From NCBI GenBank assembly GCA_034521595.1, contig JAXHMG010000001.1, positions 1 to 64,000 on the forward strand: a stretch of DNA of 64,000 nucleotides, read 5' to 3'. Of the stretch, positions 1 to 64,000 are shown piece after piece; within the stretch, counting starts at the first letter, position 1, and every line of letters begins with the position of its first letter. The DNA is from Gemmatimonadota bacterium. GTDB taxonomy: Bacteria > Gemmatimonadota > Gemmatimonadetes > Longimicrobiales > Gaopeijiaceae. The position numbers were made by a program, and so were the translations under genes. The notes beneath the pieces were generated by a model. The model was not told the origin of the DNA. It worked only from the letters and a program-made list of their open reading frames with translations, and ran no database searches.

Positions 1-26
1 ACGTCGGCAACCCTGAAACGTTATAG
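1..26 (+). mobile_element. Right end of an integron attC site (L'/R' boxes), truncated by window edge
   Basis: ACGTCGGCAAC..AACGTTATAG matches the 3' ends of the attC sites at 735-893 and 3603-3750; G/TT crossover at 20/21. Confidence 0.75.
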
Positions 27-91
27 GACATAGCTTCAGGCTTGATTGAGTTCTCGTTGACCATTTGGGGCTGCACGTAGAGACTTCTCGT

Positions 92-382
92 ATGGTTGAC
101 TTTGACCCTGATCGCCTGGCCCAGATCTGCCGGGAACACGGCGTGTCTCGCCTTCGACTCTTTGGCTCCGCATCACGCGGCGAGGAGCGAGCTGATTCCG
201 ACGTGGACCTGATCGCATCCTTTTCCGTCCCGACGGGCTACTTCAGTGTGATCCGGCTCGAGGATGAGCTGAGCGCCTTCTTCGGAAGGCCAGTTGACTT
301 GCTTACCGAGGGTGGCCTGAGCCCTTACATGCGGGACGATGTCCTGGCTTCTTCCCGCGATCTCTTTCATGACGCCGCCTGA
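92..382 (+). CDS. Minimal nucleotidyltransferase (MNT) antitoxin
   Basis: LFGSASRGE..DSDVDL MNT motif; overlaps the downstream HEPN gene. Confidence 0.9.
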   Translation: MVDFDPDRLAQICREHGVSRLRLFGSASRGEERADSDVDLIASFSVPTGYFSVIRLEDELSAFFGRPVDLLTEGGLSPYMRDDVLASSRDLFHDAA

Positions 383-713
383 CGCCCTCTACTTGCGTCA
401 CATGCTCGATGCGATCGATCGCGTCATCGAAGCCACACAGCGGGTCACCCGGGAGGACTTCAACGGGGAGTGGATGATCCAGGACGCGATCGTCCACGAA
501 CTCCAGATTCTTGGTGAAGCCGCCGGGCGTGTATCACGGGGGCTCACAGATCGACATCCGGAACTGCCTTGGAGGCAAGTGACCGGGCTGCGTCACAAGA
601 TCGTGCATGACTACTTCGCAGTAGATCTCGAGGTGGTCTGGGATACTGCTACGCTCGACGTGCCAGCTATTCGACCCGTAGTTGAGGCGCTTCTGAATAG
701 AGTCGACGCATAG
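369..713 (+). CDS. HepT/DUF86 HEPN ribonuclease toxin
   Basis: YLRHMLDAI start, LQILGEAA, PWRQVTGLRHKIVHDY (RX4H motif). Confidence 0.9.
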   Translation: MTPPDALYLRHMLDAIDRVIEATQRVTREDFNGEWMIQDAIVHELQILGEAAGRVSRGLTDRHPELPWRQVTGLRHKIVHDYFAVDLEVVWDTATLDVPAIRPVVEALLNRVDA

Positions 714-734
714 GTGATGGACGGACAACGCCAC

Positions 735-893
735 GTCCTATAACAAGAATGTTTCCGGGTCCGCTCCCTGCGGTCGCTCCCCCTATATGGCCTCGAGCGT
801 TCGGGCATCGTAAGCTGTCAGCTGCACTCTGGAGGTCTCAGCAAAGATAAGCGTGTATGCTGGGGCCACGTCGGAAACATCTGAACGTTATGC
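735..893 (+). mobile_element. Integron attC site (complete)
   Basis: R'' GTCCTATAAC is the exact reverse complement of GTTATAGGAC at 20-29; inner TGTTTCCG/CGGAAACA pair; ends AACGTTATGC. Confidence 0.85.
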
Positions 894-945
894 GCAATGG
901 CGCAGCGGGAGCGTTCGGGTCTGGCGGTTCGGTGAACGGGCCGTT

Positions 946-1032
946 GTTCATTGTTCATGAACAGTGCGGCGCTCTGAAGGAGTGGCGCTCCGCGTACCTC
1001 GGGGCCATGTTCATCGTTCGTGAACAATGAAC
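946..1032. promoter_or_regulatory. Two related palindromic operators upstream of the HTH gene
   Basis: GTTCATTGTTCATGAACAGTG (946-966) and GTTCATCGTTCGTGAACAATGAAC (1009-1032). Confidence 0.55.
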
Positions 1033-1042
1033 CCATCGTACC

Positions 1043-1570
1043 ATGAGTCCCTCCCAGATCTCCCTCCGCCCGCACGACATGTGCGTCGCACTCCAGTTGG
1101 TGCTGACGCCCAGCTTCTCCTATCGGGAACTGGCTCATGATGTCGGGCTGAGCCTGGGCGAGGCGCACAATTCCGTGAAGCGCCTGGAGCAGGCCCGGCT
1201 CTTCATGGCCGATCCGGGCAGGGTGAACGTCCCTGCCCTTCTGGAGCTGCTGGTCCATGGGGTTCCGTACGTGTTTCCTGGTCAGCTCGGACCGGACACC
1301 CAGGGTGTGCCGACGGCTCATTCGGGTCCTGCGCTCGCCGAGCGCCTATCGGGAGTTGACGTGATCGTTTGGCCCAGTGCGGATGGTGAGATCCGGGGAC
1401 ATGCCCTTGTTCCGTTGTGTGCTTCGGCTCCCGATCTGGTCCAACGTAACGAGGCCCTCTATCGGTGGCTCACGCTCGTGGATGCCCTCCGCGTCGGGAG
1501 GGCCCGAGACCGGAGCCTCGCGGGGGACATCCTCAAGCGGGAGCTCCAGCACGGACGGACCATTGAGTGA
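1043..1570 (+). CDS. Winged-HTH protein, probable antitoxin/regulator partner of the downstream nucleotidyltransferase
   Basis: N-terminal HTH SYRELAHDVGLSLGEAHNSVKRL; HGVPYVFP..GVPTAHS..LVDALRVGRARDR; overlaps the next gene. Confidence 0.75.
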   Translation: MSPSQISLRPHDMCVALQLVLTPSFSYRELAHDVGLSLGEAHNSVKRLEQARLFMADPGRVNVPALLELLVHGVPYVFPGQLGPDTQGVPTAHSGPALAERLSGVDVIVWPSADGEIRGHALVPLCASAPDLVQRNEALYRWLTLVDALRVGRARDRSLAGDILKRELQHGRTIE

Positions 1571-1953
1571 TCCTGCCTCGCTGAACCGGACGGTGCTCGA
1601 GGCCGTGGCGCGACGGATCGAGCCCCTTCTTGGTGAGGTCGTCTTCGTGGGAGGCCAGGTCGCGGAGCTTCTCATCACCTCCCGTGGAGCAACGCGCGTC
1701 CGCCCGACGACCGACGTGGACATCGTTGTCCAGGCATCGACTCGCCTCGGGTGAGGACGTGATCAGCGTCCTGGCCGGTCGGCCGGAAATCGTGGGTGAG
1801 GTGGCTGCGTCACCTCCAGCTCTCCGAGCGTATCTGGCCCAGCAAGCTCGAGAGCTGCTGGCTGAGGACACGGCTATTTACGTGATCCAGGGTGCGTTGC
1901 CCGATGCAGAGCGCATTCCGGGTCTGATCTCTCGGACCTTGGCTCGTATTTGA
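1563..1953 (+). pseudogene. Nucleotidyltransferase (AbiEii-like) with internal deletion and frameshift near 1750
   Basis: N-terminal VVFVGG..RPTTDVDIVV in one frame (stop at 1754); C-terminal EDVISVLAGRPEI in another frame; the middle of the protein appears missing. Confidence 0.7.
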
Positions 1954-2017
1954 GAATTGACCGAGCTTCGCGGAGAATGATGAAGGGGTTCATCAAAGCG
2001 TGAGGGTGCTGCGCCAC

Positions 2018-2033
2018 TGCGTATAACAACAGT
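2018..2033 (+). mobile_element. Isolated attC left end (R'' box) closing cassette 2
   Basis: TGCGTATAAC is a 9/10 reverse complement of GTTATGCGCA at 887-896. Confidence 0.6.
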
Positions 2034-2267
2034 TATCGAACATGGACTCGTCGACGGGTGAACGGTCCGACGAGGAAACGGGAGATTGCGGATCGGTCCG
2101 GTAAGCCGTCAACGTACCGGTATCTTGGGAGGATACCGATGACGCTATTGATCAACGACGACTTGCTCCGCCGAACCCTCGCGGGCCTTCCCGAATTCAT
2201 CTCAATTGTCGATCGCGATCGCGATCATCCGATCAATCAATCGTGTCGGTAAGCCCCGGAGGACGAA

Positions 2268-3413
2268 TTGAGAAAAAACGGCAAAGACCACACGGACGAT
2301 CGCAAGCGGACTGATACGAGCTTGGATGCGGAACGCATCGGAGCGGATGCGGTCACCGACGAGGTGCGACGCCGCCTCGACAAACTCATTGAACTCGACC
2401 GCTTCCTCGCAGACGACCGTCTGTTCAAGTTCCGCGAGAAGGCGGATCGCCTTATCGAACTTGATCGCCTCGCTTTCCCGTCCGCAAGCCGGGGTGTGGA
2501 ACACGAGCGTGAAAGCGCGGACGAGAGCATTCAGGCTGAGCGCGAAGCTTCCGACGCCCTGCTCGAGCGCGAGCGCGGTCGGGTGGATGCGCGCTCGGCG
2601 GCGAAGCGGCGGGAGTTGGATGAGGAGCGCGACGAACGGAAGGTGCAGCGGGATGAAACCAATGCGAATTTGGCCAGAGAGCGGACCGGGTCAGACCTTT
2701 CCCTGGCCGCCCTTGAGCGTAGGCATGAGCTGCTGGCAATAGTCACGCATGATCTTCGAAGCCCACTCACCGTGATCGCTGCGAATTCGACCCTCCTGCT
2801 GGAGGATACGAAAGAAGATGCAACGCGCGAAGCGGCCGAGGATATCCTGGTTGCGGCCACCCGCATGGGACGGCTTCTGGAGGATCTCATGGACGTTGCG
2901 CGCATCGAGTCTGGAACGCTTCGGGTCACCAAGGACATCCACGATATTGGCGCCCTGCTATCCGAAGTGCTGCACTCCTATCGACCGCTTTTCGCGACCC
3001 GGGGGATCCGCTTCCAGGTCGAGTTGCCGACGGTTGCTTTGCCTGCTCGCTTCGATCACGACCGAGTCGTCCAGTTGCTCTCGAACCTTCTCAGCAACGC
3101 GTTGAAGTTCACGCCTACAGGCGGAGTCGTAGAGTTGTGCGCCGAGGACCACGAAGGGGAGGTCGTGCTCGCAGTGCGGGACAGCGGTCCGGGTATCAAG
3201 CCAGAGGAACTACCGCATGTCTTTGAGCGATTCCGGAACGCCGATGAGGACCCGCAGCGCGGGCTCGGCCTCGGCCTCTACATTTGCAAGTCCATTGCTG
3301 AGGCCCATGGTGGCTCGATATCGGTCGAGAGTACGCCTGGTCGCGGAGCAGAGTTCCGCGTGGCGCTTCCCAGGTCTGAGGGAACGGGGGAGAATGAGAT
3401 GAAGACTGCATGA
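2268..3413 (+). CDS. Sensor histidine kinase (coiled coil, HisKA, HATPase)
   Basis: THDLRSPL H-box, NLLSNALKFT N-box, DSGPGI G1, GLGLGLYI G2. Confidence 0.9.
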   Translation: MRKNGKDHTDDRKRTDTSLDAERIGADAVTDEVRRRLDKLIELDRFLADDRLFKFREKADRLIELDRLAFPSASRGVEHERESADESIQAEREASDALLERERGRVDARSAAKRRELDEERDERKVQRDETNANLARERTGSDLSLAALERRHELLAIVTHDLRSPLTVIAANSTLLLEDTKEDATREAAEDILVAATRMGRLLEDLMDVARIESGTLRVTKDIHDIGALLSEVLHSYRPLFATRGIRFQVELPTVALPARFDHDRVVQLLSNLLSNALKFTPTGGVVELCAEDHEGEVVLAVRDSGPGIKPEELPHVFERFRNADEDPQRGLGLGLYICKSIAEAHGGSISVESTPGRGAEFRVALPRSEGTGENEMKTA

Positions 3414-3602
3414 TGTCTCGCACGTGACTCGGAGTAGAGCCACGGGTTGCACGAGTGATCGATCAGGGACACGACGAGATGTCTTGGGGAGCTGCGCAAA
3501 CCGACGATATGGACCGGCTTGCTGCAGCGGATAACAACGCGTGTGCGGGCTCCCGGCCTTCGACCTTCCGCGGTCGCATCCAAACGGAGAATGGGATATG
3601 GG

Positions 3603-3750
3603 AGTGTTGCCGGCTCCGCTCCCTGCGGTCGCTCCGACCTACATGGCCCGGAGCGTTTGTGGCGCGTGAACGGCATGGCGCGTATCCTATGGGGGCCAGT
3701 CTGTGAGCCGACTGTGCTGGGGCCACGTCGGCAACACAAGAACGTTAGCC
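3603..3750 (+). mobile_element. Integron attC site lacking its R'' box
   Basis: Shares CCGCTCCCTGCGGTCGCTCC and TGCTGGGGCCACGTCGG with the 735-893 attC; TGTTGCCG/CGGCAACA compensatory pair; ends AACGTTAGCC. Confidence 0.75.
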
Positions 3751-3796
3751 GAAATGATGCACAGCCGGTTTTCGCCCCGACAGCCAGGACAAGGCA

Positions 3797-4183
3797 ATGG
3801 CGTTTGAGACAATGCCACAGAGTGTACTCGCTCTTGGGAGGGTCACCCCTTCGGGAGTGAGTCTCCTCGGGACGTGCTTCGCCCTGGGAGGCAATCGTTT
3901 GGCGACCAGCCGACACGTCGTGGGGACGTCGGATGAGAACCTCGTCCTCGTTATGCCGAAGCACCGCACCGCTTTCGAGTATCAGGACACGAGCGACACG
4001 CAGCTCAACTTGATGGCGGCGACAATTCAAGCAGCTGACCCGGTGCGAGACATCTGCATCCTGTCGATCGGCGGGAACAGCACCATTCCCTACCGGCTAG
4101 GTAGTTCCGACGATGCCCCGCCAAGAACCCCGATTGTCACCTTTGGCTTCCCCCACGCCGATCACGGGCGCTTGGTTCTCACT
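3797..4183 (+). pseudogene. Truncated trypsin-like serine protease cassette gene
   Basis: LGTCFALGG..ATSRHVV (His), RDICIL (Asp), TFGFP; no catalytic GxSG; runs into the nitrilase remnant. Confidence 0.6.
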
Positions 4184-4624
4184 AGGCCCACACCAAGCGC
4201 TCTCCGGCGGCAGGAACGAGCTTGCGATGCTTCCCGAGGATGCGTCCGTCCGCTCCCAGATAAAGCAAGGTGTTGAAGAGCGTTGAGTCGCTCGACTCCG
4301 AGTTGCGTTCATTCACACCGACCGCGACGGTGACCTGATGATCTCCGGCAGCCTCGGCCAGTCGTCTCGACTCCGGGCCGGGGATCGCCATCGAGTTTCG
4401 ATGGAGCGCGCTGTAGAGGGCCCGCAGCGGATGCGTCTTGCCGGGCGGAATGAAACAGACCCGAACGGATACCCAGGGACGAACGCTTCGGGGAACACGA
4501 TGAGATTGGCTCCGTGCCGAGCGGCCACCCCGATCAGTTCGCAAGCCTTGTCGATGGTCGCGTCCATGTCCAGGAACACCGGAGTCGCTTGAACAGCCGC
4601 GATCTGGTAAGGCTCTGTCACCAA
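4182..4624 (-). pseudogene. Nitrilase (carbon-nitrogen hydrolase) fragment, frameshifted and 3'-truncated
   Basis: IAAVQATPVFLD..VFPEAFVPGYP in one frame, then GVNER..GKHRKLVPAAGERLVWA in another; catalytic Cys region absent. Confidence 0.8.
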
Positions 4625-4767
4625 TATGTGCCGGCTGCTTTTTGGGGGGAACCTGCCAGACTCCTACGCCGTGTTCGTTCGTCACTCCGGTGGATGGGCG
4701 GCGTCGTTGATCTCGTCGATCGGCCTATGCCTATTAGGCAACCTCGGTCTTGCGATACGGTGTCAGC

Positions 4768-6652
<1,885 letters not shown>

Positions 6653-6685
6653 GAAGACCTCGAGGAGGAAGAGGAGAAGGTGGCT

Positions 6686-6708
6686 TCGGAAACATCTGAA
6701 CGTTAAGT
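6686..6708 (+). mobile_element. Residual right end of an attC site
   Basis: TCGGAAACATCTGAACGTTA (6686-6705) is identical to 871-890. Confidence 0.7.
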
Positions 6709-6908
6709 GACATGCGCCTTCGGGCTGAAGTTGGTGCTCCGAAGGCGAGGAGGGTTGGGGTAAGCAGGTCACGCAGGAAGAAACCGATTTATGGAATCAC
6801 CGCGGTCGACAGCGAGAAACAGGACACGCGGTTGGCCAACCGGGAGCTGCAATGGCATGCGGATCAGATCCTGGCCGGACATCTCGAGGGAGACGTCTGC
6901 GAGGTCAG

Positions 6909-8216
6909 ATGGAGCCAACCACTTCGTGCCTGCCACGACCACCACTCCTCTTGCCGCTACTTGCCGTTGGCCTCGTCGCGGGGTGTGTCGAGAGCGCTGC
7001 GCCGACGCTCGAGCCCGCCGTCAGGGACTCGGCCGGAGCCGTGATCCACGAGTTTCCGGCCGGTGTCCTCGAGCGTCCTCCATCTTTCCGGCTCGCGGAT
7101 GCTCCGAGCGTTCGGATTGGAGTCGTCGAGGGCGCACCCGCCTACCAATGGACTCGACCGGTAGCCGCGGCCAGGCTGTCCGACGGCGGGTTCGCGGTGC
7201 TCGAGCAGGTTCCCGCCGAGGTTCGCGTGTTCGATCCGTCCGGGCAGTTCCTCCGTCGAGTAGGCCGAGGGGGAGATGGGCCCGGGGAGTTCAGTTCCCC
7301 CGTCGGACTCGGAGTCCTTGCCGGCGACACGATTGTCGTTTGGGACGAAGGTGCCCGGCGATTGAGCTGGTTTTCGACCGAAGGAACTTTGGAGCGTGAG
7401 CTGACCCTTCGAGAGCCGGGGGGAATCCGGAGGATACGCCGTGTGACACCATCACCGAATGGCGGTGCCCTGGTGCTCGGGGCGACGACGACGGAGGAGG
7501 ACCTGGGCAACCGGGGAAGGGTCCGCGAGACGTGGGAGGTCGTGCCGGTCGGGCCACGAGGCGATGTAGGTCGATCCATCGGAGCGATTCGTGGAACGGA
7601 ACGAGCCATTCAGATCCAAGGGTCGGGCACGGGTGAGGTCGTGTCGGTCAGCGTTCAGGGGCGCTGGTGGTGGGGCGAGGGATTCGCTTGGGCCTCGGAG
7701 CGCGGCGTATGGACGGCAGACCAGCTCTCGTTCGAGGCTCGGCACTTCGATCTCGAGCGGGGCTTGGACCGGATCGTGCGGGTCGCGGCCGAGGACCGAC
7801 TTTTCACGAGTGCCCTGATCGACTCTCTGCACCGGGTTGAGCTGGATCGGGTGGCTGATCCGGAGCTCCGAGCGCTCTGGCGGGCTGACTTCGAGGAACG
7901 AGAATATCCGCGAAGCGTCCCTCCGGTAGCTTCGATATTCGCGGATGTCGTGGGTCGGGTCTGGATCGGCCTGACCGACCCGCCCCCGGAACGCCTCCCA
8001 TCCGGTGAACTATCGGCCGTGCGCCGATGGGCGGTATTCGAAGAGGACACCGCAGCGGGCCCAGGGGCCGCGACGTCGCTCACGCCGCTCGGGGTCGTGG
8101 TGTTGCCCCCGAGAAGCCATCCGCTCTGGGCGAGTGGGGACGGCGTACTCCTGGTGAGGAATGACACGCAACTGGATGTGCCCTACATCGAGTGGTATCC
8201 GTACGTCGACGGATGA
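6909..8216 (+). CDS. 6-bladed beta-propeller-type lipoprotein
   Basis: Lipobox VAGC, RDSAG, GRGGDGPGEF; paralogous to the genes at 14783, 17933 and 25751. Confidence 0.7.
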   Translation: MEPTTSCLPRPPLLLPLLAVGLVAGCVESAAPTLEPAVRDSAGAVIHEFPAGVLERPPSFRLADAPSVRIGVVEGAPAYQWTRPVAAARLSDGGFAVLEQVPAEVRVFDPSGQFLRRVGRGGDGPGEFSSPVGLGVLAGDTIVVWDEGARRLSWFSTEGTLERELTLREPGGIRRIRRVTPSPNGGALVLGATTTEEDLGNRGRVRETWEVVPVGPRGDVGRSIGAIRGTERAIQIQGSGTGEVVSVSVQGRWWWGEGFAWASERGVWTADQLSFEARHFDLERGLDRIVRVAAEDRLFTSALIDSLHRVELDRVADPELRALWRADFEEREYPRSVPPVASIFADVVGRVWIGLTDPPPERLPSGELSAVRRWAVFEEDTAAGPGAATSLTPLGVVVLPPRSHPLWASGDGVLLVRNDTQLDVPYIEWYPYVDG

Positions 8217-8446
8217 GCGACGCGGAGAAGGCTCAGGGGTCAGACGAGTCGGCATACGGAGCACACCATGAATGTCCCCGGCCCCTCGTGGCGCGAGCGG
8301 TGATCACAGGATATTCTCAGGCAGGCCCGCTTAGCAGCCCGTGGTAGACCGTTTGCTGGCGTCGGATATGCCACTGAACGCGGCGCGCCGAAGGATAGCT
8401 GGTTCGTGGCCGACGTGCACCGGAACATGGAGATCACGAGCATTCG

Positions 8447-10306
8447 ATGGGGACCCTTGAAGCGGATCTGCCGGCACTTACCGAGCTCCTCGGGCACGCC
8501 GCTGACGGAATCGTCCTGACGGACGGCGACGCACGCATCCGGTGGGCGAGCGCCGGCATCAGCCGCCTCTTCGGGTACGATCCCGACGAGCTGATCGGCC
8601 GGGACTTGCACACGTTGTTGCCGGCACGGTTCAGAGAGATCCATAGGCGGTGGATGAAGGCGTTCCGGGACGGGGAGATCGAAACGAAGAGCATGGCGGG
8701 AAGCCGGGTCGTCGCCGGTCTACACCGTTCGGGTCGCGAGATCGCGGTCGCCGCCACGATCTCCAGACTCGAGGGTGGACGTACCCTCGGGGTGTGTCTG
8801 CACGACGCGACCGAGCGGGCCGCCCTCGAGCTCGCACAGGCCGAACGCCTCGAGCGGGCGCGCCAACTCGCCGAGCAGCTTCCCGTCCTGGTGAGCTACC
8901 TCGACCGTGACCTGCGATACCGTTTCGTGAACAGCGCCTACGCCGAGTGGATCGGCATCGACCGGGAGGCCCTCGAGGGCCGGAAAGCCCGTTCGGTCAT
9001 CGGCGAGGAGGGGTGGAAGCGGTTGGAGCCACACCTTCGTCGAGGGCTCGGCGGCGAGCCGTCACGGATCCGTACACGACTCCGTGACGCCGAGTCACGA
9101 GCGGCGAGTGTGGACGTCCTGGTCACGCCCGCCGAAGACCCCGACGGATCGATCAGCGGCCTCTTCGTGGCCGCGCTCCCCGTGCCCGGCTTGGAGCGTG
9201 CGGAGCTATTGCGAACGGTCCTGGCGGAAGCCGGACGCCTGCTCTCGTCCACCGTCGATCCGTTCTTGAGCCTGACCAGCGTCGTGCAACTGGCGTCGCG
9301 GGGGTTCGCGGAACGAGCCGAAGCCTGCATAGCCCGGTCCGGTGACGTGTATCGCGTGCTGAGATCCGAGCGGGACACGCAGACTCCGTTCGACATGACC
9401 CTCCCCCGAGACGAGCTGCCCGAAGAGTTCCGCGCTACCCTCACCGATGGCGTGAGCCGCTGCTACAGCACCCCGACGGACCGCTGGACCCACATGACTC
9501 AGGCGATCCCTGTCGAGGGAGCTCCGGCCGGTGTCTTGAGATTTTCCTGGACACCACCGTTCGACCCCGGGCGCGAAGACCAGGAGATCGCGGAGGACCT
9601 CGCCGGCCGGATCGGAACGGCGTTCGAGCGAACGAGCGCGCTCCGGCAAGCGAGGGAAGCCACCCTGCAACGAGACTGGATGCTCGAGCGTGTCCTCCAC
9701 GACCTGAGTGGTCCCACGGCCTCCATCTGGATGGTCGCGGACCGCATGCTTCGGTCCGCTCCGGATCCGGACCGGCGCCGCCGCACCCGGACTCAGGTCG
9801 AAGGGATCGCTCAACAGGCCAAAGAGCTCGAACGCCTGATCCTCGACCTGAGCGCGGCCACGAAGTTACGAGCCGGACACGCCATCTCCATTCCCGAGAG
9901 CACGGAGGTCGAGCCGCTGATGAACGAGGTCATCGACATCCTGACGCCGCTGACCACGTGGCACGAGACGAACCTCGGCCTCGCCCCCGGACGGTCGGAC
10001 GAGGCGCGCGTCCGGGCCGACCCCTACCACCTGAGACGGCTCATGTCCGCGCTCGTCATGAACGCGGTCCGCCTCGGCGGCCCCGGGGAGTCCGTCGAGA
10101 TCGGGTACCAGGTCGATGCCGACGGCGTGACGGTCGCGGTGCGCGGTCCGGAAGCCGCGTGCCGGGACGATTACGAGGGCGGCGCTCCTCCTTCCCTCGA
10201 TCTCGCCGTCGCTCGTGAGATCGCACGAAGCCAGGGCGCCCCGCTCGAGCTTCACCGGGACGGGCCGAACTGCCTCGCCATGTTCACCCTCCCGAGGGCG
10301 GGGTGA
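8447..10306 (+). CDS. PAS-PAS-GAF histidine kinase-like protein with degenerate ATPase domain
   Basis: Two PAS domains (FGYDPDELIG; YRFVNSAYAEW); H-box LHDLSGP; G1/G2 boxes eroded. Confidence 0.8.
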   Translation: MGTLEADLPALTELLGHAADGIVLTDGDARIRWASAGISRLFGYDPDELIGRDLHTLLPARFREIHRRWMKAFRDGEIETKSMAGSRVVAGLHRSGREIAVAATISRLEGGRTLGVCLHDATERAALELAQAERLERARQLAEQLPVLVSYLDRDLRYRFVNSAYAEWIGIDREALEGRKARSVIGEEGWKRLEPHLRRGLGGEPSRIRTRLRDAESRAASVDVLVTPAEDPDGSISGLFVAALPVPGLERAELLRTVLAEAGRLLSSTVDPFLSLTSVVQLASRGFAERAEACIARSGDVYRVLRSERDTQTPFDMTLPRDELPEEFRATLTDGVSRCYSTPTDRWTHMTQAIPVEGAPAGVLRFSWTPPFDPGREDQEIAEDLAGRIGTAFERTSALRQAREATLQRDWMLERVLHDLSGPTASIWMVADRMLRSAPDPDRRRRTRTQVEGIAQQAKELERLILDLSAATKLRAGHAISIPESTEVEPLMNEVIDILTPLTTWHETNLGLAPGRSDEARVRADPYHLRRLMSALVMNAVRLGGPGESVEIGYQVDADGVTVAVRGPEAACRDDYEGGAPPSLDLAVAREIARSQGAPLELHRDGPNCLAMFTLPRAG

Positions 10307-10721
10307 CCGCCGTGGCCGCCTGTCTCAAGGCGACGGACTCCGCGGTGCTCACGGCCTCCAGCAGGCGTTCCCGTGTGACCGGCAGCCGGAGGCAGCAGAA
10401 GGCACCGTAGGCGAGCGCGTTCCGGCGGGCGCGCTCATGGCCGAACGGAACGAGCGCGATGACCCGAGGTGCAGGACACAGCGCGGCCGCGGCGGCGAAG
10501 AGCTCACGCGGACGCAGCGCTGCGGAGCTCATGTCGACCAACGTGACGATAGGGGTTCGCTCTTCGAGGACCACGATGGCCGCATTCGACGTCTCGACCT
10601 GGGTGACCTCGTAACCGGCTTGCTCCAGGTCGCCGGCCAGGAGCGGCCGGATGAGATCGGGAGCGCCGACCAGCAGGATGTGTCGGGACTCGAACGGACG
10701 GCGGGTTGAGAGCATGGCCAT
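10284..10721 (-). CDS. Atypical single-domain response regulator receiver
   Basis: HILLVG..LEQAGYEV..LVDMS..GAFCCLRLP; start uncertain. Confidence 0.6.
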   Translation of the reverse strand: MAMLSTRRPFESRHILLVGAPDLIRPLLAGDLEQAGYEVTQVETSNAAIVVLEERTPIVTLVDMSSAALRPRELFAAAAALCPAPRVIALVPFGHERARRNALAYGAFCCLRLPVTRERLLEAVSTAESVALRQAATAVTPPSGG

Positions 10722-10892
10722 GGCACTCTGAGCTTCGGGGATGCCTCTGCCGCCGTCAGAGCAAGCTGCGTGCCTCCCGAACGTCCCGGTTAGCGGCCGG
10801 AGCGGGTCGTGTTTGTCATGACCCTGCGCCGGTCTCGAGGCATATTGTCCCACTCTGGCGCGAAATTGGGGACGGGTGGGGCAATGCGGCCG

Positions 10893-11312
10893 TCACGAGT
10901 CCGTCGTCAGTGCCGAACGAAGAGCCTTTCGGAGGCTCCATTCGTCGAACGGCTTACCGAGCACGGGAGCGTCGTCGCATCCCGGGGGCAAGCCATCGGC
11001 AGTGAAAGCGGTGACGAAGACGATGGGGCAATCCCGCGCCCGAAGGCGTTCAGCGACCGGGGTCACGGCCTGGCCACGCACGTCGACGTCGAGCAAGGCG
11101 AGGTCGATCGGATCCCGTTCGGCGCAGGCGAGCGCTTCCGCGATCGAAGCGACGGGCCCGACCACTTCATGCCCGAGTTCCTCGAGAAGGAACGAGGCGG
11201 CGTCGGCGGCGAGGAAATTGTCTTCCACCACAAGGATCCTGAGCCCGGCCAACCCCGAAGTCACCGGCCGGCCCCCCTCATCGTCGGGCCAAAAGGCCTC
11301 GGTCCCCCGCAA
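10893..11312 (-). CDS. Single-domain response regulator
   Basis: RILVVEDN, LALLDVDV, FVTAF, GKPF; start uncertain. Confidence 0.85.
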   Translation of the reverse strand: MRGTEAFWPDDEGGRPVTSGLAGLRILVVEDNFLAADAASFLLEELGHEVVGPVASIAEALACAERDPIDLALLDVDVRGQAVTPVAERLRARDCPIVFVTAFTADGLPPGCDDAPVLGKPFDEWSLRKALRSALTTDS

Positions 11313-12159
11313 CGGGCTCCAATGCGGGCAGGGCGCCCACCGTGGACCCGGGGAGAGGGAAGGTCAGCGTGGCGTGCAGACCGGTGGACTCGAAGCGGAC
11401 ATCGACGCTTCCGTTGAGCTCGTGCGTGATGCCCCGACAGATCACCGTCAGCCCGAATCCTCGAGGTGCTTCGGAGGCGACCGCGGGACCATCCGTTTCC
11501 TGCCAATCGACATGGATCATGCCGGTGTCCCGATCAACGGAGGCCTCGACCCTCACCCGTCCCGTGGGCACCGTCAACGACCCGTGCTTGGCCGCGTTCG
11601 TGGCGAGCTCGTGGAGCGCCATGAACAAGGGAGTGGCCGACCGGCCGGAAAGAACCACATCGTCGTCTTGCCAGACGAGCTGGCCCGGATGGGTCAGATA
11701 TGGCTCCACGGCCATTCGCACGAGCTGGCTGAGTCGAGCCCCGGCCCACCTTTCGTCCGCCAGCACTTCCTGAGCGCGGGCGAGCGCGACCAGGCGCGGG
11801 CGAAACGCGCGCAGGAACTCTCTCGTGGACGGAGCGTTCCGGGCCGTACGCTCCGCCATCCCCTGAATCGCGGCGAACGTGTTCCGGATCCGGTGGGCCG
11901 CTTCCCTGAACAGGAACTCCATCTGCTCGATGCGTCCCTCTCGGGCTTGGAACTCAGCCGCCCAAGCACGCGCACGGCTCATCGCCTCGTCACGCTCCGC
12001 AACGAGCTCACGGTTCCGCCGCTCGAGACCCCTGAGCCGCTCCACAAGGGCACGCTCGCGGTCCGCGGCAGCCCGGAGACGTGGATGGCGGGCTTCCCCC
12101 CGCTGCTGCTGAGGCTCCTCCCTCACGGAATCATCTCGATCGGCCGTTCGGCCGGGCAA
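11278..12159 (-). CDS. HWE-family histidine kinase
   Basis: EAAHRIRN H-box, LHELATNAAKHG, WQETDGP, GFG. Confidence 0.85.
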   Translation of the reverse strand: MPGRTADRDDSVREEPQQQRGEARHPRLRAAADRERALVERLRGLERRNRELVAERDEAMSRARAWAAEFQAREGRIEQMEFLFREAAHRIRNTFAAIQGMAERTARNAPSTREFLRAFRPRLVALARAQEVLADERWAGARLSQLVRMAVEPYLTHPGQLVWQDDDVVLSGRSATPLFMALHELATNAAKHGSLTVPTGRVRVEASVDRDTGMIHVDWQETDGPAVASEAPRGFGLTVICRGITHELNGSVDVRFESTGLHATLTFPLPGSTVGALPALEPVAGDRGLLARR

Positions 12160-12477
12160 TGTAACCAGGGCGTTCTAATCGCCTCGACCGTCGGGAGGGA
12201 CGCTCGATGGTGCGAGAATGGGGCGCGCCGCGCGAGCGTGCAAGAGTCGGCGCGCCGATCCCGTGGGGGACGGCTGTGCTCAAAGGGGGGCGTTCCCTAC
12301 CTTTCATCCCTTCGCCCAGGCGGCGAGCCCAGCGGTGGTGGAACACGGCACGGTGTGCGGGTCCACTGTCGTCGGGCTCGGGTTCCTGGCACCGTCGACT
12401 TCGGAGACGCGCACGCGACGAGGAGCGAGCCCTTGCGCCCTTTCGACGATCCTTCGGTCGTCCTGCAGCGCACCCGG

Positions 12478-13731
12478 ATGGTGGAGCGGTTTCTGGACTA
12501 CGTGCGCTACGACACGCAATCCGACGAGTCCAGCAGCACATGTCCCAGCACCGACAAGCAGCTCCGACTCGCGGAGCGGCTGGCGTCCGATCTCGAGGCT
12601 CTGGGGCTACGAGGTGTGGGCGAGGAAGGCGTGTCCGTGGACGAGAACGGGTATGTGCTCGCCGAGCTTCCGGGCACCCGCCCCGGACGCGTCGGGCTGT
12701 GCGCCCACATGGACACGACGCCGCAGTACACGGGCACGGGAGTGCGGCCCCGGGTCTGGGAAAGCTACGACGGGGGTCCCCTCGACGTGGGGCGTGAGGT
12801 GGTGCTGGACCCCGAGGCGACTCCGGAGCTGCGGGCATGCGTGGGGGATACGTTGATCACCACGGACGGGAGCACCCTGCTCGGTGCCGACGACAAGGCC
12901 GGGATCGCTGCCATCACGGGGGCGTTGGAGATCCTCGTCGCGGAGACGGACCTGCCGCGTCCCACCGTTCGGGTCTGCTTCAACCCCGACGAGGAGATCG
13001 GGCGCGGCGCCGACCGATTCCCCCTCGACCGGTTCGACTGTCCGGTGGCCTTCACCGTCGACGGAAGCTTCTCCGGCGAGATCAACGTGGAGACGTTTTC
13101 GGCGGACAAAGCGGTCGTGACGCTCACGGGCGTGTCCGTCCACCCGGGCCGGGCCAAGGGCAGGCTGGTGAACGCGCTCACCTACATGGGCAAGCTCCTG
13201 GCTCGGCTGCCCATGGCGGAGTCCCCGGAATGCACCGAAGGCCGGGAGGGATTCTACCATCCCGTGAGCGTGGCGGGCGACGCCGCGCAGTGCACGGCTC
13301 ACATCCTCCTCCGGGACTTCGATGTCGAGATATTGAAGGAGCGCGGCCGCCGGCTCGAGGCCATGTGCACCGCGTTGGCCGCCGAGGAGCCGGGGCTTCG
13401 GGTGGAGGTCGAGATCACCGAGCAATATCGCAACATGCTCGACGTGCTATCGGGTTATCCGCAAACGAGGGCGCGCCTGGAGCAGGCGGTGCAGGCCGCG
13501 GGGATCAGCCCCCGGGTGGTTCCCGTCCGAGGCGGCACCGACGGATCCCGGCTCACGGCCATGGGCATGCCCACCCCCAACCTCTTCGCCGGCGGTGTCA
13601 ACTTCCACGGCCCGTCCGAATGGATCTCGACCCGGGTTCTCGCTCAGTCGGCCTGTGCCATCTTGAACCTGACTCAGCTCTATGCGGAGGACGAAGAGCA
13701 GACGCCCGCGGAGGAAGAGGTCAGGTCGTGA
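12478..13731 (+). CDS. pepT: Peptidase T (M20B tripeptide aminopeptidase)
   Basis: ERFLDYVRYDTQS, AHMDT, LLGADDKAG, PDEEIGRGA, RGGTDG. Confidence 0.92.
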   Translation: MVERFLDYVRYDTQSDESSSTCPSTDKQLRLAERLASDLEALGLRGVGEEGVSVDENGYVLAELPGTRPGRVGLCAHMDTTPQYTGTGVRPRVWESYDGGPLDVGREVVLDPEATPELRACVGDTLITTDGSTLLGADDKAGIAAITGALEILVAETDLPRPTVRVCFNPDEEIGRGADRFPLDRFDCPVAFTVDGSFSGEINVETFSADKAVVTLTGVSVHPGRAKGRLVNALTYMGKLLARLPMAESPECTEGREGFYHPVSVAGDAAQCTAHILLRDFDVEILKERGRRLEAMCTALAAEEPGLRVEVEITEQYRNMLDVLSGYPQTRARLEQAVQAAGISPRVVPVRGGTDGSRLTAMGMPTPNLFAGGVNFHGPSEWISTRVLAQSACAILNLTQLYAEDEEQTPAEEEVRS

Positions 13732-13938
13732 GCGTGGACGCGGAAGTCGGGATCGTCGGGGCCGGGGCGTGCGGATCATCGAGAAAGCATGCACTTCCGC
13801 GGTGTCCTACGCGTTCCTGGCCGCGTGCGTGAACGCCCTGAACGAGGGCGAGACCGCCGTGCCCGGCCTGCTGAACCGCTGGCTGCACAAGCGCAGCGCT
13901 GGTCGCGGATTCGCGGACGTTTAGCGGGTCGGAAGCTC

Positions 13939-14160
13939 ATGAGACATCGTGGCCCCTGGATCGATCGACTCGCGACGATCCTCGCCGTAATCGTGATCGT
14001 CGGGCTCGTCGTGCGCCGCACCGGGCTCGATGACGGGCTGAGAGCTTTGGCCGACGGCGGCGGGTGGAAGTGGATGCTCTCGTTGCTCATCCTCGCCTGC
14101 CTGGGCACCTTCGTGTGGCGACTCCGGGTCGGCCGGACCGACGACGATCGGTCGGGTTGA
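13939..14160 (+). CDS. Small two-TM membrane protein
   Basis: Two hydrophobic helices in a 73-aa ORF. Confidence 0.5.
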   Translation: MRHRGPWIDRLATILAVIVIVGLVVRRTGLDDGLRALADGGGWKWMLSLLILACLGTFVWRLRVGRTDDDRSG

Positions 14161-14314
14161 GTCACCGGCCCGGGGCGTGTCGTATCGCCTCTGGGTCGTC
14201 GAGGACTGAACCGGTAGCTTACGCGGGTCGGGAACCCGGCGCCCGAGCGTTCGCACACCCGACGGTCTTCCGACGCGAGATCCACACGACCACTCCCAAA
14301 CGAGCACGCTGCAC

Positions 14315-14665
14315 ATGCGTTCCTCCCTCATTGCGCTCGCGACCTGCTTCGTCCTCTCGGGATGCGCTTCGACCGGCTCCGCCGGCGGAGACACGGTTTC
14401 GCTCGAGGGCCGCGTCACGGCCGTCGACGCCTCACGCACGGGCATCGGCATGAGCGGAGAAGGCATCGTGATCGTGAACAGCCCGGAGCACGGCGTGGTC
14501 ACGGTCCGGGTTCCGACCCGGGACGAGACGTGCGAGGCTCAGGGGCTGGCCGTGTTCCACACGCTGGCGGTCGACAACCGGATCCGAGTGGTCGGAGCCA
14601 TGACCGAGCCAGGGGTCGTGACACCCTGCGCGGACTCGTCCCACCGTCTGGAAAGGTTGAGGTAG
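14315..14665 (+). CDS. Hypothetical lipoprotein
   Basis: Signal peptide with LSGC lipobox. Confidence 0.65.
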   Translation: MRSSLIALATCFVLSGCASTGSAGGDTVSLEGRVTAVDASRTGIGMSGEGIVIVNSPEHGVVTVRVPTRDETCEAQGLAVFHTLAVDNRIRVVGAMTEPGVVTPCADSSHRLERLR

Positions 14666-14782
14666 CGCCTCCGGTTCCCGACCCCACGCGCTCGGTCGAG
14701 ACCCCGTGACGAGCCTACTGTCGCCGGACAGGCCGCGACCGTATCGTGCTTCACACGCTGAGAGGGTTCCGTGGGAGGGGCG

Positions 14783-15991
14783 ATGAGGCACACACGTCGA
14801 ATCACGATCCGGGCGGTGCGTAGCCAAACTCTGGTGGCCCTGGCCGTCGCCCTGTCGGCGTGCGCGGAGGCGGATTCGGCCACGGAAGCGGTCGTCGTCC
14901 GGGACAGCGCGGGGATCCGGATCGTCGAGACGGAAGCGACGGGCAGGTTCGACGCCTCGTGGCAAGTGGACGACACCCCGACCTGGGGCGTCGGGGAAGT
15001 AGAAGGCGACTCCGGCTACCTGCTGAGCCGGGTGGTGGGCGCGATGCAACGACCGGACGGGAGCGTGCTCGTAGCCAACGGGGGCACCAACGAGCTGAGG
15101 CTCTACGATGCGAGCGGGACCCTCGCCCGCGTGATCGGGCGCGAGGGCGAAGGGCCGGGTGAGTTCCAGTATCTGCGCGGGCTCGGACAGTGCCGGGAGG
15201 AGGGTTTCACCGCGTTCGATCTGAACTGGCAGGTCAACACGTTCGATGCCGACGGCTCCTTCGTGGAACGGACGACGCTGACCCTCCCGGACGGGATCAC
15301 CCCCTACAACCTCGCCTGCGATCCCGATGGGCGGTTTCTCGTCCTGGGTTGGGGCCAGGACGCGGCCGCCGGGCCACGGCCCGGGTTTCACGCCCTCCAC
15401 GGCGACCTCCTCCTGACCCGGCGGGATGGCACGACCGAGACCGACTTCGGCCCTTGGCTGTCGAGTGAGCGCATCGGCTCGACCACCGGCTCACGGCCCC
15501 ACCCGGCCGGACGCGCCACGGTCTTCGACCTCCACGACGGCCGCGTGTTCGTGGGTACGGGGGAACGCTTCGAGGTGCAGGTCCGTACGCTGGACGGCAC
15601 CCTCGAACGCTTGCTCCGCGGGCCCCGGCTGGCGCTGGAGGTGACCGACTCCGTCAAGGCGCTGACCCTGGAGGTGCTGCTTCGAAACGTGGACCAAGCA
15701 CGCAGGCCGGAGGTTCGCAGCGACGTCTCGGCGTGGGAGTGGCCCGAGCGGCTGCCCGCGTACACCGCCCTGAGGGTCGACCCGGAGGGGATCGTGTGGA
15801 CGCGCGCCTTTACGGTGGATCCCCTGGAAGGGGAGACGTGGACCTTGCTGGACCCGGACGAAGGGTATCTGGGGGACCTTCACCTACCGCCCGGACAGGA
15901 GCTGCTCGAAATCGGACACGACCACCTCCTGGTCCTGAGCAGGAGCGAGCTCGATGTCGAGCGGGTCGAGAGGTACGGGCTCCAGCGATGA
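14783..15991 (+). CDS. 6-bladed beta-propeller-type lipoprotein
   Basis: LSAC lipobox, VRDSAGIRIVE, GREGEGPGEF, C-terminal ELDVERV. Confidence 0.75.
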   Translation: MRHTRRITIRAVRSQTLVALAVALSACAEADSATEAVVVRDSAGIRIVETEATGRFDASWQVDDTPTWGVGEVEGDSGYLLSRVVGAMQRPDGSVLVANGGTNELRLYDASGTLARVIGREGEGPGEFQYLRGLGQCREEGFTAFDLNWQVNTFDADGSFVERTTLTLPDGITPYNLACDPDGRFLVLGWGQDAAAGPRPGFHALHGDLLLTRRDGTTETDFGPWLSSERIGSTTGSRPHPAGRATVFDLHDGRVFVGTGERFEVQVRTLDGTLERLLRGPRLALEVTDSVKALTLEVLLRNVDQARRPEVRSDVSAWEWPERLPAYTALRVDPEGIVWTRAFTVDPLEGETWTLLDPDEGYLGDLHLPPGQELLEIGHDHLLVLSRSELDVERVERYGLQR

Positions 15992-16494
15992 CCGCCATGA
16001 ACGCTCCCCGCGTGTGCGCCATGGCCTACCTCTCGGTCGTGCTCACCGCTTGCGGAGCCGCCGGACAGGGTTCCGCCGAGGAGTCGGAGATCCCGCGTGA
16101 ATCCGAGCCCGAGCACGCGTGGGTGATCTTCGGATCCGACAGCGTGCGGGCGGAGGTGGCGCGAACGGAAAGCCAGCGGGAGCGCGGTCTGATGCTCCGT
16201 GAGAGCGTTCCGGACGGCACCGGGATGCTCTTCGTCTTCCCGGAGGCCGAGGTCCAGGGCGTGTGGATGAAGGACACCTATGTCCCCCTGACCGCCGCGT
16301 TCATGGACGGGAACTTCACGGTGTTGAGCATCGAGCGACTCGAGCCGGAAGATCCGACCGTGAAGTATTCCGAAGATCCGGTCATGTACGTCCTAGAGGT
16401 GCCGCAGGGGTGGTTCGAGGCGCACGGCGTGACGCCGGGGGATCGGGCGACCGTGGTGTTCGAGGGCACCTCGCCACGGAAGGTTGACGGATAA
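15988..16494 (+). CDS. DUF192-family lipoprotein
   Basis: EVARTESQRERGLMLR..GMLFVF..WMKDTYVPL..YVLEVPQGWF. Confidence 0.85.
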   Translation: MTAMNAPRVCAMAYLSVVLTACGAAGQGSAEESEIPRESEPEHAWVIFGSDSVRAEVARTESQRERGLMLRESVPDGTGMLFVFPEAEVQGVWMKDTYVPLTAAFMDGNFTVLSIERLEPEDPTVKYSEDPVMYVLEVPQGWFEAHGVTPGDRATVVFEGTSPRKVDG

Positions 16495-16788
16495 CACCCG
16501 GACCGGTAGATCGCCGCCAGAGGGAACCGCGACCGGAGACTGATCTACGAAACGGGACCCACACGTGCGAACACGAGCCACGCGACCTGGAACGGTGCCG
16601 GTGCGGAGCCACCGTCGGTGGACCGTCCTCCTCTGGATTCCGGCCCTGACCGTCTGCGGAGAACGCTCCGAAGAGCCCGCCGGCGACGCCTCCGTCGAGG
16701 ACCTCTTCACCGAGGTCGCCCGGGTGGAGCTCGAGGAGTCGGCGAATCCCTGGACCATCATGGCTCTGGACTGGACCGGCACGAACCC

Positions 16789-17856
16789 ATGACCGACGCA
16801 CCCATCCTCGACGCACTCCCCGAAGAGCTCACCGGGCCCGCGGCCTGGGTCGGCAAGGACGTTCGAGCCCGTACCGACGAGTGGCTCGTCCACCTGTCGG
16901 ACACCGACGTCGCCGACCTGGAGCGCGCCGCGCGGCACTACCTCTCGCTCGGGCGGGACGTGGGCGAGATCACCGCCGAGGAGTTCCCGCTCACATCGTT
17001 CGGCGCACATGTGGAGGCGCTGAAGGAGAAGCTCCTCGAGGGGATCGGCTTCGAGCTCCTCCGGGGCTTGCCCGTCGAGCGCTACGACCAGCAGCTCGCG
17101 GCGACGATCTTCTGTGGGGTCGGAGCGCACCTCGGACGCGCTCGGCCTCAAAACGCCCGGGGGCACATCCTCGGCCACGTGCGCGACACGGGCGCGAGCT
17201 CGAAGGATCCGAACACCAGGATCTACCAGACCGCCGAGCGGCAGAGCTTCCACACCGACAGCGCCGACGTGGTGGGGCTCCTCTGTCTCCGTGACGCCCG
17301 CGAGGGAGGGGATTCCCTCCTGGTGAGCGCCCTGTCGATCTACAACCGCATGCGGGCCGAGCGGCCCGATCTTCTGGAGCGGCTTTTCGACCCCATCGCC
17401 ACCGACCGGCGCGGCGAGATTCCGCCGGGCGCCAAGCCGTACATGGAGATCCCCGTGCTGAGCTGGCACGCCGGCAAGCTCACCGTCTTCTACCAGCGCC
17501 AGTACATCGAAAGCGCCCAACGCTTCGAAGGCGCCATGCGGCTGACCCCGGACCACGTGGCGGCGCTCGACATGTTCGACGCGCTGGCCGAGGACCCCGA
17601 CATGCACGTGCGTATGCGGCTTCAGCCGGGCGACATGCAGTTCGTCTACAATCATTCGCAGCTCCACGACCGAACGGCCTTCATCGACTGGCCCGAACCG
17701 TCGCACCGTCGCCACCTGCTCCGCCTCTGGCTCTCTCCGACGGGCGACCGGGAGCTGCCGAAGTGCTTCGAGCAGCGGTACGGCTCGATCGAGGTGGGCA
17801 ACCGCGGCGGCGTCATGGTGGGACAGACGACGTTGACCGCCCCGATCGACCCGTGA
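16789..17856 (+). CDS. TauD/TfdA-family Fe(II)/2-oxoglutarate dioxygenase
   Basis: FHTDSADVVGLLC (HxD), LHDRTAF, RRHLLRLWL. Confidence 0.88.
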   Translation: MTDAPILDALPEELTGPAAWVGKDVRARTDEWLVHLSDTDVADLERAARHYLSLGRDVGEITAEEFPLTSFGAHVEALKEKLLEGIGFELLRGLPVERYDQQLAATIFCGVGAHLGRARPQNARGHILGHVRDTGASSKDPNTRIYQTAERQSFHTDSADVVGLLCLRDAREGGDSLLVSALSIYNRMRAERPDLLERLFDPIATDRRGEIPPGAKPYMEIPVLSWHAGKLTVFYQRQYIESAQRFEGAMRLTPDHVAALDMFDALAEDPDMHVRMRLQPGDMQFVYNHSQLHDRTAFIDWPEPSHRRHLLRLWLSPTGDRELPKCFEQRYGSIEVGNRGGVMVGQTTLTAPIDP

Positions 17857-17932
17857 GGGAAACGACCGACTCGGTCGCACACCGGAGCCGCAGCCGTTGG
17901 ACAGAACACTCCCGACACGCCAAGCTACTGCG

Positions 17933-19117
17933 ATGGACAAGCTACTCTCTCATCCGCTTCGGTACGCCTGGATCCTGATCGGCCTCATGGGCTGCGGGAA
18001 CGACGCACCGCCCGGCGTGACGGTCACGGACAGCGCAGGGGTGCGGATAACGATCACGCCCGACGACCCGCGCTCCTTCGCCGAGCTGGATTCGACCCCC
18101 GCCCTCTCGTTCGGCGGAGCGGAGACCGACGGTCCCACCCAGTTCTTCGGCATCCAAGGCATCCATGTCGACGACCGGGAACGGATCTGGGTTGCGGACG
18201 CTCAGTCCGGCGAGCTACGGATCTTCGACGCCGACGGGTCGCACTGGAAGACCCGCGGAGGACGGGGGGAAGGCCCCGGCGAGTTCGTTCGGATCCGCTT
18301 GCTCGGATCCCCGCGCGGAGACTCGGTCCTGGTCGGCGACTCGGGCACCAACCGGATCACGATCTTCGACGCGGAGGGTGAGATCGTACGCACGGAGCCC
18401 GTCCCCGCGACCGAGCGCGCCGTCCCCCGACTCTTCGACGTGTTCGTCGACGGCAGCGCCCTGGGGCGGGTGCCGCTCACCGTCGCGGCGACGTCACTCG
18501 AGCCCGGCTCCGTCCTGCGCGACTCCGTCGAGTTGGTGCGCCTGAGGAGAGATTCGGCACGCTTCGACGCCTGGGGCACCGCACCCGGACCTCTTTGGCT
18601 CTGGACCGGCGCCAACCAGATCCCCATTCCGTTCACCGTGAACGCCTCCTTCGACATTCTCGGAGCCGACGTGCATCTGGTGTCCGGACCGGACTTCAGG
18701 ATCCGGGTGCTCGAGCGGGGCGACCTTCGCGAGATATATGGGATGGATCGGCAGCGTCGCGCGATCGACGACTCCGACATCGCAGCGTACCATGATTTCG
18801 TCGAGGAATGGATCCCCGCCGCCGAACGTGCGGGATACCTCGCCGCCGTGACGCACGAGCAACGGCCGGAGCATCTCCCGGGATACGATCGAGTGGTGGT
18901 GTCGCAGGAGGGTTACGTGTGGGCTCAGGTCTACGAGTCCGACCTCACGGCCGCCCATGATTGGCACGTCTTCGACGACGAGCGTCACTTCGTCGGCCAC
19001 GTGACCGTGTGGGGAGGATTCCAGCCGATGGTGATCACTCAAGACGCCATGGTCGGCGTGTGGCGGGACGAGCTCGGCATCGAGCACGTGCGGGTGTACG
19101 AGTTCACGAGGCGCTGA
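17933..19117 (+). CDS. 6-bladed beta-propeller-type lipoprotein
   Basis: LMGC lipobox, TDSAGVRI, GGRGEGPGEF, RDELGIEHV. Confidence 0.75.
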   Translation: MDKLLSHPLRYAWILIGLMGCGNDAPPGVTVTDSAGVRITITPDDPRSFAELDSTPALSFGGAETDGPTQFFGIQGIHVDDRERIWVADAQSGELRIFDADGSHWKTRGGRGEGPGEFVRIRLLGSPRGDSVLVGDSGTNRITIFDAEGEIVRTEPVPATERAVPRLFDVFVDGSALGRVPLTVAATSLEPGSVLRDSVELVRLRRDSARFDAWGTAPGPLWLWTGANQIPIPFTVNASFDILGADVHLVSGPDFRIRVLERGDLREIYGMDRQRRAIDDSDIAAYHDFVEEWIPAAERAGYLAAVTHEQRPEHLPGYDRVVVSQEGYVWAQVYESDLTAAHDWHVFDDERHFVGHVTVWGGFQPMVITQDAMVGVWRDELGIEHVRVYEFTRR

Positions 19118-19216
19118 CGGCCGGCGTCGAGGTGACGCTGCACAGCCGCTTCACCTACCACGGGCTGCTAGATCGGCCACCAGCCGCGCGCGGTCTCAAC
19201 ACAGTCCACGACCTCC

Positions 19217-19960
19217 GTGTCACTGGCGAGGCAGGGTCGGCGGCACCACCGGCTCTGCGGCCGTCACTCCGTGTGGGCGAGACGCATCTGCGCGAGTCGC
19301 CGCCACCACGATGATCAGGAATCCTCGGGAGCCGGAAGCTTGGACGAGATCTACGAACGGGACGACCGCCTTGAAGACCGTTTCTTCGACGTGGCTATCG
19401 ACATGCTGTGTTACCTGGATTTCGACGGCCACTTCCGCCGGCTCAATCCCGCTTGGGCGCACACCCTGGGCTTCACGATCGACGAGCTCCGAGCCCGGCC
19501 GTTCATCGAGTTCGTCCACCCCGACGACCGTGAGCGCACGCTCGCACAGAACAAGCGTGTAAGGTCCGGGGAACACGCCCTGGGCTTCGAAAACCGGTAC
19601 CGGTGCAAGGACGGATCGTATCGTTGGCTGCTCTGGAACGCCGCACCCGACCTCGAACGGCGGGTCATCTATTCGGTCGCTCGCGACATCACGGAGCGGA
19701 AGCGGGCCGAAGAGGAGCGTGAGCGCCTGGTCCGAGAGCTGCAGTCGGCCGTCGCGGAAGTGAACACGCTGCGGGACATGTTGCCGATCTGCTCGTATTG
19801 CCGACGCATCCGTGGTGACGAAGACTACTGGCTCAGCGTCGAGGCCTACATCGCCGAGCACACCAAGAGCCGGTTCAGCCACGCCATCTGCCCGACGTGC
19901 TACGAGAGCGAGGTCGTCCCGCAGCTCGAGTCGGCTGAGCGAGCCCCCGAACGTCCCTGA
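19217..19960 (+). CDS. PAS-domain protein with C-terminal CxxC..HxxCxxC module
   Basis: LNPAWAHTLG..FVHPDD..ENRYRCKDGSYRWL..RDITERK; LPICSYCRRIR..SHAICPTC; true start probably later. Confidence 0.8.
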   Translation: MSLARQGRRHHRLCGRHSVWARRICASRRHHDDQESSGAGSLDEIYERDDRLEDRFFDVAIDMLCYLDFDGHFRRLNPAWAHTLGFTIDELRARPFIEFVHPDDRERTLAQNKRVRSGEHALGFENRYRCKDGSYRWLLWNAAPDLERRVIYSVARDITERKRAEEERERLVRELQSAVAEVNTLRDMLPICSYCRRIRGDEDYWLSVEAYIAEHTKSRFSHAICPTCYESEVVPQLESAERAPERP

Positions 19961-20046
19961 CCTCCGCCGTTCCCACGGACGGCGACCCCTCCTTTTCGCG
20001 GCGCCCCCCTTCCGGGCTGCGCCCGCGACCCCTGAAGCGTGCTTCG

Positions 20047-20095
20047 TTGACAGCCGCCCACGACCGGATATGTTGTTTTAGGATCGGCTAAAACA
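20047..20095 (+). promoter_or_regulatory. Sigma70-type promoter overlapped by a DtxR/IdeR/MntR-like operator
   Basis: TTGACA-N16-TATGTT; palindrome TGTTTTAG-GATCGG-CTAAAACA at 20074-20095. Confidence 0.7.
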
Positions 20096-20113
20096 CCTCG
20101 GTGAAAGTGAAGC

Positions 20114-21148
20114 ATGGCTTCCGACGGCACTTCGAAAGGCAAGATGACCAGGCGAGACCTGCTCCGGGCCAGCGCCATGGGCGCGGTGGGTCTGGCGGCG
20201 GGTGGCGGCGCGCTCGGCATGAGCCGACGGGGCCGGAACCAGGACGCCCACGGAGACGTCGAGGTGGAGAGCCACGACATGCTCACGCAGGGCGAGGTGG
20301 ACACGAGCCGGTTCGATCCGAGCGCTTTCCTGACCGACTTCGACTACGGTGAGGTATCGACGCTTCCGAGCGGCCAGACGCTGCGCAGCTACGAGGTGGT
20401 GGCGGTGGATCGGGACGTCGAAGTCGCGCCCGGCGTCTACTTCCCGGCCTGGACCTACAACGGGCATGTTCCCGGCCCCACGCTACGCTGCACCGAGGGC
20501 GACCGCGTTCGGGTCCGCTTCGTGAACGCGGGCTCACATCCCCATACGATCCACTTCCACGGCATCCACCCCGCGAACATGGATGGCGTCTTCGAGCTCG
20601 TGGAGCCGGGACAGACCTTCGTGTACGAGTTCGATGCGGCGCCGGCGGGCCTTCAGCTCTATCACTGCCATGCGGTGCCGCTGAAGCGCCATATCCACAA
20701 GGGGCTCTACGGCACCTTCATCATCGACCCAAGGGAGTCGGAATGGGCTCCCGCGCACGAGATGGTCATGGTGATGAACGGGTTCGACACCGACTTCGAC
20801 GGCGACAACGAGATCTATGCAGCCAACACGGTCGCCTTCCACTACCAGCGACACCCGATCGAGATCGAGAGGGGTGAGCTCGTGCGGATCTTTCTCGTGA
20901 ACACGACCGAGTTCGACCTCATCAACTCGTTCCACCTGCACGGGAACTTCTTCCGCTACTACCCGACGGGCACGCGGCCCGATCAGTACCAATGGACGGA
21001 TACGGTCATGCTCTGCCAAGGCGAGCGCGGCATCATCGAGTTCACCTTCGATCATACCGGCCCGTTCATGTTCCATGCGCACCAGAGCGAGTTCGCGGAG
21101 CTCGGGTGGATGGGGGTCTTCGACGTGAAGGAGGCGACGGATGAGTGA
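20114..21148 (+). CDS. Tat-exported two-domain multicopper oxidase
   Basis: TRRDLL Tat motif; HTIHFHG, YHCH, FHLHG, FHAH copper motifs. Confidence 0.88.
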   Translation: MASDGTSKGKMTRRDLLRASAMGAVGLAAGGGALGMSRRGRNQDAHGDVEVESHDMLTQGEVDTSRFDPSAFLTDFDYGEVSTLPSGQTLRSYEVVAVDRDVEVAPGVYFPAWTYNGHVPGPTLRCTEGDRVRVRFVNAGSHPHTIHFHGIHPANMDGVFELVEPGQTFVYEFDAAPAGLQLYHCHAVPLKRHIHKGLYGTFIIDPRESEWAPAHEMVMVMNGFDTDFDGDNEIYAANTVAFHYQRHPIEIERGELVRIFLVNTTEFDLINSFHLHGNFFRYYPTGTRPDQYQWTDTVMLCQGERGIIEFTFDHTGPFMFHAHQSEFAELGWMGVFDVKEATDE

Positions 21149-22415
21149 CGGCGAGCACACCTCCGGCCCGCAGGGCGTCGTCCGTGAGCGCTCCGGCTGG
21201 CCACTCTGGCTCCGGGGAGTTCTCCCGCTCGTCCTTCTCGGCGTGCTCCTGGCCGTCTTCTTCCGTTTCGGGCCGCTCGGCGTGTTCCGCGCGGCCTTCC
21301 CCCCCGTCGAGGAGTTGACGATCGAGCGGGTGGCCTTCCCCTCGGAGGGCATGATGCGGGTCCACGTCGTGAACGGTGGCCCCGAGCCGGTGACCATCCG
21401 GCAGGTGATGGTCGAAGAAGCCTACTGGGATCACTCGATCGCCGGGGGGGCGGAGCTCGGGCGCCTGGAACGCACCACGGTCGACATCCCCTATCCCTGG
21501 GTGCACGGCGAGCCGCTCGGTGTCACCCTGCTGAGCGAGACGGGCGTGACGTTCCACGCCGACGTTCCGGTCGCCACGCGATCGCCGAGACCGGACGCGC
21601 GCTATCTCTCCACCTTCGCGATGATCGGAATCTACGTCGGCGTCATCCCCGTCTTCCTCGGTCTCCTCTGGCTCCCATTCCTCCGCAGGATCCCTCGACG
21701 ATGGCTCGACGCCATCCTGGCGTTCACGCTGGGGTTGCTGGTCTTCCTCGGCATCGACGCCCTGGCGGAAGCGATCGAGCTGGCGGAAGGCGTGGCCTCG
21801 GCGTTCCAGGGCATCGGCCTGGTGACGCTCGGGCTGTTGGGCACGCCACTGCTCATCGAGTCCATCGGCGGACGGGGGGCGGCCGGCCCCCGCCGTCGCA
21901 GTGACCCGACCGAATCGGACCCGTCCCGAGTCGATCAGGCGACCACGACCCCGCTTCGCGTGGCTTTCCTCGTCGCCCTCGGCATCGGCCTGCACAACCT
22001 GGGCGAAGGCCTCGCGATCGGCGCGTCCTACACCGCTGGGGAGATCGCGCTCGGAACCGGGTTGGTCGTCGGGTTCCTGGTCCACAACACCACGGAAGGG
22101 GTCGGAATCGTCGCCCCGGTGGCCCGTGGCGGCATCTCGTTCGGGCACCTGGTGGGGCTCGGAGCGCTGGCCGGCGTGCCCACGATCTTCGGGACCTGGA
22201 TCGGGGGCTTCACGTACACACCGATGCTGACGGTGCTCTTCCTGGCGGTCGGAGCCGGGGCGGTCATGCAGGTGACCTGGACGCTCGGAAAGCTGTTGGG
22301 ACAGGAGGCCGAGCAGGGCACGGGCCTCTTCGGGCTCGCCGCTCCGCTGAATGCGACGGGTCTGCTCGCCGGGCTGTGCGTGATGTACCTGACCGGATTG
22401 CTAATTCCCGCGTAG
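21141..22415 (+). CDS. ZIP-family metal transporter
   Basis: GIGLHNLGEGLAIG and LVHNTTEG motifs; overlaps the oxidase gene. Confidence 0.85.
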   Translation: MSDGEHTSGPQGVVRERSGWPLWLRGVLPLVLLGVLLAVFFRFGPLGVFRAAFPPVEELTIERVAFPSEGMMRVHVVNGGPEPVTIRQVMVEEAYWDHSIAGGAELGRLERTTVDIPYPWVHGEPLGVTLLSETGVTFHADVPVATRSPRPDARYLSTFAMIGIYVGVIPVFLGLLWLPFLRRIPRRWLDAILAFTLGLLVFLGIDALAEAIELAEGVASAFQGIGLVTLGLLGTPLLIESIGGRGAAGPRRRSDPTESDPSRVDQATTTPLRVAFLVALGIGLHNLGEGLAIGASYTAGEIALGTGLVVGFLVHNTTEGVGIVAPVARGGISFGHLVGLGALAGVPTIFGTWIGGFTYTPMLTVLFLAVGAGAVMQVTWTLGKLLGQEAEQGTGLFGLAAPLNATGLLAGLCVMYLTGLLIPA

Positions 22416-23705
22416 GTGCGGCGCCTCCGCCCAGAACGATCGGAACCCGTCCCGGTCCCCGGCCGCGTCCGCCATGCGTGCCACGCCCGCCTCGAGCTCC
22501 TCCATGCTGTTGGCGATGGAGAGGCGGAGATAGTGCTCGTCTTCGGAACCCAATCTGCAAAAGGAAGGCCGGTCCATCGTCGCGATGCCGTAGCGATAGA
22601 GGAGGAACATCTGGAGCATGCTCGACGGCGAGGTGCCGGCCCGCTCCTCCTCGGGTAGCGACTGGTACGCATCCATGATGCCCAGATCCCTGCAGTATTC
22701 CTCGACGTTCGGGAACACGTAGAACGTTCCACGCGGGGTCCGGCACGTCACGCCGGGAATGTCGTTCAGACCCGGCACCACCCTGTCTCGCCGCTCCTGG
22801 AACGCTTGGAGGTTGCGGGCCACGTACTTGGCGGTCTCCGGATTCTCGTACGCCTCACGGCCGGCTTCCTGGATGAACGGGGGAACGCAGGAAATGCTGT
22901 TCACGTTGAAGCGCGCGAACACCTCGGCCTCCTCCACCGTGGGGAGCACGGCCCAGCCGAGTCGCCACCCGGTCATCCCGAAGCCCTTCGAGTGGCCGCT
23001 CGCCACCACCGTGCGCTCTTGCATCCCCTCCTCGCTCACCAGGCTCCGGTGCTCGGCGCCGTCGAAGACGATCTGCTCATAGATCTCGTCACTGTAGACG
23101 CGCAGGTCGGGCGAGCCCTTCTCCCGGAGCACCCGGGCGATCCCTGCGAGGTCGTCCTTGCTCAGAACCCCGCCGGTGGGGTTCGACGGAGAATTCAGGA
23201 TCACGAGCTTGGTGCGGGGTGTGATGAGCTCGCCGAGCTCCTCCGGCGTGAAGGCGAAATCGCGCTCCTCGCGGAGACGGAGCGGCACCGGCACAGCCCC
23301 GACGAACCGGATCCACGACTCGTAGATGGGGAAGCCCGGGTTGGGGTAGACCACCTCGTCGCCACGATTCACATAGCTCACGACGCTGAGGCCGATCGGC
23401 GGCTTGGCGCCCGCCGTCACCACGACCCGCTCCGGATCGACGTCGACGCCACGGGTCTTCCTCATGTGCTCGGCGACCGCTCGCCGCAAAGAAAGGATTC
23501 CCGCCGGATCGACGTAGCCGGTGTTCCCTGCTTCGATCTGCCGGATGCACTCCCGGTCGATGTGTGGAGGGCTCGGAAAGTCGGGCTGGCCGAGGTTGAA
23601 CCGGATCACCCGCTTGCCCTGCGCCTCCAGGCGCGCGATGTCCTTGCCCACCTCGAACGCGTTCTCGGTCCCCAGGTCCGCGATCCGGTTCGCCAGCACT
23701 GTCAT
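22401..23705 (-). CDS. PLP-dependent aminotransferase class I/II
   Basis: NSPSNPTG, SDEIYE, SGHSKGFGMTGWRLG. Confidence 0.9.
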   Translation of the reverse strand: MTVLANRIADLGTENAFEVGKDIARLEAQGKRVIRFNLGQPDFPSPPHIDRECIRQIEAGNTGYVDPAGILSLRRAVAEHMRKTRGVDVDPERVVVTAGAKPPIGLSVVSYVNRGDEVVYPNPGFPIYESWIRFVGAVPVPLRLREERDFAFTPEELGELITPRTKLVILNSPSNPTGGVLSKDDLAGIARVLREKGSPDLRVYSDEIYEQIVFDGAEHRSLVSEEGMQERTVVASGHSKGFGMTGWRLGWAVLPTVEEAEVFARFNVNSISCVPPFIQEAGREAYENPETAKYVARNLQAFQERRDRVVPGLNDIPGVTCRTPRGTFYVFPNVEEYCRDLGIMDAYQSLPEEERAGTSPSSMLQMFLLYRYGIATMDRPSFCRLGSEDEHYLRLSIANSMEELEAGVARMADAAGDRDGFRSFWAEAPHLRGN

Positions 23706-23857
23706 GACTCCGTCCCGTTGCAGTTGATCGTCCAGGCAGCGACCAATGGTAGCGCGCGACGGCCGCGTCAACCACCGGGGCGATTTGCGGGCCGCGCGCC
23801 GTGGATTCAATCTGCCACGAAGCACTTCCCTCGAACGAGCGGACCGCTCGGAGAACG

Positions 23858-24382
23858 ATGACGCATCGCACGGAAAGCGGTCGCGGCGAATCGCTTCGCA
23901 CCAAGCTCCAGCGCTGGGGCTTCAACTGGTTTCCCGCGTACCGCGGAACCGGCGCGCGCATCCTCTACATCGAGCGCGACTACCGTGAAGTGCGGGTGAA
24001 GCTCCCGCTGAGCTGGCGGACCCGCAACTACGTGGGGACGATCTTCGGCGGGAGCATGTACGGGGCCGTGGACCCCATCTACATGATCATGCTGATCAAG
24101 CGGTTGGGATCCGACTACCTGGTCTGGGACAAGGCCGCGTCCATCCGGTTCAGGCGGCCCGGACGGGACACCCTCTACGCCACATTCAGGTTGGACGATG
24201 GCGAGGTGCGCACCGTCCGGGAGGCGCTCGAGCGGGAAGCCTCGGTCGAGCGGACCTACACCGTCGCGCTGGTCGACGAGGAGGGCACGACGCACGCGAC
24301 CGTGGACAAGGTCCTGCACATCCGTCGCCGGGCGGAAGCTTCGACCGAACACGAGGACGCGGACGGAAGGCCGCGGAAATGA
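23858..24382 (+). CDS. DUF4442 hotdog-fold thioesterase-like protein
   Basis: FNWFPAYRGTGARI..TRNYVGTIFGGSMY..VWDKAASIRF. Confidence 0.85.
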   Translation: MTHRTESGRGESLRTKLQRWGFNWFPAYRGTGARILYIERDYREVRVKLPLSWRTRNYVGTIFGGSMYGAVDPIYMIMLIKRLGSDYLVWDKAASIRFRRPGRDTLYATFRLDDGEVRTVREALEREASVERTYTVALVDEEGTTHATVDKVLHIRRRAEASTEHEDADGRPRK

Positions 24383-24765
24383 GCGCTCACGCTCCTCTCC
24401 AAGCTCCACCGGAACGCCCACCGCGCCCCCGGGTTCACAGTCGCATGGGCAAGCGCCGCGTCTCCCGACCCTCTCCCGAGCCCCCCCGCACGCTCCACAC
24501 GGCGGTGGTGGTCGACGAGATCGACCTGCACGGCCTGACCGCCGCCGGAGCGGAGCGGCGTCTGCGCGGCTTTCTCGCGACGCACGCGGTCCGCTCGCCG
24601 GATGAGGTCGTCCGCGTGATCACGGGACGTGGAGCGCACTCGGCCGGCTCCCCGGTCGTACGGGAGCGGGTGCGGGATGCGCTCGACGCTGCGCTACGCG
24701 AGCACGTGGCGGAATGGGCGGTCGACATGGGAGGTGGGGCGTACCTGATCCGGGTCCGCGGGTGA
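24379..24765 (+). CDS. Smr-domain protein
   Basis: EIDLHGLT, VITGRGAHS, GGGAYLI. Confidence 0.85.
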   Translation: MSAHAPLQAPPERPPRPRVHSRMGKRRVSRPSPEPPRTLHTAVVVDEIDLHGLTAAGAERRLRGFLATHAVRSPDEVVRVITGRGAHSAGSPVVRERVRDALDAALREHVAEWAVDMGGGAYLIRVRG

Positions 24766-25685
24766 CGCGCTCGGCACGGTACGTCCTCGCCGACGTCTTC
24801 ACGAGCCGGCCGTTCGGCGGCAACCCCCTGGCCGTCTTTCCGGATCCGGACGCGGTGCCACCGCACCTGATGCCCGTGATCGCCCGAGAGCTCAATCTCT
24901 CGGAGACGGTTTTCCTGCTGCCGCCCGAGGACCCTCGCCACGCAGCGCGCATGCGGATCTTCACGCCCGAGGCCGAGCTTCCCTTCGCGGGGCACCCGAC
25001 GGTGGGCACCGCGTGCATCCGGGTCGCCGACGGACGGGGCCCCCGAGTTCCGGAAGGCGGCGAGCTGACGTTCGTGCTCGAACAGGTAGCGGGACCGGTC
25101 TCCGTGCGCGTGCGCTCCGAGTCCGGCGGATATTCCGCGCGGTTCGATGTCCCGCAGAAGCCCGTCCCCGGCGACGATTCGGTCCCGGAAGTGGGGCGGA
25201 TCGCCGAGTCGCTCTCACTCGAAGAGACCGACCTGGCCGGAGAGGACTGGGCGCCACGGGTGTTCTCGTGCGGCGTGCCGTTTCTGATCGTTCCGGTGCG
25301 GGACCTCGACGCCCTGTCTCGCGCGCGCTTGAACTCGGCGGGGTGGGAACGCTGGATCGCGCCCTCGGAGGGGCCGCATGTGTACCTCATCGCCCCCGAC
25401 GTGAACGATCCGTCTTCGCTCCGGGCCCGGATGTTCGCGCCGGCCCTGGGCGTGCCGGAAGATCCCGCCACCGGCGCGGCCGCTTCCGCCCTGGCCGGCT
25501 ACCTCGCGGCCCGAGACCCGAAGCCGGACGGCACCCGCCGCTGGCGCATCGAACAAGGGGTGGAGATGGGCCGCCCCAGCCTCATCGAGCTGGAAGCCGA
25601 TGAACGCGGCGGAGTGGTGAGCGCGGTCCGGGTGGGTGGGGGATGCGTGCTGCTCGGAGAGGGGCGGCTCGACCTGCTCGAGTGA
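24762..25685 (+). CDS. PhzF-family epimerase/isomerase
   Basis: DVFTSRPFGGNPLAV, NLSETVF, ELPFAGHPTVG, EDPATGAA. Confidence 0.9.
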   Translation: MTRSARYVLADVFTSRPFGGNPLAVFPDPDAVPPHLMPVIARELNLSETVFLLPPEDPRHAARMRIFTPEAELPFAGHPTVGTACIRVADGRGPRVPEGGELTFVLEQVAGPVSVRVRSESGGYSARFDVPQKPVPGDDSVPEVGRIAESLSLEETDLAGEDWAPRVFSCGVPFLIVPVRDLDALSRARLNSAGWERWIAPSEGPHVYLIAPDVNDPSSLRARMFAPALGVPEDPATGAAASALAGYLAARDPKPDGTRRWRIEQGVEMGRPSLIELEADERGGVVSAVRVGGGCVLLGEGRLDLLE

Positions 25686-25750
25686 GATCACCGATGACGT
25701 TTCGCGCGCGGTACGTGCGCGGATCCGCCGTGCGCCGTACGTTGGGCGCC

Positions 25751-26911
25751 ATGCTCGAGCTTCGCGCGCTTCGTTTCCGGATCCTGGCGACCTTCGCCGG
25801 AAGTGTCGTCGCCGCGGCCGTCCTCCTCGCGGCGTGTGGGGACCCGGCCGACCGGTCGTCCGCCGCCGGCCCCGAGACGTGGACCGTCGCGGCCGAGCCC
25901 GTGCTCCGGATCGGGGAGCAGGACGGCGAGGCGGCGTACCTGTTCGATCGGGTCTCCGCGGTGCGTCTCCTCGACGACGGTGGTGTCGTCGTGGCCGATC
26001 GCCGCCACGCGGAGATCCGGGTCTACGACGAGGAAGGGGTGCATCTCACCTCCATGGGCGGCCCGGGCGAGGGCCCCGGTGAGTTCGAGGTCATCAGCTA
26101 CCTGACCATCCATCCACCCGACACGCTGTTGGCCTACGACGGGTTCGCTTATCGGACGACCCGCTTTCTGCTCGACGGAACGCTGGCCGGCAACCGGCCG
26201 ATCCGTCCCGAGAACGGCGCACCCGAGATGTACCTCGGGACCTACGCCGACGGGGACGCCGCCATCGCGTCGCTCATTCCTCCACCGAGAGGGGGCACGG
26301 AGGTCATTCCGGACCGGATGTCCATCGGACGGTACGACCAGGACGGTTCGCGTGTCGCGGAGCTCACGGTCGCCGACGGCATTCGTCGTGCCGGAGGTGC
26401 CGTCGTCATACCGTTCTCGCCCTACCTGCACGCGCGGATGCTCCGGGACTCCATCTACTACACCGATGGCCTCAAACCCGCATTATTTGTTCTGGACGAC
26501 GAAGGAAACGTGGCCCGGACCATTGAGCTTCCCATTCCGCGTCCCGACCACGAAGCAGCCTGGAACACGCTTCACCGCGAGCTCGAAGCCCGTGACGAAA
26601 CGTCCTGGCTCGACGACGTCACCCCCGAGATCGAAGCCGAGCCGGTTCCCACGATCGCCGAAGTCGTCTTCGATGCCGATGAGCGGATCTGGGTCAAGCA
26701 CTACGAGCCCCGGACCGACGCGATGCATCTGCGCCGGGGCCTCCCGAGCGGGGGACGGTGGACGGTCGTGCGGCCGGACGGCGAGATCCTCGCGCACGTG
26801 GACCTGCCCGAAGGCTTCGCCCCCCTCGACGCCTCCGGCCGTCGCGTGGCGGGAGTGCACAGAGACGAGCTCGACGTCGAGCGGGTCGTGGTGTTCGAGC
26901 TGCGAGGCTAG
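25751..26911 (+). CDS. 6-bladed beta-propeller-type lipoprotein
   Basis: LAAC lipobox, GGPGEGPGEF, RDELDVERV. Confidence 0.75.
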   Translation: MLELRALRFRILATFAGSVVAAAVLLAACGDPADRSSAAGPETWTVAAEPVLRIGEQDGEAAYLFDRVSAVRLLDDGGVVVADRRHAEIRVYDEEGVHLTSMGGPGEGPGEFEVISYLTIHPPDTLLAYDGFAYRTTRFLLDGTLAGNRPIRPENGAPEMYLGTYADGDAAIASLIPPPRGGTEVIPDRMSIGRYDQDGSRVAELTVADGIRRAGGAVVIPFSPYLHARMLRDSIYYTDGLKPALFVLDDEGNVARTIELPIPRPDHEAAWNTLHRELEARDETSWLDDVTPEIEAEPVPTIAEVVFDADERIWVKHYEPRTDAMHLRRGLPSGGRWTVVRPDGEILAHVDLPEGFAPLDASGRRVAGVHRDELDVERVVVFELRG

Positions 26912-26962
26912 GACACTTCGCGAGCGGTCGCGAGGCGTACCAATCGCTCCTAGCTTCGGGGG

Positions 26963-27943
26963 ATGACACGGCCCCTGCACACCTCCGATCTCGCGGTCCC
27001 GGTGGCGTTCGCACCCGACGGCTCCGTGGTCCGTCCGGCCGACGCCGAGCCGGGCACGAGCTACCGCTGCCCGGGATGCTCGGTCGAGGTCGTGCTACGG
27101 ACCGGCGGGCGCCGCCGTCCTCACTTCGCACACCGAAGCGGAGAGGGATGCTCGACGGAGAGCACGCTTCACCGGGCGGCCAAACGGCGTATCCTGGAGG
27201 TCGTGGACGCGTGGAAGCACCACGGCGGACCTCGGCCGTGCATCGCACGGCCCTGTCCCCAACCGGACTGCGACGGGGGCATCGTGCAGGACCTCCCCAC
27301 GGACGTCACCCACGCGGCCGAGGAAGTCCGCATGCCCGACGGCTCGGTGGCGGATCTCGTGCTCTTCCGAGACGAGCAACCCGCCGCGGCCATCGAGATC
27401 CTCGTCACCCATCGCGTCGATCACGCGAAGGCGGAACGCCTGGGGATGCCGTGGATCGAAGTGCGTGCCGCCGAGGTCCTGGAGCGACCGTATTGGTGGG
27501 TCGCCATCCAAGACCGGTTGCGCCCGTTCGTATGTCCGAAGTGCACGGAGCGGGACCGAACAATGCACCGTGCGGTCGTCGACGTGCGAGCGCGTGCGCT
27601 CGTGGTCGCGGAACGGCTCGGAGTCGACCTTCCGCCCAGCCCTCCCTACGGATACGCGCCGCATACCTGTTGGCGGTGCCACCGGGAGATGCTCGCGTTC
27701 GCCTGGCCGGGTGGCGGCGGACACAGCCCCACCCGCCCGCCCGATCCCATTCCCCCGACAGTACAGCACCGAGTGACCGAGGGAGGGGGAAACTACTGGG
27801 CGAACACCTGCCTGCACTGCGCCGCCGTGCAGGGCGACTACTACCTTACACGGGACAACGAGGCGTACATGACCGTGTCGACTTACATGGAGCGCCAGCG
27901 CGGGGGCGACACCTCCTGGACCGCGATCCACAAGGAGCCATGA
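26963..27943 (+). CDS. CoiA-like zinc ribbon plus PD-(D/E)XK nuclease-like protein
   Basis: YRCPGC..RPHFAH..ESTLHRAAK; ADLVL..AIEILVTH; several additional CxxC. Confidence 0.65.
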   Translation: MTRPLHTSDLAVPVAFAPDGSVVRPADAEPGTSYRCPGCSVEVVLRTGGRRRPHFAHRSGEGCSTESTLHRAAKRRILEVVDAWKHHGGPRPCIARPCPQPDCDGGIVQDLPTDVTHAAEEVRMPDGSVADLVLFRDEQPAAAIEILVTHRVDHAKAERLGMPWIEVRAAEVLERPYWWVAIQDRLRPFVCPKCTERDRTMHRAVVDVRARALVVAERLGVDLPPSPPYGYAPHTCWRCHREMLAFAWPGGGGHSPTRPPDPIPPTVQHRVTEGGGNYWANTCLHCAAVQGDYYLTRDNEAYMTVSTYMERQRGGDTSWTAIHKEP

Positions 27944-28533
27944 TGTCCACCAGGAAGCCCGTGATCCTCCAAACCGCCAAGTTCGTGCCGAAGGCGCCGC
28001 TGTACGGCGCGCTCGCCACCCTGTGGCCCATGGTCGCCTCGATCGTGTTGATCCCGGTGGTGCCTCTCGCCTACCCGTTCGTCCTCTGGTACAAGCGCCG
28101 TTACTACGCCAGGATGTCCGTCATCCTGTCGCGACGGGACCTCATCGTCCGACGTGGCGTGTGGATGAGAGAGGAGAAGACGATCCCCCTCGAGAAGATC
28201 ACCGATGTGGCCATCAACGAGGGGCCGATCATGCGATGGCTCGGATTGAAGGGCATGCGCGTCGAGACCGCGGGCCAGAGCGGCGACCAGGCCGCGTTGG
28301 TCAACATCGCAGGAATTCACGACTGCGACGGGTTTCGAGACGCAGTGCTCGATCAACGAGACAAGGTGGCCGAGGGCGACGGCCCGACGTCCGCACCGTC
28401 CGTGGGCGCAGAGGCCACCGCTCGCAGCCCCTATTCTCTCGGGCAGGAACAGCCGTCTTCGGACGACGAAGTGGTCGCCCTCCTGCGGGACATCCGCGAC
28501 CACCTGGCGCGCATCGCGCCCCCGCCTCCATGA
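27940..28533 (+). CDS. Bacterial PH-domain membrane protein
   Basis: Two TM helices, then RRGVW..EKTIPLEKITDVAINEGPIMRWLG..VETAGQ. Confidence 0.8.
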   Translation: MMSTRKPVILQTAKFVPKAPLYGALATLWPMVASIVLIPVVPLAYPFVLWYKRRYYARMSVILSRRDLIVRRGVWMREEKTIPLEKITDVAINEGPIMRWLGLKGMRVETAGQSGDQAALVNIAGIHDCDGFRDAVLDQRDKVAEGDGPTSAPSVGAEATARSPYSLGQEQPSSDDEVVALLRDIRDHLARIAPPPP

Positions 28534-28599
28534 TCGCGTGTCGTTAGGCTCCGTCGTTGCGCTCAGGTGCTGATGTCACAAAGAGACCCGTGAGGAGAA

Positions 28600-29085
28600 A
28601 TGGCGGATACGGGAAGTCCACAATCGACCGAACCGGCCCCCGTGGCTCACGGTCCGGAACGTTCAGCAGAAACCTCCGAACATGAGCAGGGGACACCCGT
28701 GAACAGGCTTGGGACGGCACCGATCCTCTTGCGGCTCGAAGGGGTGGTCGTGCTCGGGGCCTCCGTGCTCGCGTATGCGAGCCTGGGCGCGCCGTGGCTA
28801 CTCTTCGCACTGCTGATACTCGCCCCGGATCTGTCGATTCTCGGGTACCTGGGGGGGCCGCGAATCGGGGCGGTCTTCTACAATCTGGCCCACACCTACG
28901 CGGCCCCCGCTCTCCTGGCTGCGCTGGCCCTGGTGCGGCTCCAGCCCGACCTCGTGGCGGCCGCGTTGATCTGGACCGCCCATATCGGGCTGGACCGGGC
29001 CCTGGGGTTCGGCTTGAAGCTGCCGACGGGCTTCAAGGACACGCATCTCGGCCGGCTCGGACCCTCAGGGGAACTCGGGACCTGA
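28600..29085 (+). CDS. DUF4260 membrane protein
   Basis: LLRLEG..APDLSILGY..YNLAHTY..AHIGLDRALGFGLK..THLG. Confidence 0.85.
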   Translation: MADTGSPQSTEPAPVAHGPERSAETSEHEQGTPVNRLGTAPILLRLEGVVVLGASVLAYASLGAPWLLFALLILAPDLSILGYLGGPRIGAVFYNLAHTYAAPALLAALALVRLQPDLVAAALIWTAHIGLDRALGFGLKLPTGFKDTHLGRLGPSGELGT

Positions 29086-29305
29086 GCGGCCCGGGCGCGC
29101 CACTCCTCCACCGGCCGCCCCGGGAGCGGGTCGTTGCCCGCCAGGCGACCGCCGGAGCAATGGAGGCGAACCGAAGGCCGAACGATCCCCGCGGGGTCGG
29201 CTCTTCTCCCGAAACCCGGCTCCTTCTGCCGGGGTAGCCTTTCGACTCCCGGAGCCGGCTTCCCATCCCTGCACGCTCCGGCAGCATCCCGCAACTCCGG
29301 AGCTC

Positions 29306-31111
29306 ATGGCGCAAACCGGGCCCCTGCAGGAAGAAGAAGCGCTCGGCAAGGCGTACGACGCCCGCCTCATGCGTCGCCTGATGCGGTACCTGGCGCCGTA
29401 CCGGTGGAAGGTCGTCGTCGCGGTTCTGGTGCTGATGCTGGCCTCCGGCGCCCAGATCGTGGGACCGTGGATCACCCAGCTCGTCATCGACGTGGCGATC
29501 CCCCAGGCCGATGCCGGCTACCTCGGACGGCTGGCGCTGGCCTACCTCGGCATCACGGTGCTCGCGTTCGGGCTCGAGTACGTGCGGGCCATTCTGACCA
29601 CGTGGATCGGTCAGTCTGTCATGTACGACCTGCGCACCGAGATCTTCGAGAAGCTCCAGCGCGCGGACCTGCGCTACTACGACCGCAACCCGGTCGGGCG
29701 GCTCATGACCCGCATCACGAACGACGTGGAGACGCTCAACACGCTTTTCAGCTCGGGCGTGGTCTCGGCGTTCGGGGACGTCTTCACCCTGGCCTTCATC
29801 GTGGTGGCGATGCTCTCGATGAGCTGGCAGCTCGCGCTCGTCTCGTTCGCCGTGCTTCCCCTCGTCTTCATCGCCGCCTTCGTGTTCCGCGCGCGCGTAC
29901 GCGACGCCTACCGCGATATCCGGGTGCGGCTCGCCCGCCTGAACGCGTTCATCCACGAGCGCATCACGGGCATGAGCATCGTGCAGCTCTTCAACCGCGA
30001 AGAGCCGGACGCGGCGCGCCACGCCGAGTTGAACGAGGACCACATGCAGGCGCACCTGCGCTCGATCACCTACTACGCGCTCTTCTTCCCCATCATCGAG
30101 CTCTTCACCGCGATCGCGCTGGCGCTGATCATCTGGTACGGGGGCCTCCGTATTCTGGACGGCGTGGTGACCGTCGGCATCGTCGCCGCGTTCCTCCAGT
30201 ATGCGCGCCGGTTCTTCCGTCCCATCCAGGACCTGTCGGAAAAGTACAACCTCCTGCAGAGCGCGATGGCTTCCTCGGAACGGGTGTTCAAGCTCCTCGA
30301 CGAGCCGATCGAGATCGGCGACCCGGAGGACCCGGCCGACTTCCCGCCGGACGCCCGGGGACGCATCGAATTCGAGGACGTTTGGTTCGCCTACGGCCCC
30401 AAGGAGGACGGTGAGCCCGACTGGGTCCTCGAGGGCGTCAGCTTCGTCGTGCAACCGGGCGAGAAGGTCGCGATCGTCGGCCACACGGGCGCGGGGAAGA
30501 GCACGCTCATCAACCTGCTGATGCGCTTCTACGACGTGGATCGGGGCCGGATCCTGCTGGACGGCGTGCCGATAGACCGGCTCAGGATCGAGGCGCTCCG
30601 GGCCCGGATCGGACTCGTGCTCCAGGACGTCTTCCTGTTCAGCGAGGACATCGGCTACAACATCCGGCTCGGCGCCGCGGAAGTCGACGACGAAGCGCTC
30701 GTCTCCGCCGCGGAGCGCGTGGGCGCGGACGCCTTCATCGAGCGGCTCGACGCCGGCTACGAGCAGCCCCTCGGGGAGCGGGGCTCGACACTGTCGGTCG
30801 GAGAGCGTCAGCTCGTCAGCTTCGCACGGGCGCTCGCGTTCGATCCGGAGATCCTGGTCCTGGACGAGGCGACCAGCTCGGTCGATTCCGAGCTCGAGGC
30901 CCACATCGAAGCGGCCACGGACGAGCTCCTGCGAGGACGAACTTCGCTCGTGATCGCGCACAGGCTCTCGACCGTGCAGCACGCGGACCGGATCGTCGTG
31001 CTCCACCACGGGAAGCTACGGGAACAGGGCACGCACCAGGAGCTGCTCGCCGCGGGAGGCCTGTACGCCCAACTCCACGAGCTGCAGTTCGTCTCGGCGA
31101 CCGTGGCTTAG
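29306..31111 (+). CDS. ABC exporter, fused permease/ATPase
   Basis: TM domain; GHTGAGKS, LSVGERQ, ILVLDEATS. Confidence 0.93.
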   Translation: MAQTGPLQEEEALGKAYDARLMRRLMRYLAPYRWKVVVAVLVLMLASGAQIVGPWITQLVIDVAIPQADAGYLGRLALAYLGITVLAFGLEYVRAILTTWIGQSVMYDLRTEIFEKLQRADLRYYDRNPVGRLMTRITNDVETLNTLFSSGVVSAFGDVFTLAFIVVAMLSMSWQLALVSFAVLPLVFIAAFVFRARVRDAYRDIRVRLARLNAFIHERITGMSIVQLFNREEPDAARHAELNEDHMQAHLRSITYYALFFPIIELFTAIALALIIWYGGLRILDGVVTVGIVAAFLQYARRFFRPIQDLSEKYNLLQSAMASSERVFKLLDEPIEIGDPEDPADFPPDARGRIEFEDVWFAYGPKEDGEPDWVLEGVSFVVQPGEKVAIVGHTGAGKSTLINLLMRFYDVDRGRILLDGVPIDRLRIEALRARIGLVLQDVFLFSEDIGYNIRLGAAEVDDEALVSAAERVGADAFIERLDAGYEQPLGERGSTLSVGERQLVSFARALAFDPEILVLDEATSSVDSELEAHIEAATDELLRGRTSLVIAHRLSTVQHADRIVVLHHGKLREQGTHQELLAAGGLYAQLHELQFVSATVA

Positions 31112-31132
31112 CAGCCGAGGGCCACCGAAGCG

Positions 31133-32845
31133 TCAGGGTCCGGACGCCCGCACGGTATCCGCAGCGACCTCCGACTCCACCTCTTCCCGCGCCTGGCCCG
31201 CCGTATCCGCGGGCTCGCTGCGGGGACCGGACACCGAGTCCGGGAGCGCTTCGAGCGAGTCCCGCAAGGCCCGTGCGCGCGCTTCCTCGGCTTCGCGGGC
31301 GGCGCGCACCGAATCGATGACGGTCCGGCGGCGGGAGACGGGGTGGATCCCGCCGGCCACCCGCACCATCGGCTCCTTCTCGAAGCCACCGACGGGCTCG
31401 AGCGCCCCCTCTGTATAGCGGCTGCCCGGGTTCCAGAGCACCCATTCGTCGACGCCGGCGTCGTAGGTGGCCTCGATCTGCGCCCGCACTTCGGCCGCAT
31501 CGTACGAAGGCTCGCCCAGCGAGAAGTCCTGGAGGTACGGGCGCGTCACTCCGGCGCCCTCCACCGCGTTCGACCGACGCACCGCGTCCCGCACCGCTCG
31601 GTAGACGACTTCGTACGGATAGGCGTTCGGCGTCTCGATCCCGAAGCTGCCGCGCCAGTAGTGGCTCGGATAAACCATGGGAAGCGCCGCATCGACGACG
31701 TCGATGAACAATTCCCACACCTGGCCGATGCCCACGTCCCGTGAAGCCGACGTCGTGACCCCGAACACGTCCGCGGTCGACAGCACACCCACATCCGCGA
31801 GCTCGGAGCGTGCGTGCCGAAGGAACGCTCGGATGCCCTCGGCCTTCGTCCGTCCGTCCGCGCCGGCGAACACCGCGCGGGCGAGGTCGCCCCGGGGTGC
31901 GTCCGGGAAGCGGACATAGTCCCACTGGATCTCGGGGAAGCCCATCTCGGCCACTTCCCGCGCGAGGTCGACATGGTACTCCCACACCGTCGGGTCGAAC
32001 GGGTTCAGCCAGATAATCTCACTGCTGTCGACCCATACACCTCCGGCGGTGTCCTGCACCGCGAGGTCCGGACGCGCCTCGATGAGCAGCGGGTCCTTCA
32101 CGATCACGATCCGCGCGACCGGATAGATGCCCTCCTCCTCGAGCCGCTCCAGGAGGCCCGGCAGGTCCCGGATGCGGATCTCCTCGGTCGCACCGATCTC
32201 GTGCGCGAGAGACACCTCCGTGCGGTGGCTGACGTAGCCGCTCGCGTCCTTGATGTCGATGACGAAGGTGTTGACCTCGGTACGCTTGGCGAGATCGATG
32301 AGGGCATCCACCCGGTTGGACGAGCCCGCGGCCCACGCGTTCAGATAGAGCCCGCGCATGGCGTCCGGATACGGGAAGCGCTCGGTGCCCCACTCCTCGA
32401 CGCGCCGGCCGGGCTCCTCCGATCGGCTCGAGCCTTCGACATCGGACCGCGCCACCGCTTCCGAACCGTTGAAGCTCCCGTCGCCGGATGGGCCGGCGCT
32501 CGTGGATGGCTCGTCACCGACGGACGGATTCGCACCACCCGACCCTCCCCTGGCCGCCTCGCTGTCCGCCTCGCGGGGTCCGCCGGCACCGCTCACCGTC
32601 CCACCGGAGCGTTCCTCCGCCGCCGAGCCGTCTTCCACACCCGAGCTGTCGGCCTCGACTTCCCCATCGACCGCGACCCTGGACGAGGGCTCCGACTCTC
32701 CGTTGTTCGACTCTCCGAACGCAGGGGGGCCGGCCTCGCACGCGAGGCCGGCGAACAGGAACAACAGCGCGGCGGCGGTCCCGTTCCGGGGACGGACCGT
32801 CTCGGGTCGGGACCCGGAACCGAGAGGATGGGCCAGTCGGTGCAT
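31133..32845 (-). CDS. Putative glycoside hydrolase (DUF4015-like) with low-complexity linker
   Basis: RGLYLNAWAA, VIDIKD, EIQWDYVRFPD, PMVYPSHY, PYLQDF. Confidence 0.8.
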   Translation of the reverse strand: MHRLAHPLGSGSRPETVRPRNGTAAALLFLFAGLACEAGPPAFGESNNGESEPSSRVAVDGEVEADSSGVEDGSAAEERSGGTVSGAGGPREADSEAARGGSGGANPSVGDEPSTSAGPSGDGSFNGSEAVARSDVEGSSRSEEPGRRVEEWGTERFPYPDAMRGLYLNAWAAGSSNRVDALIDLAKRTEVNTFVIDIKDASGYVSHRTEVSLAHEIGATEEIRIRDLPGLLERLEEEGIYPVARIVIVKDPLLIEARPDLAVQDTAGGVWVDSSEIIWLNPFDPTVWEYHVDLAREVAEMGFPEIQWDYVRFPDAPRGDLARAVFAGADGRTKAEGIRAFLRHARSELADVGVLSTADVFGVTTSASRDVGIGQVWELFIDVVDAALPMVYPSHYWRGSFGIETPNAYPYEVVYRAVRDAVRRSNAVEGAGVTRPYLQDFSLGEPSYDAAEVRAQIEATYDAGVDEWVLWNPGSRYTEGALEPVGGFEKEPMVRVAGGIHPVSRRRTVIDSVRAAREAEEARARALRDSLEALPDSVSGPRSEPADTAGQAREEVESEVAADTVRASGP

Positions 32846-32877
32846 AGCGCGGCTCTTCGTCAATCGGGAAAGCGCGA

Positions 32878-33219
32878 TCAGTACGCGCGCAGGGAAGGGT
32901 CGACGTCCGTACGCCACTGGAGCACGCCGCCACGCAGATTGAATACCTGTTCGTACCCTTTCTCCATGAGAAGCTTGGCGGCCCACTCGCTGCGCCCGCC
33001 GCTCCGACAATACAGCACCACGTCCCGGTCGGCATCGATCTCCGAGGTACGCTCGACGAGCTCGCCGGTGGGGATGCGCAGCTGACCGTGATCGGGGAGG
33101 TCCGCGATGTCTCTCTCGAAGTGCTCGCGCACGTCCACGAGCAGAGGAGCGTCCCCGGCATCGAGGCGAGCTTTCAGCTCTTCGGGTGTGATTTCCGGGA
33201 CTTCGATGGGTTCGGTCAT
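32878..33219 (-). CDS. Rhodanese-like protein
   Basis: LVDVRE, LYCRSGGRS, NLRGGVLQW. Confidence 0.9.
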   Translation of the reverse strand: MTEPIEVPEITPEELKARLDAGDAPLLVDVREHFERDIADLPDHGQLRIPTGELVERTSEIDADRDVVLYCRSGGRSEWAAKLLMEKGYEQVFNLRGGVLQWRTDVDPSLRAY

Positions 33220-34526
33220 GGTCCGTCAAGGTGATCCATCAAGGAGGAGAGCTCGAGCGCCGTCCTTTGGGCGGCTCCACGGTGCTTTTCAATATACCCC
33301 CGGGCCTCGTCCGCCGCGTACCGTCTCGCGTCGGAGTCTTCCAGCCAGCGGGCGAGCGCATTCGCCGTTTCATCGCTGTCGGATACGACCACGGCGGCGC
33401 CCGCCTCCGCGAGCTCGGCCGCTGCCCTGGCGTTTCGGTGCCGTGGACCGAACACCACGGGGAGCCCCGCGGCGGCGGGTTCCAGCACCGAGTGGAGCCC
33501 GGCATCGTGGAAGCCGCCGCCGACGAATGCCAGATCACCCACGGCGTAGAGGTCCGCGAGCACTCCTACACGCTCGACGATGATGGCGTTCACTCCGCCG
33601 ACGATTCCGTCCGCTTCGACGTGGGCGAGTGTGCTCGGATGCCAACCTCGCTCCATGAACGCGCCGATGAGCGAGCCCACACGATCTTCGGTCGGCTCGT
33701 GCGGCGCCAGGACCACGCGGAGGCTCGGCAACCTCTCGCGGAGGGCATGGAGCGCAGGCATGAGGACGGCCTCGTCCGCGGGCCAGGTCGATCCGGCGAC
33801 CACCGTGGGCTTCGGATCGACGAGGAACGGAGCCAGATGGCCGGCCTCCGAGTCCGTGGCCCCGGCTCGCTCGGCGGACGCATCGATGCCTGGGTCTCCG
33901 GTCACCTCGATCGCCGACGGCGGCACGCCGAGATCGCGGAGCCGGCCGGCGTCGTCGTCCGAGCAGGCAAAGGCGCCCGACAGGGACTTCCACGTGCGTT
34001 CCAGCACGGAGCGCGCGGGCCACCTCAACCGCCCGGCCTCCGGAGGAACGGTTCCGGCCGCCAACACGACGGGAACCGCCCGCGCATGTGCGGCCGCGGC
34101 GAGCACGGGCCACACTTCCGTCTTGGTGAACACGAGCAGATCCGGGCGCACCGCGTCCAGCACCGGCCCGAGGAGCGGCTCCTGGTCCCAGGGGAGGTAG
34201 CCCGCGAAATCCGCACCGAACCGTTCGCCGAGCGGCTCCGCGGACGGCGAGAAGTAGGTGTACACCACCTGGAGGTTCGGATGGAGCGTGCGCAAGGCCT
34301 CCATGACCGCACGCGCCTGGAGTCCTTCACCGACGCTCGGCGCGTGAAACCAGGCCAGCGGCGCCTCGGGCCTCCGTCCGGCGTCGGCCCACCGCCGGAG
34401 CAGGTGGTGGGCGTCGCGCCGACCCGCCATCCCCCGCCCCAACTTGGAGTGGGTTCGCGCGAGCACGGGCGCCACCGCACGGGCGGCGGCCACCGCGAGT
34501 CTGTAGGGGGTCGGCACGGAATTCAT
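33216..34526 (-). CDS. waaA: 3-deoxy-D-manno-octulosonic acid (Kdo) transferase
   Basis: WFHAPSVGE, AGSTW, FVGGGF..HSVLEPAA. Confidence 0.85.
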   Translation of the reverse strand: MNSVPTPYRLAVAAARAVAPVLARTHSKLGRGMAGRRDAHHLLRRWADAGRRPEAPLAWFHAPSVGEGLQARAVMEALRTLHPNLQVVYTYFSPSAEPLGERFGADFAGYLPWDQEPLLGPVLDAVRPDLLVFTKTEVWPVLAAAAHARAVPVVLAAGTVPPEAGRLRWPARSVLERTWKSLSGAFACSDDDAGRLRDLGVPPSAIEVTGDPGIDASAERAGATDSEAGHLAPFLVDPKPTVVAGSTWPADEAVLMPALHALRERLPSLRVVLAPHEPTEDRVGSLIGAFMERGWHPSTLAHVEADGIVGGVNAIIVERVGVLADLYAVGDLAFVGGGFHDAGLHSVLEPAAAGLPVVFGPRHRNARAAAELAEAGAAVVVSDSDETANALARWLEDSDARRYAADEARGYIEKHRGAAQRTALELSSLMDHLDGP

Positions 34527-34573
34527 GGCACCCGAGGATAGGTACAGCGGAGCGCTGTCGGTAGATTGAGGGC

Positions 34574-34765
34574 ATGAATTTCAGCATCACGGTACGGTAT
34601 GGAGATCGCGCGCACCGCTATCACACCTTCGAGGTCGCGGCCGAAGACGCCCGCGCCGCGCTCGTGGCCGCCGCCAAGGAGATCCCCGACGAGATCGCGC
34701 CCCTGGCGGACCTCGTGGAGCTCCGCGTCTCGGTCGACCCGGAAGAGCGGAACTACCTCGAGTAG
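34574..34765 (+). CDS. Small hypothetical protein
   Basis: ATG with GAGGG RBS; GC3-biased codons; 63 aa. Confidence 0.6.
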   Translation: MNFSITVRYGDRAHRYHTFEVAAEDARAALVAAAKEIPDEIAPLADLVELRVSVDPEERNYLE

Positions 34766-34795
34766 CGTGCGGACGGCGCGGAAGGCGAAAGCGAC

Positions 34796-35872
34796 GTGCG
34801 TCGCCGACTGATCCTGGCCCTGGGAGGGCTCGCGCTCGTCGCGAGCTGCGTGGCCTGCTCGCCGGTCTACGTGATCAAGGCGGGGCTCGCCGAGATGCGG
34901 ATCCTCCGCGCGCGCCAGCCCATCCACCGGGTCCTCAACGACAGCACGACGGACCCGGAGGTCAGAGGAAAGCTGGCCTATGTGCTCGAGGCACGCCGGT
35001 TCGCGGCCGAACGGCTGGGCATCGATGTCGGGGACTCCTACACCATGTACACCGAGCTCGACAGCGACACGCTGGCGTTGGTCCTCTCCGCGGCGCAGCG
35101 CGACCGCCTTCGGGCGAAGACGTGGTGGTTCCCGATCGTCGGCCGCGTCCCCTACAAGGGTTTCTTCTCCGAAGCGGACGCGCGCAGCGAGATGGCCTCG
35201 CTCGAAGCGGAGGGGTACGACACGTACCTCCGCCCCACCGCCGCATTCAGCACTCTCGGGTGGTTCAACGACCCCATCCTCTCGTCGGTGTTGCGCGCGG
35301 ATGACGTCGAAGTGGTCGAAACCGTCCTTCACGAGCTCGCGCACCAACACCTCTTCGTGCCGGGCCGCGTCGGGTTCAACGAGAGCTTCGCGACGTTCGT
35401 GGGACGGGTCGCGGCGGCCCGTTTTTTTTGCACGCGGGAGGGTGGCGGGTCCGACACGGTGCGGTGTCACCGCGCCGAAGCCCGTTGGCGCGACTACCAG
35501 CGGTTCAGCGTGTTCATCGACGGCATGGTCGAGGAGCTCGAGGCAATCTACGAAAGCCCGGACCTCGAGACCGCCGAGAAGGTGGAGCGGCGAGAGAACG
35601 TCTTCTCGCGAGCGCTCCGTCGGTTCGACGAAGAAGTCCAACCTTCGTTCGAGCAGCTCACGTTCCAGGGGTTCCGCGACACGCCGCTCAACAACGCCAC
35701 CCTGCTCGCGCGCATCCGGTATTTCCATCGGCTGCCCGACTTCGCCGCCTACCTGGACGATCGGGAGGGCGACCTTGCCCGCGCGCTCCGCGACCTGAAA
35801 GCCGGTGTCGAAACAGCAGACGACCCGTTCGAGCTCCTTCCGACGGGCTCCGGGGAACTCTCCGCGTTCTGA
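34796..35872 (+). CDS. Putative zinc aminopeptidase lipoprotein
   Basis: WWFPIVGRVPYKGFF, AFSTLGWFNDP, HELAH, FNESFA. Confidence 0.85.
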   Translation: MRRRLILALGGLALVASCVACSPVYVIKAGLAEMRILRARQPIHRVLNDSTTDPEVRGKLAYVLEARRFAAERLGIDVGDSYTMYTELDSDTLALVLSAAQRDRLRAKTWWFPIVGRVPYKGFFSEADARSEMASLEAEGYDTYLRPTAAFSTLGWFNDPILSSVLRADDVEVVETVLHELAHQHLFVPGRVGFNESFATFVGRVAAARFFCTREGGGSDTVRCHRAEARWRDYQRFSVFIDGMVEELEAIYESPDLETAEKVERRENVFSRALRRFDEEVQPSFEQLTFQGFRDTPLNNATLLARIRYFHRLPDFAAYLDDREGDLARALRDLKAGVETADDPFELLPTGSGELSAF

Positions 35873-35947
35873 TCGTGTCAGGGCCCGTGAGGGGACACGA
35901 CCCGAGCGCGTGACCCCACCGACACACTCGAGCGAGGAGGACATCCG

Positions 35948-36763
35948 ATGACATCCCCTTCCCCTGAGCCGGATACGAACGCCGCGCCCGCTTCGGTGCC
36001 CGACGTCGACCTCGACACTCTCCGCTGCGCGATTCAGGAGGAGTACGAAGCCGTGGCCGCCAACCCGGACCAGGGCTTTCACTTCCACACAGGGCGCCCG
36101 CTCGCGAGGATCCTCGAATATCAGGAGTCCTGGATGGACGGGATTCCCGAGCCCGCCATCGAGTCGTTCGCGGGGACCGGTAATCCGTTCAGCCTCGGCT
36201 CGCTCGAGCCGGGTGAGCGGGTGGTCGATATCGGGTGCGGCGCGGGCATCGATTCGCTCATCGCGGCCAAGATGGTCGGCACCTCGGGAGAGACGGTCGG
36301 TGTCGACATGACCCCGGCGATGCTCTCCAAGGCACGCGACTCGGCCGAGCGGATGGGCCTCGGAAACGTGCGGTTCCGTGAAGGCTTCGGCGAGGAGCTG
36401 CCCGTCGAGGACGGCTGGGCGGACGTCATCATCTCGAACGGCGTGCTGAATCTGATGCCCGACAAGCCCGCCGCCCTTCGGGAGATGGCGCGCGCGCTGC
36501 GGCCCGGTGGGCGCCTGCAGATCGCGGACATCGCCGTCCGCAAGCCGGTCTCCGAGGGCGCGAAGCGAAAGATCGAGCTCTGGACCGGGTGAATCGCGGG
36601 AGCTCTTCTCGAGGAAGAGCTCCAGGCCACGGTCGTGGCCAACGGGTTCACCGATTTCGAGATCACCTGGAGGAAAGACGTCTTCTCCGGCGCCCCTCAG
36701 CAGTCGAGCGCGGAGAAGTTCGGCACGCTCGGAATCAACTTCAGGGCGCGCAGAGCCGGCTGA
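35948..36763 (+). CDS. ArsM-like SAM-dependent methyltransferase, probable selenoprotein (UGA at 36590-36592)
   Basis: VDIGCGAGID, ISNGVLNL; frame continues WTG-UGA-IAGALLEEEL for 56 more codons; hairpin follows the UGA. Confidence 0.82.
36599..36623 (+). other. Candidate bacterial SECIS hairpin
   Basis: GGAGCTCTTC-TCGAG-GAAGAGCTCC, a perfect 10-bp stem starting 6 nt after the UGA. Confidence 0.65.
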
Positions 36764-36782
36764 GCCTTCACTCGGGTGCCGG

Positions 36783-38531
36783 TCAGATCCGGGCCTGGAC
36801 CGTGTACAGCTCGTGGTAACGGCCCCGCCGTGCCATGAGCTCGTCGTGACGTCCCCATTCGACGATGCGGCCGTCTTCCACCACGAGGATGAGGTCCGCC
36901 CGCTGAATCGTGGACAGCCGGTGCGCGATGACCAGCGTGGTCCGGCCCTTGAGCAGCGATCCCAGGCTCTTCTGGATCAACGATTCGCTCTCGGTGTCGA
37001 GGCTCGACGTCGCCTCGTCCAGGAGCAGGATGCGAGGATCGGCGAGGATGGCCCGTCCGATCGTCACGCGCTGGCGCTGGCCACCGGAAAGCTTGACGCC
37101 ACGCTCCCCGATGAGGGTGTCCAACCCGTCCGCGAACCGGTCCGTGAACTCGGTCACGTACGCCATGCTCGCCGCGTCCTCGACCTCGGCGTCGGTGGCG
37201 GTGGGCCGGGCGAACCGGAGGTTCTCGCGGATCGTGCCGTCGAACAGGAAGTCGTCCTGGAAGACCAGGCCGAGCTGCTCCCGGTAGGACGCCAGGCTCA
37301 CCCGGCGGAGGTCCACGCCGTCCACGAGCACCCGGCCCTCGATCGGCTCGAGGAAGGACGCGGCCAGCCCCGCGATGGTCGATTTGCCCGAGCCCGAGCT
37401 TCCCACGAGGGCCACGACGGAGCCCGGATCGGCCTCGAACGAGATGCCGTGCAGCACGGGCTTGCCCGGCTCGTAGGCGAAGTGGACGTCCTCGAACCGG
37501 AGGTGTCCTTCGACGCGCGGCATCGTCTCGGTCCGGAGCGGATCGTCGTCCTCCTGAGGCCAGCCGAGCAGCTCCGCGGTCCGATCGAGCCCGGCGAACG
37601 CCTCCGTCATCTGCGTTCCGATGTTCGAGATCTGGACCACGGGAGCGATCAGGAAGCCCAGGAACAGCGTGAACGAGAAGAGCTCGCCCAGCGTGAGCTG
37701 ATCGAGGAGGACGAGCCGGCCACCGTATCCCATGATCAGCACGCTCGCGAGCCCCATGAAGAACGTCCCCAGGCTCGTCACCGCGCTCGACGTCTTCAGG
37801 GTGGTCTTCACGTTGTCGAAGATCCGCAGCACCCCCTCGTAGAAGACCTCGGCTTCCTTCTCGAGCGCGTGGAATCCCTTGATCACCCGGATGCCGCCGA
37901 GCGCCTCGGTCAGACGTCCCGTCACGTCCGCGCGGATCTTGCCACGCTCCCGGAAGGCGGGACGGAGGGTGCTGAACGCCTTGGACGACACCCAACCGAA
38001 CGCGAGCAGCGGGAAGATCGCGAGGATGGTCATGATCGGGTCGATGTTGATGAGGAAGCCGAGCGCGACGACCGCGGTCACGCCCCCTCCGACGAGCTGC
38101 ACGAGGCCCGTGCCCACCAGATTCCGCACGCCCTCCACGTCGTCCATGATTCGCGACACCAGCTCTCCGGACTTCGTATTATCGAAGACCCGAACCGGAA
38201 GCCCGAGGACGTGCTGCTGCACCTGCGCACGCAGGTTCGCGATGAGATGCTGGGCCTCGACGCTCAACAGCATGGTCAGCGCGTACGAGGTCGCCGCCTG
38301 GACGGTCACCGCCAGCGCCACCAGACCGAGCAGTTGGTAGAGCAACGCGCCGTCGCCACCGGCGATCACGTCGTCGACCAGATATTTCGTCGAAGCCGGG
38401 AGCACGAGCCCGCTCAAGCGGTTCGCCAGGATGAGCACCAGGCCGAGGAAGACGAGCTTCCTCCTCGGCCAGATGATCTCGTGAAATGCGTGCCGGAGGC
38501 TGGCCCCGGAGATCTTCTTCTTCTCTGACAT
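36783..38531 (-). CDS. ABC exporter, fused permease/ATPase
   Basis: GSSGSGKS, LSGGQRQ, LLLDEATS. Confidence 0.93.
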   Translation of the reverse strand: MSEKKKISGASLRHAFHEIIWPRRKLVFLGLVLILANRLSGLVLPASTKYLVDDVIAGGDGALLYQLLGLVALAVTVQAATSYALTMLLSVEAQHLIANLRAQVQQHVLGLPVRVFDNTKSGELVSRIMDDVEGVRNLVGTGLVQLVGGGVTAVVALGFLINIDPIMTILAIFPLLAFGWVSSKAFSTLRPAFRERGKIRADVTGRLTEALGGIRVIKGFHALEKEAEVFYEGVLRIFDNVKTTLKTSSAVTSLGTFFMGLASVLIMGYGGRLVLLDQLTLGELFSFTLFLGFLIAPVVQISNIGTQMTEAFAGLDRTAELLGWPQEDDDPLRTETMPRVEGHLRFEDVHFAYEPGKPVLHGISFEADPGSVVALVGSSGSGKSTIAGLAASFLEPIEGRVLVDGVDLRRVSLASYREQLGLVFQDDFLFDGTIRENLRFARPTATDAEVEDAASMAYVTEFTDRFADGLDTLIGERGVKLSGGQRQRVTIGRAILADPRILLLDEATSSLDTESESLIQKSLGSLLKGRTTLVIAHRLSTIQRADLILVVEDGRIVEWGRHDELMARRGRYHELYTVQARI

Positions 38532-38754
38532 CGACTTGGAAACAGGGAGCGGATGGGGCCAAGGCGGGACACATACCCGCCAGCCGCAAGATCGGTGCCC
38601 TCGGGGTGCCGTCCGGGAATCGGCCGGACGGTCGGGACTCGCACCCTTGGGTACCTCGCCCGTGCCGTATAGGTTAGCGGTTCTTTGCGAGAACCCGATG
38701 GCCCTCCCACTGCCGATCGGGTCTCCCGCTATTCAGGGAAGTCCCCGTCGAGCC

Positions 38755-41211
38755 ATGGCCAACCAGGAACAGGACGGCTACCAGCCGTCCACGATCGAAG
38801 AGAAGTGGCAACGCCGCTGGGAGGAACGCGGAACCAACGCGTTCACCACGGATGAGCTCCGCTCCGCCGACCAGCCCTTCTACAACCTCATGATGTTCCC
38901 CTACCCCTCCGCGGAGGGGCTGCACGTGGGCAACATCTACGCGTTCACGGGCGCGGACGTTTACGGGCGATACCAGCGGCTCCGGGGCCGGACGGTGTTC
39001 GAGCCGATCGGCTTCGACGCCTTCGGGATCCACTCGGAAAACTTCGCGCTCAAGGTCGGCACGCATCCGATGGACCTGATTCCATCGAACGTGGCGAACT
39101 TCACTCGCCAGCTTCGCCGTATCGGCGGGATGTTCGACTGGACCCACACCGTCGACACCACCGACCCGGCCTACTACGAGTGGACGCAGTGGATCTTCCT
39201 TCAGCTCTACGAAGCGGGCCTCGCTGAACGCAAAGAAGCACCGGTCAACTGGTGCCCGTCGTGCATGACGGTCCTCGCCAACGAGCAAGTCGGGGCCGGC
39301 GCGTGCGAGCGCTGTGGCACGCCGGTCGAGCAACGCCGCATCGCACAGTGGTTCTTCAAGATCACCGAATACGCGGAGCGGCTTCTCGACAACCTCGAGG
39401 AGCTCGACTGGTCCGAGACGACCCGCAAGGCACAGGCCAACTGGATCGGACGGAGCGAGGGCGCGCAGCTCCACTTCCCCGTGCTCGACGAACAGGGCGC
39501 GAACACGGACGATACGGTCGAGGTATACACGACCCGCCCCGACACGATCTTCGGCGCCACCTACATGGTCCTCGCTCCGGAGCACCCGCTGGTCGATGCC
39601 GTGACGCGCGCCGGACAAGCCGGAGCCGTCGACGCGTACCGGGTGCAGGCACGGAAGAAGGACCTGGTCGCCCGTCAGAAGGACGACCGAACCAAGACCG
39701 GCGTCTTCACGGGCGGCTACTGTCGCAACCCCGCCACCGGACGAGCCGTGCCGGTCTGGGTGGCCGACTACGTGCTCATGGACTACGGGACCGGAGCCAT
39801 CATGGCCGTTCCGGGCCATGACGAGCGCGACTTCGAGTTCGCACGGACCTTCGACCTCCCCATCGTGCGCGTCGTCGCCGGCCCGGACGAGAACGCGGAC
39901 ACGCCGCTCGAAGAGGCGTACGTCGGCCCCGGGCGACTGGTGAACTCCGGGGAGCTCGACGGCACGGACGTGTCCGAGTCGGTGTCCGTGGCGACCGAGT
40001 GGGCCGCGAAGCAGGGATGGGCCGAGGCGCGCGTGCAGTACCGCCTACACGACTGGTGCATCTCCCGCCAGCGCTATTGGGGACCGCCGATCCCGATCGT
40101 GCATTGCCCTTCGTGCGGTGCCGTGCCCGTCCCCGAGGACGAGCTACCGGTCGTGCTGCCGAGAGTCGAGGACTTCAAGCCGGACGACACCGGCGTCAGC
40201 CCGATGGCCCGCGTGGAGTCGTGGTACGAGACCTCCTGTCCCGCCTGCGGAGGCGACGCTCGCCGCGAGACCGACGTCTCCGACACCTTCCTCGACTCGA
40301 GCTGGTACTTCCTCCGGTACCCGTCGACCGACTTCGACGACCGACCGTTCGACCCGGAGATCACGAAGCAGTGGCTGCCGGTGGACACCTACATCGGCGG
40401 CAACGAGCACGCGGTGCTCCACCTCATGTACGCCCGCTTCATCACGATGGTGTTGAAGGACCTCGGACACATCGATTTCGAGGAGCCGTTCACCCAGTTC
40501 CGCGCCCATGGGCTGATCATCGCCGAGGGCGCGAAGATGTCGAAGAGCAAGGGCAACGTGATCGTGCCGGATCCGATCATCGAGGAGTACGGAGCCGACA
40601 CGTTCCGCACGTACCTGATGTTCCTCGGCCCGTTCGAAGAGGGCGGAGACTATCGCGCCGAGGGCATCCAGGGACCGCACGGCTTCCTGCACCGCATGTG
40701 GGACACGGCCGTCTCCGCGGATCCGAGCGCCCCTCCCGACCCGGAGGTCGAGCGCAAGGTCCATCAGACGATCAAGCAGGTCTCGGAGCAAATCCCGGAG
40801 CTGGGATACAACACCGCGATCGCCGCGCTCATGGAGTGCCTGAACTCCGTGCGCGCCGGCGGCCGCACCGCCGCGCGCGCCGAGGTCGAGCCCCTCGTGG
40901 TCATGGTCGCGCCCTTCGCGCCCCACATGGCCGAGGAGCTCTGGGAGCAGCTCGGACACGAGGAGAGCATCTTCGACGGCGCCCACTGGCCGAGCTACGA
41001 CGACGCCAAGCTCGCCGAGGACACCGTCACGGTGGCGGTGCAGGTGAACGGCAAGCTACGCGGCTCCATCGACGTGCCGAAGGACGCTCCGGAGCCCGAC
41101 GTCGTCGCGGCGGCCCGCGGTGACGAGAACGTGGCGCGCCATCTGGAAGGGGCAGCCGAGCGGCGCGTGATCTACGTGAAAGAACGTCTCATAAACTTCG
41201 TGGTGGAATGA
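38755..41211 (+). CDS. leuS: Leucine--tRNA ligase
   Basis: MFPYPSAEGLHVGN, TTRPDT editing domain, DWCISRQRYWG, KMSKSKGN. Confidence 0.97.
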   Translation: MANQEQDGYQPSTIEEKWQRRWEERGTNAFTTDELRSADQPFYNLMMFPYPSAEGLHVGNIYAFTGADVYGRYQRLRGRTVFEPIGFDAFGIHSENFALKVGTHPMDLIPSNVANFTRQLRRIGGMFDWTHTVDTTDPAYYEWTQWIFLQLYEAGLAERKEAPVNWCPSCMTVLANEQVGAGACERCGTPVEQRRIAQWFFKITEYAERLLDNLEELDWSETTRKAQANWIGRSEGAQLHFPVLDEQGANTDDTVEVYTTRPDTIFGATYMVLAPEHPLVDAVTRAGQAGAVDAYRVQARKKDLVARQKDDRTKTGVFTGGYCRNPATGRAVPVWVADYVLMDYGTGAIMAVPGHDERDFEFARTFDLPIVRVVAGPDENADTPLEEAYVGPGRLVNSGELDGTDVSESVSVATEWAAKQGWAEARVQYRLHDWCISRQRYWGPPIPIVHCPSCGAVPVPEDELPVVLPRVEDFKPDDTGVSPMARVESWYETSCPACGGDARRETDVSDTFLDSSWYFLRYPSTDFDDRPFDPEITKQWLPVDTYIGGNEHAVLHLMYARFITMVLKDLGHIDFEEPFTQFRAHGLIIAEGAKMSKSKGNVIVPDPIIEEYGADTFRTYLMFLGPFEEGGDYRAEGIQGPHGFLHRMWDTAVSADPSAPPDPEVERKVHQTIKQVSEQIPELGYNTAIAALMECLNSVRAGGRTAARAEVEPLVVMVAPFAPHMAEELWEQLGHEESIFDGAHWPSYDDAKLAEDTVTVAVQVNGKLRGSIDVPKDAPEPDVVAAARGDENVARHLEGAAERRVIYVKERLINFVVE

Positions 41212-43235
41212 ACCATACACAGCGGTTGGCCATTGATGCGGTGCGGGTCCTCTCCATGGACGCGGTCCAGAAAGCGAGCTCCGGACACCCGGGCACCCCC
41301 ATGGCGCTCGCTCCGGCCGGATACGAGCTCTTCCGGCACCACCTCCGACACAATCCGGCCGATCCGGCTTGGCCCGACCGCGACCGGTTCGTGCTCTCGG
41401 TGGGCCACGCCTCCATGCTGCTCTACGCGCTCCTGCACCTGAGCGGATACGAGGTGAGCGAGGAGGACATCCGGAACTTCCGCCAGTGGGCCTCGCCCGC
41501 CGCCGGGCACCCGGAATACGGTCACATGCCCGGCGTCGAGACGACCACCGGGCCTCTCGGACAGGGTGTCGGCAACTCGGTGGGCTTCGCGCTCGCGGAA
41601 CGCTGGCTCGCCCACCGGTTCAACCGGCCGGGCTACGACATCGTGGACCACTACACGTACGCGTTCTGCTCCGACGGCGACATGATGGAGGGCGTCTCGC
41701 ACGAAGCCGCGGCGATCGCGGGACACCAGGGGCTCGGGAAGCTCATCTGGATCTGGGACGACAACCGCATCACGATCGAGGGGAGCACCGACCTCGCTAC
41801 CTCCACGGATCAGGCGAAGCGCTTCGAAGCGTACGGATGGCAGGTGCTCCGCGTGGACGACGGCAACGACCTCGAGGCCATCGGCCGCGCCCTCGAAGCC
41901 GCGCGCGCCGAGACCCTGCGCCCGACCTTCATCGTGCTACGAACGACGATCGCGTTCGGGAGCCCGGGCAAGGCGGGAACCGCCGGCGCGCACGGTGCTC
42001 CGCTCGGCCCGGACGAGGTGGAAGCGACGAAGAAGAACCTCGGATACCCGTCCCTCGAGCCCTTCCACGTGACGGAGGTGGCACGCGCCGACTGGGCCAC
42101 GTGCCGCGAGCGTGGTGCCGACCTTCAGGAGGCATGGAAGCAGCGCTTCGAAGCTTATCACGCGGCGTATCCCGAAGCCGGCGCCGAATTCCTGAAGATG
42201 ACGGCCGGTGAGCTGCCGGAGGGGTGGGACGCCGACGTGCCCGACCTCTCCTCGGTCGACAAGCCCGACGCGACCCGCGGCTGGTCCGGCAAGGTCATCC
42301 AGGGCTTGGCCGCCGGAATCCCGAACCTCGTGGGAGGCTCCGCCGACCTCGGCGTGTCCAACAAGACCGACATCGCCGACGCGGAGAACCTCCTACCTTC
42401 GACCCCGGGGGGGCGGGTCGTGCACTACGGCGTCCGCGAGCACGCCATGGGCTCGATCATGAACGGGATGTCGCTGCACGGCGGGATCCGCCCGTACGGA
42501 GGCACCTTCCTGATCTTCTCGGACTACATGCGGCCCGCCGTTCGGCTCGCGGGGCTCATGGGACAACCGGTCGTCTACGTCTACACGCACGATTCCATCG
42601 GCCTGGGCGAGGACGGCCCGACCCATCAACCGGTCGAGCAACTCGGCTCGCTCCGCATGATCCCGAACCTCATGGATCTACGGCCCGCCGACGCGGCCGA
42701 GACCGAGATCGCGTGGAGAGTGGCGGTCGAGCGCGACGACGGCCCGTCGTTCCTGGCGCTGAGCCGACAGAAGGTGGCGGTGCTCGACCGCTCGGCGGAC
42801 GCTGCAGAGCCCGGCCGCCTCGCCTCCGCCGAGGGAGTCCGGCATGGCGGTTACGTGCTGCGCGAGGCGGAGAGCGGTAGTCCGGAGATCATCCTGATCG
42901 CGAGCGGAGCGGAGGTCAGCCTGGCGCTCGAAGCCGCCGAAGCGCTCGAGGAGGGCGGCACCCCCACCCGAGTCGTGAGCCTGCCGAGCTGGTACCTCTT
43001 CGAGCAGCAGGACCCGGCATACCGGGAGAGCGTGCTCCCGCCGTCCGTGCGCGCACGAGTGTCCGTCGAGGCGGGCAGCACGTTCGGCTGGACCCGGTGG
43101 ATCGGCGAGGCGGGTCGGTCGGTCGGGCTCGACCGGTTCGGAGCGTCGGCCCCCTCCGAAGTGCTCTTCGAGCAACTCGGGTTCACCGTGGACAAGGTCA
43201 CCGAGGCGGCACGGGCGGCTCTGAGCGACGCGTAG
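41208..43235 (+). CDS. tkt: Transketolase
   Basis: SGHPGTPM, TTGPLGQG, DGDMMEG, THDSIGLGEDGPTHQP. Confidence 0.97.
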   Translation: MNHTQRLAIDAVRVLSMDAVQKASSGHPGTPMALAPAGYELFRHHLRHNPADPAWPDRDRFVLSVGHASMLLYALLHLSGYEVSEEDIRNFRQWASPAAGHPEYGHMPGVETTTGPLGQGVGNSVGFALAERWLAHRFNRPGYDIVDHYTYAFCSDGDMMEGVSHEAAAIAGHQGLGKLIWIWDDNRITIEGSTDLATSTDQAKRFEAYGWQVLRVDDGNDLEAIGRALEAARAETLRPTFIVLRTTIAFGSPGKAGTAGAHGAPLGPDEVEATKKNLGYPSLEPFHVTEVARADWATCRERGADLQEAWKQRFEAYHAAYPEAGAEFLKMTAGELPEGWDADVPDLSSVDKPDATRGWSGKVIQGLAAGIPNLVGGSADLGVSNKTDIADAENLLPSTPGGRVVHYGVREHAMGSIMNGMSLHGGIRPYGGTFLIFSDYMRPAVRLAGLMGQPVVYVYTHDSIGLGEDGPTHQPVEQLGSLRMIPNLMDLRPADAAETEIAWRVAVERDDGPSFLALSRQKVAVLDRSADAAEPGRLASAEGVRHGGYVLREAESGSPEIILIASGAEVSLALEAAEALEEGGTPTRVVSLPSWYLFEQQDPAYRESVLPPSVRARVSVEAGSTFGWTRWIGEAGRSVGLDRFGASAPSEVLFEQLGFTVDKVTEAARAALSDA

Positions 43236-43347
43236 GCTCTCCTGACTCGGAGTCCTGGGGTGATCCCGCGGAGACGGAGGCCGCTTGCGCGACGTGCTCG
43301 TGGTCCCGTAGCGTGGCGTGAGTCCACTCCTCTTCGGAGCACGCGCC

Positions 43348-43911
43348 ATGGTCCCCATCACGTCGTTGTGGATCCCCATCCTGGCTAGCGCGGCGCTCGT
43401 CTTCGTGGCGAGCTCCGTAATCCACATACTTCTCCCCTACCACAAGAACGACTTCCGGAAGCTCCCCGACGAGGACGGGATCCTCGACGCGTTACGCCCC
43501 TTCGAGATCCCGCCCGGTGACTACGTCCTTCCCCACGCGGGCTCGGCCGAAGCCATGAAGTCCGAGGAGTACCGGGGAAAGGTCGAGCAGGGGCCGGCAG
43601 CCTTCATGACGGTCCTCGAGCCGAGGGCCGTGTTCGACCTGACCACGAGCCTCACGCAGTGGTTCCTCTACAGCGTGCTCGTCGGGATCCTCGCCGCATA
43701 CGTCGGTGGCCGGACGCTCGGTGCCGGCGCCACGTACATCGACATCTTCCGCCTGACGGGCACGGTCACCTTCGCGTGCTACTCGATGGCCCTGATGCAG
43801 CGCTCGATCTGGTACAAGCAGCAATGGTCCACCACGGGCAAGTCCATGTTCGACGGGCTGATCTACGCCGTGCTCACGGCCGGCACGTTCGGATGGCTCT
43901 GGCCTATGTGA
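43348..43911 (+). CDS. Hypothetical membrane protein
   Basis: Four hydrophobic segments; GC3-biased codons. Confidence 0.7.
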   Translation: MVPITSLWIPILASAALVFVASSVIHILLPYHKNDFRKLPDEDGILDALRPFEIPPGDYVLPHAGSAEAMKSEEYRGKVEQGPAAFMTVLEPRAVFDLTTSLTQWFLYSVLVGILAAYVGGRTLGAGATYIDIFRLTGTVTFACYSMALMQRSIWYKQQWSTTGKSMFDGLIYAVLTAGTFGWLWPM

Positions 43912-44656
43912 CGTCCGGGGGCAATGGGGGCACGCGGGTCACGGCCGATCTCCGATTGCGGCGGCGAATGACCGACCGTTCCTGAATCCGCTCGGGGCGG
44001 CAACCGACGAACCGCGCCCACGCGCGCCACGACGCCCCGTGGCCGCGCTCCCCCGAAGTCAGGTAGTCCGCCGCGTGCGCCATCTCGTGCAGCAGGGTGT
44101 CGACCCGCACCGCTCCGTTCCCCGCGAGGAGGAGGTCGACATTGAGGGCGATCTCGACGATACGGGGGCGGCTCTCGTAATCCCGGCCCGGCCGCATGTG
44201 CCCCAACGCCGTCCGCATCCGGTTGCTCAAGCGGAGCGGGATGTCGTCCGGCAGGAATCCGGCGAAGCGGGTGCGGTTGAAGTGCCGATACAGCGTGCGG
44301 AGATACGCGCGCTGCGCTTCCGTGCCGCAGCACCGCCGTGATCCTTCGAGCTTCCGCCCTCCACGTGCGCTGCGTACTTCCCGGAGCACTCGCGCGAGCT
44401 CCGGCCAGGCCAGCACCGTCCGTCGGGCTTTTCGGGCGGCCGGCGTCGAGTCGCCACCCGCCCGCACGATCGTAGCGAACGCCTCGATGATATGGTGGGG
44501 CGCGGTCCGGTATGCCACGTGTACGTTGAGCGCCGTGCCTCGTCGGGTCAGCGACCAGACCGTGGAGCGGTTTCTCCGGAAGGTCACGCGTTCCAGCCGG
44601 GTCGCACCATATGCTCTCAGAGCCTCGCGGAAGGTTTCCGGCGTGTATGGCTTCAT
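43904..44656 (-). CDS. SprT-like zinc metalloprotease domain protein
   Basis: TLLHEMAH..GHGASW. Confidence 0.8.
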   Translation of the reverse strand: MKPYTPETFREALRAYGATRLERVTFRRNRSTVWSLTRRGTALNVHVAYRTAPHHIIEAFATIVRAGGDSTPAARKARRTVLAWPELARVLREVRSARGGRKLEGSRRCCGTEAQRAYLRTLYRHFNRTRFAGFLPDDIPLRLSNRMRTALGHMRPGRDYESRPRIVEIALNVDLLLAGNGAVRVDTLLHEMAHAADYLTSGERGHGASWRAWARFVGCRPERIQERSVIRRRNRRSAVTRVPPLPPDVT

Positions 44657-44706
44657 GAAGGGGCCCCGGGGTCTACACGGCCCCGTTCGTGGTCATAGAT
44701 TCTTGG

Positions 44707-46011
44707 ATGCATTCCTACGTCAGCACACGGGGTCGCTCTCATGCGTCCCTCTCCGAAGCCCTCGAGCGTGGTCTCGCCCCTGACGGTGGGCTCTACGTTC
44801 CGACGGGTGACGTTCCGTTCCCGATCCCACCCGACACCGCCCGGAGCTCCTTCGCGCACACCGCCCGCTGGGCCGCGGAGGTACTCCTTCCCGATGTCGA
44901 GTCCGAGATCCTCTCTCAGGTGATCGACGACGCGCTCAACTTCGACGTCCCGCTCGTCGAGGTCGAGCCCCACCTGCACGTGCTCGAGCTGTTCCACGGC
45001 CCGACCCACGCGTTCAAGGACGTAGGCGCCCGCTTCATGGCCCGCCTCATGGCCCGCGTTCTGCCGCGAAATCGGACGCGCACCGTCCTCGTGGCCACCT
45101 CGGGCGATACCGGCGGAGCCGTGGCGGCGGCGTTTCATCGGGTGCCGGGATACCGGGTGGCGGTCCTGTTCCCGAGCCGCGGCATCAGCGAGCGTCAACG
45201 GCGTCAGATGACGACCCTCGGCGACAACGTGTTGGCCCTAGCGGTCGAGGGCACGTTCGACGACTGCCAGCGGCTGGCCAAAGCCGCTTTCCTCGACCGC
45301 GCTCTAAGTGAACGATTCGCATTGACTTCGGCGAACTCCATCAACATCGGGCGGCTGCTCCCGCAGGCGTTTTACTACGTCCGGGCCGCACTCCTCCTGG
45401 GATGGGACGCTGCGGCTCCCCGGTTCGTCGTGCCGTGCGGGAACCTGGGCAACCTGTGCGCCGGGCTCCTGGCACACCGTCGGGGCATGCCGAGCTCCGG
45501 CTTCCTCGCGGCCACCAATGTCAACGACGCCTTCGTGGACTTCCTGGACACGGGGGACCACCGGCCGCGAGCCTCGATCGCGACGGCTTCGAACGCCATG
45601 GACGTGGGTGATCCCAGCAACCTGGAACGGATCCAGTGGCTCTATCGGAACGATCCGGAACAGATGCGCCGGGACGTGCGAGCCAATTCCGTCACGGACG
45701 AGACCACCGCGCGGACGATCGCCACGGTGTACCGTGAGAGCGGATACGTCCTCGACCCTCACTCGGCCGTGGCATACGACGTGGCCAAGCGGCACCGGCC
45801 GCCACCGTCGGCCGACGAGCCGAGCGTGGTGCTCGCAACCGCGCATCCCGCGAAATTCCCGGAAATCGTCGAGCCCGCCCTCGGGCACGAAATCCCGCTG
45901 CCGCAAGGCCTGGCACACGCCATGGAAGGCGAGGAGCGTGCGCTTTCCCTCGAGCCGGAGCTCGGAGCGCTCTCCGACGTGCTGGTCGAGCACGGAGCAG
46001 AAGCCTCATGA
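44707..46011 (+). CDS. thrC: Threonine synthase
   Basis: GLAPDGGLYVP, ELFHGPTHAFKD, ATSGDTG, SANSINIGR. Confidence 0.95.
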   Translation: MHSYVSTRGRSHASLSEALERGLAPDGGLYVPTGDVPFPIPPDTARSSFAHTARWAAEVLLPDVESEILSQVIDDALNFDVPLVEVEPHLHVLELFHGPTHAFKDVGARFMARLMARVLPRNRTRTVLVATSGDTGGAVAAAFHRVPGYRVAVLFPSRGISERQRRQMTTLGDNVLALAVEGTFDDCQRLAKAAFLDRALSERFALTSANSINIGRLLPQAFYYVRAALLLGWDAAAPRFVVPCGNLGNLCAGLLAHRRGMPSSGFLAATNVNDAFVDFLDTGDHRPRASIATASNAMDVGDPSNLERIQWLYRNDPEQMRRDVRANSVTDETTARTIATVYRESGYVLDPHSAVAYDVAKRHRPPPSADEPSVVLATAHPAKFPEIVEPALGHEIPLPQGLAHAMEGEERALSLEPELGALSDVLVEHGAEAS

Positions 46012-46931
46012 CGCCCCGCCCGCTCCGCGCGGCCGCCGTGCGGGTGCCCGGATCGACCTCGAACCTGGGCAGCGCCTTCGACACGATCGGGCTGGCGCTC
46101 GATCGCTATCTCGACGCTTCGTTCGAAGCCGACGGCTCCGGGTCCCTCAAGGTCGAGCGCCACGGAACCCTCGAGCGACTGCGGGACTTCCCCGGACCCG
46201 ACCTCGTGGCGGAGACCTTCCGGGCACGCGTCGAGACGGCCGGAGCGGTCGCCTCGGGGCGTATCCGGCTCGACTCCACGATCCCGGTCGTGCGCGGGCT
46301 CGGCTCCTCTGCGGCCGCGCTCGTCGCCGGCTGCGACCTCGCGCGCGCCGCCCTCGGCGACCCCCCGGACCTTCACGACGCATTCACGGCTGCGTACGCC
46401 CACGAAGGTCACGGAGACAACGCGGCACCCACCGTCTACGGGGGGTTGCAGGCCGTCGTGCCGGGCAAGGTGGGCCCCAAGATCACTCGGCTCGATCTTT
46501 CCGAGCGGATCGGGTTCGCGTACGCGGCGCCCGCTGCGCCTTCCTCCACCAGAGACGCTCGGGCGATCCTCCCCGAGACCGTCAGCCACCGGACCGCCGT
46601 CGCCCAACTCGGCCGGGTCACCGCTCTCATCCGGGGCCTCGCGACGGCCGATCCGGAGCTGATCGCGATCGGGGTCGAAGATGCGCTGCACGTACCCTTC
46701 CGACTCCCCCGTATCGGCGGTGCGGAAGCGGCTGTAGTCGCCGGCTACGAGGCCGGTGCGTGGGGTGTCACGATCTCGGGCGGCGGATCGGGCCTGCTCG
46801 CCATCGGGCCCCCCGAAGTCGCCGCGGATGTCGCGAGCGCGATGCGCGAAGCATTCAGCGAGGCCGACGACGGTCCGGAGTGCGTTGGCTTCGAGGTCCG
46901 GCCCGACTTCCAAGGACTTCGGCGCGTCTGA
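46008..46931 (+). CDS. thrB: Homoserine kinase
   Basis: VPGSTSNLGSAFD, IPVVRGLGSSAAA, EGHGDN, ISGGG. Confidence 0.9.
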   Translation: MTPRPLRAAAVRVPGSTSNLGSAFDTIGLALDRYLDASFEADGSGSLKVERHGTLERLRDFPGPDLVAETFRARVETAGAVASGRIRLDSTIPVVRGLGSSAAALVAGCDLARAALGDPPDLHDAFTAAYAHEGHGDNAAPTVYGGLQAVVPGKVGPKITRLDLSERIGFAYAAPAAPSSTRDARAILPETVSHRTAVAQLGRVTALIRGLATADPELIAIGVEDALHVPFRLPRIGGAEAAVVAGYEAGAWGVTISGGGSGLLAIGPPEVAADVASAMREAFSEADDGPECVGFEVRPDFQGLRRV

Positions 46932-46982
46932 GATCAGGGGCGGGTGATCACGCACCGGGCGGGAAGGCCCCGGCGGCCGGCT

Positions 46983-48374
46983 TCAAGATCCGTGAGCGCG
47001 AAAGATCGGCCGAGAGACGGTAAACAGGTACGCGTTGCTGGCCGTGCGCCCCACCAGGAAGGCCCCGAACGCCGCGGTCGCCCCGACCAGCCCGATTCCC
47101 CAGCCGAGCACGATGAACCCGAGCGCGACCGTGCCGACCTCGACCGCGCTGGCGACGGTGATGGGCTGCGTGCGCCGGCTCTGCACCAACGTCGCGCGCT
47201 GCAGCGACAGCAGCACCGAGAGCGCGGGCAGGGGCACGAGCAGCGCGGTCGGTACCAGCGCGAACGCGGCGAGGTCCGGACTCAGGCCGGAGAGCACGAC
47301 GAACCAGACGTGGGAAAGCGGGGTGAACGCCACCAACGCCAACGCGGCGGACGTAGCCAACCCCAACGACCGTGCGAACCGACTCACGTCTCCGAGGCGC
47401 TCCATGCGGTCACCCATGAGCGCGATGGCCGCGTCCTGATAGGCGAGCCCCATCGACCGGAAGAAGAAGCCCAGGGCGTGCACGACCGGAAAGACAGCCA
47501 ATGACCTCACGGGCTGCACGCTGTTCCCCATGAAGAAGGTGAGCATGGGTTGGACCGAGAGCCCAATCAACGACGTGAGCGCCAGGGGATAGTAGAACGA
47601 CGCGATCTCCCGATAACGCAGGGGCGCCTCCGGGTCCGCGTCGTGATCGACCCACGCACCCCTTCGAATCTCCCGGATCGTGTCCGCCGCCATCAGACGC
47701 GCCGCCACGGCCTCGACCAGCACGGCCGTGCTGAGTGCCAAGCCGCCCACCCACGCGCCCGGAATGTCGAGCAGGAAGTAGCCACAGAGGGCGCCGAGAA
47801 CCAGAGCGAGGAGGCGGAGGCCGGTCCCGTAGGCGACGAGCCGCGTTCGTCCCGCTCGGATCAGGACACCTTGGAGAAATCGGCGGTATCCGATGGCTGC
47901 CGGCCAGGGCAGGTAAAACCAGAGGGCGCCGTAGGTCAGGTCGGCCACCTCGTCGGGCAGGTTCATCAGGCTTCCGGTCAGCCAGGCGTAAATCCCCGGA
48001 GTCAGCACCAGCAGCAACAGTCCGGTGCTCAACCCGTTCAGCATCCACCCGAAGCGTCGGAGCTTGGTGAAGCTGCGCTCGTCGCGCACGAGCGCGGTCG
48101 CGGCGCTCATGAGCATGATGACGGGCGATTCGACCAGCACGGCGAGCGCGAAGGCCACACCGTGCGCCGCCAGATTGAAGGTCGCGTCCGGCAACCGTGC
48201 GATCACGGCCGCCAAGAACGGACCTTCCGCGGCCATGAGGATCCATGTGGCCGCCAGCGGCAACCAGAAGAGGAGGATTGCGCGTTGTGAGAGTGGCTTC
48301 ACGATGGAAACGGAGGACCTCGGGGAACGGAATCCGAAAGCGCGGGACAGAGGTGGGGAGACCGATTCGGGCAC
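46983..48374 (-). CDS. MATE-like multi-pass membrane protein
   Basis: About 12 TM segments in two repeats (FWLPLAATW / FYYPLALTS); start probably near 48303. Confidence 0.7.
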   Translation of the reverse strand: MPESVSPPLSRAFGFRSPRSSVSIVKPLSQRAILLFWLPLAATWILMAAEGPFLAAVIARLPDATFNLAAHGVAFALAVLVESPVIMLMSAATALVRDERSFTKLRRFGWMLNGLSTGLLLLVLTPGIYAWLTGSLMNLPDEVADLTYGALWFYLPWPAAIGYRRFLQGVLIRAGRTRLVAYGTGLRLLALVLGALCGYFLLDIPGAWVGGLALSTAVLVEAVAARLMAADTIREIRRGAWVDHDADPEAPLRYREIASFYYPLALTSLIGLSVQPMLTFFMGNSVQPVRSLAVFPVVHALGFFFRSMGLAYQDAAIALMGDRMERLGDVSRFARSLGLATSAALALVAFTPLSHVWFVVLSGLSPDLAAFALVPTALLVPLPALSVLLSLQRATLVQSRRTQPITVASAVEVGTVALGFIVLGWGIGLVGATAAFGAFLVGRTASNAYLFTVSRPIFRAHGS

Positions 48375-48517
48375 GGGCTCCGCACGAAGCTAGACGAGGA
48401 CGGGGTCATGCGGGAGGCGCCCGCGTCTTGTCCTCGTGAAGCCTCTTCGTGAGCGTGAAGGGTGGCCGTGACCTTCCAGCGCTTCAGCACCGCGCTCTCC
48501 CCGTGACCGACTTCCCC

Positions 48518-50107
48518 ATGAACGTCTCACGCCTACTGCGCGACCTCGCACGCCCGGACGCCTACCCGCATCCGGCCCCCGACGTCGAGGTACTACAGAC
48601 CCATATCTCCGTCGTCGCATTGGCAGGAGCCTACGCGTACAAGGTGAAGAAGCCGGTCGACCTCGGCTTCCTGGACTTCAGCACGCTCGAGAAGCGCCTC
48701 TACGACTGCCAGGAGGAGGTGCGCTTGAACCGCCGGCTGGCCGGGGACGTCTACCTTGGCGTGGTGCCCCTCGTCGAGTCCGACGAACACCTGACCGTCG
48801 AGGGCTCGGGTACGGCGGTGGAATACGCCGTCAAGATGGAACGCCTCCCGCCGGATGCGACGCTGCTCGAGCACCTCGAGAACGGCACCCTTGAAGCAGA
48901 CACGCTGCGCACGCTCGCCCACCGTATCGCGGCCTTCCACGCGGAGGCCGCCTCGGGGCCAGACATCGCACGTTACGGGGAATGGAGCGTCGTGGCCGGC
49001 AACGCCCGTGAAAACCTGGCTCAGTCGGTCGATCACGTGGGGTCGTACATCAGCCGGCCCGTTCACGAGCGGCTGCGCGGCGTGCTCGAGGAACGACTGG
49101 ACGCGCTGCGACCGCTGATCGAAGAGCGAGCCGAAGCCGGCGTTCCCCGCGACACCCATGGCGACCTCCACCTCGACCACGTCTACCTCTTCCCCGACCG
49201 TTCCGCCCCACGGGATCTCGTCGTCATCGACTGTATCGAGTTCAACGAACGGTTTCGTTACGCGGATCCGGTCGCGGACATGGCGTTCCTGGTCATGGAC
49301 CTGATCGCGCACGGACGGCGTGACCTGGCCGACGCCTTCGAAAACGCCTACTTCGACGCCATCGACGACGCGGAGGGCCGGGCGCTCGTGCCCTTTTACG
49401 TGTCGTATCGCGCCGCCGTACGGGGAAAAGTCGGTGGATTCATGGCCGAGGAGTCGGAAGTCCCGGCCAGCGAGCGCGAGACCGCCGCGGAGCGGGCACG
49501 GTCGCACTGGCTTCTGGCTCTCTCCGAGATCGAAGAACCGCACCGCCGGCCCTGCCTCGTGCTCGTCGGCGGGCTTCCGGGTACAGGGAAATCCACCCTT
49601 TCCGACGCGTTGGTCCGAGAACAGGGCTTTCAGGTGATCCGCTCGGATGAAGTGCGAAAAGAGCTCGCGGGCTTATCCAGTGGGAGTTCGGCCAAGGCCG
49701 CGTTCGGAGAGGGGATCTACACCGCCGAATGGAACGACCGGACCTACGAAGCGTGCCTCTCGAAAGCCCAGGAAGCGCTGTTCCGGGGTGAGCGCGTCAT
49801 CGTGGACGCATCCTTCCGCGAGGAAGGGCGGAGACGAGCATTCTTGGATGCTGCTCGGAACCTCGGCGTTCGGGCACTCTTCCTGAAGTGCACGGCCGAC
49901 CCCACAACGGTGCGTGAGCGCATACAAAGCCGGCGAGACAGCGCTTCGGACGCGGATTGGGCCATCTATCAACAGGCGGCCCAAGCCTGGGAGACCGAGG
50001 CGCCCGACCCCACCGGCGCGCGGACCCGGGTGGTCCAAGCCGACCAAGCGCTCGAGCAGGCGGTACGCACAGCGACGGCACACCTGAGCGAACACGGTCT
50101 CGCCTGA
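48518..50107 (+). CDS. Bifunctional aminoglycoside-phosphotransferase-like / AAA P-loop kinase protein
   Basis: QTHIS, HGDLHLDH, IDCIEFN; GLPGTGKST. Confidence 0.88.
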   Translation: MNVSRLLRDLARPDAYPHPAPDVEVLQTHISVVALAGAYAYKVKKPVDLGFLDFSTLEKRLYDCQEEVRLNRRLAGDVYLGVVPLVESDEHLTVEGSGTAVEYAVKMERLPPDATLLEHLENGTLEADTLRTLAHRIAAFHAEAASGPDIARYGEWSVVAGNARENLAQSVDHVGSYISRPVHERLRGVLEERLDALRPLIEERAEAGVPRDTHGDLHLDHVYLFPDRSAPRDLVVIDCIEFNERFRYADPVADMAFLVMDLIAHGRRDLADAFENAYFDAIDDAEGRALVPFYVSYRAAVRGKVGGFMAEESEVPASERETAAERARSHWLLALSEIEEPHRRPCLVLVGGLPGTGKSTLSDALVREQGFQVIRSDEVRKELAGLSSGSSAKAAFGEGIYTAEWNDRTYEACLSKAQEALFRGERVIVDASFREEGRRRAFLDAARNLGVRALFLKCTADPTTVRERIQSRRDSASDADWAIYQQAAQAWETEAPDPTGARTRVVQADQALEQAVRTATAHLSEHGLA

Positions 50108-50234
50108 AGCCGAGTCGCGGCCAACTCGGCTTCAGATCGCGAGATCCCTCGGACAACAGCCCCGTCGTGGAAGCACGGCCGCGCTCGTCATCCACACCCG
50201 CGATTTCGGCGATGCACCCCGCGGGTGAGCGCCG

Positions 50235-50396
50235 TCAGGTCTTGCTCGACGTCTGCACGAAGGCCTGGAACACGCGGCTCACGTTCTCGCTGCCGCACTC
50301 CGAACACTTTTGTCGAGTCTCGTCGTGCTTGGCCATCGGCTCGTCGATCTCGAATTCGTGTCCGCAATCTTCGCAGCGGTAGTCATACATCGGCAT
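50235..50396 (-). CDS. FmdB-family zinc-ribbon protein (53 aa, not in the ORF track)
   Basis: MPMYDYRCEDCGHEFE..KCSECGSENVSRVF; GGAGG RBS. Confidence 0.85.
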   Translation of the reverse strand: MPMYDYRCEDCGHEFEIDEPMAKHDETRQKCSECGSENVSRVFQAFVQTSSKT

Positions 50397-50569
50397 GGAG
50401 ATTTCCTCCTCCGAGGGGCATCGTTCGGCGAATGGACGAACGAACCACCGTGGGGCCCCGAAGCTGTTCGGCCTCGGGTCGACCCCGCACGACCAATCCG
50501 GCCGCCCCTACACGTGCAACCTACTCAACGGGAATGCTTTACGTAACCGGGGCCGGCACATTCACATGT

Positions 50570-50609
50570 AAAAAAATGCCCTCCGGCTCAATTGAGCCGG
50601 AGGGCATTT
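50570..50609 (-). terminator. Rho-independent terminator closing the tRNA cluster
   Basis: AAATGCCCTCCGGCTCA/TGAGCCGGAGGGCATTT palindrome with a T7 tail on the minus strand. Confidence 0.85.
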
Positions 50610-50619
50610 GAGAACGCTA

Positions 50620-50702
50620 CGGAGCGCGAGGGACTCGAACCCCCAAGCCCTTTCGGGCGCTCGCTTTCGAGGCGAGTGCATTACCAATTCTGCCAGCGCT
50701 CC
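50620..50702 (-). tRNA. tRNA-Ser(CGA)
   Basis: CTCGC-CT-CGA-AA-GCGAG anticodon arm, long variable arm, GGTTCGAGTCC. Confidence 0.92.
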
Positions 50703-50840
50703 AGATGGCCGGATCCCGGAAGCCCCCCTTGGGAACCACGGGAGAATAGCCTTGCCGGCCGATCGGATGATACCAGGTAATGGGGCGCGGGGTCCAGCCA
50801 CGCTTGATCGCCCGGCCTCAGTGATGCGTGAATGTCAGCG

Positions 50841-51539
50841 CCGCTTACGCGGCACACCAATCGGGGCGCCCGGATGGAGCTCCGGTCGCCTCCCGGCGAT
50901 CCTCGCTCGTCTCGGCGAAACCCCCTCAGACCCGCTGGCGCGGAACTGCCCTCTCGGCGCCTCGGCTCGAACCTCCGGTTCTCTTCCGGACGCTTCACTT
51001 CTCCGGCCGCTTACGCGGCACACCAATCGGGGCGCCCGGATGGAGCTCCGGTCGCCTCCCGGCGATCCTCGCTCGTCTCGGCGAAATCCCCTCAGGCCCG
51101 CTGCCGCGGGACTGCCCGCTCGGCGCCTCGGCTCGAACCTCCGGCTCTCTTCCGGACGCTTCACTTCTCCGGCCGCTTACGCGGCATGCCAATCGGGGCG
51201 CCCGGATGGAGCTCCGGTCGCCTCCCGGCGATCCTCGCTCGTCTCGGCGAAATCCCCTCAGGCCCGCTGCCGCGGGACTACCCGCTCGGCGCCTCGGCTC
51301 GAACCTCCGGCTCTCATCCGGACGCTTCACTTCTCTGGCCGCTTACGCGGCACACCAATCGGGGCGCCCGGATGGAGCTCCGGTCGCCTCCCGGCGATCC
51401 TCGCTCGTCTCGGCGAAATCCCCTCAGGCCCGCTGCCGCGGGACTGCCCGCTCGGCGCCTCGGCTCGAACCTCCGGCTCTCATCCGGACGCTTCACTTCT
51501 CCGGCCGCTTACGCGGCACACCAATCGGGGCGCCCGGAT
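50841..51539 (-). repeat. Tandem array of four 166-bp units plus a partial unit downstream of tRNA-Pro(CGG)
   Basis: TCGGGGCGCCCGGAT recurs at 50861, 51027, 51193, 51359 and 51525 (the last is the tRNA 3' end). Confidence 0.95.
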
Positions 51540-51598
51540 TCGAACCGGGGACCTCTGCGACCCGAACGCAGCGCTCTACCGGACTGAGCCACGCCCCG
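51525..51598 (-). tRNA. tRNA-Pro(CGG)
   Basis: CTGCG-TT-CGG-GT-CGCAG; GGTTCGAATCC. Confidence 0.95.
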
Positions 51599-51663
51599 AA
51601 ACCGGTCTTGTGGGCCCAAGGCGCGTCGGCCGCTGGGCCTGCCTCGTTGTTTGTTCCAGCAAC

Positions 51664-51920
51664 TCGACCCACGCTCCCGATCTGCTGCGCAGATCGCCGC
51701 GTGGGTTCGAATTCATACTTTGACGCTCTTTCAAAACGGACGGGGTGGGATGGGCTCCGCTTCGCTCCGCCGCGTCGCGGGACTGCCCGCTCCGGCGCGC
51801 TCCGCGCGATCACCTTCCCTGGCCCGCTCGGCTCGACCCACGCTCCCGATCTGCTGCGCAGATCGCCGCGTGGGTTCGAATTCATACTTTGACGCTCTTT
51901 CAAAACGGACGGGGTGGGAT
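51664..51920 (-). repeat. One 169-bp unit plus a partial unit downstream of tRNA-Ser(GGA)
   Basis: CGGACGGGGTGGGAT at 51737 and 51906; body shared with the tRNA-Ser(GCT) array. Confidence 0.9.
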
Positions 51921-51989
51921 TCGAACCCACGCGGGCGTGAGCCCACACGATTTCCAATCGTGCGCCTTAAGCCACTCGGCCACCCGTCC
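51906..51989 (-). tRNA. tRNA-Ser(GGA)
   Basis: CACGA-TT-GGA-AA-TCGTG; long variable arm; GGTTCGAATCC. Confidence 0.95.
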
Positions 51990-52089
51990 AGCTCGCTCGG
52001 GACGCGTCCACGAGACGTTTTCGCTAGTCGGTGGATCCGTCCAACTGGGGTCTTCGAACCCAGAACCGTTCTCGAACTGTTTTCCAATT

Positions 52090-52575
52090 CAATCAACTTC
52101 TCGTTCTTTCAGCGAGGAGTATGAGGCCGCTTCGTCGCCGGTCGGGAGACTTGGGCGCGCTCCGCCGCCACTGGGCTCAGCCCACGCTCCGCTCTGCTCG
52201 CAGATCGCCGCGTGGGTTGAATCAACCTTCGTCCTTTCAGCGGAGGAGTGGATGGGCTCCGCTTCGCTCCGCCGCGTCGCGGACTGCCGCTCCGCGCGAT
52301 CACCTTCCCTGGCCCGCTCGGCTCGACCCACGCTCCCGATCTGCTGCGCAGATCGCCGCGTGGGTTCGAATTCATACCTTCTCGTCCTTTCAGCGGAGGG
52401 AGTGGGATGGGCTCCGCTTCGCTCCGCCGCGTCGCGGGACTGCCCGCTCCGGCGCGCTCCGCGCGATCACCTTCCCTGGCCCGCTCGGCTCGACCCACGC
52501 TCCCGATCTGCTGCGCAGATCGCCGCGTGGGTTCGAATTCATACCTTCTCGTCCTTTCAGCGGAGGGAGTGGGAT
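52090..52575 (-). repeat. Three progressively degenerate units (167, about 153, about 128 bp) downstream of tRNA-Ser(GCT)
   Basis: tRNA 3'-end copies at 52561, 52394, 52241 and 52113. Confidence 0.88.
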
Positions 52576-52646
52576 TCGAACCCACGCGGACCTTTCGGTC
52601 CAACGCCTTAGCAGGGCGTCGCCTTAAGCCACTCGGCCATCCCTCC
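52561..52646 (-). tRNA. tRNA-Ser(GCT)
   Basis: ACGCC-CT-GCT-AA-GGCGT; long variable arm; GGTTCGAATCC. Confidence 0.95.
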
Positions 52647-52688
52647 AAAGCAAGGGCCGTCCGGCGTGGACGCTCCCTGGCATCTGAG

Positions 52689-52761
52689 TTGCCCCGCTAG
52701 GGATCGAACCTAGACTCTCCGGAACCAGAATCCGGCGTGTTGCCAATTACACCACGGGGCA
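52689..52761 (-). tRNA. tRNA-Gln(CTG)
   Basis: CCGGA-TT-CTG-GT-TCCGG. Confidence 0.93.
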
Positions 52762-52765
52762 GCAG

Positions 52766-52837
52766 AGCCACCTGTCGGATTTGAACCGACGACCCCGTCA
52801 TTACGAATGACGTGCTCTACCACTGAGCTAAGGTGGC
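52766..52837 (-). tRNA. tRNA-Thr(CGT)
   Basis: CGTCA-TT-CGT-AA-TGACG. Confidence 0.93.
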
Positions 52838-52844
52838 GGAAAAG

Positions 52845-52917
<73 letters not shown>

Positions 52918-52934
52918 AACGACACTCGGAATGA

Positions 52935-53008
52935 TGGGCGCGAGAGGACTCGAACCTCTGACCTCTACGATGTCAACGTAGCGCTCTAACCAACTGAGCT
53001 ACGCGCCC
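52935..53008 (-). tRNA. tRNA-Val(GAC)
   Basis: CTACG-TT-GAC-AT-CGTAG. Confidence 0.93.
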
Positions 53009-53037
53009 GGTCGTACGAACCGAGGATGCTGCTGCTA

Positions 53038-53111
<74 letters not shown>

Positions 53112-53127
53112 GCGATCGACGATGGAA

Positions 53128-53211
53128 TGCCCACGACAGGACTCGAACCTGTACGCCGTTTCCGGCACTGGTCCCTCAAACCAGCCTGTCTACCAATTCC
53201 AGCACGTGGGC
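53128..53211 (-). tRNA. tRNA-Leu(GAG)
   Basis: CTGGT-TT-GAG-GG-ACCAG; long variable arm. Confidence 0.93.
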
Positions 53212-53270
53212 AGAAGCCTGCATATCCTTCATAGGCCGACCGGGCCGCCCACCAACGGACGGCCGGTGCA

Positions 53271-53354
53271 TGCTCGAGGAGGGACTCGAACCCTCACGGG
53301 GTTTCCCCCACAGGATCCTGAATCCTGCGCGTCTACCAATTCCGCCACCCGAGC
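53271..53354 (-). tRNA. tRNA-Leu(CAG)
   Basis: CAGGA-TT-CAG-GA-TCCTG; long variable arm. Confidence 0.93.
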
Positions 53355-53389
53355 GCGGGCCGTCCTGAGCCTGCGAGGCCGTCCGACGA

Positions 53390-53462
<73 letters not shown>

Positions 53463-53529
53463 TCACGCATCACCTGGTGAAGCCGTCATTCTCGGTGCAT
53501 CGACGACTTCGCTGTCAAATAACGAGGAG

Positions 53530-53603
53530 CGGGGCTGACGAGACTCGAACTCGCGACCTCCGGTGTGACAGACCGGCACTCTAACCGACTGAGCTACAGC
53601 CCC
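53530..53603 (-). tRNA. tRNA-Asp(GTC)
   Basis: CCGGT-CT-GTC-AC-ACCGG. Confidence 0.93.
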
Positions 53604-53658
53604 TGATTGTGCTACCCACGGTGCTCGGCACCTTCTCCGTACGGCACCGCGACTTCTA

Positions 53659-53730
53659 TGCCCCGACGGGGAATTGAACCCCGATTACCACCTTGAAAGA
53701 GTGGTGTCCTAGCCATTAGACGACCGGGGC
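53659..53730 (-). tRNA. tRNA-Glu(TTC)
   Basis: CCACT-CT-TTC-AA-GGTGG. Confidence 0.93.
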
Positions 53731-53744
53731 GTACCTGGCGTTGA

Positions 53745-53817
53745 CAGGCCCGGAGGGACTCGAACCCCCAACCGCCGGTTTTGGAGACCGGTGCTCTACC
53801 AATTGAGCTACGGACCT
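53745..53817 (-). tRNA. tRNA-Trp(CCA)
   Basis: CCGGT-CT-CCA-AA-ACCGG. Confidence 0.93.
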
Positions 53818-53855
53818 CTAGTCTGTCGTGTCGCCCGGCCCCTGGGTATGGATCA

Positions 53856-53928
53856 TGGCCAGGGACGGAATCGAACCGCCGACACCACGATTTTCAGTCG
53901 TGTGCTCTACCAACTGAGCTACCTGGCC
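53856..53928 (-). tRNA. tRNA-Phe(GAA)
   Basis: CACGA-CT-GAA-AA-TCGTG. Confidence 0.93.
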
Positions 53929-54134
53929 CTCGACATAAAAAACCGCCCGAACCATAGCGGCGCGGACGGGATGCTTCAGGTAAGGCCGGCGACTTACGCG
54001 GCCTGCCCCCCCGCCCGCGCAAGCGGGCTCCACGTATCGGACACCGTCAAGAGCGTAGACTGCTTCGGCAAGACGCGGGTCTCCATCGTCCTAACGTGGC
54101 GAGCGCCGCCCTCCGGACGGCGCTCTTCGAACAA

Positions 54135-54208
<74 letters not shown>

Positions 54209-54388
54209 ACAGGGCTGAGAATCTATACCCTGTCGGCGCAAGCGGTCAACCCACGGCGGTGCGGCCCCCTCCTCGGGCCGTCGCTGACGGCCACCTCCCA
54301 GACTGTGCGGACCGTGTGAGGCGTGGTGTCGGAGGTCCGGAAGAGTGCATGTTTGGAGGGATCTTCCACCGACTTCCACAGGTCACTC

Positions 54389-55627
54389 GTGCTCGACGCA
54401 AACTTCATCGACCCACTGATCGCCCTCGGGCTCGGGCTCCTCGTGGGACTACAGAAGGAACGGACGTCGTCCCCTCTCGCGGGGCTGAAGACGTTCGGCC
54501 TGGCCAGCCTCTTCGGGGCGGTAGCCGCATTGGTCTCGATCGAGGTGGGCGGCTGGATTCTCCCCACCGGCCTGATCGCCGTGGTCGGGGTCATGGCCAT
54601 CGGCAACGCCATTCAGATTCGCGAGCACCGTGCCACGCCCGGACAGACCACGGAGGTCGCGATCCTGGTCATGTACCTGGTAGGCGCGTTGACCGTCGTA
54701 GGCACGACCGCCGTCGCCATCGTCCTCGGGGGAGCCGTCGCCGTCCTCCTGCATCTCCGGGAGGAGCTCCGGGGATTGGTAACCCGGATGAGCGACCGCG
54801 ACGTCCGCGCGATCATGCAGTTCGTGCTCGTTTCCCTCGTCATCCTGCCTGTCCTACCGGACCGGACGTTCGGTCCGTTCGGGGTCCTGAACCCCTACAA
54901 CATCTGGTTGATGGTCGTGCTGATCGTCGGGATCAACCTCGCGGGATACGCAGCCTTCCGATGGCTCAGCAGCCGGAGCGGCACGGCAGTGGCGGGGCTG
55001 CTCGGCGGAGTAGTGTCGAGCACGGCCACAGCCTTCGCATACGCCAGGAACGTCCGCTCGGGCGATCTATCCGCCGGGACCGGGGCAGTGATCATCTGGA
55101 TGGCCTCGAGCATCGTCTACATCCGCATCCTGATCGAGATCGGAGCGGTCGCGCCAAGGTTCCTACCGACCGCTGTGGGCCCGATGCTCGTGATGCTCGG
55201 CATGTTCGCGGCCATCACCGCTCTCACTTGGAACAAGGTGGCGGACGCCGGAGCCAACCCACTCGAGCTCAAGAACCCGACGCACATGAACGCGGCCATC
55301 GTCTTCGCCGCACTCTATGCCGGGGTCCTGCTGGCCGTCGCCGCCGCCGAAAGGTACCTGGGCGACGCCGGACTCTACGCTACGGCCGTGCTCTCCGGAC
55401 TCACGAACATCGACGCCATCACCCTCTCGACTGCACGCCTGGTCGCATCGGAGCGCGTGGACGAATCCGTCGGCTGGAGGCTCATCGTCGCGGCGAGCCT
55501 CTCGAACATGGTGTTCAAGCTGGGGATCGCACGGGTCCTCGGCGGTCGTGCGCTGGGGCGGAAGCTCGGTGGCTTGACCGCCATCGGAGTCGCGGCCGGC
55601 CTTGCCCTCATCCTACTCTGGCGGTGA
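54389..55627 (+). CDS. MgtC/SapB-family membrane protein with DUF4010 domain
   Basis: ALGLGLLVGLQKE..AGLKTF, GQTTE, GGVVSSTATA, SGLTNIDAITLS. Confidence 0.85.
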   Translation: MLDANFIDPLIALGLGLLVGLQKERTSSPLAGLKTFGLASLFGAVAALVSIEVGGWILPTGLIAVVGVMAIGNAIQIREHRATPGQTTEVAILVMYLVGALTVVGTTAVAIVLGGAVAVLLHLREELRGLVTRMSDRDVRAIMQFVLVSLVILPVLPDRTFGPFGVLNPYNIWLMVVLIVGINLAGYAAFRWLSSRSGTAVAGLLGGVVSSTATAFAYARNVRSGDLSAGTGAVIIWMASSIVYIRILIEIGAVAPRFLPTAVGPMLVMLGMFAAITALTWNKVADAGANPLELKNPTHMNAAIVFAALYAGVLLAVAAAERYLGDAGLYATAVLSGLTNIDAITLSTARLVASERVDESVGWRLIVAASLSNMVFKLGIARVLGGRALGRKLGGLTAIGVAAGLALILLWR

Positions 55628-55763
55628 CTCGCGGCGCCCGCCGAGGGCGTGACCAGGCGCGACCCGTTGCGCGCGGTGCGGGGACGAGCCACGCTTTCAG
55701 GGGCCGGGCGGACGAGCCCGAGCCAGACGAGCAACGAGCTGAAGATAGTGGAGGATCCATACC

Positions 55764-56108
55764 ATGACCGACCTCGCCGAACGACATTGTGAAGCGTGCA
55801 AACCCGATTCCCCGACGGTGAGCCCCGAGGAGCGTGAAGAATTTCACGCTCAGGTGCCGGACTGGGACATCGTGGAGATCGGCGGCGTCCCGCAGCTGCA
55901 ACGTGCGTTCACGGTCCCCGACTTCGCGGAAGCCCTGGCCCTGTCCGATGAAGTCGGCGCCTTGGCGGAGGAAGAAGGCCACCATCCGGCCATCCTCACG
56001 GAATACGGGAAGGTCACCGTGCGGTGGTGGACGCACACCATCGGCGGGCTGCACAAGAACGACTTCATCATGGCGGCCAAGACCGACGAGCTCTTCGAGG
56101 ATCTGTAA
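55764..56108 (+). CDS. phhB: Pterin-4-alpha-carbinolamine dehydratase
   Basis: [31 protein letters not shown]. Confidence 0.9.
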
Positions 56109-56170
56109 GCGGACGTCACCGGCCGGGTCCGAAACAGGCAACCCGGAGGCTCCCTACCACCGACATCGGG

Positions 56171-57472
56171 TCAAGATCGCGGACGAAGCTCGCTGACGAC
56201 CTGGATGCCGCGAGCTACTTCGGGGATCACGCCCCTCTGCTCGTAAACCGGTAGCACCTGGGCCCGCAGCGCTCCGATCCGGCGCACGAACCAGGCCGCG
56301 AAGACCAGACAACCCATCCCACCCAAGGCCACGGCCGCCGGTGCTCCGATCCGACTCGCTATCGCTCCGCCCCCCAGGCTCCCGATCGGCATCATCCCCA
56401 TGAACGCCATCGTGTAGAGACTCATCACGCGACCGCGCATCTCCTCGCCGACCAGCGTCTGGACGACCGTGTTGATCGAAGCGGTCGTGAGCATCAGGCC
56501 AAAGCCACCCAGGGCGAGCATCGCACAAGAGAGGAGCAGGCTGCGGGACACCGAAAAGACCAGAAGCGTGGTTCCGAACAGCGCCAGAGCCCCCGCGATG
56601 ACCCGCCCGAGTCCCATCACCGTATCCCTCGAGGCGAGGTAGAGCGCGCCGGCCAGAGCGCCGGCACCCGACGACGCCGTCAGCAACCCGAGGGTGGTCG
56701 CATCCCCGTCGAGGATATCTCGGGCGAAGACGGGGAAGAGCACGACGTAGGGGATCCCCAGAAGCGATACACCCGCCAGCACGACGAGGAGGTCGCGGAT
56801 GGGCGCGAAGCCGAACGCGTAACCGAATCCCTCCCGGATGTTCTGAAGCAGGGCGCCGGCTCGCAGTCCTCGCTCAGCCGGTAGGCGCATCATGGCGAGG
56901 GCACCGAGGATCCCCACGAAGCTGACGGCGTTGAGCACGAAGACCGGCCCCTCGCCCCACCACCCGATGAGGATCCCGCCGAGCGCGGGTCCAATCAGCC
57001 GAGCCGCGTTGAACATCGAGGAGTTGAGGGCGATCGCGTTAGGAAGATCCGCCTGACCCTCCACCAGCTTCACCAGAAGCGCCTGCCGAGCCGGTATATC
57101 AACGCCGTTGATGACGCCCACCACGACCGCCAGCACCACAAGGTGCCAGACCTGCACCAGCCCGCCAATAACGAGCGCCGCCAGAACCACGGCCTGTACC
57201 ATGGCCAAGGTCTGAGCCACGGCGACCATCCGATAGCGGCTCCACCGGTCCGCGAGCGCTCCGGCGAACGGGGCCATCAAGAGCGAGGGGAATTGGCTCG
57301 AAAACCCGATCACCCCGAGCAGGAACGCGGAATCGGTGAGCCGATAAACGAGCCAACTCATCGCGACCTGTTGCATCCAGGTGCCGACGAGCGAGATACC
57401 CTGGCCCACGAAGAACAGCCGCAGATTGCGGTGGCGGAGCGCCCTCAGCGCCAAACGGATACGATTCGACAC
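56171..57472 (-). CDS. MFS transporter
   Basis: ALRHRNLRLFFVGQGISLVGTWMQ, GALADRWSR, MRGRVMSLY. Confidence 0.9.
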   Translation of the reverse strand: MSNRIRLALRALRHRNLRLFFVGQGISLVGTWMQQVAMSWLVYRLTDSAFLLGVIGFSSQFPSLLMAPFAGALADRWSRYRMVAVAQTLAMVQAVVLAALVIGGLVQVWHLVVLAVVVGVINGVDIPARQALLVKLVEGQADLPNAIALNSSMFNAARLIGPALGGILIGWWGEGPVFVLNAVSFVGILGALAMMRLPAERGLRAGALLQNIREGFGYAFGFAPIRDLLVVLAGVSLLGIPYVVLFPVFARDILDGDATTLGLLTASSGAGALAGALYLASRDTVMGLGRVIAGALALFGTTLLVFSVSRSLLLSCAMLALGGFGLMLTTASINTVVQTLVGEEMRGRVMSLYTMAFMGMMPIGSLGGGAIASRIGAPAAVALGGMGCLVFAAWFVRRIGALRAQVLPVYEQRGVIPEVARGIQVVSELRPRS

Positions 57473-57579
57473 GTCCGACGCTAACGGGTCGGGGGATGAG
57501 AAGGGAGTGGAGGGTGTGATGCCCCCTCCCTCTGACGCTCGAGCCCGACGCCGGCGGCACCCGCTCCGTCGCGCGAGCC

Positions 57580-57684
57580 ATGCACCCGGATGAGGACGGG
57601 CGCAAACAGCACGAGGAGATGGGCTTCCTCGAAGGATGGGGCACGTGCCTGGACCAACTCGTCGAAATGGTCAGGCGGTGGTGA
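57580..57684 (+). pseudogene. C-terminal remnant of an SRPBCC/AHSA1-family gene
   Basis: HPDEDGRKQHEEMGFLEGWGTCLDQLVE with no upstream domain. Confidence 0.55.
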
Positions 57685-57740
57685 CATCGGCCGCCCAGGC
57701 GCTTCCCGCCACCGCCCCGAGTCTATAGTTTCACCGTCCA

Positions 57741-57814
57741 CGGGACGTGGCGCAGTCCGGTAGCGCACTGCAATGGGGTTGCAGGGGTCGCCGGTTCGAA
57801 TCCGGCCGTCCCGA
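57741..57814 (+). tRNA. tRNA-Pro(GGG)
   Basis: CTGCA-AT-GGG-GT-TGCAG; GGTTCGAATCC. Confidence 0.95.
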
Positions 57815-58736
57815 TGGAGGCCTCACAACCAGACGGTTGTGAGGCCTCTTTTGTTTTCGGCCTCCATCGGGGCGGCCGGATTCGTGGACTCGCCAACAGG
57901 CGAGGACACGGCGCGACCCACGTCGCGCCAGAACCGTAGGTTCGAGACGAGCGGCCACATCAGTCGCTCCCGACCCACAAGCCCCACCGCGAGTCGAGCG
58001 AAGGGCGGGCGCGCCCCCGGCGCGCTCGACCGTAGCTCCATCCGGCCGTCCCGATGGAGGCCTCACAAGCCGACCGACAGGCTCTTCGCTCTCGGCCTCC
58101 ATCGGGACGGCCGGACGGATCCCTTGGTCGTCGATCGCCGGGAAGCACATGGGCCGACGACAGCTCGCGCTGTCGCGGAACGACCTCATCCGGCCGGCCG
58201 GATTCGTGGACTCGCCGACCGGCGAGGACACGGCGCGACCCACGTCGCGCCAGAACCGTAGGTTCGAGACGAGCGGCCAACAACGGTCGCCTCCCGACCC
58301 GACAAGCTCCACCGCGAGTCGAGCGAAGGGCGGGCGCGCCCCCGGCGCGCTCGACCGTAGCTCAATCCGGCCGTCCCATGGAGGCCTCACAACCAGACGG
58401 TTGTGAGGCCTCTTCTGTTTTCGGCCTCCATCGGGACGGCCGGATGGACTCCCTCTGGTCGTCGATCCGCCGGGGAAGCACATGGGCCGACGACAGCTCG
58501 CGCTGTCGCGGAACGACCTTATCCGGCCGGCCGGATTCGCAGACTCGCCAACAGGCGAGGATGCGTGGGGCGACAACGTCGTCCCACCGAACCGTAGGTT
58601 CGAGACGAGCGGCCAACATCGGTCCCTCTCGACCCGCAAGCCCCACCGCGAGTCGAGCGAAGGGCGGGCGCGCCCCCAGCGCGCTCGACCGTAGCTCCAT
58701 CCGGCCGTCCCGATCGAGGCCTCACAACCAGACGGT
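57800..58736 (+). repeat. Three units (240, 325, 334 bp) plus a partial unit downstream of tRNA-Pro(GGG)
   Basis: ATCCGGCCGTCCC(G)A at 57800, 58040, 58365 and 58699. Confidence 0.92.
57817..57857 (+). terminator. Rho-independent terminator after tRNA-Pro(GGG), duplicated in the repeat units
   Basis: 14-bp stem GAGGCCTCACAACC/GGTTGTGAGGCCTC followed by TTTTGTTTT. Confidence 0.75.
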
Positions 58737-58807
58737 CGACGCACACCCGTCCGCACGATAGCGTGTGAAGAAGCACCGACTTTTCCCCACCACACCGCGA
58801 GCCGACC

Positions 58808-61528
58808 CTGACTCTCCGCGACGTCTCCTTCCCGCCGAAAGACGAACCCCTCCGCCGTGATGTCGGCTTGCTCGGAGACATCGTGGGAAGGGTGATCCGG
58901 GAACAGGGAGGAGAGGAGCTCTTCCGGCGCGTCGAGCGCGCACGGCATGCCGCCATCCGCCGACGTGAGGGGGCGTCCGACGCAACGCACGAGGTCGAGC
59001 AGGCCCTGGCGGGGCTCGACGCCGAGCAAGCGGAGGAAGTCGTGCGTGCGTACTCCATGTACTTTCAGGTCGTGAACCTAGCCGAGCGGGTGCACCGGAT
59101 TCGCAGGGGCCGGGCCTGGATGCGGGAAGGAGAGGAGCCGCAACCGGGATCGCTCGCGGACACCGTGGAGCGGCTCCGCAAACGCGGCCTCGATCAGGAG
59201 CGGATGCGGTCGCTCTTCTCCTCCGCACGGGTCGAGCCGGTCTTCACCGCCCACCCCACCGAGTCCACGCGCCGGATCATCCTGGAGAAGCAGGACCGGA
59301 TCGCGGCCGAGCTGATCGGTCGGCTCAACCCCGAGCGCACGCCACGCGAGGAAGCGGTCGCGACCGCGACCATCCGTGAGAACGTCACGGCCGCATGGCA
59401 GACGGAGGAGCATCCATCGGCTCGACCCACGGTGGCCGACGAGCGGGAGCATGTCCTCTACTACGTGACGCGCACCCTTTACCGAGTCCTCCCCGCGCTG
59501 CACGAGACGCTGGACGAGGCGCTCGAGCACCCGGAGCAGACCTCGACCGGCGACCTTCCGCCCCTCATTCGGCCGGGATCCTGGGTCGGGGGCGATATGG
59601 ACGGAAACCCGAACGTCGATGCGAACACGGTCCGCGAGACGCTCCGCCGCCACCGGGACCTGACGCTGGAGGCGTACGAGCGAGAGGTCGGCGAGCTCGC
59701 CCGGAACCTGACGCAGTCGGCGTCGCGCGTGTCATGGAATCGGGAGATCTCCGTGCTCGGGGATCGCTACGGTGGATGGTTTCCGGAGACCGACCGCGCC
59801 ATCCCCGAGCGTCATCGCAGCATGGGCTACAGGGTTCTCCTGGAGCTCATCGGGGCACGCCTCGCCGCGACCCGTGCCGACTCCGAGCACGGGTACGCCG
59901 GCCCCGAGGAGCTGCTCGACGACATCAACGCGATCGCCAAGAGCCTCGTAGAGCACGACGGTACGCATGCCGGACTCTTCGGTGTCCGCCGACTGTTGCG
60001 GCGCATCCGGACGTTCGGTTTCCACATGGCCGCCCTGGACGTGCGTCAGGACGCCCGCGCCTTGCGTGAGGTCGCCGCGGAGCTCTTCGACGACCCGGCA
60101 TGGCCCGAACGCCCCTCCGAGGAACGGATCGAGCGGCTCCACGAAGCGCTCTCGAGCATGGAGCAGGGAGACGCGCGGACAGGGCGGGAAGGACTCAGCG
60201 ATGCGGCGCTCGACACGCTCGACGTCTTTCGGGCGATCTCTGAAGGACGCGGGGCGTACGGGGCGGATGCGATCGGTTCCTACATCATCTCGATGGCGGA
60301 GGATGTCGACGACGTGCTCACGGTCGCCTGGCTGGCCACGCTCGGAGGCCTCGGTACCACCGACGACCTGCCCCTCGACATCGCTCCGCTCTTCGAAACC
60401 GTCTCCGACCTCGAGCGTGCGGAAGAGGTCCTCGAAGCGCTGTTCACGGACCCCTTCCTGGGGCCACACGTATCTCGGCGCGGAAGCCGCCAGATCGTGA
60501 TGGTCGGGTACTCCGACTCCAACAAGGACGGAGGCATCGCCTCGGCACGGTGGGCTCTGCAGCGAGCCCTCGAGGGCATGGCCCGAGCGGCCACCCGACA
60601 GGACGTAACACTCACGGTGTTCCATGGACGCGGGGGTACGGTTTCTCGGGGGGGCGGCTCCGTGCACCGGGCCGTCGCGGCCATGCCGGCCGGATCGATC
60701 GGAGGTCGGCTGCGCCTGACCGAGCAGGGCGAAGTCATCGACGCGAAATACGGCCTGCCCCAGATCGCGCTCCGTAATCTGGAGCGGATGCTCGGGTCCA
60801 TCGTGCTTCGCGCGGCGGACCGCGGCGAGGACGAGGCTCCGCCACGGTGGCGGAGCCTCGCGGACACGGTGGCCGGGGCGGCACGCACCGCCTATCGGTC
60901 GCTCGTTTACGAAGACCCGCGTTTCACCGCGTACTTCCGTTCCGGAACCCCCATCGACGTGATCGAGCGAATGTCCATCGGGTCACGCCCACCGTCCCGG
61001 CGGTCGGGCGCGGGTGTCGAGGACCTCCGCGCGATCCCCTGGGTGTTCTCGTGGACCCAATGCCGGGCGATGATGACGGGCTGGTACGGGCTGGGAACCG
61101 GGTTGGAAGCGGCCCGGGCCGAGCACGGCCTCGGCCTCCTGCAGGAAGCCGCCGAGGGCTGGCCCTTCTTCGACACCCTCCTGGCCGATGTCGAGATGGT
61201 GCTGGCCAAGGCCGACCTCGAGATCGCCGGGATGTACCGGGCCTTGGCCCCGGCCCAAGCCCACGCGGTCTACGACCGGATCCGCGACGAGTTCGATCGG
61301 ACGGTCTCAGCGGTGCTCGAAATCCGGCAAAGCTCCGCCCTCCTCGATGACGATCCCACGCTTCAGCGTTCGATCCGCTTGCGAAACCCCTACGTCGACC
61401 CGATGAACATGCTCCAAGTCGACCTACTGCGCCGGTGGCGGCACGACGAGCGGCCGGACGGCGCTCTCCTCGACGCCCTGCTCGCGACGGTGAACGGGAT
61501 CGCACGGGGGCTGCAGAACACGGGGTGA
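58808..61528 (+). CDS. ppc: Phosphoenolpyruvate carboxylase
   Basis: VFTAHPTE, SWVGGDMDGNP, MVGYSDSNKDGG, FHGRGGTVSRGGG, LRAIPWVFSW, C-terminal LQNTG; start uncertain (CTG 58808 or TTG 58868). Confidence 0.95.
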   Translation: MTLRDVSFPPKDEPLRRDVGLLGDIVGRVIREQGGEELFRRVERARHAAIRRREGASDATHEVEQALAGLDAEQAEEVVRAYSMYFQVVNLAERVHRIRRGRAWMREGEEPQPGSLADTVERLRKRGLDQERMRSLFSSARVEPVFTAHPTESTRRIILEKQDRIAAELIGRLNPERTPREEAVATATIRENVTAAWQTEEHPSARPTVADEREHVLYYVTRTLYRVLPALHETLDEALEHPEQTSTGDLPPLIRPGSWVGGDMDGNPNVDANTVRETLRRHRDLTLEAYEREVGELARNLTQSASRVSWNREISVLGDRYGGWFPETDRAIPERHRSMGYRVLLELIGARLAATRADSEHGYAGPEELLDDINAIAKSLVEHDGTHAGLFGVRRLLRRIRTFGFHMAALDVRQDARALREVAAELFDDPAWPERPSEERIERLHEALSSMEQGDARTGREGLSDAALDTLDVFRAISEGRGAYGADAIGSYIISMAEDVDDVLTVAWLATLGGLGTTDDLPLDIAPLFETVSDLERAEEVLEALFTDPFLGPHVSRRGSRQIVMVGYSDSNKDGGIASARWALQRALEGMARAATRQDVTLTVFHGRGGTVSRGGGSVHRAVAAMPAGSIGGRLRLTEQGEVIDAKYGLPQIALRNLERMLGSIVLRAADRGEDEAPPRWRSLADTVAGAARTAYRSLVYEDPRFTAYFRSGTPIDVIERMSIGSRPPSRRSGAGVEDLRAIPWVFSWTQCRAMMTGWYGLGTGLEAARAEHGLGLLQEAAEGWPFFDTLLADVEMVLAKADLEIAGMYRALAPAQAHAVYDRIRDEFDRTVSAVLEIRQSSALLDDDPTLQRSIRLRNPYVDPMNMLQVDLLRRWRHDERPDGALLDALLATVNGIARGLQNTG

Positions 61529-61568
61529 GCGGATCGCGACCGCCAGGTCCATCGCGCCACCCACCTCC

Positions 61569-62195
61569 CTACTTCTTCCGCGCCACGTACTCGCGCGCCC
61601 CGGCACGCAGGGAAAACGCGTGCGTGACCGTGAACGGCCTCAGGAGTCGCTCGACCTCGGCCGGCAGAAGCTCGGGAGCCGCCGGCTCCGGGTCACCGAC
61701 CGGCTCCCGAGCGATTCGGTCGTGCGAGACCAACATCGATCGCACGGGCTGGCGCGTCGTGCCGTCCGAGGCATCCACCGAGGCGTAGAGTCGTGCACCG
61801 GGCCCCGTGATGTCCACGATCCGGGCGACCAGGGAGGCTCGCTCTTCCGGATTCAACCGGTCCAAGACGTCCCACGCCAGGACCACGTCGTACGGATGCC
61901 CGGGATGTGCGACGAGCACCTCCGGGTCGAACCCGGCGCGGGATCCTTCGTCCGTGCCGGGCACCAGCCCGACGAAACGGACGACCCCGGCGTACGGCGT
62001 GAGCATCTCGAGCTGCCGCCGGCTTCCCTCCCCGAGGTCCAGGATCGAGTGGCCACCGTCGTCCCGCAGCCCTTCGAAGAGGGCCCCCAACCCCGGGGAC
62101 GCCCGCTCGGAGGCTCGGGATTCGGGCGCGTCGGCCGTCTCCGACTCCTCCGACGGGACCGCCCCCCCGGACCGGATCCGGTCGAGCCATCGCAC
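61569..62195 (-). CDS. SAM-methyltransferase-like protein
   Basis: SILDLGEG, YDVVLAWDVLDRL; coupled to the bactofilin gene. Confidence 0.65.
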   Translation of the reverse strand: MRWLDRIRSGGAVPSEESETADAPESRASERASPGLGALFEGLRDDGGHSILDLGEGSRRQLEMLTPYAGVVRFVGLVPGTDEGSRAGFDPEVLVAHPGHPYDVVLAWDVLDRLNPEERASLVARIVDITGPGARLYASVDASDGTTRQPVRSMLVSHDRIAREPVGDPEPAAPELLPAEVERLLRPFTVTHAFSLRAGAREYVARKK

Positions 62196-62791
62196 TACGA
62201 CTTGGCCGGGCTCTTGCCGCTGGAAGCGTCCTTGGCCTTCTCCGGGCTCGTGGCGGCCTGACTGGCCGGAGGGTTGGAGTCCGAGGCGATCTTCTCGCCG
62301 GCCTGGGTCTCGGATCCCTTGCTCGTGTTCGTTGGCTTGCCGGAAGCTCGACCGCTACCGGTGGCTTTGGTTTGACCGCCGGACCCGTTCGCCCCCATGT
62401 CGACGAGACCCCGGAACGTCGCCCCGTCCTCGAGCACCACCCGCGGCGCTTTGATGTCTCCGTGGACCTGCGCTGAGCCGCGCAAGATGATCTGCTCTTC
62501 AGCGGTGAGATCACCTTCCACACGACCTTCGATCGTGATGAGCCGCCCCAAGATATCGGCATTGACCCGGCCTTCGCTGCCGACGCCCACGGCGTGTTGA
62601 GCGAGCGTCACGGAGCCGTCGACCTTGCCCTGGATCAGGAGATCCTCGCTGCCGGTCACGTCCCCCTTGATGCTGATCGAAGGACCGATGGTCGCGCGCC
62701 CGGAATCCCCGGAGGCGGGTTTCTGTCCGGTGGTGCGCGGGGTGGTTCCTGCATTCGACGGCGCCGGCTGCTCTTCGTCTTTCTTCCACAT
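62195..62791 (-). CDS. Bactofilin (polymer-forming cytoskeletal protein)
   Basis: ATIGPSISIKGDVTGSEDLLIQGKVDG..GDIKAPRVVLEDGATFRG. Confidence 0.9.
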   Translation of the reverse strand: MWKKDEEQPAPSNAGTTPRTTGQKPASGDSGRATIGPSISIKGDVTGSEDLLIQGKVDGSVTLAQHAVGVGSEGRVNADILGRLITIEGRVEGDLTAEEQIILRGSAQVHGDIKAPRVVLEDGATFRGLVDMGANGSGGQTKATGSGRASGKPTNTSKGSETQAGEKIASDSNPPASQAATSPEKAKDASSGKSPAKS

Positions 62792-62988
62792 AGCTCCCCC
62801 AAGGATGCGTGGCCGTGCGGCAGGGCAGCACGGCGCTGTAACACGTCCTGGGAAGGAGGTGCAACAAGCTTGCCAAAGCCGGGTGGGCTTTCGGACGCGC
62901 GGTCATCGGCCTCAGTTATGTTGGAACCGATCCTGGCCCCGGCGGTCCATGCACGCAGCAGGGACCGCCTCCAACCGGTGCCCCGAGC

Positions 62989-64000
62989 ATGTCATCACCC
63001 ACCAAGCTCCAACGTTGGCTGGACGTCGTCGCCTACCTGGCCGGACGACGCTTGCCCGTCGCCACGGAAGACCTCTGGAAGGCGGTGCCGGCGTACCGCC
63101 CCGGACTGGAGGGCACGGACGGAGAGAAGCAGAAGGTGCGCCGGATGTTCGAGCGCGACAAAGACGAGTTGCGCGACCTCGGCATCCCGATCGAGACGGT
63201 GAGCTACTCGATCAACTACGGGCTCGAGCACGTCACCGGGTATCGGCTGGAGACCCGGGACTTTCACCTGCCGTACCTCAGGCTCGTCGCCGATGCCAGA
63301 GCGGCCGACACGGAAGATGGCACGGAGCGCGGGGGGCGCCCCGCAACCGATCCGGCGGGAGCCTTCGCCCTGGACCGAGGGGAGGCGGGAGCCGCGCTGG
63401 AAGGGCTGAGCGAACTCGCCGAGATCCCGTCGTTTCCGCTGCGCGGCGCCGCTCGCTCCGGTCTCCGTAAGCTCACCTTCGACCTCGATCCCGACACGCT
63501 GCGGGAAGCGCCCGTCGTCTACGCGACCGATCCCGAGACGGAGGCCGCCCGGGACACGCTCCGTGCCCTCTCCAGCGCTGTGCAGAGCCGAAAGCGGGTC
63601 TCCTTCCTCTACCGCGCCATCACGCGTGAAGCCGAAGCGTGGCGTCGCGCCCATCCCTATGGGCTGCTGTTCCAGCACGGCCGTTGGTACATGGTGGGAT
63701 GGGACGTCGACCGGGAAGCCGAGCGCATGTTCCGGGTTGGCCGGATGAGTGAGGTCCGGCCGGACCGACAGGGAGGCGGCCCCGACTACGAGGTGCCGGC
63801 AGCGTTCGACCTGAACGCCTACGCCGGACGCTCGGCCTGGGAGGTCGGAGAGGATCCGGAAGGCTCGGTCGGAGCGCTCGTGCGCTTCCGGTTTCCACGC
63901 TCCCTCTGGGCGGAGCGCAACGACCACGGCCAACTCGTCGCCGAGCAGGAGGACGGAAGCCAGCTCAGACGATTCCCGATTCTCCGCCGGGACCCGTTCC
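62989..64000 (+). CDS. WYL-domain transcriptional regulator (PafB-like), partial, runs off the window; not in the ORF track
   Basis: MSSPTKLQRWLD..RRMFERDKDELRDLGIPIE..HPYGLLFQHGRWYMVGWD..RMFRVGRM. Confidence 0.88.
   Translation, partial: MSSPTKLQRWLDVVAYLAGRRLPVATEDLWKAVPAYRPGLEGTDGEKQKVRRMFERDKDELRDLGIPIETVSYSINYGLEHVTGYRLETRDFHLPYLRLVADARAADTEDGTERGGRPATDPAGAFALDRGEAGAALEGLSELAEIPSFPLRGAARSGLRKLTFDLDPDTLREAPVVYATDPETEAARDTLRALSSAVQSRKRVSFLYRAITREAEAWRRAHPYGLLFQHGRWYMVGWDVDREAERMFRVGRMSEVRPDRQGGGPDYEVPAAFDLNAYAGRSAWEVGEDPEGSVGALVRFRFPRSLWAERNDHGQLVAEQEDGSQLRRFPILRRDPF

Follow-up and report, generated by a model that had tools for sequence, protein, structure and literature searches.

We have analyzed arrays of tandem repeats that follow tRNA genes in the genome of a Gemmatimonadota bacterium (G000), starting from a window that is the whole 64,000-nucleotide stretch presented here. 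We suggest, with about even confidence, that these arrays correspond in Gemmatimonadota to the tRNA-linked repeats (TLRs) of E. coli, and that their core is a module that inserts strand-specifically into the T-loop and is kept in spare T-arms. If so, two distant phyla share this kind of array, whose link in each is to a single T-loop sequence; in Gemmatimonadota the conserved module is backed by covariation. As a discrete insert between nucleotides 58 and 59, the module can also occur by itself within tRNA genes. An old curiosity thus becomes a testable question: what recognizes or cuts the T-loop, as DNA or as RNA. On a practical level, such arrays break assemblies and may pass for integration scars.

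Genes for tRNA were called with ARAGORN, both in the window and genome-wide. The window contains 18, and their T-loop contexts are as listed in an earlier, sequence-only reading of this DNA; the five with GGTTCGAATCC are Pro-CGG, Ser-GGA, Ser-GCT, an initiator-like Met-CAT and Pro-GGG. That reading had placed arrays only at GGTTCGAATCC tRNAs. Four of the five genes are indeed followed by an array, against none of the 13 with other T-loops (Fisher exact p = 0.0016), and a downstream copy of the tRNA tail is likewise found for none of those 13. The tail match downstream of Ala-GGC is the adjacent tRNA-Ala gene, and was rejected as an array.

The association extends to the whole genome, where the sequence-only reading had proposed that it be tabulated. 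ARAGORN made 49 calls, of which three lack a recognizable T-loop, look spurious and were left out; among the 46 counted, arrays follow 8 of 13 GGTTCGAATCC tRNAs and 0 of 33 with other T-loops (Fisher p = 4.9e-6). Outside the window the array-bearing genes are Cys-GCA, Pro-TGG, Ser-TGA and Arg-CCG, and the five GGTTCGAATCC tRNAs without an array include Met-CAT, Gln-TTG, Tyr-GTA and Leu-CAA. Every significant module copy in G000 lies at a tRNA or tmRNA locus. The word "only" holds for the tRNAs of this genome but not for its tmRNA gene (contig C3), which has a TTCGACT loop and a single degenerate module behind it (nhmmer E = 1.8e-4; 54.8 bits with R1, a model built from the Gemmatimonadota modules).

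The same is seen in relatives (among the other genomes are G001, G003, G005 and G015), in which the parent tRNA is GGTTCGAATCC for 54 of the 57 modules that have an identifiable parent in the same locus. The remaining three parents were first listed as one CGTTCGAATCG, one TTCAAAT and one GGTTCGAGTCC; on re-examination the GGTTCGAGTCC case proved to be a mis-assignment and was rejected. In the tRNA array of locus L031 a module is present in three of seven TTCGAAT tRNAs and in none of ten others (p = 0.05). Modules are also found at tmRNA T-loops (TTCGACT) in five genomes, and the exception among tRNAs is one TTCAAAT tRNA with a module. The link to the T-loop is thus real. The further proposal, that the palindrome TTCGAA is the determinant, was not borne out: it is made doubtful by the TTCGACT tmRNAs and the TTCAAAT tRNA that carry modules, and by the five of 13 suitable tRNAs that are empty.

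All four arrays assigned earlier to positions 50620-57814 are present, but that of Pro-GGG continues to about 58736, past the end of that region (Table 1). Each consists of tandem units that terminate in a repeat of the tRNA 3' end from A59 (ATCC...). Within a unit the tRNA tail (from A59) is followed by the trailer of the locus, then by an inverted copy of the T-arm, GGTTCGA and a module of 81-95 nt. The tail repeat is exact over 15 nt, from A59 up to the discriminator base, there being no encoded CCA, and the trailer is often repeated too. In array 1 the trailer is a hairpin and the inverted T-arm has the loop ATGAGA(A/G); its module, module B, begins with GCCGAG and ends with GGAGCTCC. The full units of arrays 2 and 3 are 96% identical apart from tail and trailer, and in array 3 two degenerate units follow the full one, down to about 52040. 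Every unit of array 4 contains the terminator hairpin of the tRNA and an inverted tail copy.

Table 1. Positions in the window of the arrays, their parent tRNA genes and the tRNA genes without arrays
Feature	Position	Strand	Basis or description
tRNA-Pro(CGG), GGTTCGAATCC, parent of array 1	51524..51599	-	ARAGORN, T-loop context
Array 1	50839..51539	-	four 166-nt units, 96-97% alike
Array 1 units	51374-51539, 51208-51373, 51042-51207, 50876-51041	-	
Array 1 final copy, tail and trailer hairpin	50839-50875	-	
Module B, copy 1 of array 1, 91 nt	51374..51464	-	R1 94-98 bits
Further module B copies, array 1	51208-51298, 51042-51132, 50876-50966	-	
tRNA-Ser(GGA), GGTTCGAATCC, parent of array 2	51905..51990	-	ARAGORN, T-loop context
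Array 2	51663..51920	-	one full unit (51752-51920) and a partial one
Array 2 module, shorter variant	51752-51832	-	R1 23.9 bits
Array 2 second tail and left arm, stopping at GGGTCGAG	51663-51751	-	
tRNA-Ser(GCT), GGTTCGAATCC, parent of array 3	52560..52646	-	ARAGORN, T-loop context
Array 3	52040..52575	-	one full unit 52409-52575, module 52409-52489
tRNA-Pro(GGG), GGTTCGAATCC, parent of array 4	57741..57814	+	ARAGORN, T-loop context
Array 4	57800..58736	+	units of 240, 325 and 334 nt; R1 57-59 bits
Array 4 units	57800-58039, 58040-58364, 58365-58698; final tail from 58699	+	
Array 4 modules	57946-58039, 58268-58364, 58604-58698	+	
tRNA-Met(CAT), initiator-like, GGTTCGAATCC, empty site without array	54134..54209	-	ARAGORN, array and module searches
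Twelve tRNA genes, other T-loops, no arrays	52688..53928	-	
tRNA-Ser(CGA), 13th control tRNA, no array	50619-50703		

The module is located exactly between nucleotides 58 and 59 of the T-loop, within a T-arm copy GGTTCGA/ATCC (the slash marks the site), and always in the sense orientation of the tRNA. Both junctions were identified in 123 of 164 modules, with lengths clustering at 80-90 nt; TTCGA lies 5' of the module, and ATCC lies 3' in 90 of about 112 readable cases. Ten of the 123, at nine distinct sites, lie within complete tRNA bodies, an arrangement seen in relatives. Locus L031 has three well-formed tRNAs that each contain a module with no flanking duplication and with acceptor and T stems intact, and at L015 two modules directly abut. 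Since the module always lies between A58 and A59, also inside otherwise complete tRNA bodies without duplication, plain slippage cannot yield it. To this extent the sequence-only reading, which preferred targeting to random slippage, is supported.

A different replication error might be considered, in which template switching occurs at a quasi-palindrome. The TTCGAAT T-arm is a 17-nt near-perfect palindrome, at which strand switching and slippage would produce partial T-arm copies, both inverted and direct, with the module as an amplified passenger. Such an origin would agree with the variable length of the arrays, with the inverted T-arm copies in the units (including a perfect 16-nt palindrome in G015) and with the fact that only TTCGAA-containing T-arms give near-palindromic duplex DNA. 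However, an 85-nt module that is conserved and covarying and keeps its ends fixed across many genomes cannot arise by template switching, nor can a lone module be put inside a tRNA body in this way, and the non-palindromic TTCGACT loops of tmRNA carry modules as well. We regard it as improbable.

As a single strand the module folds into a closing helix (P1) with tandem G.A pairs; P2, which is a variable hairpin; and P3, a hairpin on the 3' side that lies within a GAGC/GCTC helix, P4, beside the right junction. The helices covary: 93.7% of cells pair, compared with 79.2% in shuffles, and there are 136 double changes, compared with 40.7 in shuffles and far fewer in slid controls. The changes include a GACC/GGTC compensation in P4. 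The module is conserved phylum-wide, in 99 stretches that are nearly all labelled as Gemmatimonadota.

Could the module be a T-loop intron, removed from the transcript so that the tRNA genes that bear it are functional? The intact stems around the module in the three L031 tRNAs would allow this, and both junctions adjoin helices, P1 and P4. Yet all eight parent tRNAs in G000 are uninterrupted, the modules there lying only in truncated copies, and several full-length module-bearing copies (L066, L007) have broken acceptor stems. A search of positions 50000-59500 of the window against Rfam gave no family match for the module at E up to 1, and no ribozyme or intron family. The length of about 85 nt is also far below that of group I introns. 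An intron is therefore very improbable.

The comparison of congeners reveals how the arrays change. Behind tRNA-Pro-CGG there are no units in G001, two in G003, two or more in G005 and four in G000, and the native trailer hairpin of the locus lies inside each unit. The local trailer is present in every unit because the first unit arose in place. Module identity is 88-93% between array mates and about 60% between loci. Grouping of the modules follows neither genome nor tRNA type, identity being about 60% either way, so that the comparison gives no direct indication that modules have recently moved from one locus to another. A metagenome contig carries a shorter variant of the Ser-GCT array. This shorter array and the different unit numbers among congeners make it likely that arrays lengthen and shorten, by unequal recombination or slippage.

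The explanation that we favor is that the module would insert strand-specifically at a GGTTCGAATCC-type T-loop, between nucleotides 58 and 59. Insertion into a working tRNA gene would destroy it, and the module would consequently persist only where there is a spare T-arm, which might be provided by a tail and trailer duplicated behind an intact gene, by a second, redundant copy of the tRNA or by a fragment of one. With the first unit formed at its own locus, later units would be gained or lost by unequal recombination. The module is presumed to be mobile, probably through a single-stranded intermediate of DNA or RNA, and by analogy with E. coli RtT the arrays may be co-transcribed with the tRNA and processed. 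Simple insertion does not account for the inverted T-arm copy, whose loop is ATGAGAA both in Pro-type units and in the tyrT units of E. coli.

In searches of module-bearing genomes and loci, no transposase, integrase or reverse transcriptase was consistently present. Y1_Tnp (PF01797) and RVT_1 were each found in none of five module-bearing genomes; Y2_Tnp and IS110 have a patchy distribution, G003, with its 16 modules, having neither. G000 has four matches to Phage_integrase, and an integrase-like open reading frame was seen at one of 99 loci (phmmer with four queries, of limited sensitivity). The lack of an enzyme counts against our reading of the module as an insertion, as do the five empty sites out of 13, the tmRNA and TTCAAAT exceptions and the 5S-linked TLRs of E. 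coli.

The integrase results bear on another possibility, that the units (166-330 nt) are attP-only circles integrated at the tRNA 3' end by a tyrosine integrase acting in trans, which would restore the gene and by repetition build arrays. Each unit is flanked, in the manner of attL and attR, by direct copies of the 3' part of the tRNA, partial tRNA-Arg copies from the anticodon loop lie beside some modules, and tRNA and tmRNA genes are reportedly classic integration sites. But none of the four integrase matches is at an array, the module-only insertions at L031 lack a common core on both sides, and the units contain the trailer of their own locus. We give this origin little credence.

Alternatively, the units could be resident host genes for small RNAs similar to RtT, co-transcribed with the tRNA, in arrays that change by local duplication alone. 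The repeated tail and the inverted T-arm would mimic an acceptor/T minihelix, leading to release by RNase P, RNase E or 3' trimming, and the link with the T-loop would reflect a structural or processing need rather than targeting. The fixed sense orientation behind tRNA genes, the sequence blocks kept phylum-wide with covarying helices, the pairing of the inverted copy with the tail in the Rfam RtT consensus and the failure to find a mobilizing enzyme in the genomes searched are all consistent with this. According to PMC8144298, moreover, 5S-linked TLRs of E. coli are transcribed and processed, and bind Hfq and CsrA. What resident genes leave unexplained are the tails that match each local tRNA at eight or more loci, the modules that inactivate tRNAs by lying inside their complete bodies, and the presence and absence among congeners; many units are also degenerate. 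In RNA contigs from public runs, taken as assembled, coverage is mostly of the tRNA genes. Resident small RNA genes are in our judgment unlikely.

Several known systems resemble the arrays in part. As in tyrosine-integrase islands and prophages that accrete in tandem at tRNA and tmRNA genes, each unit is enclosed by direct repeats from the 3' part of the tRNA, and the arrays are tandem; in contrast to those elements, the present units are of 166-334 nt, gene-less and have no integrase nearby. The shared core of integrase elements is present in whole units, as the tail repeats, but absent from the module-only insertions at L031. The module is similar to single-strand elements of the IS200/IS605 type, and to miniature elements derived from them (PATE, REP/RAYT-like), in being inserted 3' of a fixed short sequence in one orientation and without target duplication, and in its subterminal hairpins. 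In IS608 the cleavage site pairs with an internal guide segment, and the 3' junction of the module lies beside a comparable short helix with an internal segment (P4). Unlike the IS200/IS605 case, the five module-bearing genomes have no Y1 HUH transposase, and the module ends lack a common hairpin, P1 joining the left end to the module's middle.

The closest likeness is to the TLRs of E. coli, which include the 178-bp repeats of tyrT/tyrV and RtT RNA (Egan and Landy 1978; Rudd 1999, both via PMC8144298). They have been known since 1978, and PMC8144298 describes their origin as unexplained and a function for just three 5S-linked members. In E. coli K-12, matches to RtT (Rfam RF00391) lie behind 12 of the 33 tRNA genes that have GTTCGAATC and behind 0 of the 53 with other T-loops. 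In both organisms tandem units of the same orientation lie directly behind tRNA genes, with 1-5 copies per locus in E. coli and 1-4 units at each of eight loci in G000. The E. coli repeats are defined by repetition of the final 18-19 bp of the gene that precedes them, seen here as the 15-nt tail repeat, and in both the copy of the tRNA 3' end that terminates a unit starts at A58/A59 of the T-loop. The inner order is also common: trailer, inverted T-arm (loop AUGAGAA), AGGUUCGA, CGAGCG-rich core, GC hairpin and tail. The 13-base motif GGTTCGANNCGAGCG, shared by TLRs and Gemmatimonadota, has three exact matches in the E. coli genome, all in TLRs.

The RtT covariance model does not join the two. 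It gave no match at E up to 1 in positions 50000-59500 of the window, and its best score in the whole of G000, 20.5 bits, lies away from the arrays and below the Rfam gathering score of 45 bits; because it scores below this threshold on the arrays, model-based membership in RtT was rejected. Conversely, R1 aligned in register with three tyrT/tyrV units, with scores of 10-11.4 bits (E = 0.14-0.3) that do not rise above noise, and recovered no TLR in a whole-genome search of E. coli. The Gemmatimonadota core differs in an extra variable hairpin, another 3' end (CCGCAGCTCC) and no encoded CCA, and E. coli TLRs, unlike the present arrays, are found behind 5S rRNA genes as well, where there is no T-loop (PMC8144298). 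A broader view, which we hold tentatively and think unlikely as it stands, is that the tRNA-linked repeats from E. coli to Gemmatimonadota are traces of one ancient, protein-less mobile class that inserts at 58/59 of TTCGAAT. The T-arm would then be recognized as a single strand, and insertion would be driven by a host enzyme or by a catalytic folded module.

We have tabulated T-loop sequence against downstream repeat arrays for the tRNA genes of the source genome (3.49 Mb in three contigs, C1-C3; 67-69% G+C). ARAGORN placed 18 tRNA genes in the window. The sequence-only reading had claimed that five of these carry the T-loop context GGTTCGAATCC and that arrays occur at four of the five and nowhere else. 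The same counts were recovered with ARAGORN, Tandem Repeats Finder and a repeat finder: GGTTCGAATCC is present in Pro-CGG, Ser-GGA, Ser-GCT, Pro-GGG and an initiator-like Met-CAT, arrays lie downstream of four of them, and none of the 13 window tRNAs with other T-loops has a second downstream copy of its tail (the tRNA 3' part from A59). Over the whole genome ARAGORN made 49 calls, three of which lack a recognisable T-loop and are apparently spurious. Among the 46 used, arrays were found at 8 of 13 GGTTCGAATCC tRNAs (those outside the window being Cys-GCA, Pro-TGG, Ser-TGA and Arg-CCG) and at 0 of 33 with other T-loops. Fisher's exact test gave p = 0.0016 for the window and p = 4.9e-6 for the genome, values that overstate independence because tRNAs with a common T-arm are kin. 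A genomic nhmmer profile search with the conserved part placed every significant copy at the eight array loci; one degenerate copy lies 3' of the tmRNA gene (T-loop TTCGACT). The observation is thus confirmed.

The units share a common anatomy. Read on the tRNA strand, each begins with the tRNA sequence from A59 through the last base (ATCC + 11 nt), copied exactly. Next come the trailer of that tRNA (in many cases a terminator-like hairpin), an inverted part of the T-arm, a short T-stem-like stretch terminating in GGTTCGA, a conserved, folded insert that we call the module, and the next tail. In Pro-type units the inverted T-arm has the loop ATGAGA(A/G) in place of ATTCGAA. The module starts with GCCGAG (GACGAG in the Pro-GGG array) and in most units ends in CCG(C/G/T)AGCTC(C/A); a shorter variant ending in GGAGCCC occupies the Ser-GGA and Ser-GCT units. 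Its position is always between TTCGA (T-loop 54-58) and ATCC (59-62). Over all loci, both junctions are recognisable in 123 of 164 modules, with lengths clustering at 80-90 nt.

Coordinates and composition of the arrays and associated features (C1-C3, contigs of the source genome; L numbers, module-bearing loci)
Feature	Location	Strand	Description
tRNA gene cluster	window 50619-54209 (3.6 kb)	minus	17 of the 18 window tRNA genes; the 18, of ~46 credible in the genome, lie on C1 (117.6 kb)
Remaining window tRNA gene	window 57741-57814	plus	
Pro-CGG array			four 166-nt units, 96-97% alike
Ser-GGA array			one full unit and one partial
Ser-GCT array			one full unit and two degenerate
Pro-GGG array	window, to ~58736		three units of 240-334 nt; runs past the end assigned in the sequence-only reading
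Extra ~100 nt in Pro-GGG units 2 and 3	window 58056-58190, 58380-58520		missing from unit 1; second, shortened ATCCGGCCGGCC copy plus inverted tail
Gene order shared with run X19 contig	window 51600-52560		Ser-GCT, Ser-GGA, Pro-CGG
tmRNA site, source genome	C3 1413827-1414394 (L003 1250-1750)	minus	degenerate module; tail matches tmRNA 3' end
tRNA-less modules of congener G003	L141 700-790; L142 640-710		no tRNA or tmRNA within ~700 nt
Run of unusual tRNA genes	L031 3994-5900		~18 genes, 2-6 nt spacing; Longimicrobiales chromosome
Reversed repeat direction	L066 7345-7800	minus	
Reversed repeat direction	L007 380-700		
Phage_integrase match	C3 1489787-1490239		short; 188-aa open frame; adjoins tRNA-Leu(TAA), T-loop TTCGATT
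tRNA-Leu(CAA) tail copies	C2 224635; C3 2872692		exact, 14 nt; far from that array-less gene

The association extends to related genomes, which show enrichment of a 14-nt core motif. When contigs chosen at one genome per species were searched with a two-block pattern, 99 stretches matched; their titles are Gemmatimonadota, Longimicrobiales or Gemmatimonadales in almost every case, the exceptions being single contigs labelled Acidimicrobiales, Planctomycetota and Solirubrobacterales. The returned loci contain 135 modules; of about 112 cases that could be read, 90 have ATCC directly 3' of the module. For 57 modules the parent tRNA is in the same locus, and 54 of these parents have GGTTCGAATCC, one CGTTCGAATCG and one TTCAAAT, the pattern having fixed TTCGA on the left and left the right side and parent positions 59-60 free. 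An apparent GGTTCGAGTCC parent (1 of the 57) proved on re-examination to be a mis-assignment. The parents in relatives are Pro, Ser, Arg-CCG and Cys, with single cases of Lys-CTT and Gly-CCC. Modules are present in all seven genomes of the genus. The congener G003 has 16 hits: ten directly 3' of GGTTCGAATCC tRNAs, two upstream of tRNA-Pro-GGG, two behind tmRNA and two tRNA-less. A module 3' of the tmRNA gene occurs in five genomes; outside the source genome there are two in G003 (L140) and one each in L029, L077 and L115. The next gene after the tmRNA module of the source genome is tRNA-Ser(TGA), with its own array. We found no literature on such arrays in Gemmatimonadota.

Several loci present the module as a discrete insert. 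With the module removed in silico, 10 of 123 junctions read through as a complete tRNA, representing nine distinct sites. In L031 it occupies the T-loop of three well-formed tRNAs, without flanking duplication, and the following gene begins a few bases past the tail; there 3 of 7 TTCGAAT tRNAs and 0 of 10 others contain it. We consider it highly improbable that the module is a T-loop intron. An Rfam scan of window 50000-59500 (E up to 1) returned tRNA and chance hits only, with no ribozyme, intron or RtT RNA. L066 and L007 have module-bearing full-length tRNA copies with damaged acceptor stems upstream of an intact copy, and L015 contains two directly adjoining modules, head to tail.

The structure of the module was analyzed with RNAalifold on an alignment of 106 distinct modules. 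The consensus fold has four helices. P1 is the closing helix (CGAG-NNN ... NNN-CGAG), with possible tandem G.A pairs and at least three covarying variants; P2 is a variable hairpin and P3 the 3' hairpin. P4, a GAGC/GCTC helix around P3 that stops one base short of the right junction, has GACC/GGTC compensation in several sequences. Paired cells amount to 93.7%, against 79.2% in shuffles, and double changes to 136 against 40.7, with all slid controls far lower. This excess over the shuffled and slid controls shows that the module is selected for single-stranded folding, as RNA or DNA. Single-sequence folds of one unit on both strands (z ~ -2) were uninformative. A long tail-complementary guide was rejected as a general feature: of 100 distinct units, only some 6 have matches of at least 10/12 at the expected distance, and the remaining hits are inflated by palindromic Pro tails. 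That the units are a resident small RNA is possible but unlikely. Public RNA runs, examined as assembled contigs, give coverage mainly of the tRNA genes of other organisms. One such contig, from metatranscriptome run X19, has a gene order seen in the window with array-free spacers of only 36 and 65 nt.

The tRNA-Pro-CGG locus bears on the origin of the units. Unit number there is zero in G001, two in G003, two plus a partial unit in G005 and four in the source genome. All four genomes have the native trailer hairpin and a conserved block downstream, and every unit includes the hairpin; therefore the units are made at their own locus, not imported whole. Modules of array mates are 88-93% identical and those of different loci about 60%, whatever the tRNA type; clustering by tRNA type or genome gave no signal beyond array mates. 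Outside tail and trailer, identity between the Ser-GGA and Ser-GCT units is 96%, a sign that these neighbouring arrays have recently undergone copying or conversion from one to the other. In one metagenome contig the Ser-GCT array is shorter by 277 nt.

Searches for transposases, integrases and reverse transcriptases gave nothing consistent and no outstanding candidate enzyme. Phage_integrase has four hits in the source genome, none at arrays; Y1_Tnp and RVT_1 are absent from all five module-bearing genomes searched, and Y2_Tnp and IS110 are patchy. An integrase-like open reading frame was found at 1 of 99 loci, in a test of limited sensitivity. The frame adjoining the L031 array encodes a transposase of the IS481 type, a common insertion sequence. 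That the units represent an element consisting of attP only is distinctly unlikely. The Phage_integrase match beside tRNA-Leu(TAA) looks like a truncated integrase, and larger elements may have left the distant tRNA-Leu(CAA) tail copies behind as att-like remnants.

The reading with the most support takes the module to be a strand-specific insertion element. It would insert, in one orientation, into the T-loop between GGTTCGA and ATCC, and would survive in spare T-arms only; the first unit would arise in place, and unit number would later change by unequal recombination. This leaves unaccounted the inverted T-arm copy and the emptiness of five suitable tRNAs in the source genome. Template switching at the near-palindromic T-arm is an alternative to which we give little credence. 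Targeting specific to the T-loop, as had been proposed, is partly supported: the association in the source genome, its relatives and E. coli (below) and the module-only inserts favour it, and the tmRNA carriers with TTCGACT and the five empty tRNAs stand against it.

The closest known counterparts are in E. coli, where 22 'tRNA-linked repeats' (TLRs) in ten loci each terminate in 18-19 bp of the preceding tRNA or rRNA gene and are described as without known function, the 5S-linked RrA/B/F RNAs excepted (PMC8144298). The 178-bp units at tyrT each close with the tail of tRNA-Tyr, starting at A58/A59 of a GGTTCGAATCC T-loop. These units resemble the Gemmatimonadota arrays in internal order, with an inverted T-arm of loop ATGAGAA, then AAGGTTCGA and a CGAGCG-rich core. 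As a lead only, a mobilome preprint notes that the tyrT-rttR region gains coverage after exonuclease treatment under stress (10.1101/2024.07.17.603846). Membership of the arrays in the RtT family by model score was rejected: they do not score with the RtT model. R1, a model built from Gemmatimonadota modules, reached no more than 10-11 bits on the tyrT units, within noise, and found nothing in a search of the whole E. coli genome. Our literature search, covering listings and main-text passages, found nothing on T-loop specificity of TLRs, and the link may already stand in Rudd 1999, Egan and Landy 1978 or Bosl and Kersten 1991. In E. coli K-12, GTTCGAATC is present in 33 of 86 tRNA genes, and all 12 genes followed by Rfam RtT hits are among them (12/33 vs 0/53, p = 2.3e-6), so that the T-loop link holds there too. 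The sequence GGTTCGANNCGAGCG, from the Gemmatimonadota junction, has three perfect matches in the E. coli genome, each of them within a TLR. We therefore class the Gemmatimonadota arrays with the TLRs as one kind of thing, for which homology is plausible but unproven; they are a fresh variant in a known, unexplained class.

Follow-up and report, generated by a model that had tools for sequence, protein, structure and literature searches.

A structured core in the T-loop of tRNA genes accompanies repeated tRNA tails in the Gaopeijiaceae

In E. coli, the tyrT gene is followed by 178-bp repeats (rtT RNA), units that each end in a copy of the tRNA 3′ end, vary in copy number and are co-transcribed with the tRNA. 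Genes for tRNA and tmRNA are also usual targets of integrases, with tyrosine recombinases leaving a 6–8-bp overlap and serine recombinases a dinucleotide. Non-canonical tRNA introns of archaea and algae interrupt the T-loop at position 58/59 or 59/60. Finally, in the IS608 architecture, a guide is paired with the cleavage site. Here we analyze repeats found behind tRNA genes in a 64,000-nt stretch of DNA (the window) from a Gemmatimonadota bacterium of the family Gaopeijiaceae.

Tandem units behind four tRNA genes

A preliminary description of the window reported that four tRNA genes (Pro-CGG, Ser-GGA, Ser-GCT and Pro-GGG) are followed by tandem units, each ending in the last 15 nt of its own tRNA. 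This is indeed the case. Each gene is followed by one to four such units, the unit tails start at T-loop position A59, and their sequences agree with the earlier reading. ARAGORN called 18 tRNA genes in the window and 49 genome-wide. The features are as follows.

50619..54209, minus strand: 17-gene tRNA operon, holding the Pro-CGG, Ser-GGA and Ser-GCT arrays
54249-54220, minus strand: promoter-like site of the operon
50796-50767, minus strand: second promoter-like site, just upstream of tRNA-Ser(CGA)
50609-50574, minus strand: strong terminator-like hairpin of the operon
51524..51599, minus strand: intact tRNA-Pro(CGG) (ARAGORN), T-loop TTCGAATCC, heading the 166-bp array
50840..51523, minus strand: Pro-CGG array (Tandem Repeats Finder), four 166-bp units and, last, tail and trailer again (36 nt)
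51374..51464, minus strand: Pro-CGG core copy 1, type A, 91 nt
51208-51298, 51042-51132 and 50876-50966, minus strand: other Pro-CGG core copies
51905..51990, minus strand: intact tRNA-Ser(GGA) (ARAGORN)
51666..51904, minus strand: Ser-GGA unit, in the order trailer, left arm, core, tail copy, second trailer and left arm
51752-51832, minus strand: Ser-GGA core, type B
51737-51751, minus strand: Ser-GGA tail copy
51666-51736, minus strand: Ser-GGA second trailer and left arm, coreless
52560..52646, minus strand: intact tRNA-Ser(GCT) (ARAGORN)
52000..52559, minus strand: Ser-GCT array, several units, increasingly decayed with distance
52409-52489 and 52394-52408, minus strand: type B core and tail of Ser-GCT unit 1
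52254-52322 and 52241-52253, minus strand: core and tail of Ser-GCT unit 2, with small deletions
57741..57814, plus strand: intact tRNA-Pro(GGG) (ARAGORN)
57815..58740, plus strand: Pro-GGG array, 322-bp period, 2.7 copies (Tandem Repeats Finder)
near 57867-57883, 58102-58116 and 58431-58446: inverted tRNA-tail copies in the Pro-GGG array
57946-58039, 58268-58364 and 58604-58698, plus strand: Pro-GGG cores
58040-58054, 58365-58378 and 58699-58713, plus strand: Pro-GGG tail copies

Each Pro-CGG unit is made up of a trailer hairpin (21 nt), a left arm of 39 nt that ends in CCGGAGGTTCGA, a core of 91 nt and the tail ATCCGGGCGCCCCGA (15 nt), while Pro-GGG units consist of a terminator-like hairpin, an inverted tRNA-tail copy, a left arm (...GAACCGTAGGTTCGA), the core and a tail copy. 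Tandem Repeats Finder described the first array as 166 bp × 4.2 (50840-51539, 97% matches) and the second as 322 bp × 2.7 (57865-58740, 89% matches). Exact copies of the 15-nt tail 3′ of the tRNA number four at Pro-CGG and one at Ser-GGA; Ser-GCT has one exact copy and decayed ones, and Pro-GGG has two exact copies and one with a deletion. Inverted copies of the T-arm or tRNA tail are found at Ser-GGA (where the left arm holds the 16-nt T-arm copy ATTCGAACCCACGCGG), Ser-GCT and Pro-GGG. A stretch of 143 nt is identical between the Ser-GGA and Ser-GCT units, which could be gene conversion between neighbors. The decayed Ser-GCT units are bypassed in a contig of run X1, where 52087 is joined to 52365. 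A single unit folds no better than shuffles (z = –1.42). The arrays had been said to hold no integrase or real ORF, and this holds up: none of the five longest ORFs over the arrays has a Pfam match, and the 10 ORFs scanned at 48.4–61.5 kb contain no recombinase domain.

Downstream tail copies accompany 8 of the 49 tRNAs called genome-wide. All eight have T-loop TTCGAATCC, which 12 tRNAs carry, and none is among the other 37 (hypergeometric ∼1e-6, our own arithmetic), a link that is more than chance. Together with the tmRNA gene ssrA, these eight tRNAs (four of them outside the window) make nine occupied loci, which have one common core and unrelated trailers. At Arg-CCG, type A and type B cores sit in adjacent units with the same trailer, and we count these neighbors as support for independent hits on one site. 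The order of the arrays in the tRNA operon is the same in relatives.

Ends, target site and fold of the core

The motifs noted earlier as common to the arrays are real and form parts of a longer core, conserved, structured and ORF-less, so that units of different tRNAs are alike well beyond tRNA-derived sequence. In the window's genome, this core is a discrete sequence of 69–97 nt (5′ GCCGAG...AGCTC[C/A] 3′), always found between ...TTCGA and ATCC..., i.e. between A58 and A59 of the tRNA T-loop, and in one orientation. With model R1, Pro-CGG cores score 102.5–105.7 bits and Pro-GGG cores 56.6–57.7 bits. At E < 0.001, a profile of the core recovered nothing but the type A seed copies (14) and one copy beside ssrA; the three type B seed copies scored E 0.02–0.36, and all matches away from tRNA had E values of at least 0.76. 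Among 117 distinct copies from 74 sources, TTCGA lies to the left of 87 and ATCC to the right of 107. At the loci examined, the cognate intact tRNA is upstream on the same strand in 49 cases, downstream in one and on the opposite strand in none, and 59 loci of the same set are without any called cognate tRNA. The junctions TTCGA/GCCGAG and AGCTC[C/A]/ATCC have at most 1 nt in common, and the core shows neither terminal inverted repeats nor a target-site duplication. When checked against Rfam, as had been proposed, the core matched no known family: no covariance model reached its gathering threshold within the units, those of rtT, tRNA-like RNAs and small ribozymes included. Sub-threshold matches (mir-1298 at 28.9 bits versus 70, mir-632, mir-3179) are put down to chance, and the strong matches over the arrays are the tRNAs themselves.

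These data bear on the idea that the units are a plain tyrT-like tandem duplication of tail and trailer, made by unequal crossing-over with no element involved. The units do lie head to tail, are 89–97% alike within an array and differ in copy number between relatives. However, a core common to the nine loci and present in dozens of other genomes contradicts plain duplication, as do its occurrence as a single insert inside complete tRNAs and the lack of an rtT or other match at the Rfam gathering score. We regard this explanation as scarcely credible.

The core has a conserved fold, made up of three helices with strong covariation. Paired cells amount to 91.0%, compared to 74.0% in shuffles, with 0 of 500 shuffles reaching the observed value and slid controls giving 27–57%. 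Double changes are seen in 17 of the 18 pairs. The P3 hairpin is 98.4% paired; P4, in which an internal GAGC pairs with the terminal GCTC, is 99.6% paired and has double changes in all four pairs. G·U outnumbers A·C by 20 to 8 on the tRNA-sense strand, the strand on which the core structure lies. Within the genus, the orthologous Pro-CGG site retains the conserved blocks, and its helix P1 shows a compensatory swap. Units of one array differ mostly in the variable P2 region.

Distribution, empty sites and split tRNA genes

The element is restricted to one lineage. Among Gaopeijiaceae genomes, 22 of 41 carry it (21 of 40 genera sampled), and it was found in none of 134 genomes that represent the phylum's other families. 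Across 185,579 species genomes there were 58 pattern matches, all but 3 titled Gemmatimonadota, Gemmatimonadales, Gemmatimonadaceae or Longimicrobiales. Copies per genome range from 0 to 27. Comparison of orthologous tRNA loci, suggested in the preliminary description, revealed the core at some and empty sites at others, in related genera, with array copy number differing between relatives. In a syntenic array, 4–60-nt spacers follow Ser-GGA and Pro-CGG in three genomes (G009, G011, G017), and another (G024) has one variant unit in its syntenic tRNA array. For 19 of the 40 genera no core was found, among them some with complete genomes that share this tRNA array.

In related genomes, the core (79–88 nt) interrupts full-length tRNA copies, with no second copy of the tail. 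With the core removed in silico, 6 of 10 tested copies became tRNAs that ARAGORN can call. Three of the six belong to genome G041, in an accessory array with 17 tRNAs called by ARAGORN; this genome also carries a main tRNA array with an intact tRNA. Every split copy examined is redundant, with an intact isoacceptor either next to it (in L045, L055 and L059) or, for G041, in the main array, and many have truncated or decayed halves. Off-target insertions occur in an anticodon arm (CCTGA/ATGGGG) and inside a 285-bp MITE of G041 (CTCGA/AATGG), and the GCCGAG 5′ end stays constant when the left target TTCGA becomes CCTGA or CTCGA. The MITE itself is bounded by 18-bp TIRs and flanked by TA/CTAG. 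Across genomes, cores group in part by the identity of their tRNA; no near-identical pair at unrelated sites was found as proof of recent jumping.

Could the core be a bacterial T-loop intron, cut out and the halves joined to give functional tRNAs? Position 58/59 is also used by non-canonical introns, taking out the core leaves a full cloverleaf in the split genes of G041, G044 and the genome of L055, and the fold is conserved on the RNA strand. But the split copies have intact paralogues, their halves are often decayed, and 4 of 10 are not callable after removal. No bulge-helix-bulge is apparent, because P4 pairs the 3′ end with the internal GAGC and not across the junctions, and self-splicing of the group I or group II kind would need a much larger RNA than the core. 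An intron is thus very unlikely, and the internal pairing of the 3′ end and the intact paralogues count against the archaeal/eukaryal type.

The 15-nt tail had been read earlier as the identity block of an integrase crossover, a reading that gives way before a fixed-end insert at A58/A59 that splits complete tRNAs elsewhere. More broadly, the units might be CIME-like mini att cassettes that lost their body, with attL–attR stacked by repeated integration and the core corresponding to the P arm of attP. The duplicated block does run from the T-loop past the end of the tRNA (36 nt at Pro-CGG, ∼21 nt in G024), both tRNA and tmRNA genes are occupied, tandem arrays and empty sites fit accretion, and the window's genome has four tyrosine recombinase (Phage_integrase) matches, although none is in the window and no integrase gene lies beside any array there. 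However, at least six cases are simple 79–88-nt inserts into a complete tRNA whose positions 59–73 occur just once, the left junction TTCGA/GCCGAG is common to all copies, and the junctions share neither a 6–8-bp overlap (tyrosine) nor a dinucleotide (serine). The helices covary, keeping pairing but not sequence, which double-stranded protein-binding sites do not need. An origin as integrase att scars fits poorly and is unlikely; two copies of an identity block holding a 6–8-bp crossover region, expected of a CIME-like cassette, do not flank the core in these simple inserts.

Alternatively, the core could be a host-selected structured RNA (for processing, as a decoy or for protein binding), co-transcribed with tRNAs, inherited vertically, copied between tRNA loci only by recombination and immobile. 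The conserved blocks and P1 swap at Pro-CGG would also fit such an RNA. So would the fold's compensatory changes in general, the G·U excess on the sense strand, the concentration of within-array differences in P2, and the fact that three arrays lie in the tRNA operon, downstream of a promoter-like site and ahead of a terminator. Contigs from relatives' RNA libraries touch the core, a weak point since such libraries can contain DNA. On the other side stand the 19 genera in which the core was not found, the range of 0 to 27 copies, the splitting of complete tRNA genes, the copies in an anticodon arm and a MITE, the decay of distal copies, and homology of 5–7 nt per side, too short for ordinary recombination. 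We consider a host RNA improbable. The preliminary description had also raised structured RNAs released by tRNA 3′ processing, with which the strand of the structure and the operon setting of three arrays would be compatible.

We lean towards the view that the repeats represent a site-specific, non-autonomous, structured insertion element, kept only in redundant tRNA copies. This element would insert one way between A58 and A59 (TTCGA/ATCC) and rarely at other ..GA/AT.. sites. Insertion would split the gene, and hence copies would persist only in redundant targets, be they partial or whole tandem duplicates by an intact tRNA, as in the window, or, in a related genome, accessory tRNA arrays. 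What looks like a regenerated 15-nt tail would then be positions 59–73, the right half of a split copy, and the left arm before the core its decaying 5′ part. Unequal recombination between units may then lengthen or shorten the arrays, which would decay towards their distal end. The active species is presumably single-stranded, either sense-strand DNA or RNA, and duplication may precede insertion or be selected with it. That the element moves is something we infer. One caveat is that most left arms carry inverted T-arm copies, of which the insertion model gives no account, just as it gives none of the origin of the spare tRNA copy. The earlier proposal of a miniature non-autonomous family stands in part: the ORF-less core, the lack of an Rfam match, presence/absence at loci, patchy occurrence among genera and changes in copy number speak for it, whereas a crossover-made tail does not stand.

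Mobilizing enzymes and comparison with known systems

The window's genome (93% complete) has no match to Y1_Tnp, RVT_1, the TnpB zinc-ribbon domain or Resolvase. Y1_Tnp (PF01797) was likewise without matches in five further carriers (G041–G045) and was detected in control genomes. Among the loci read, none held an autonomous element carrying the core. IS110 and the element show no co-occurrence: Transposase_20 is found in 13 of 22 carriers versus 9 of 19 non-carriers, and one genome with 12–16 core copies (G003) has none. Complementarity of the variable region to its own flanks (4.38/4.49 nt) is similar to that to others (4.43/4.47 nt). Given the lack of recombinase co-occurrence and of excess complementarity to own flanks, an IS110/IS1111 bridge-RNA element was rejected. 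A DDE-transposon MITE was set aside for want of terminal inverted repeats and a target-site duplication, and a retroelement (group II intron, retron or SINE-like) because the core spans 69–97 nt and the window's genome has no match to reverse transcriptase PF00078.

The core family accounts for the repeated tRNA tails in the window and points to a mode of DNA movement outside the enzymes searched for. As in E. coli tyrT, tandem units lie directly 3′ of the tRNA and each ends in a copy of the tRNA 3′ end. However, tyrT is one locus with no core common to other tRNAs, whereas here eight tRNAs and ssrA are occupied, in a family with carriers in 21 of 40 genera, and the element has a fixed T-loop insertion point, single inserts in complete tRNAs and no rtT match. 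With integrative elements of tRNA/tmRNA genes and CIMEs it shares a displaced 3′ fragment that begins in the T-loop, stacked copies, and presence in some relatives but not in others; it differs in its size of 69–97 nt, its simple inserts and covarying hairpins, and in that no linked integrase was found. Archaeal and red-algal non-canonical introns and permuted or split tRNA genes also involve an intervening sequence in the T-loop, but here the host is bacterial, no bulge-helix-bulge is apparent and interrupted copies are redundant or decayed.

Like PATEs and REP-RAYT elements, the element is small, ORF-less and strand-specific, lacks a target duplication and inserts 3′ of a short fixed sequence. 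Its subterminal hairpins are similar too, the terminal GCTC, reminiscent of a cleavage site, pairing with a guide-like internal GAGC that immediately precedes the 3′ hairpin, as expected of the IS200/IS605 type. A Y1 HUH transposase was found in none of the six carrier genomes, and on this ground an IS200/IS605-type PATE or REP-RAYT was rejected. Unlike those elements, the ones described here also have a fixed right flank, AT[C/G][C/G], keep the 5′ end GCCGAG regardless of changes in the left target, and are confined to T-loop-like sites.

Repeated tRNA tails and the sites they occupy

ARAGORN called 18 tRNA genes in the window. On the tRNA-sense strand, units 3′ of Pro-CGG, Ser-GGA, Ser-GCT and Pro-GGG each end by repeating the final 15 nt of the tRNA exactly, beginning with ATCC at T-loop position A59. 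A unit consists of a trailer, a left arm, a structured core and the tail copy.

tRNA genes, arrays and cores in the window, with the ninth occupied locus of the genome
50619-54209, minus strand, 17-gene tRNA array (ARAGORN)
57741-57814, plus strand, tRNA-Pro(GGG) (ARAGORN)
50840-51539, 166-bp repeat, 4.2 copies, 97% matches (Tandem Repeats Finder)
57865-58740, 322-bp repeat, 2.7 copies, 89% (Tandem Repeats Finder)
51374-51464, 51208-51298, 51042-51132 and 50876-50966, Pro-CGG cores
51752-51832, Ser-GGA core
52409-52489 and 52254-52322, Ser-GCT cores
57946-58039, 58268-58364 and 58604-58698, Pro-GGG cores
C3:1414042-1414394 (contig C3), tmRNA gene, with a variant core and a repeat of its final 17 nt downstream

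Exact tail copies number four at Pro-CGG, one each at Ser-GGA and Ser-GCT, and two at Pro-GGG; decayed copies come after the exact ones at Ser-GCT and Pro-GGG. With four tRNAs each carrying units that end in an exact 15-nt tail, the preliminary description, which had reported these copies, was right in all details that we checked by ARAGORN, tandem-repeat analysis and sequence reading. Units within one array are 89-97% alike, and the distal units at Ser-GCT become progressively more decayed. Left arms contain inverted copies of the T-arm/tail (16 nt at both Ser loci, 23 nt at Pro-GGG); at Pro-CGG there is no inverted copy of 10 nt or more. In a comparison with Logan contigs, which break within arrays such that uncovered stretches are uninformative, a contig of sequencing run X1, whose second piece shows 21 differences, bridges 52087 to 52365 and hence lacks the decayed Ser-GCT units. 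Contigs from RNA libraries derive from relatives and cannot show transcription.

The 17-gene array apparently holds the genome's sole ARAGORN-called copies of many anticodons (e.g. Trp-CCA, Phe-GAA, Asp-GTC, Glu-TTC, Val-GAC, Arg-ACG, Leu-CAG/GAG), and its gene order is kept in five or more genera of the family. For tRNA-Thr(CGT) and tRNA-Leu(CAG) (52765-52837 and 53271-53354), the genome contains each gene's final 15 nt twice, with no second copy within 3 kb downstream of either gene. Just outside the tRNA region lies a 552-aa ORF (48449-50107, plus strand) whose C-terminal part matches AAA_33, with weaker matches to Zeta_toxin/KTI12-type P-loop kinase domains.

The window opens a 117.6-kb contig, of which it makes up the first 64 kb; the assembly has three contigs and totals 3.49 Mb. 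Genome-wide, own-tail copies lie downstream of 8 of the 49 ARAGORN tRNA calls, those outside the window being Cys-GCA, Pro-TGG, Ser-TGA and Arg-CCG on C3. All eight occupied tRNAs are among the 12 with T-loop TTCGAATCC, and none of the 37 calls with other T-loops has an own-tail copy. The tmRNA (tag ANNNMALAA; locus L077, G000:C3:1413831-1414394) sits directly upstream of tRNA-Ser(TGA). Its core variant has the junctions TTTGA|ACCGAG and CAGCG|GAC, and the tmRNA 3′ end is also present there in inverted form.

Anatomy and fold of the core

We lined up the nine loci. Trailers differ from locus to locus, those at Arg-CCG and Pro-GGG containing the gene's own terminator hairpin, and one conserved module, the core, is found in every unit. 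Its 5′ part runs GCCGAG, the 4-bp helix P1, which closes the variable hairpin region P2, and CGAGAC; its 3′ part runs GAGC, GAGGAT, a 4-6-bp hairpin (P3), ACCG[C/G]A and a terminal GCTC[C/A]. In these units, GGTTCGA always precedes the core and ATCC plus the tRNA tail always follows, which places the core exactly between A58 and A59 of the T-loop. The tail that appears regenerated is the 3′ half of the interrupted loop. The Ser left arm (GCGTGGGT-CGA) resembles the 5′ part of the same tRNA in decayed form, and the Pro and Cys left arm is a conserved hairpin, GAACC-GNA-GGTTC. In the two Ser arrays of the window the core is of a shorter kind (type B) with unchanged layout. Neighbouring units at Arg-CCG share a trailer and have different core types, which argues for multiple hits at one place. 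In a tree, cores this short and noisy do not separate vertical descent from jumping.

A core profile searched against this genome at E < 0.001 recovered the 14 type A seed copies plus one copy beside ssrA and nothing else; three type B Ser copies scored E 0.02-0.36, and every match away from tRNA had E >= 0.76. No Rfam family matches the units, and none of the five longest ORFs across the arrays has a Pfam match.

From 60 aligned cores we built a covariance model with four helices (R1), which gathered 129 matches, 117 of them distinct, across the window and 73 loci. In this alignment, which was fitted to R1 and is therefore biased toward structure, standard pairs fill 91.0% of cells versus 74.0% after column shuffling (a value as high as the observed one came up in 0 of 500 shuffles), both-sided changes occur in 17 of 18 pairs, and slid controls are 27-57% paired. 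The paired share is 94.6% for P1, 98.4% for P3 and 99.6% for P4; it is just 66.6% for P2, where the alignment is poor. Double changes in P4 (GAGC/GCTC to GGGC/GCCC, GACT/GGTC, GATC/GATC and TACC/GGTG) are seen too in raw MAFFT rows and in directly read loci, and RNAalifold on the MAFFT alignment recovers part of the fold only. G·U outnumbers A·C by 20 to 8 in P1, P3 and P4, indicating that the pairing strand is the tRNA-sense strand, as RNA or single-stranded DNA. The folding energy of a single unit does not differ significantly from shuffles (z = –1.42), so the structural case is one of covariation rather than energy.

A fold of this kind could mean that the core has a function as a host RNA. 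Three of the arrays do lie within a tRNA operon flanked by a promoter-like site on one side and a strong terminator on the other, and the conserved blocks persist at the orthologous Pro-CGG site of three congeners, where P1 shows a compensatory swap. Even so, we regard a host function as unlikely. Nor does the fold appear to act as a guide RNA for the target: matched against its own flanks, P2 shows neither more complementarity nor more similarity than against the flanks of other tRNA classes.

Empty sites, split genes and distribution

The array Trp-Glu-Asp-Ala-Leu-Leu-Arg-Val-Ala-Thr-Gln-Ser-Ser-Pro-Ser is syntenic in four related genera, with Phe in front in two of the genomes (G017 and G024). 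Spacers after Ser-GGA and Pro-CGG in G009, G011 and G017 measure 4-112 nt and lack a core; those after Ser-GCT measure 37-211 nt. The fourth genome, G024, has a single variant unit 3′ of Ser-GGA. R1 finds nothing or just one weak match in each of the four. Genomes of the window's own genus have units at the same tRNAs in differing copy numbers.

Several genomes have full-length tRNA copies that are split by the core. Locus L045 has two tandem tRNA-Pro(CGG) copies, each core-split and ending prematurely at position 69, with an intact copy downstream of both, and L055 has one split copy of this kind. G041 has an accessory array, with 17 tRNAs called by ARAGORN, in which the core divides three complete ones, Asn-GTT and two Pro-CGG. 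Deleting the TTCGA-to-ATCC interval in silico restored an ARAGORN-callable tRNA in 6 of 10 tested cases; the remaining four are fragments. The G041 array is tightly packed (L022 3994-5900; G041:C1, about 1,035,800-1,037,900), its tRNAs have lower Rfam scores than those of the main array, and its calls include an Ile-AAT and one with an undetermined two-base anticodon.

Of the 117 distinct copies, 87 are preceded by TTCGA; on the right, 107 have ATCC and 3 have ATGG. An intact cognate tRNA lies upstream on the same strand in 49 cases, downstream in one and on the opposite strand in none; for 59 copies no cognate was called, often at a locus or contig end or beside a decayed tail. Other targets include CCTGA|ATGGGG, at the stem-loop boundary of the tRNA-Pro(GGG) anticodon arm (L059, L061), and CTCGA|AATGG, inside a 285-bp MITE with terminal inverted repeats that then occupies at least 17 sites in G041. 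The MITE (loci L079-L101) has 18-bp terminal inverted repeats (GTGTGGTGTCCCAGAAGT), TA/CTAG flanks and a nested shortened core; its ends may be like those of IS630-type elements. Two loci of identical sequence (L015 1190-1313, minus strand, and L069) contain a head-to-tail core-core junction, ...GCAGTTCA|ACCGAG..., in which the 3′ half of one core abuts the start of a near-full core with no T-loop flanks between.

To gauge distribution, we searched one genome each of 185,579 species with a degenerate pattern (3′ domain plus ATCC). All but three of the 58 matching stretches bear the titles of Gemmatimonadota, Gemmatimonadales, Gemmatimonadaceae or Longimicrobiales MAGs. The phylum-wide spread suggested by these titles was dropped after the R1 scans, which show a patchy presence in one family. 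Under stricter filters (E <= 1e-5), R1 found two carriers among 151 genomes from across the phylum, both in the window's family (Gaopeijiaceae), and none among 134 genomes of other families. Sampling the family at one genome per genus yielded carriers in 22 of 41 genomes (21 of 40 genera), and five further genomes reached via the pattern hold 27, 11, 16, 13 and 12 matches. These data indicate an element that is lineage-restricted, patchy and multi-copy. Within the published material that our literature search reached, we found no earlier description of the core.

A proposed insertion element and its possible enzyme

The simplest account is that the core is a site-specific insertion element, because it has fixed ends and a fixed target, one orientation, empty sites, a patchy distribution and simple inserts in complete genes. 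Insertion breaks the tRNA gene, so the core is seen solely where a spare copy exists. The repeat unit would then be a spare tRNA copy minus its decaying 5′ part, and the regenerated tail would correspond to positions 59-73 of the split spare. The intact gene stands before the split copies in the window and after them in L045, L055 and L059; either crossover of a duplication would be expected to give these two positions. Subsequently, arrays may change through unequal recombination.

The preliminary description had proposed, as one of two readings, a non-autonomous element family, and had pointed to integrases that cross over in tRNA T-loops and duplicate the 3′ end. This is partly supported: the element family stands, whereas a crossover-made tail conflicts with inserts that have a single tail and with the lack of a shared crossover segment. 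We think it improbable that the units are integrase scars: tail duplication and tRNA/tmRNA targets are what an integrase would leave, but single-tail insertions, junctions without a shared crossover segment and freely covarying helices are not. A truncated tyrosine-recombinase frame (188 aa) adjoins tRNA-Leu(TAA) at G000:C3:1489787-1490239 (L004).

Several other enzymes were considered for mobilisation of the insertion element. Retro-mobility, TnpB and serine recombinases were set aside, as the window's genome (93% complete) has no match to RVT_1 or to either of the latter two. IS110 is present in that genome; over 41 genomes, it occurs in 13 of 22 carriers versus 9 of 19 non-carriers, showing no association. 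The lone IS110-family gene there (G000:C3:1511000-1512200, L102; Transposase_20, E 1e-20) is apparently read in two frames.

Single-strand transposition of the IS200/IS605 type fits the architecture best. It would account for the absence of a duplication at the insert, the strand-specific fold and the terminal GCTC that pairs with an internal GAGC beside a subterminal hairpin. Known elements such as IS608 use pairs between a guide and a cleavage site, which the GCTC/GAGC pair of the core resembles. However, the right flank of the core is fixed too, its 5′ end stays the same when the left target changes, and a Y1 transposase was found in none of six carrier genomes (Y1_Tnp, 0/6), the result on which mobilisation by IS200/IS605 or RAYT enzymes was rejected.

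As a tentative proposal, we put forward that tRNA-gene parasites include a class so far undescribed, with the core as its first member. In such a class, a ~90-nt single-stranded fold might present its own 3′ cleavage site through covarying GAGC/GCTC guide pairing, home to the A58|A59 bond of the T-loop and be moved by an enzyme outside current family libraries, either an HUH-like nuclease that has diverged or an activity that cuts and joins at the RNA level. R1 provides a covariation-supported RNA/ssDNA motif for the enzyme hunt, and the 21 carrier versus 19 non-carrier genera offer a clean contrast for finding it. The finding also explains a recurrent annotation puzzle, the tRNA 3′ ends that 'echo' in tandem, and the pseudo-tRNA fragments, behind tRNA genes, and shows that essential single-copy tRNA genes can bear decaying shadow copies.

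tRNA genes are classic landing sites of large integrase-borne islands. The core is probably tRNA-targeting mobile DNA as well, and discovery of its enzyme might show it to form a class of its own. It would represent a new way to target these genes, in which a folded, gene-less element of ~90 nt enters one exact T-loop bond in hosts without a recognisable transposase, and thus a compact, naturally site-specific insertion system.

Follow-up and report, generated by a model that had tools for sequence, protein, structure and literature searches.

Several tRNA genes on a contig of a Gemmatimonadota bacterium (assembly GCA_034521595.1, contig JAXHMG010000001.1) are followed by repeat units that hold inverted pieces of the very tRNA behind which they lie. 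With what does such an antisense segment pair, and to what kind of element does it belong? The first-pass annotation of the window (the whole stretch of DNA analysed, 64,000 nucleotides, positions 1 to 64,000 of the forward strand) had proposed either a conformational switch acting on the upstream pre-tRNA or a guide-like segment or recombination substrate. The antisense segment, our analysis indicates, most likely belongs to the structure of an RtT-like module as one of its strands, rather than being a pre-tRNA switch or a guide. The window probably contains four arrays of such modules, a diverged Gemmatimonadota branch of the family at the E. coli tyrT locus (rttR, Rfam RF00391), with the antisense segment serving as a strand inside the module. 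Decades after RtT repeats became known in E. coli, we know of no accepted function for them.

Module arrays behind tRNA genes

The modules are gene-less units of 166-330 bp that lie in tandem 3' of certain tRNA genes. The window contains the following features:

51524..51599, minus strand: tRNA-Pro(CGG), host of array A, with T-loop GGTTCGAATCC
50840..51539, minus strand: array A, four units of 166 bp and a terminal remnant
51477..51491, minus strand: antisense piece GCGTCCGGAT of array A unit 1, then GAGAG (5' strand of the closing helix)
51905..51990, minus strand: tRNA-Ser(GGA), host of array B
51663..51920, minus strand: array B, one 169-bp unit and a second unit truncated directly after the GGGTCGAG left flank
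51866..51881, minus strand: array B antisense piece ATTCGAACCCACGCGG, complementary to the T-loop and the 5' strand of the T-stem
52560..52646, minus strand: tRNA-Ser(GCT), host of array C
52106..52575, minus strand: array C, a 167-bp unit, a second unit with deletions and two decayed units
52523..52538, minus strand: array C antisense piece (second copy at 52356-52371)
57741..57814, plus strand: tRNA-Pro(GGG), host of array D
57800..58740, plus strand: array D, long composite units with a period of 322-334
57817..57858, plus strand: intrinsic-terminator-like hairpin and T-run between the tRNA-Pro(GGG) end and the antisense arm
57859..57884, plus strand: array D antisense arm, 25/26

Three of the window's arrays are embedded in a single tRNA operon, with single-copy tRNAs downstream of them. 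The units of array A begin with ATCCGGGCGCCCCGA (copies at 51525-39, 51359-73, 51193-207, 51027-41 and 50861-75), and its antisense piece with GAGAG appears again at 51311-25, 51145-59 and 50979-93. Array B carries tRNA-end copies at 51906-20 and 51737-51 and a second copy of its antisense piece at 51697-51712; the piece pairs locally with GCGTGGGTCGAG (51832-43, 51663-74). Worn tRNA-end copies mark the decayed units of array C at 52241-53 and about 52106-23. Array D has tRNA-end copies at 57800, 58040, 58365 and 58699, cores starting with GGTTCGAGACGAG at 57939, 58261 and 58597, and fused palindromes ATCCGGCCGGCCGGAT at 58188 and 58521. Its antisense arm, present again at 58094-58119 and 58423-58448, spans the 3' part of the T-loop, the 3' strands of the T-stem and acceptor stem and eight trailer bases, and in the predicted fold it closes the module at 57855-58056 by a 17-bp helix.

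Modules were carried by 8 of the 12 tRNA genes with the T-loop GGTTCGAATCC in the source genome and by none of the 37 other tRNAs. Across all loci, which had been chosen for holding units, units were found behind 71 of 138 TTCGAAT tRNAs versus 3 of 213 others. A unit opens by reproducing the host tRNA 3' end exactly, beginning at A59 in the T-loop, and this junction recurs among tmRNA genes and no fewer than 11 tRNA species. We propose that in each module the final 15-16 bases of the host tRNA gene, T-loop A59 through discriminator, are duplicated. Ahead of this copy would lie a folded and conserved core some 95 nt long; its left edge, GGTTCGA, is the first part of a T-loop. Upstream of the core would come a piece complementary to host-derived sequence.

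Probable pairing of the antisense segment within the module

All four inverted repeats described earlier were present at their loci. Complementarity was 16/16 between 51866-51881 and 51919-51934 (Ser-GGA), 16/16 between 52523-52538 and 52574-52589 (Ser-GCT) and 25/26 between 57797-57822 and 57859-57884 (Pro-GGG). The complement in Pro-CGG was also recovered, over a shorter extent than the 21 nt claimed for it: GCGTCCGGAT (51482-51491) forms 10 pairs, one of them G.U, with the tRNA end ATCCGGGCGC, and recurs in 4/4 units. The 2.3-kb stretch 50400-52700 contains three inverted repeats of at least 12 nt with arms within 200 nt, of which two are the Ser pieces and the third is the terminator after tRNA-Ser-CGA. 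We estimate that a perfect 16-mer inverted repeat would arise by chance about 1e-4 times per 2.3-kb stretch and is thus not expected.

The better-supported partner of the antisense segment is sequence within the same module, not the upstream tRNA. This partner is the module-closing tRNA-end copy, as in Rfam's RtT structure, or in Ser modules the T-stem-like left flank of the core. Among 20 Pro/Cys-type modules, 86.5% of cells were paired in the outer helix between antisense piece and tRNA-end copy, in agreement with the predicted folds, and 4 of the 10 pairs varied on both sides; covariation, which had been suggested as a check on the antisense segment, was thus found with the tRNA-end copy. 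In Pro/Cys modules the two strands would close the module, and their helix may imitate a stacked T-stem and acceptor stem. This outer helix is missing from the Ser-GGA and Ser-GCT units. Their antisense piece is complementary to the T-loop and the 5' strand of the T-stem, and its partner would be the T-stem-like flank on the left of the core. The local hairpin that the first-pass annotation had offered as an alternative structure of these units proved to be the predicted minimum-energy fold of the Ser module (z -3.35).

Alignments of the conserved core showed 92.9% of cells paired versus 79.7% in shuffles and 66 double changes versus 19.9, a level that 0 of 500 shuffles reached. When the closing helix was included, 92.3% of cells were paired versus 82.5% in shuffles (0/500 as high), and 11 pairs had both sides changed. 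In 58 cores the GAACC/GGTTC hairpin contained 17 G.T and no A.C mispairs; since G.T is tolerated but A.C is not, one strand folds. Unpaired blocks of 13-15 nt were invariant or nearly so across orders of the phylum, with the remaining core about 60% identical.

The claim that the antisense segment tracks its host tRNA stood in part. Among 65 distinct first units out of 70 arrays, 41 had an exact antisense match to their own tRNA that was longer than the match to any tRNA whose T-stem differs, and 22 had a match of at least 12 nt; tracking was weak in Arg-CCG, Ser-CGA and many Pro-CGG units. The window's two Ser tRNAs have identical T-arms, so their identical antisense pieces cannot discriminate hosts. 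In long Pro-type units the antisense arm follows genome-specific trailer bases (TGGAGGCC/GGCCTCCA in the source genome, TTAGGCT/AGCCTAA in L018 and CTGGGGC/GCCCCAG in L004). The antisense segment would track its host because its in-module partner duplicates the host gene; gene conversion would keep the copies matched to the host, and unequal recombination between units may expand and shrink the arrays.

Proposed relationship to E. coli RtT

RtT units and Gemmatimonadota modules alike follow tRNA genes immediately on the 3' side, share their strand and often stand in tandem. They have the same A59 junction, with the unit starting as a copy of the host tRNA end (ATCC); same-strand copies of this kind were found 3' of the tRNA in the window arrays and behind E. 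coli Tyr, Pro-CGG, Ser-GGA and Lys. The host T-loop GGTTCGAATCC is common to both, as are the hosts Pro-CGG, Ser-GGA and Tyr and the blocks GGATGAGAAC, AGGTTCGAnnCGAG and GCGAGA, together with a short GC hairpin, TTGCC/GGCAA. In Rfam's RtT consensus structure the antisense piece pairs with the tRNA-end copy, as in the Pro/Cys-type modules. The E. coli copies behind proK, serX and the lysine tRNAs, all with GGTTCGAATCC hosts, show the same two kinds of antisense piece, and the piece of Ser-GGA and Ser-GCT, directed against the T-stem 5' strand and T-loop, resembles that of the lysine-tRNA copies. The middle and 3' parts of the core differ between the two phyla, so that the tRNA-like design may have arisen by convergence. 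An additional stem, bearing a variable hairpin, is present in the Gemmatimonadota core, which ends in CCGCAGCTCC where E. coli has the CCCGAAGGGCG...GAGTA segment. Gemmatimonadota modules have a much higher GC content, do not encode CCA because their host genes have none, and, unlike RtT, also occur behind Cys, Arg-CCG, Gly-CCC and tmRNA.

A model built from 20 Gemmatimonadota modules without E. coli sequence (R2) returned, as its five best matches in 15 kb, E. coli RtT copies annotated as RF00391, at full length, coinciding with the RF00391 matches and at 23.6-15.7 bits, with E-values, rough for a home-built model, of 4.9e-5, 5.2e-5, 2.5e-4, 8.4e-4 and 5.6e-3. The model R1 was weaker on RtT (E 0.007 and 0.012, equally rough). 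R2 missed the E. coli serX and lysine copies, and a sequence-only profile of the core (nhmmer) had no match at the E. coli locus. In the reverse direction, RF00391 had no match over 50000-60000 at E<=1 or over 51340-51545 at E<=10, and only two weak matches (20.5 and 17 bits), away from the arrays, in the whole source genome; the E. coli control gave 16 matches, 13 of them above the cut-off. The Gemmatimonadota units fall below the RF00391 gathering threshold of 45 bits. Rfam's RtT model recognises mainly enterobacteria and their relatives.

RefSeq annotates rttR as a small RNA whose start lies 7 nt past tyrV and whose end is that of the following tRNA-end copy, and passages in two papers describe RtT RNA as released from the tyrT transcript (PMC4986893, PMC3318445). 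On this E. coli precedent, Gemmatimonadota modules would be transcribed with their tRNAs and cut out by tRNA end-processing enzymes, and the product may be a separate small RNA with a tRNA-like end. Among contigs from RNA libraries of relatives, which may contain DNA, one spans Ser-GGA, one unit and Pro-CGG; no transcript ends were visible in these contigs. The Arg-CCG, Pro-GGG and tmRNA modules lie behind intrinsic terminators, situated between the tRNA and the antisense piece, with no space for a promoter, which argues against an RNA role there.

The RtT design and some of its sequence blocks are thus found in Gemmatimonadota, behind at least 11 tRNA species and tmRNA, and their recurrence with compensatory stem changes argues for selection and not for an E. 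coli oddity. The rules are simple (host T-loop GGTTCGAATCC, A59 junction, host-matched helix) and can be used for finding further members and designing tests. A broader reading, which we regard as quite unlikely, is that RtT-like modules are one ancient element class across many phyla, in which each copy surrounds its conserved core with a host-specific mimic of the acceptor/T-stem stack. Either they would be matured by tRNA enzymes and then serve as tRNA-specific decoys or regulators (in tRNA end processing or the stringent response), or they would spread by an undescribed T-loop recombination specific for A58|A59.

Alternative explanations

Could the antisense segment act on the upstream pre-tRNA by pairing with its T-arm or 3' end and switching folding or 3' processing? 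When tRNA, trailer and antisense were folded alone, the minimum-energy fold did join the antisense to the tRNA, at its T-arm or 3' end (Ser-GGA at -51.9 kcal/mol and z -2.1; Ser-GCT at z -4.5; Pro-GGG at z -7.5), and the Ser antisense stays perfect to the tRNA over 16-18 nt in three congeneric genomes despite a 1-nt deletion in the module's left flank. The switch is thus thermodynamically possible, but a terminator separates tRNA from antisense in the Pro-GGG, Arg-CCG and tmRNA units, each later unit repeats the antisense with no tRNA ahead to regulate, the tRNA is fully transcribed and able to fold before the antisense emerges, and the E. coli RNA is annotated in RefSeq as a separate product, so that we consider a switch very improbable. 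The arrays might instead have no function and arise as by-products when replication slips, or switches template at hairpins, on the palindromic T-arm, with gene conversion alone keeping them similar. Copy number varies among congeneric genomes (4, 2 and 2 for Pro-CGG; 1, 3 and 1 for Ser-GGA), array ends are variable with decayed distal copies, and some module forms are perfect palindromes such as GTGGGTTCGAACCCAC. This origin appears decidedly unlikely against the (near-)invariant unpaired blocks in a core otherwise about 60% identical, the compensatory changes in stems and the recurrence of design and sequence blocks in E. coli.

A further alternative, which we judge unlikely, is that the modules are small non-autonomous mobile DNA inserting at A58|A59 of the T-loop of tRNA and tmRNA genes. 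Folded single-stranded hairpins, like those of integron attC or of the site where phage CTX attaches, would rebuild the target duplex for a tyrosine recombinase supplied by the host or in trans, and the antisense would be part of the recombination site. The single junction in so many tRNA species and tmRNA genes fits such insertion, as do a patchy distribution (9 of 151 sampled genomes of the phylum matched under strict filters), empty sites in related genera despite the same T-loops, tRNA-proximal units that are homogeneous and distal units that are decayed, hairpins that accept G.T and never A.C as a folding single strand would, and the palindromic central TTCGAA with inverted T-stem arms on both sides. 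The patchy distribution and the empty sites also count against our preferred reading. According to a preprint passage, stress increases the coverage of tyrT-rttR in exonuclease-resistant E. coli DNA (10.1101/2024.07.17.603846). However, no linked enzyme was found for the guide or recombination-substrate role suggested earlier. The source genome, 93% complete, yielded no Y1 transposase, serine recombinase or reverse transcriptase, and its four tyrosine recombinases and one IS110-type gene do not adjoin the arrays. The third Xer/IntI-like gene does not co-occur with modules: genome G005 carries modules but lacks an orthologue, and relatives of the gene occur in three genomes of family f3 that have no modules. 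Array neighbours at 93 loci were housekeeping genes, forms with the core inside a tRNA fragment can be explained by deletion between direct repeats, and cores from different hosts in one genome (similarity 0.60) were no closer than those taken across genomes (0.63), which leaves no sign of recent transposition.

Known systems were compared with the modules and set aside. An IS200/IS605-type or REP/RAYT element was rejected on the absence of a Y1 (HUH) transposase (PF01797, 0 matches in the 93% complete genome). Williams reportedly described in 2002 the T-loop sublocation of tyrosine-integrase integration in tRNA and tmRNA genes; islands and prophages at such genes share with the modules a direct repeat of the tRNA 3' end from the T-loop and new copies beside an intact gene. 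An integrase-borne integrative element was nevertheless rejected, since the units have no genes, their neighbours are housekeeping genes and no recombinase is linked; modules differ from islands and prophages as gene-less units of 166-330 bp with no linked integrase and with a conserved folded core, and att sites need neither the inverted copy nor the folded core. The attC arrays and CTX phage attP, which are folded single-strand recombination sites, resemble the modules in their short units, imperfect hairpins, AAC...GTT arms and strand-specific folding. An integron cassette array was rejected because the single IntI-like gene scored 213.5 bits, below the NCBIfam cut-off of 265 bits, and did not co-occur with modules, and because, judged by eye, TTCGAAC and GTTCGAG each fit only 5 of 7 positions of the attC core sites (RYYYAAC / GTTRRRY). 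The 3' external spacer of E. coli leuZ is a small RNA cut from a tRNA operon spacer. Like the RNA proposed for the RtT-like modules, leuZ-type spacer RNAs are part of a tRNA precursor and are freed by tRNA processing; unlike the modules, they are single, unrepeated and without tRNA-end copies.

tRNA-anchored repeat arrays in the window and its host genome

On its minus strand the window carries a tRNA operon of 17 genes (50619-54209); on the plus strand, tRNA-Pro(GGG) stands alone. The inverted repeats that the first-pass annotation had reported at four of these tRNAs are all present: 16/16 positions are complementary for Ser-GGA, 16/16 for Ser-GCT and 25/26 for Pro-GGG. For Pro-CGG the complement also exists, but only as a shorter piece of 10 nt with one G.U pair. 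The inverted repeats are parts of tandem arrays. A survey of all tRNAs of the host genome (3.49 Mb, 3 contigs, 49 ARAGORN calls) placed such units 3' of eight tRNAs: Pro-CGG, Ser-GGA, Ser-GCT, Pro-GGG, Cys, Pro-TGG, Ser-TGA and Arg-CCG. Each unit starts with an exact copy of the last 15-16 bases of its host tRNA, from ATCC of the T-loop, and the T-loop GGTTCGAATCC is common to all eight hosts. Units were absent in this genome behind four further GGTTCGAATCC tRNAs (one Met, Gln-TTG, Leu-CAA and Tyr) and behind the remaining 37 of the 49 calls; a match downstream of Ala-GGC is the adjoining tRNA-Ala gene and not a unit. Units of different hosts share GGTTCGAGCCGAG, CGAGACGAGCGAGGA and the unit end CCGSAGCTCC, immediately 5' of the next ATCC, and exact copies of these three blocks occur nowhere else in the host genome.

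Two perfect 16-nt palindromes in the Pro-GGG array, ATCCGGCCGGCCGGAT at 58188-58203 and 58521-58536, look like fusions of a tRNA-end copy with its antisense arm, following loss of the intervening terminator hairpin. A perfect 18+18 palindrome at 50574-50609, followed by a T-run after tRNA-Ser-CGA, is likely the terminator of the 17-tRNA operon. Small reading frames lie directly after the Cys, Pro-TGG and Arg-CCG arrays on contig C3 of the host genome G000; by eye they resemble an XRE-type regulator and AbrB-type antitoxins, a hint of island remnants beside these tRNAs.

Antisense pieces and the folded core

We classed the antisense pieces by local alignment of the stretch 5' of the core with the host tRNA, which separated two kinds. 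In Ser and some Arg units, the piece complements the 5' strand of the T-stem plus the T-loop, and pairs with a sense copy of the same stretch, which makes up the core's left flank. The piece of Pro and Cys units complements ATCC, the 3' strand of the T-stem and part of the acceptor 3' strand, and ends in GGAT, after which comes GAGAAC; the complement of the long Pro-GGG and Pro-TGG units continues into the trailer and varies with the trailer between genomes. The claim that the antisense segment tracks its host tRNA holds, but unevenly: of 65 distinct first units, 41 show a better match to their own tRNA than to any tRNA whose T-stem differs, and Arg-CCG, Ser-CGA and many Pro-CGG units track their host only weakly. 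In predicted folds, the Pro-CGG and Pro-GGG modules are closed by a helix between the antisense piece and the tRNA-end copy (z -1.55 and -8.39), and the Ser module forms a local hairpin instead (z -3.35).

An alignment of 58 distinct full-length cores resolved three stems.

Stems of the core
GAACC/GGTTC hairpin; its 3' strand forms the core's left edge, which resembles a T-loop
P1, enclosing a variable hairpin
P3, a short GC hairpin

Pairing statistics were computed on 47 sequences. Paired cells amounted to 92.9%, compared with 79.7% in shuffles, and double changes to 66 compared with 19.9; none of 500 shuffles reached the observed values, and the signal was lost when partners were slid by one to three columns. 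Mispairs in the GAACC/GGTTC hairpin comprise 17 G.T and 0 A.C, which indicates that the folded strand is the tRNA-sense strand. The covariation check proposed for the antisense piece gave a positive answer: the piece has a partner inside the module, and compensatory changes preserve their pairing. Cores of one array have an identity of 0.87; between genomes the value is 0.66 when the host is the same and 0.63 when the host differs too, and between different hosts of a single genome it is 0.60. Units of an array therefore evolve in concert, and recent movement between hosts has left no sign.

Comparison with the RtT repeats of E. coli

The tyrT-tyrV region of E. coli K-12 contains three 178-bp units and one spacer copy. 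These RtT units begin at ATCC, with GGTTCGA on the other side of the junction, exactly as the window units do. In the RF00391 consensus of Rfam, an upstream GGGGAAGGAU pairs with the copy AUCCUUCCCC and encloses the core, and our alignment of E. coli RtT with nine Pro/Cys units yielded the common blocks GGATGAGAAC, AGGTTCGAnnCGAG, GCGAGA and a TTGCC/GGCAA-type hairpin. On the K-12 chromosome RF00391 gave 16 matches, 13 of them above the cut-off, at 6 tRNA loci. Behind proK, serX and the lysine tRNAs, every copy contains the 3' end of its own host and an antisense piece matched to that host, and all of these hosts have the GGTTCGAATCC T-loop. In one lysine-type copy, which occurs at two of the loci, the antisense piece is of the kind that covers the 5' strand of the T-stem and the loop, as in the window's Ser units. 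In the lysT-valT operon (K-12 780561-781543), four RF00391 matches have their start within lysine tRNA genes and extend to a downstream copy of the lysine tRNA end; here the Rfam model appears to span tRNA and module.

To search 15 kb of E. coli tRNA loci we used R2, a covariance model of 20 Gemmatimonadota modules that takes in the closing helix and has good support of its own (92.3% paired compared with 82.5%, 11 pairs changed on both sides). Its best five matches were the four tyrT-locus copies and the proK copy, all full length, with E-values, rough for such home-built models, of 4.9e-5 to 5.6e-3. In the same 15 kb it missed the serX and lysine copies. RF00391 did not detect the units at any threshold tried, nhmmer gave no match between the core and the E. 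coli locus, and the Rfam scan of 50000-60000 returned tRNAs only. Because of these misses by RF00391, nhmmer and R2, we class the units with RtT as a diverged variant and not as members of RF00391 as it stands. Our verdict is that they form an RtT-like module family, of a kind known but unexplained. RtT RNA is described as carrying a covariation-supported tandem GA motif (10.1101/2020.02.04.933952). Our literature search found no description of these repeats in Gemmatimonadota, nor of host-matched antisense pieces as a rule of the family.

Distribution, possible expression and origin of the modules

BLAST with one unit as query covered 24 further genomes of the family, a set that takes in G025, flagged unpublished and without a match; 13 of the 24 hold relatives, compared with 0 of 16 genomes in two sister families. 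The relatives occupy the corresponding tRNAs. A motif scan with one genome per species gave 93 stretches, whose records are nearly all titled Gemmatimonadota, Longimicrobiales or Gemmatimonadales, three being bins named otherwise. Their hosts are Pro-CGG, Arg-CCG, Cys, Pro-GGG, Pro-TGG, four Ser species, Gly-CCC and Tyr. Two seemingly orphan units follow tmRNA genes, with the junction at the equivalent T-loop position.

tmRNA genes, recognised by tag-peptide frame and T-loop, that are followed by a module
L057, about 4019-4182, minus strand: tag-peptide reading frame, T-loop TTCGACT, junction between AGCTC and ACTCC
L107, about 6868-6978, plus strand: tag-peptide reading frame, T-loop TTCGACT, junction between AGCTC and ACTCC

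Units stand behind 71 of 138 tRNAs with a TTCGAAT loop, compared with 3 of 213 with other loops, in a count of 351 tRNAs with at least 250 nt of downstream sequence from loci chosen for holding units, the neighbouring tRNAs serving as control. Under strict filters, the core covariance model matched 9 genomes in an even sample of 151 from the phylum. In a related genus, two complete genomes share both the operon and the T-loops, but their spacers measure only 16-63 nt, and a third genus has a more diverged variant of the module design. At L129 (genome G176), the spacers after tRNA-Ser-GCT and tRNA-Ser-GGA hold a more diverged repeat family of the same design, in which the tRNA end recurs in antisense, the core starts with GGGTTGAGCC and the end lies at GGCTGCG, with AATCCCAC across the junction. 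Our covariance models R1 and R2 do not detect the L129 repeats, and the Ser-GGA copy bears Ser-GCT antisense sequence, so that it does not track its own host.

RtT RNA is described as released from the tyrT transcript (PMC4986893, PMC3318445), and rttR in RefSeq annotation is a small RNA ending at the tRNA-end copy. By analogy with E. coli, tRNA end-processing enzymes may excise the modules from the transcript of the tRNA operon. Unless internal promoters exist, three of the window arrays must be transcribed, because they lie upstream of single-copy tRNAs in one operon. In an RNA library of a relative, one contig runs from a tRNA through a unit into another tRNA, a weak hint of module transcription, as such libraries may hold DNA; the RNA runs were contigs making up small shares of the stretch only, and coverage of a unit is no proof of transcription. 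The RNA route leaves unexplained that Arg-CCG, Pro-GGG and tmRNA modules sit behind terminators yet keep the same conserved blocks. The terminators, together with repeated units that have no preceding tRNA, also do not fit the earlier proposal that the antisense piece is a pre-tRNA switch; that interpretation is supported in part, with covarying pairing inside the module, and a switch is thermodynamically possible in predicted folds, but we consider it highly improbable. Replication slippage alone, with the units as its by-product, leaves the invariant unpaired blocks across orders and phyla unaccounted for and is quite improbable.

A single-strand DNA element integrating at the T-loop would agree with the fixed position of the junction, the patchy distribution and the gradient of decay. 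The arrays, however, lack a linked enzyme and no recent spread is visible, and we regard this reading as unlikely. A search of the host genome found no Y1 transposase, reverse transcriptase or serine recombinase; it found three full-length tyrosine recombinases (XerC, XerD and a third, Xer/IntI-like gene) and one IS110-family gene, not near any array.

Recombinase and transposase genes outside the window
G000:C3:34262-35455: third Xer-like tyrosine recombinase, 399 aa, N-terminal extension of about 120 aa
G000:C3, about 1510917-1512125: IS110-family transposase, single copy, Transposase_20 at 73 bits, DEDD domain under cut-off

The third Xer-like gene matches the integron-integrase subfamily best, under the cut-off (213.5 compared with 265 bits), and has orthologues in 5 of 6 congeneric genomes; across 41 genomes it did not co-occur with the modules. 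Clustering of array neighbours in the 93 loci yielded housekeeping synteny only.

Other roles were considered and set aside. Against a retroelement-style primer-binding site, the antisense of long units runs into genomic trailer bases and has no CCA complement. The Rfam scan gave no match pointing to a ribozyme of the hammerhead, HDV or a similar type. The units are unlikely to be coding, the 166-bp period being no multiple of 3 and no start codon being visible by eye, and the units lack the D and anticodon arms of permuted or split tRNA genes. At the loci L092, L087, L112 and L026/L020, tRNA 3' fragments (of the Arg-CCG, Pro-GGG and Ser-TGA-like types) hold the core directly within their T-loop, with no intact tRNA nearby; these forms do not prove insertion, direct-repeat deletion from forms like those at L073 and L042 being an equally good account. 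Upstream of the L092 core lies a frame that by eye resembles a PIN toxin, which suggests that an island had integrated at the anticodon loop and that L092 marks its far end.
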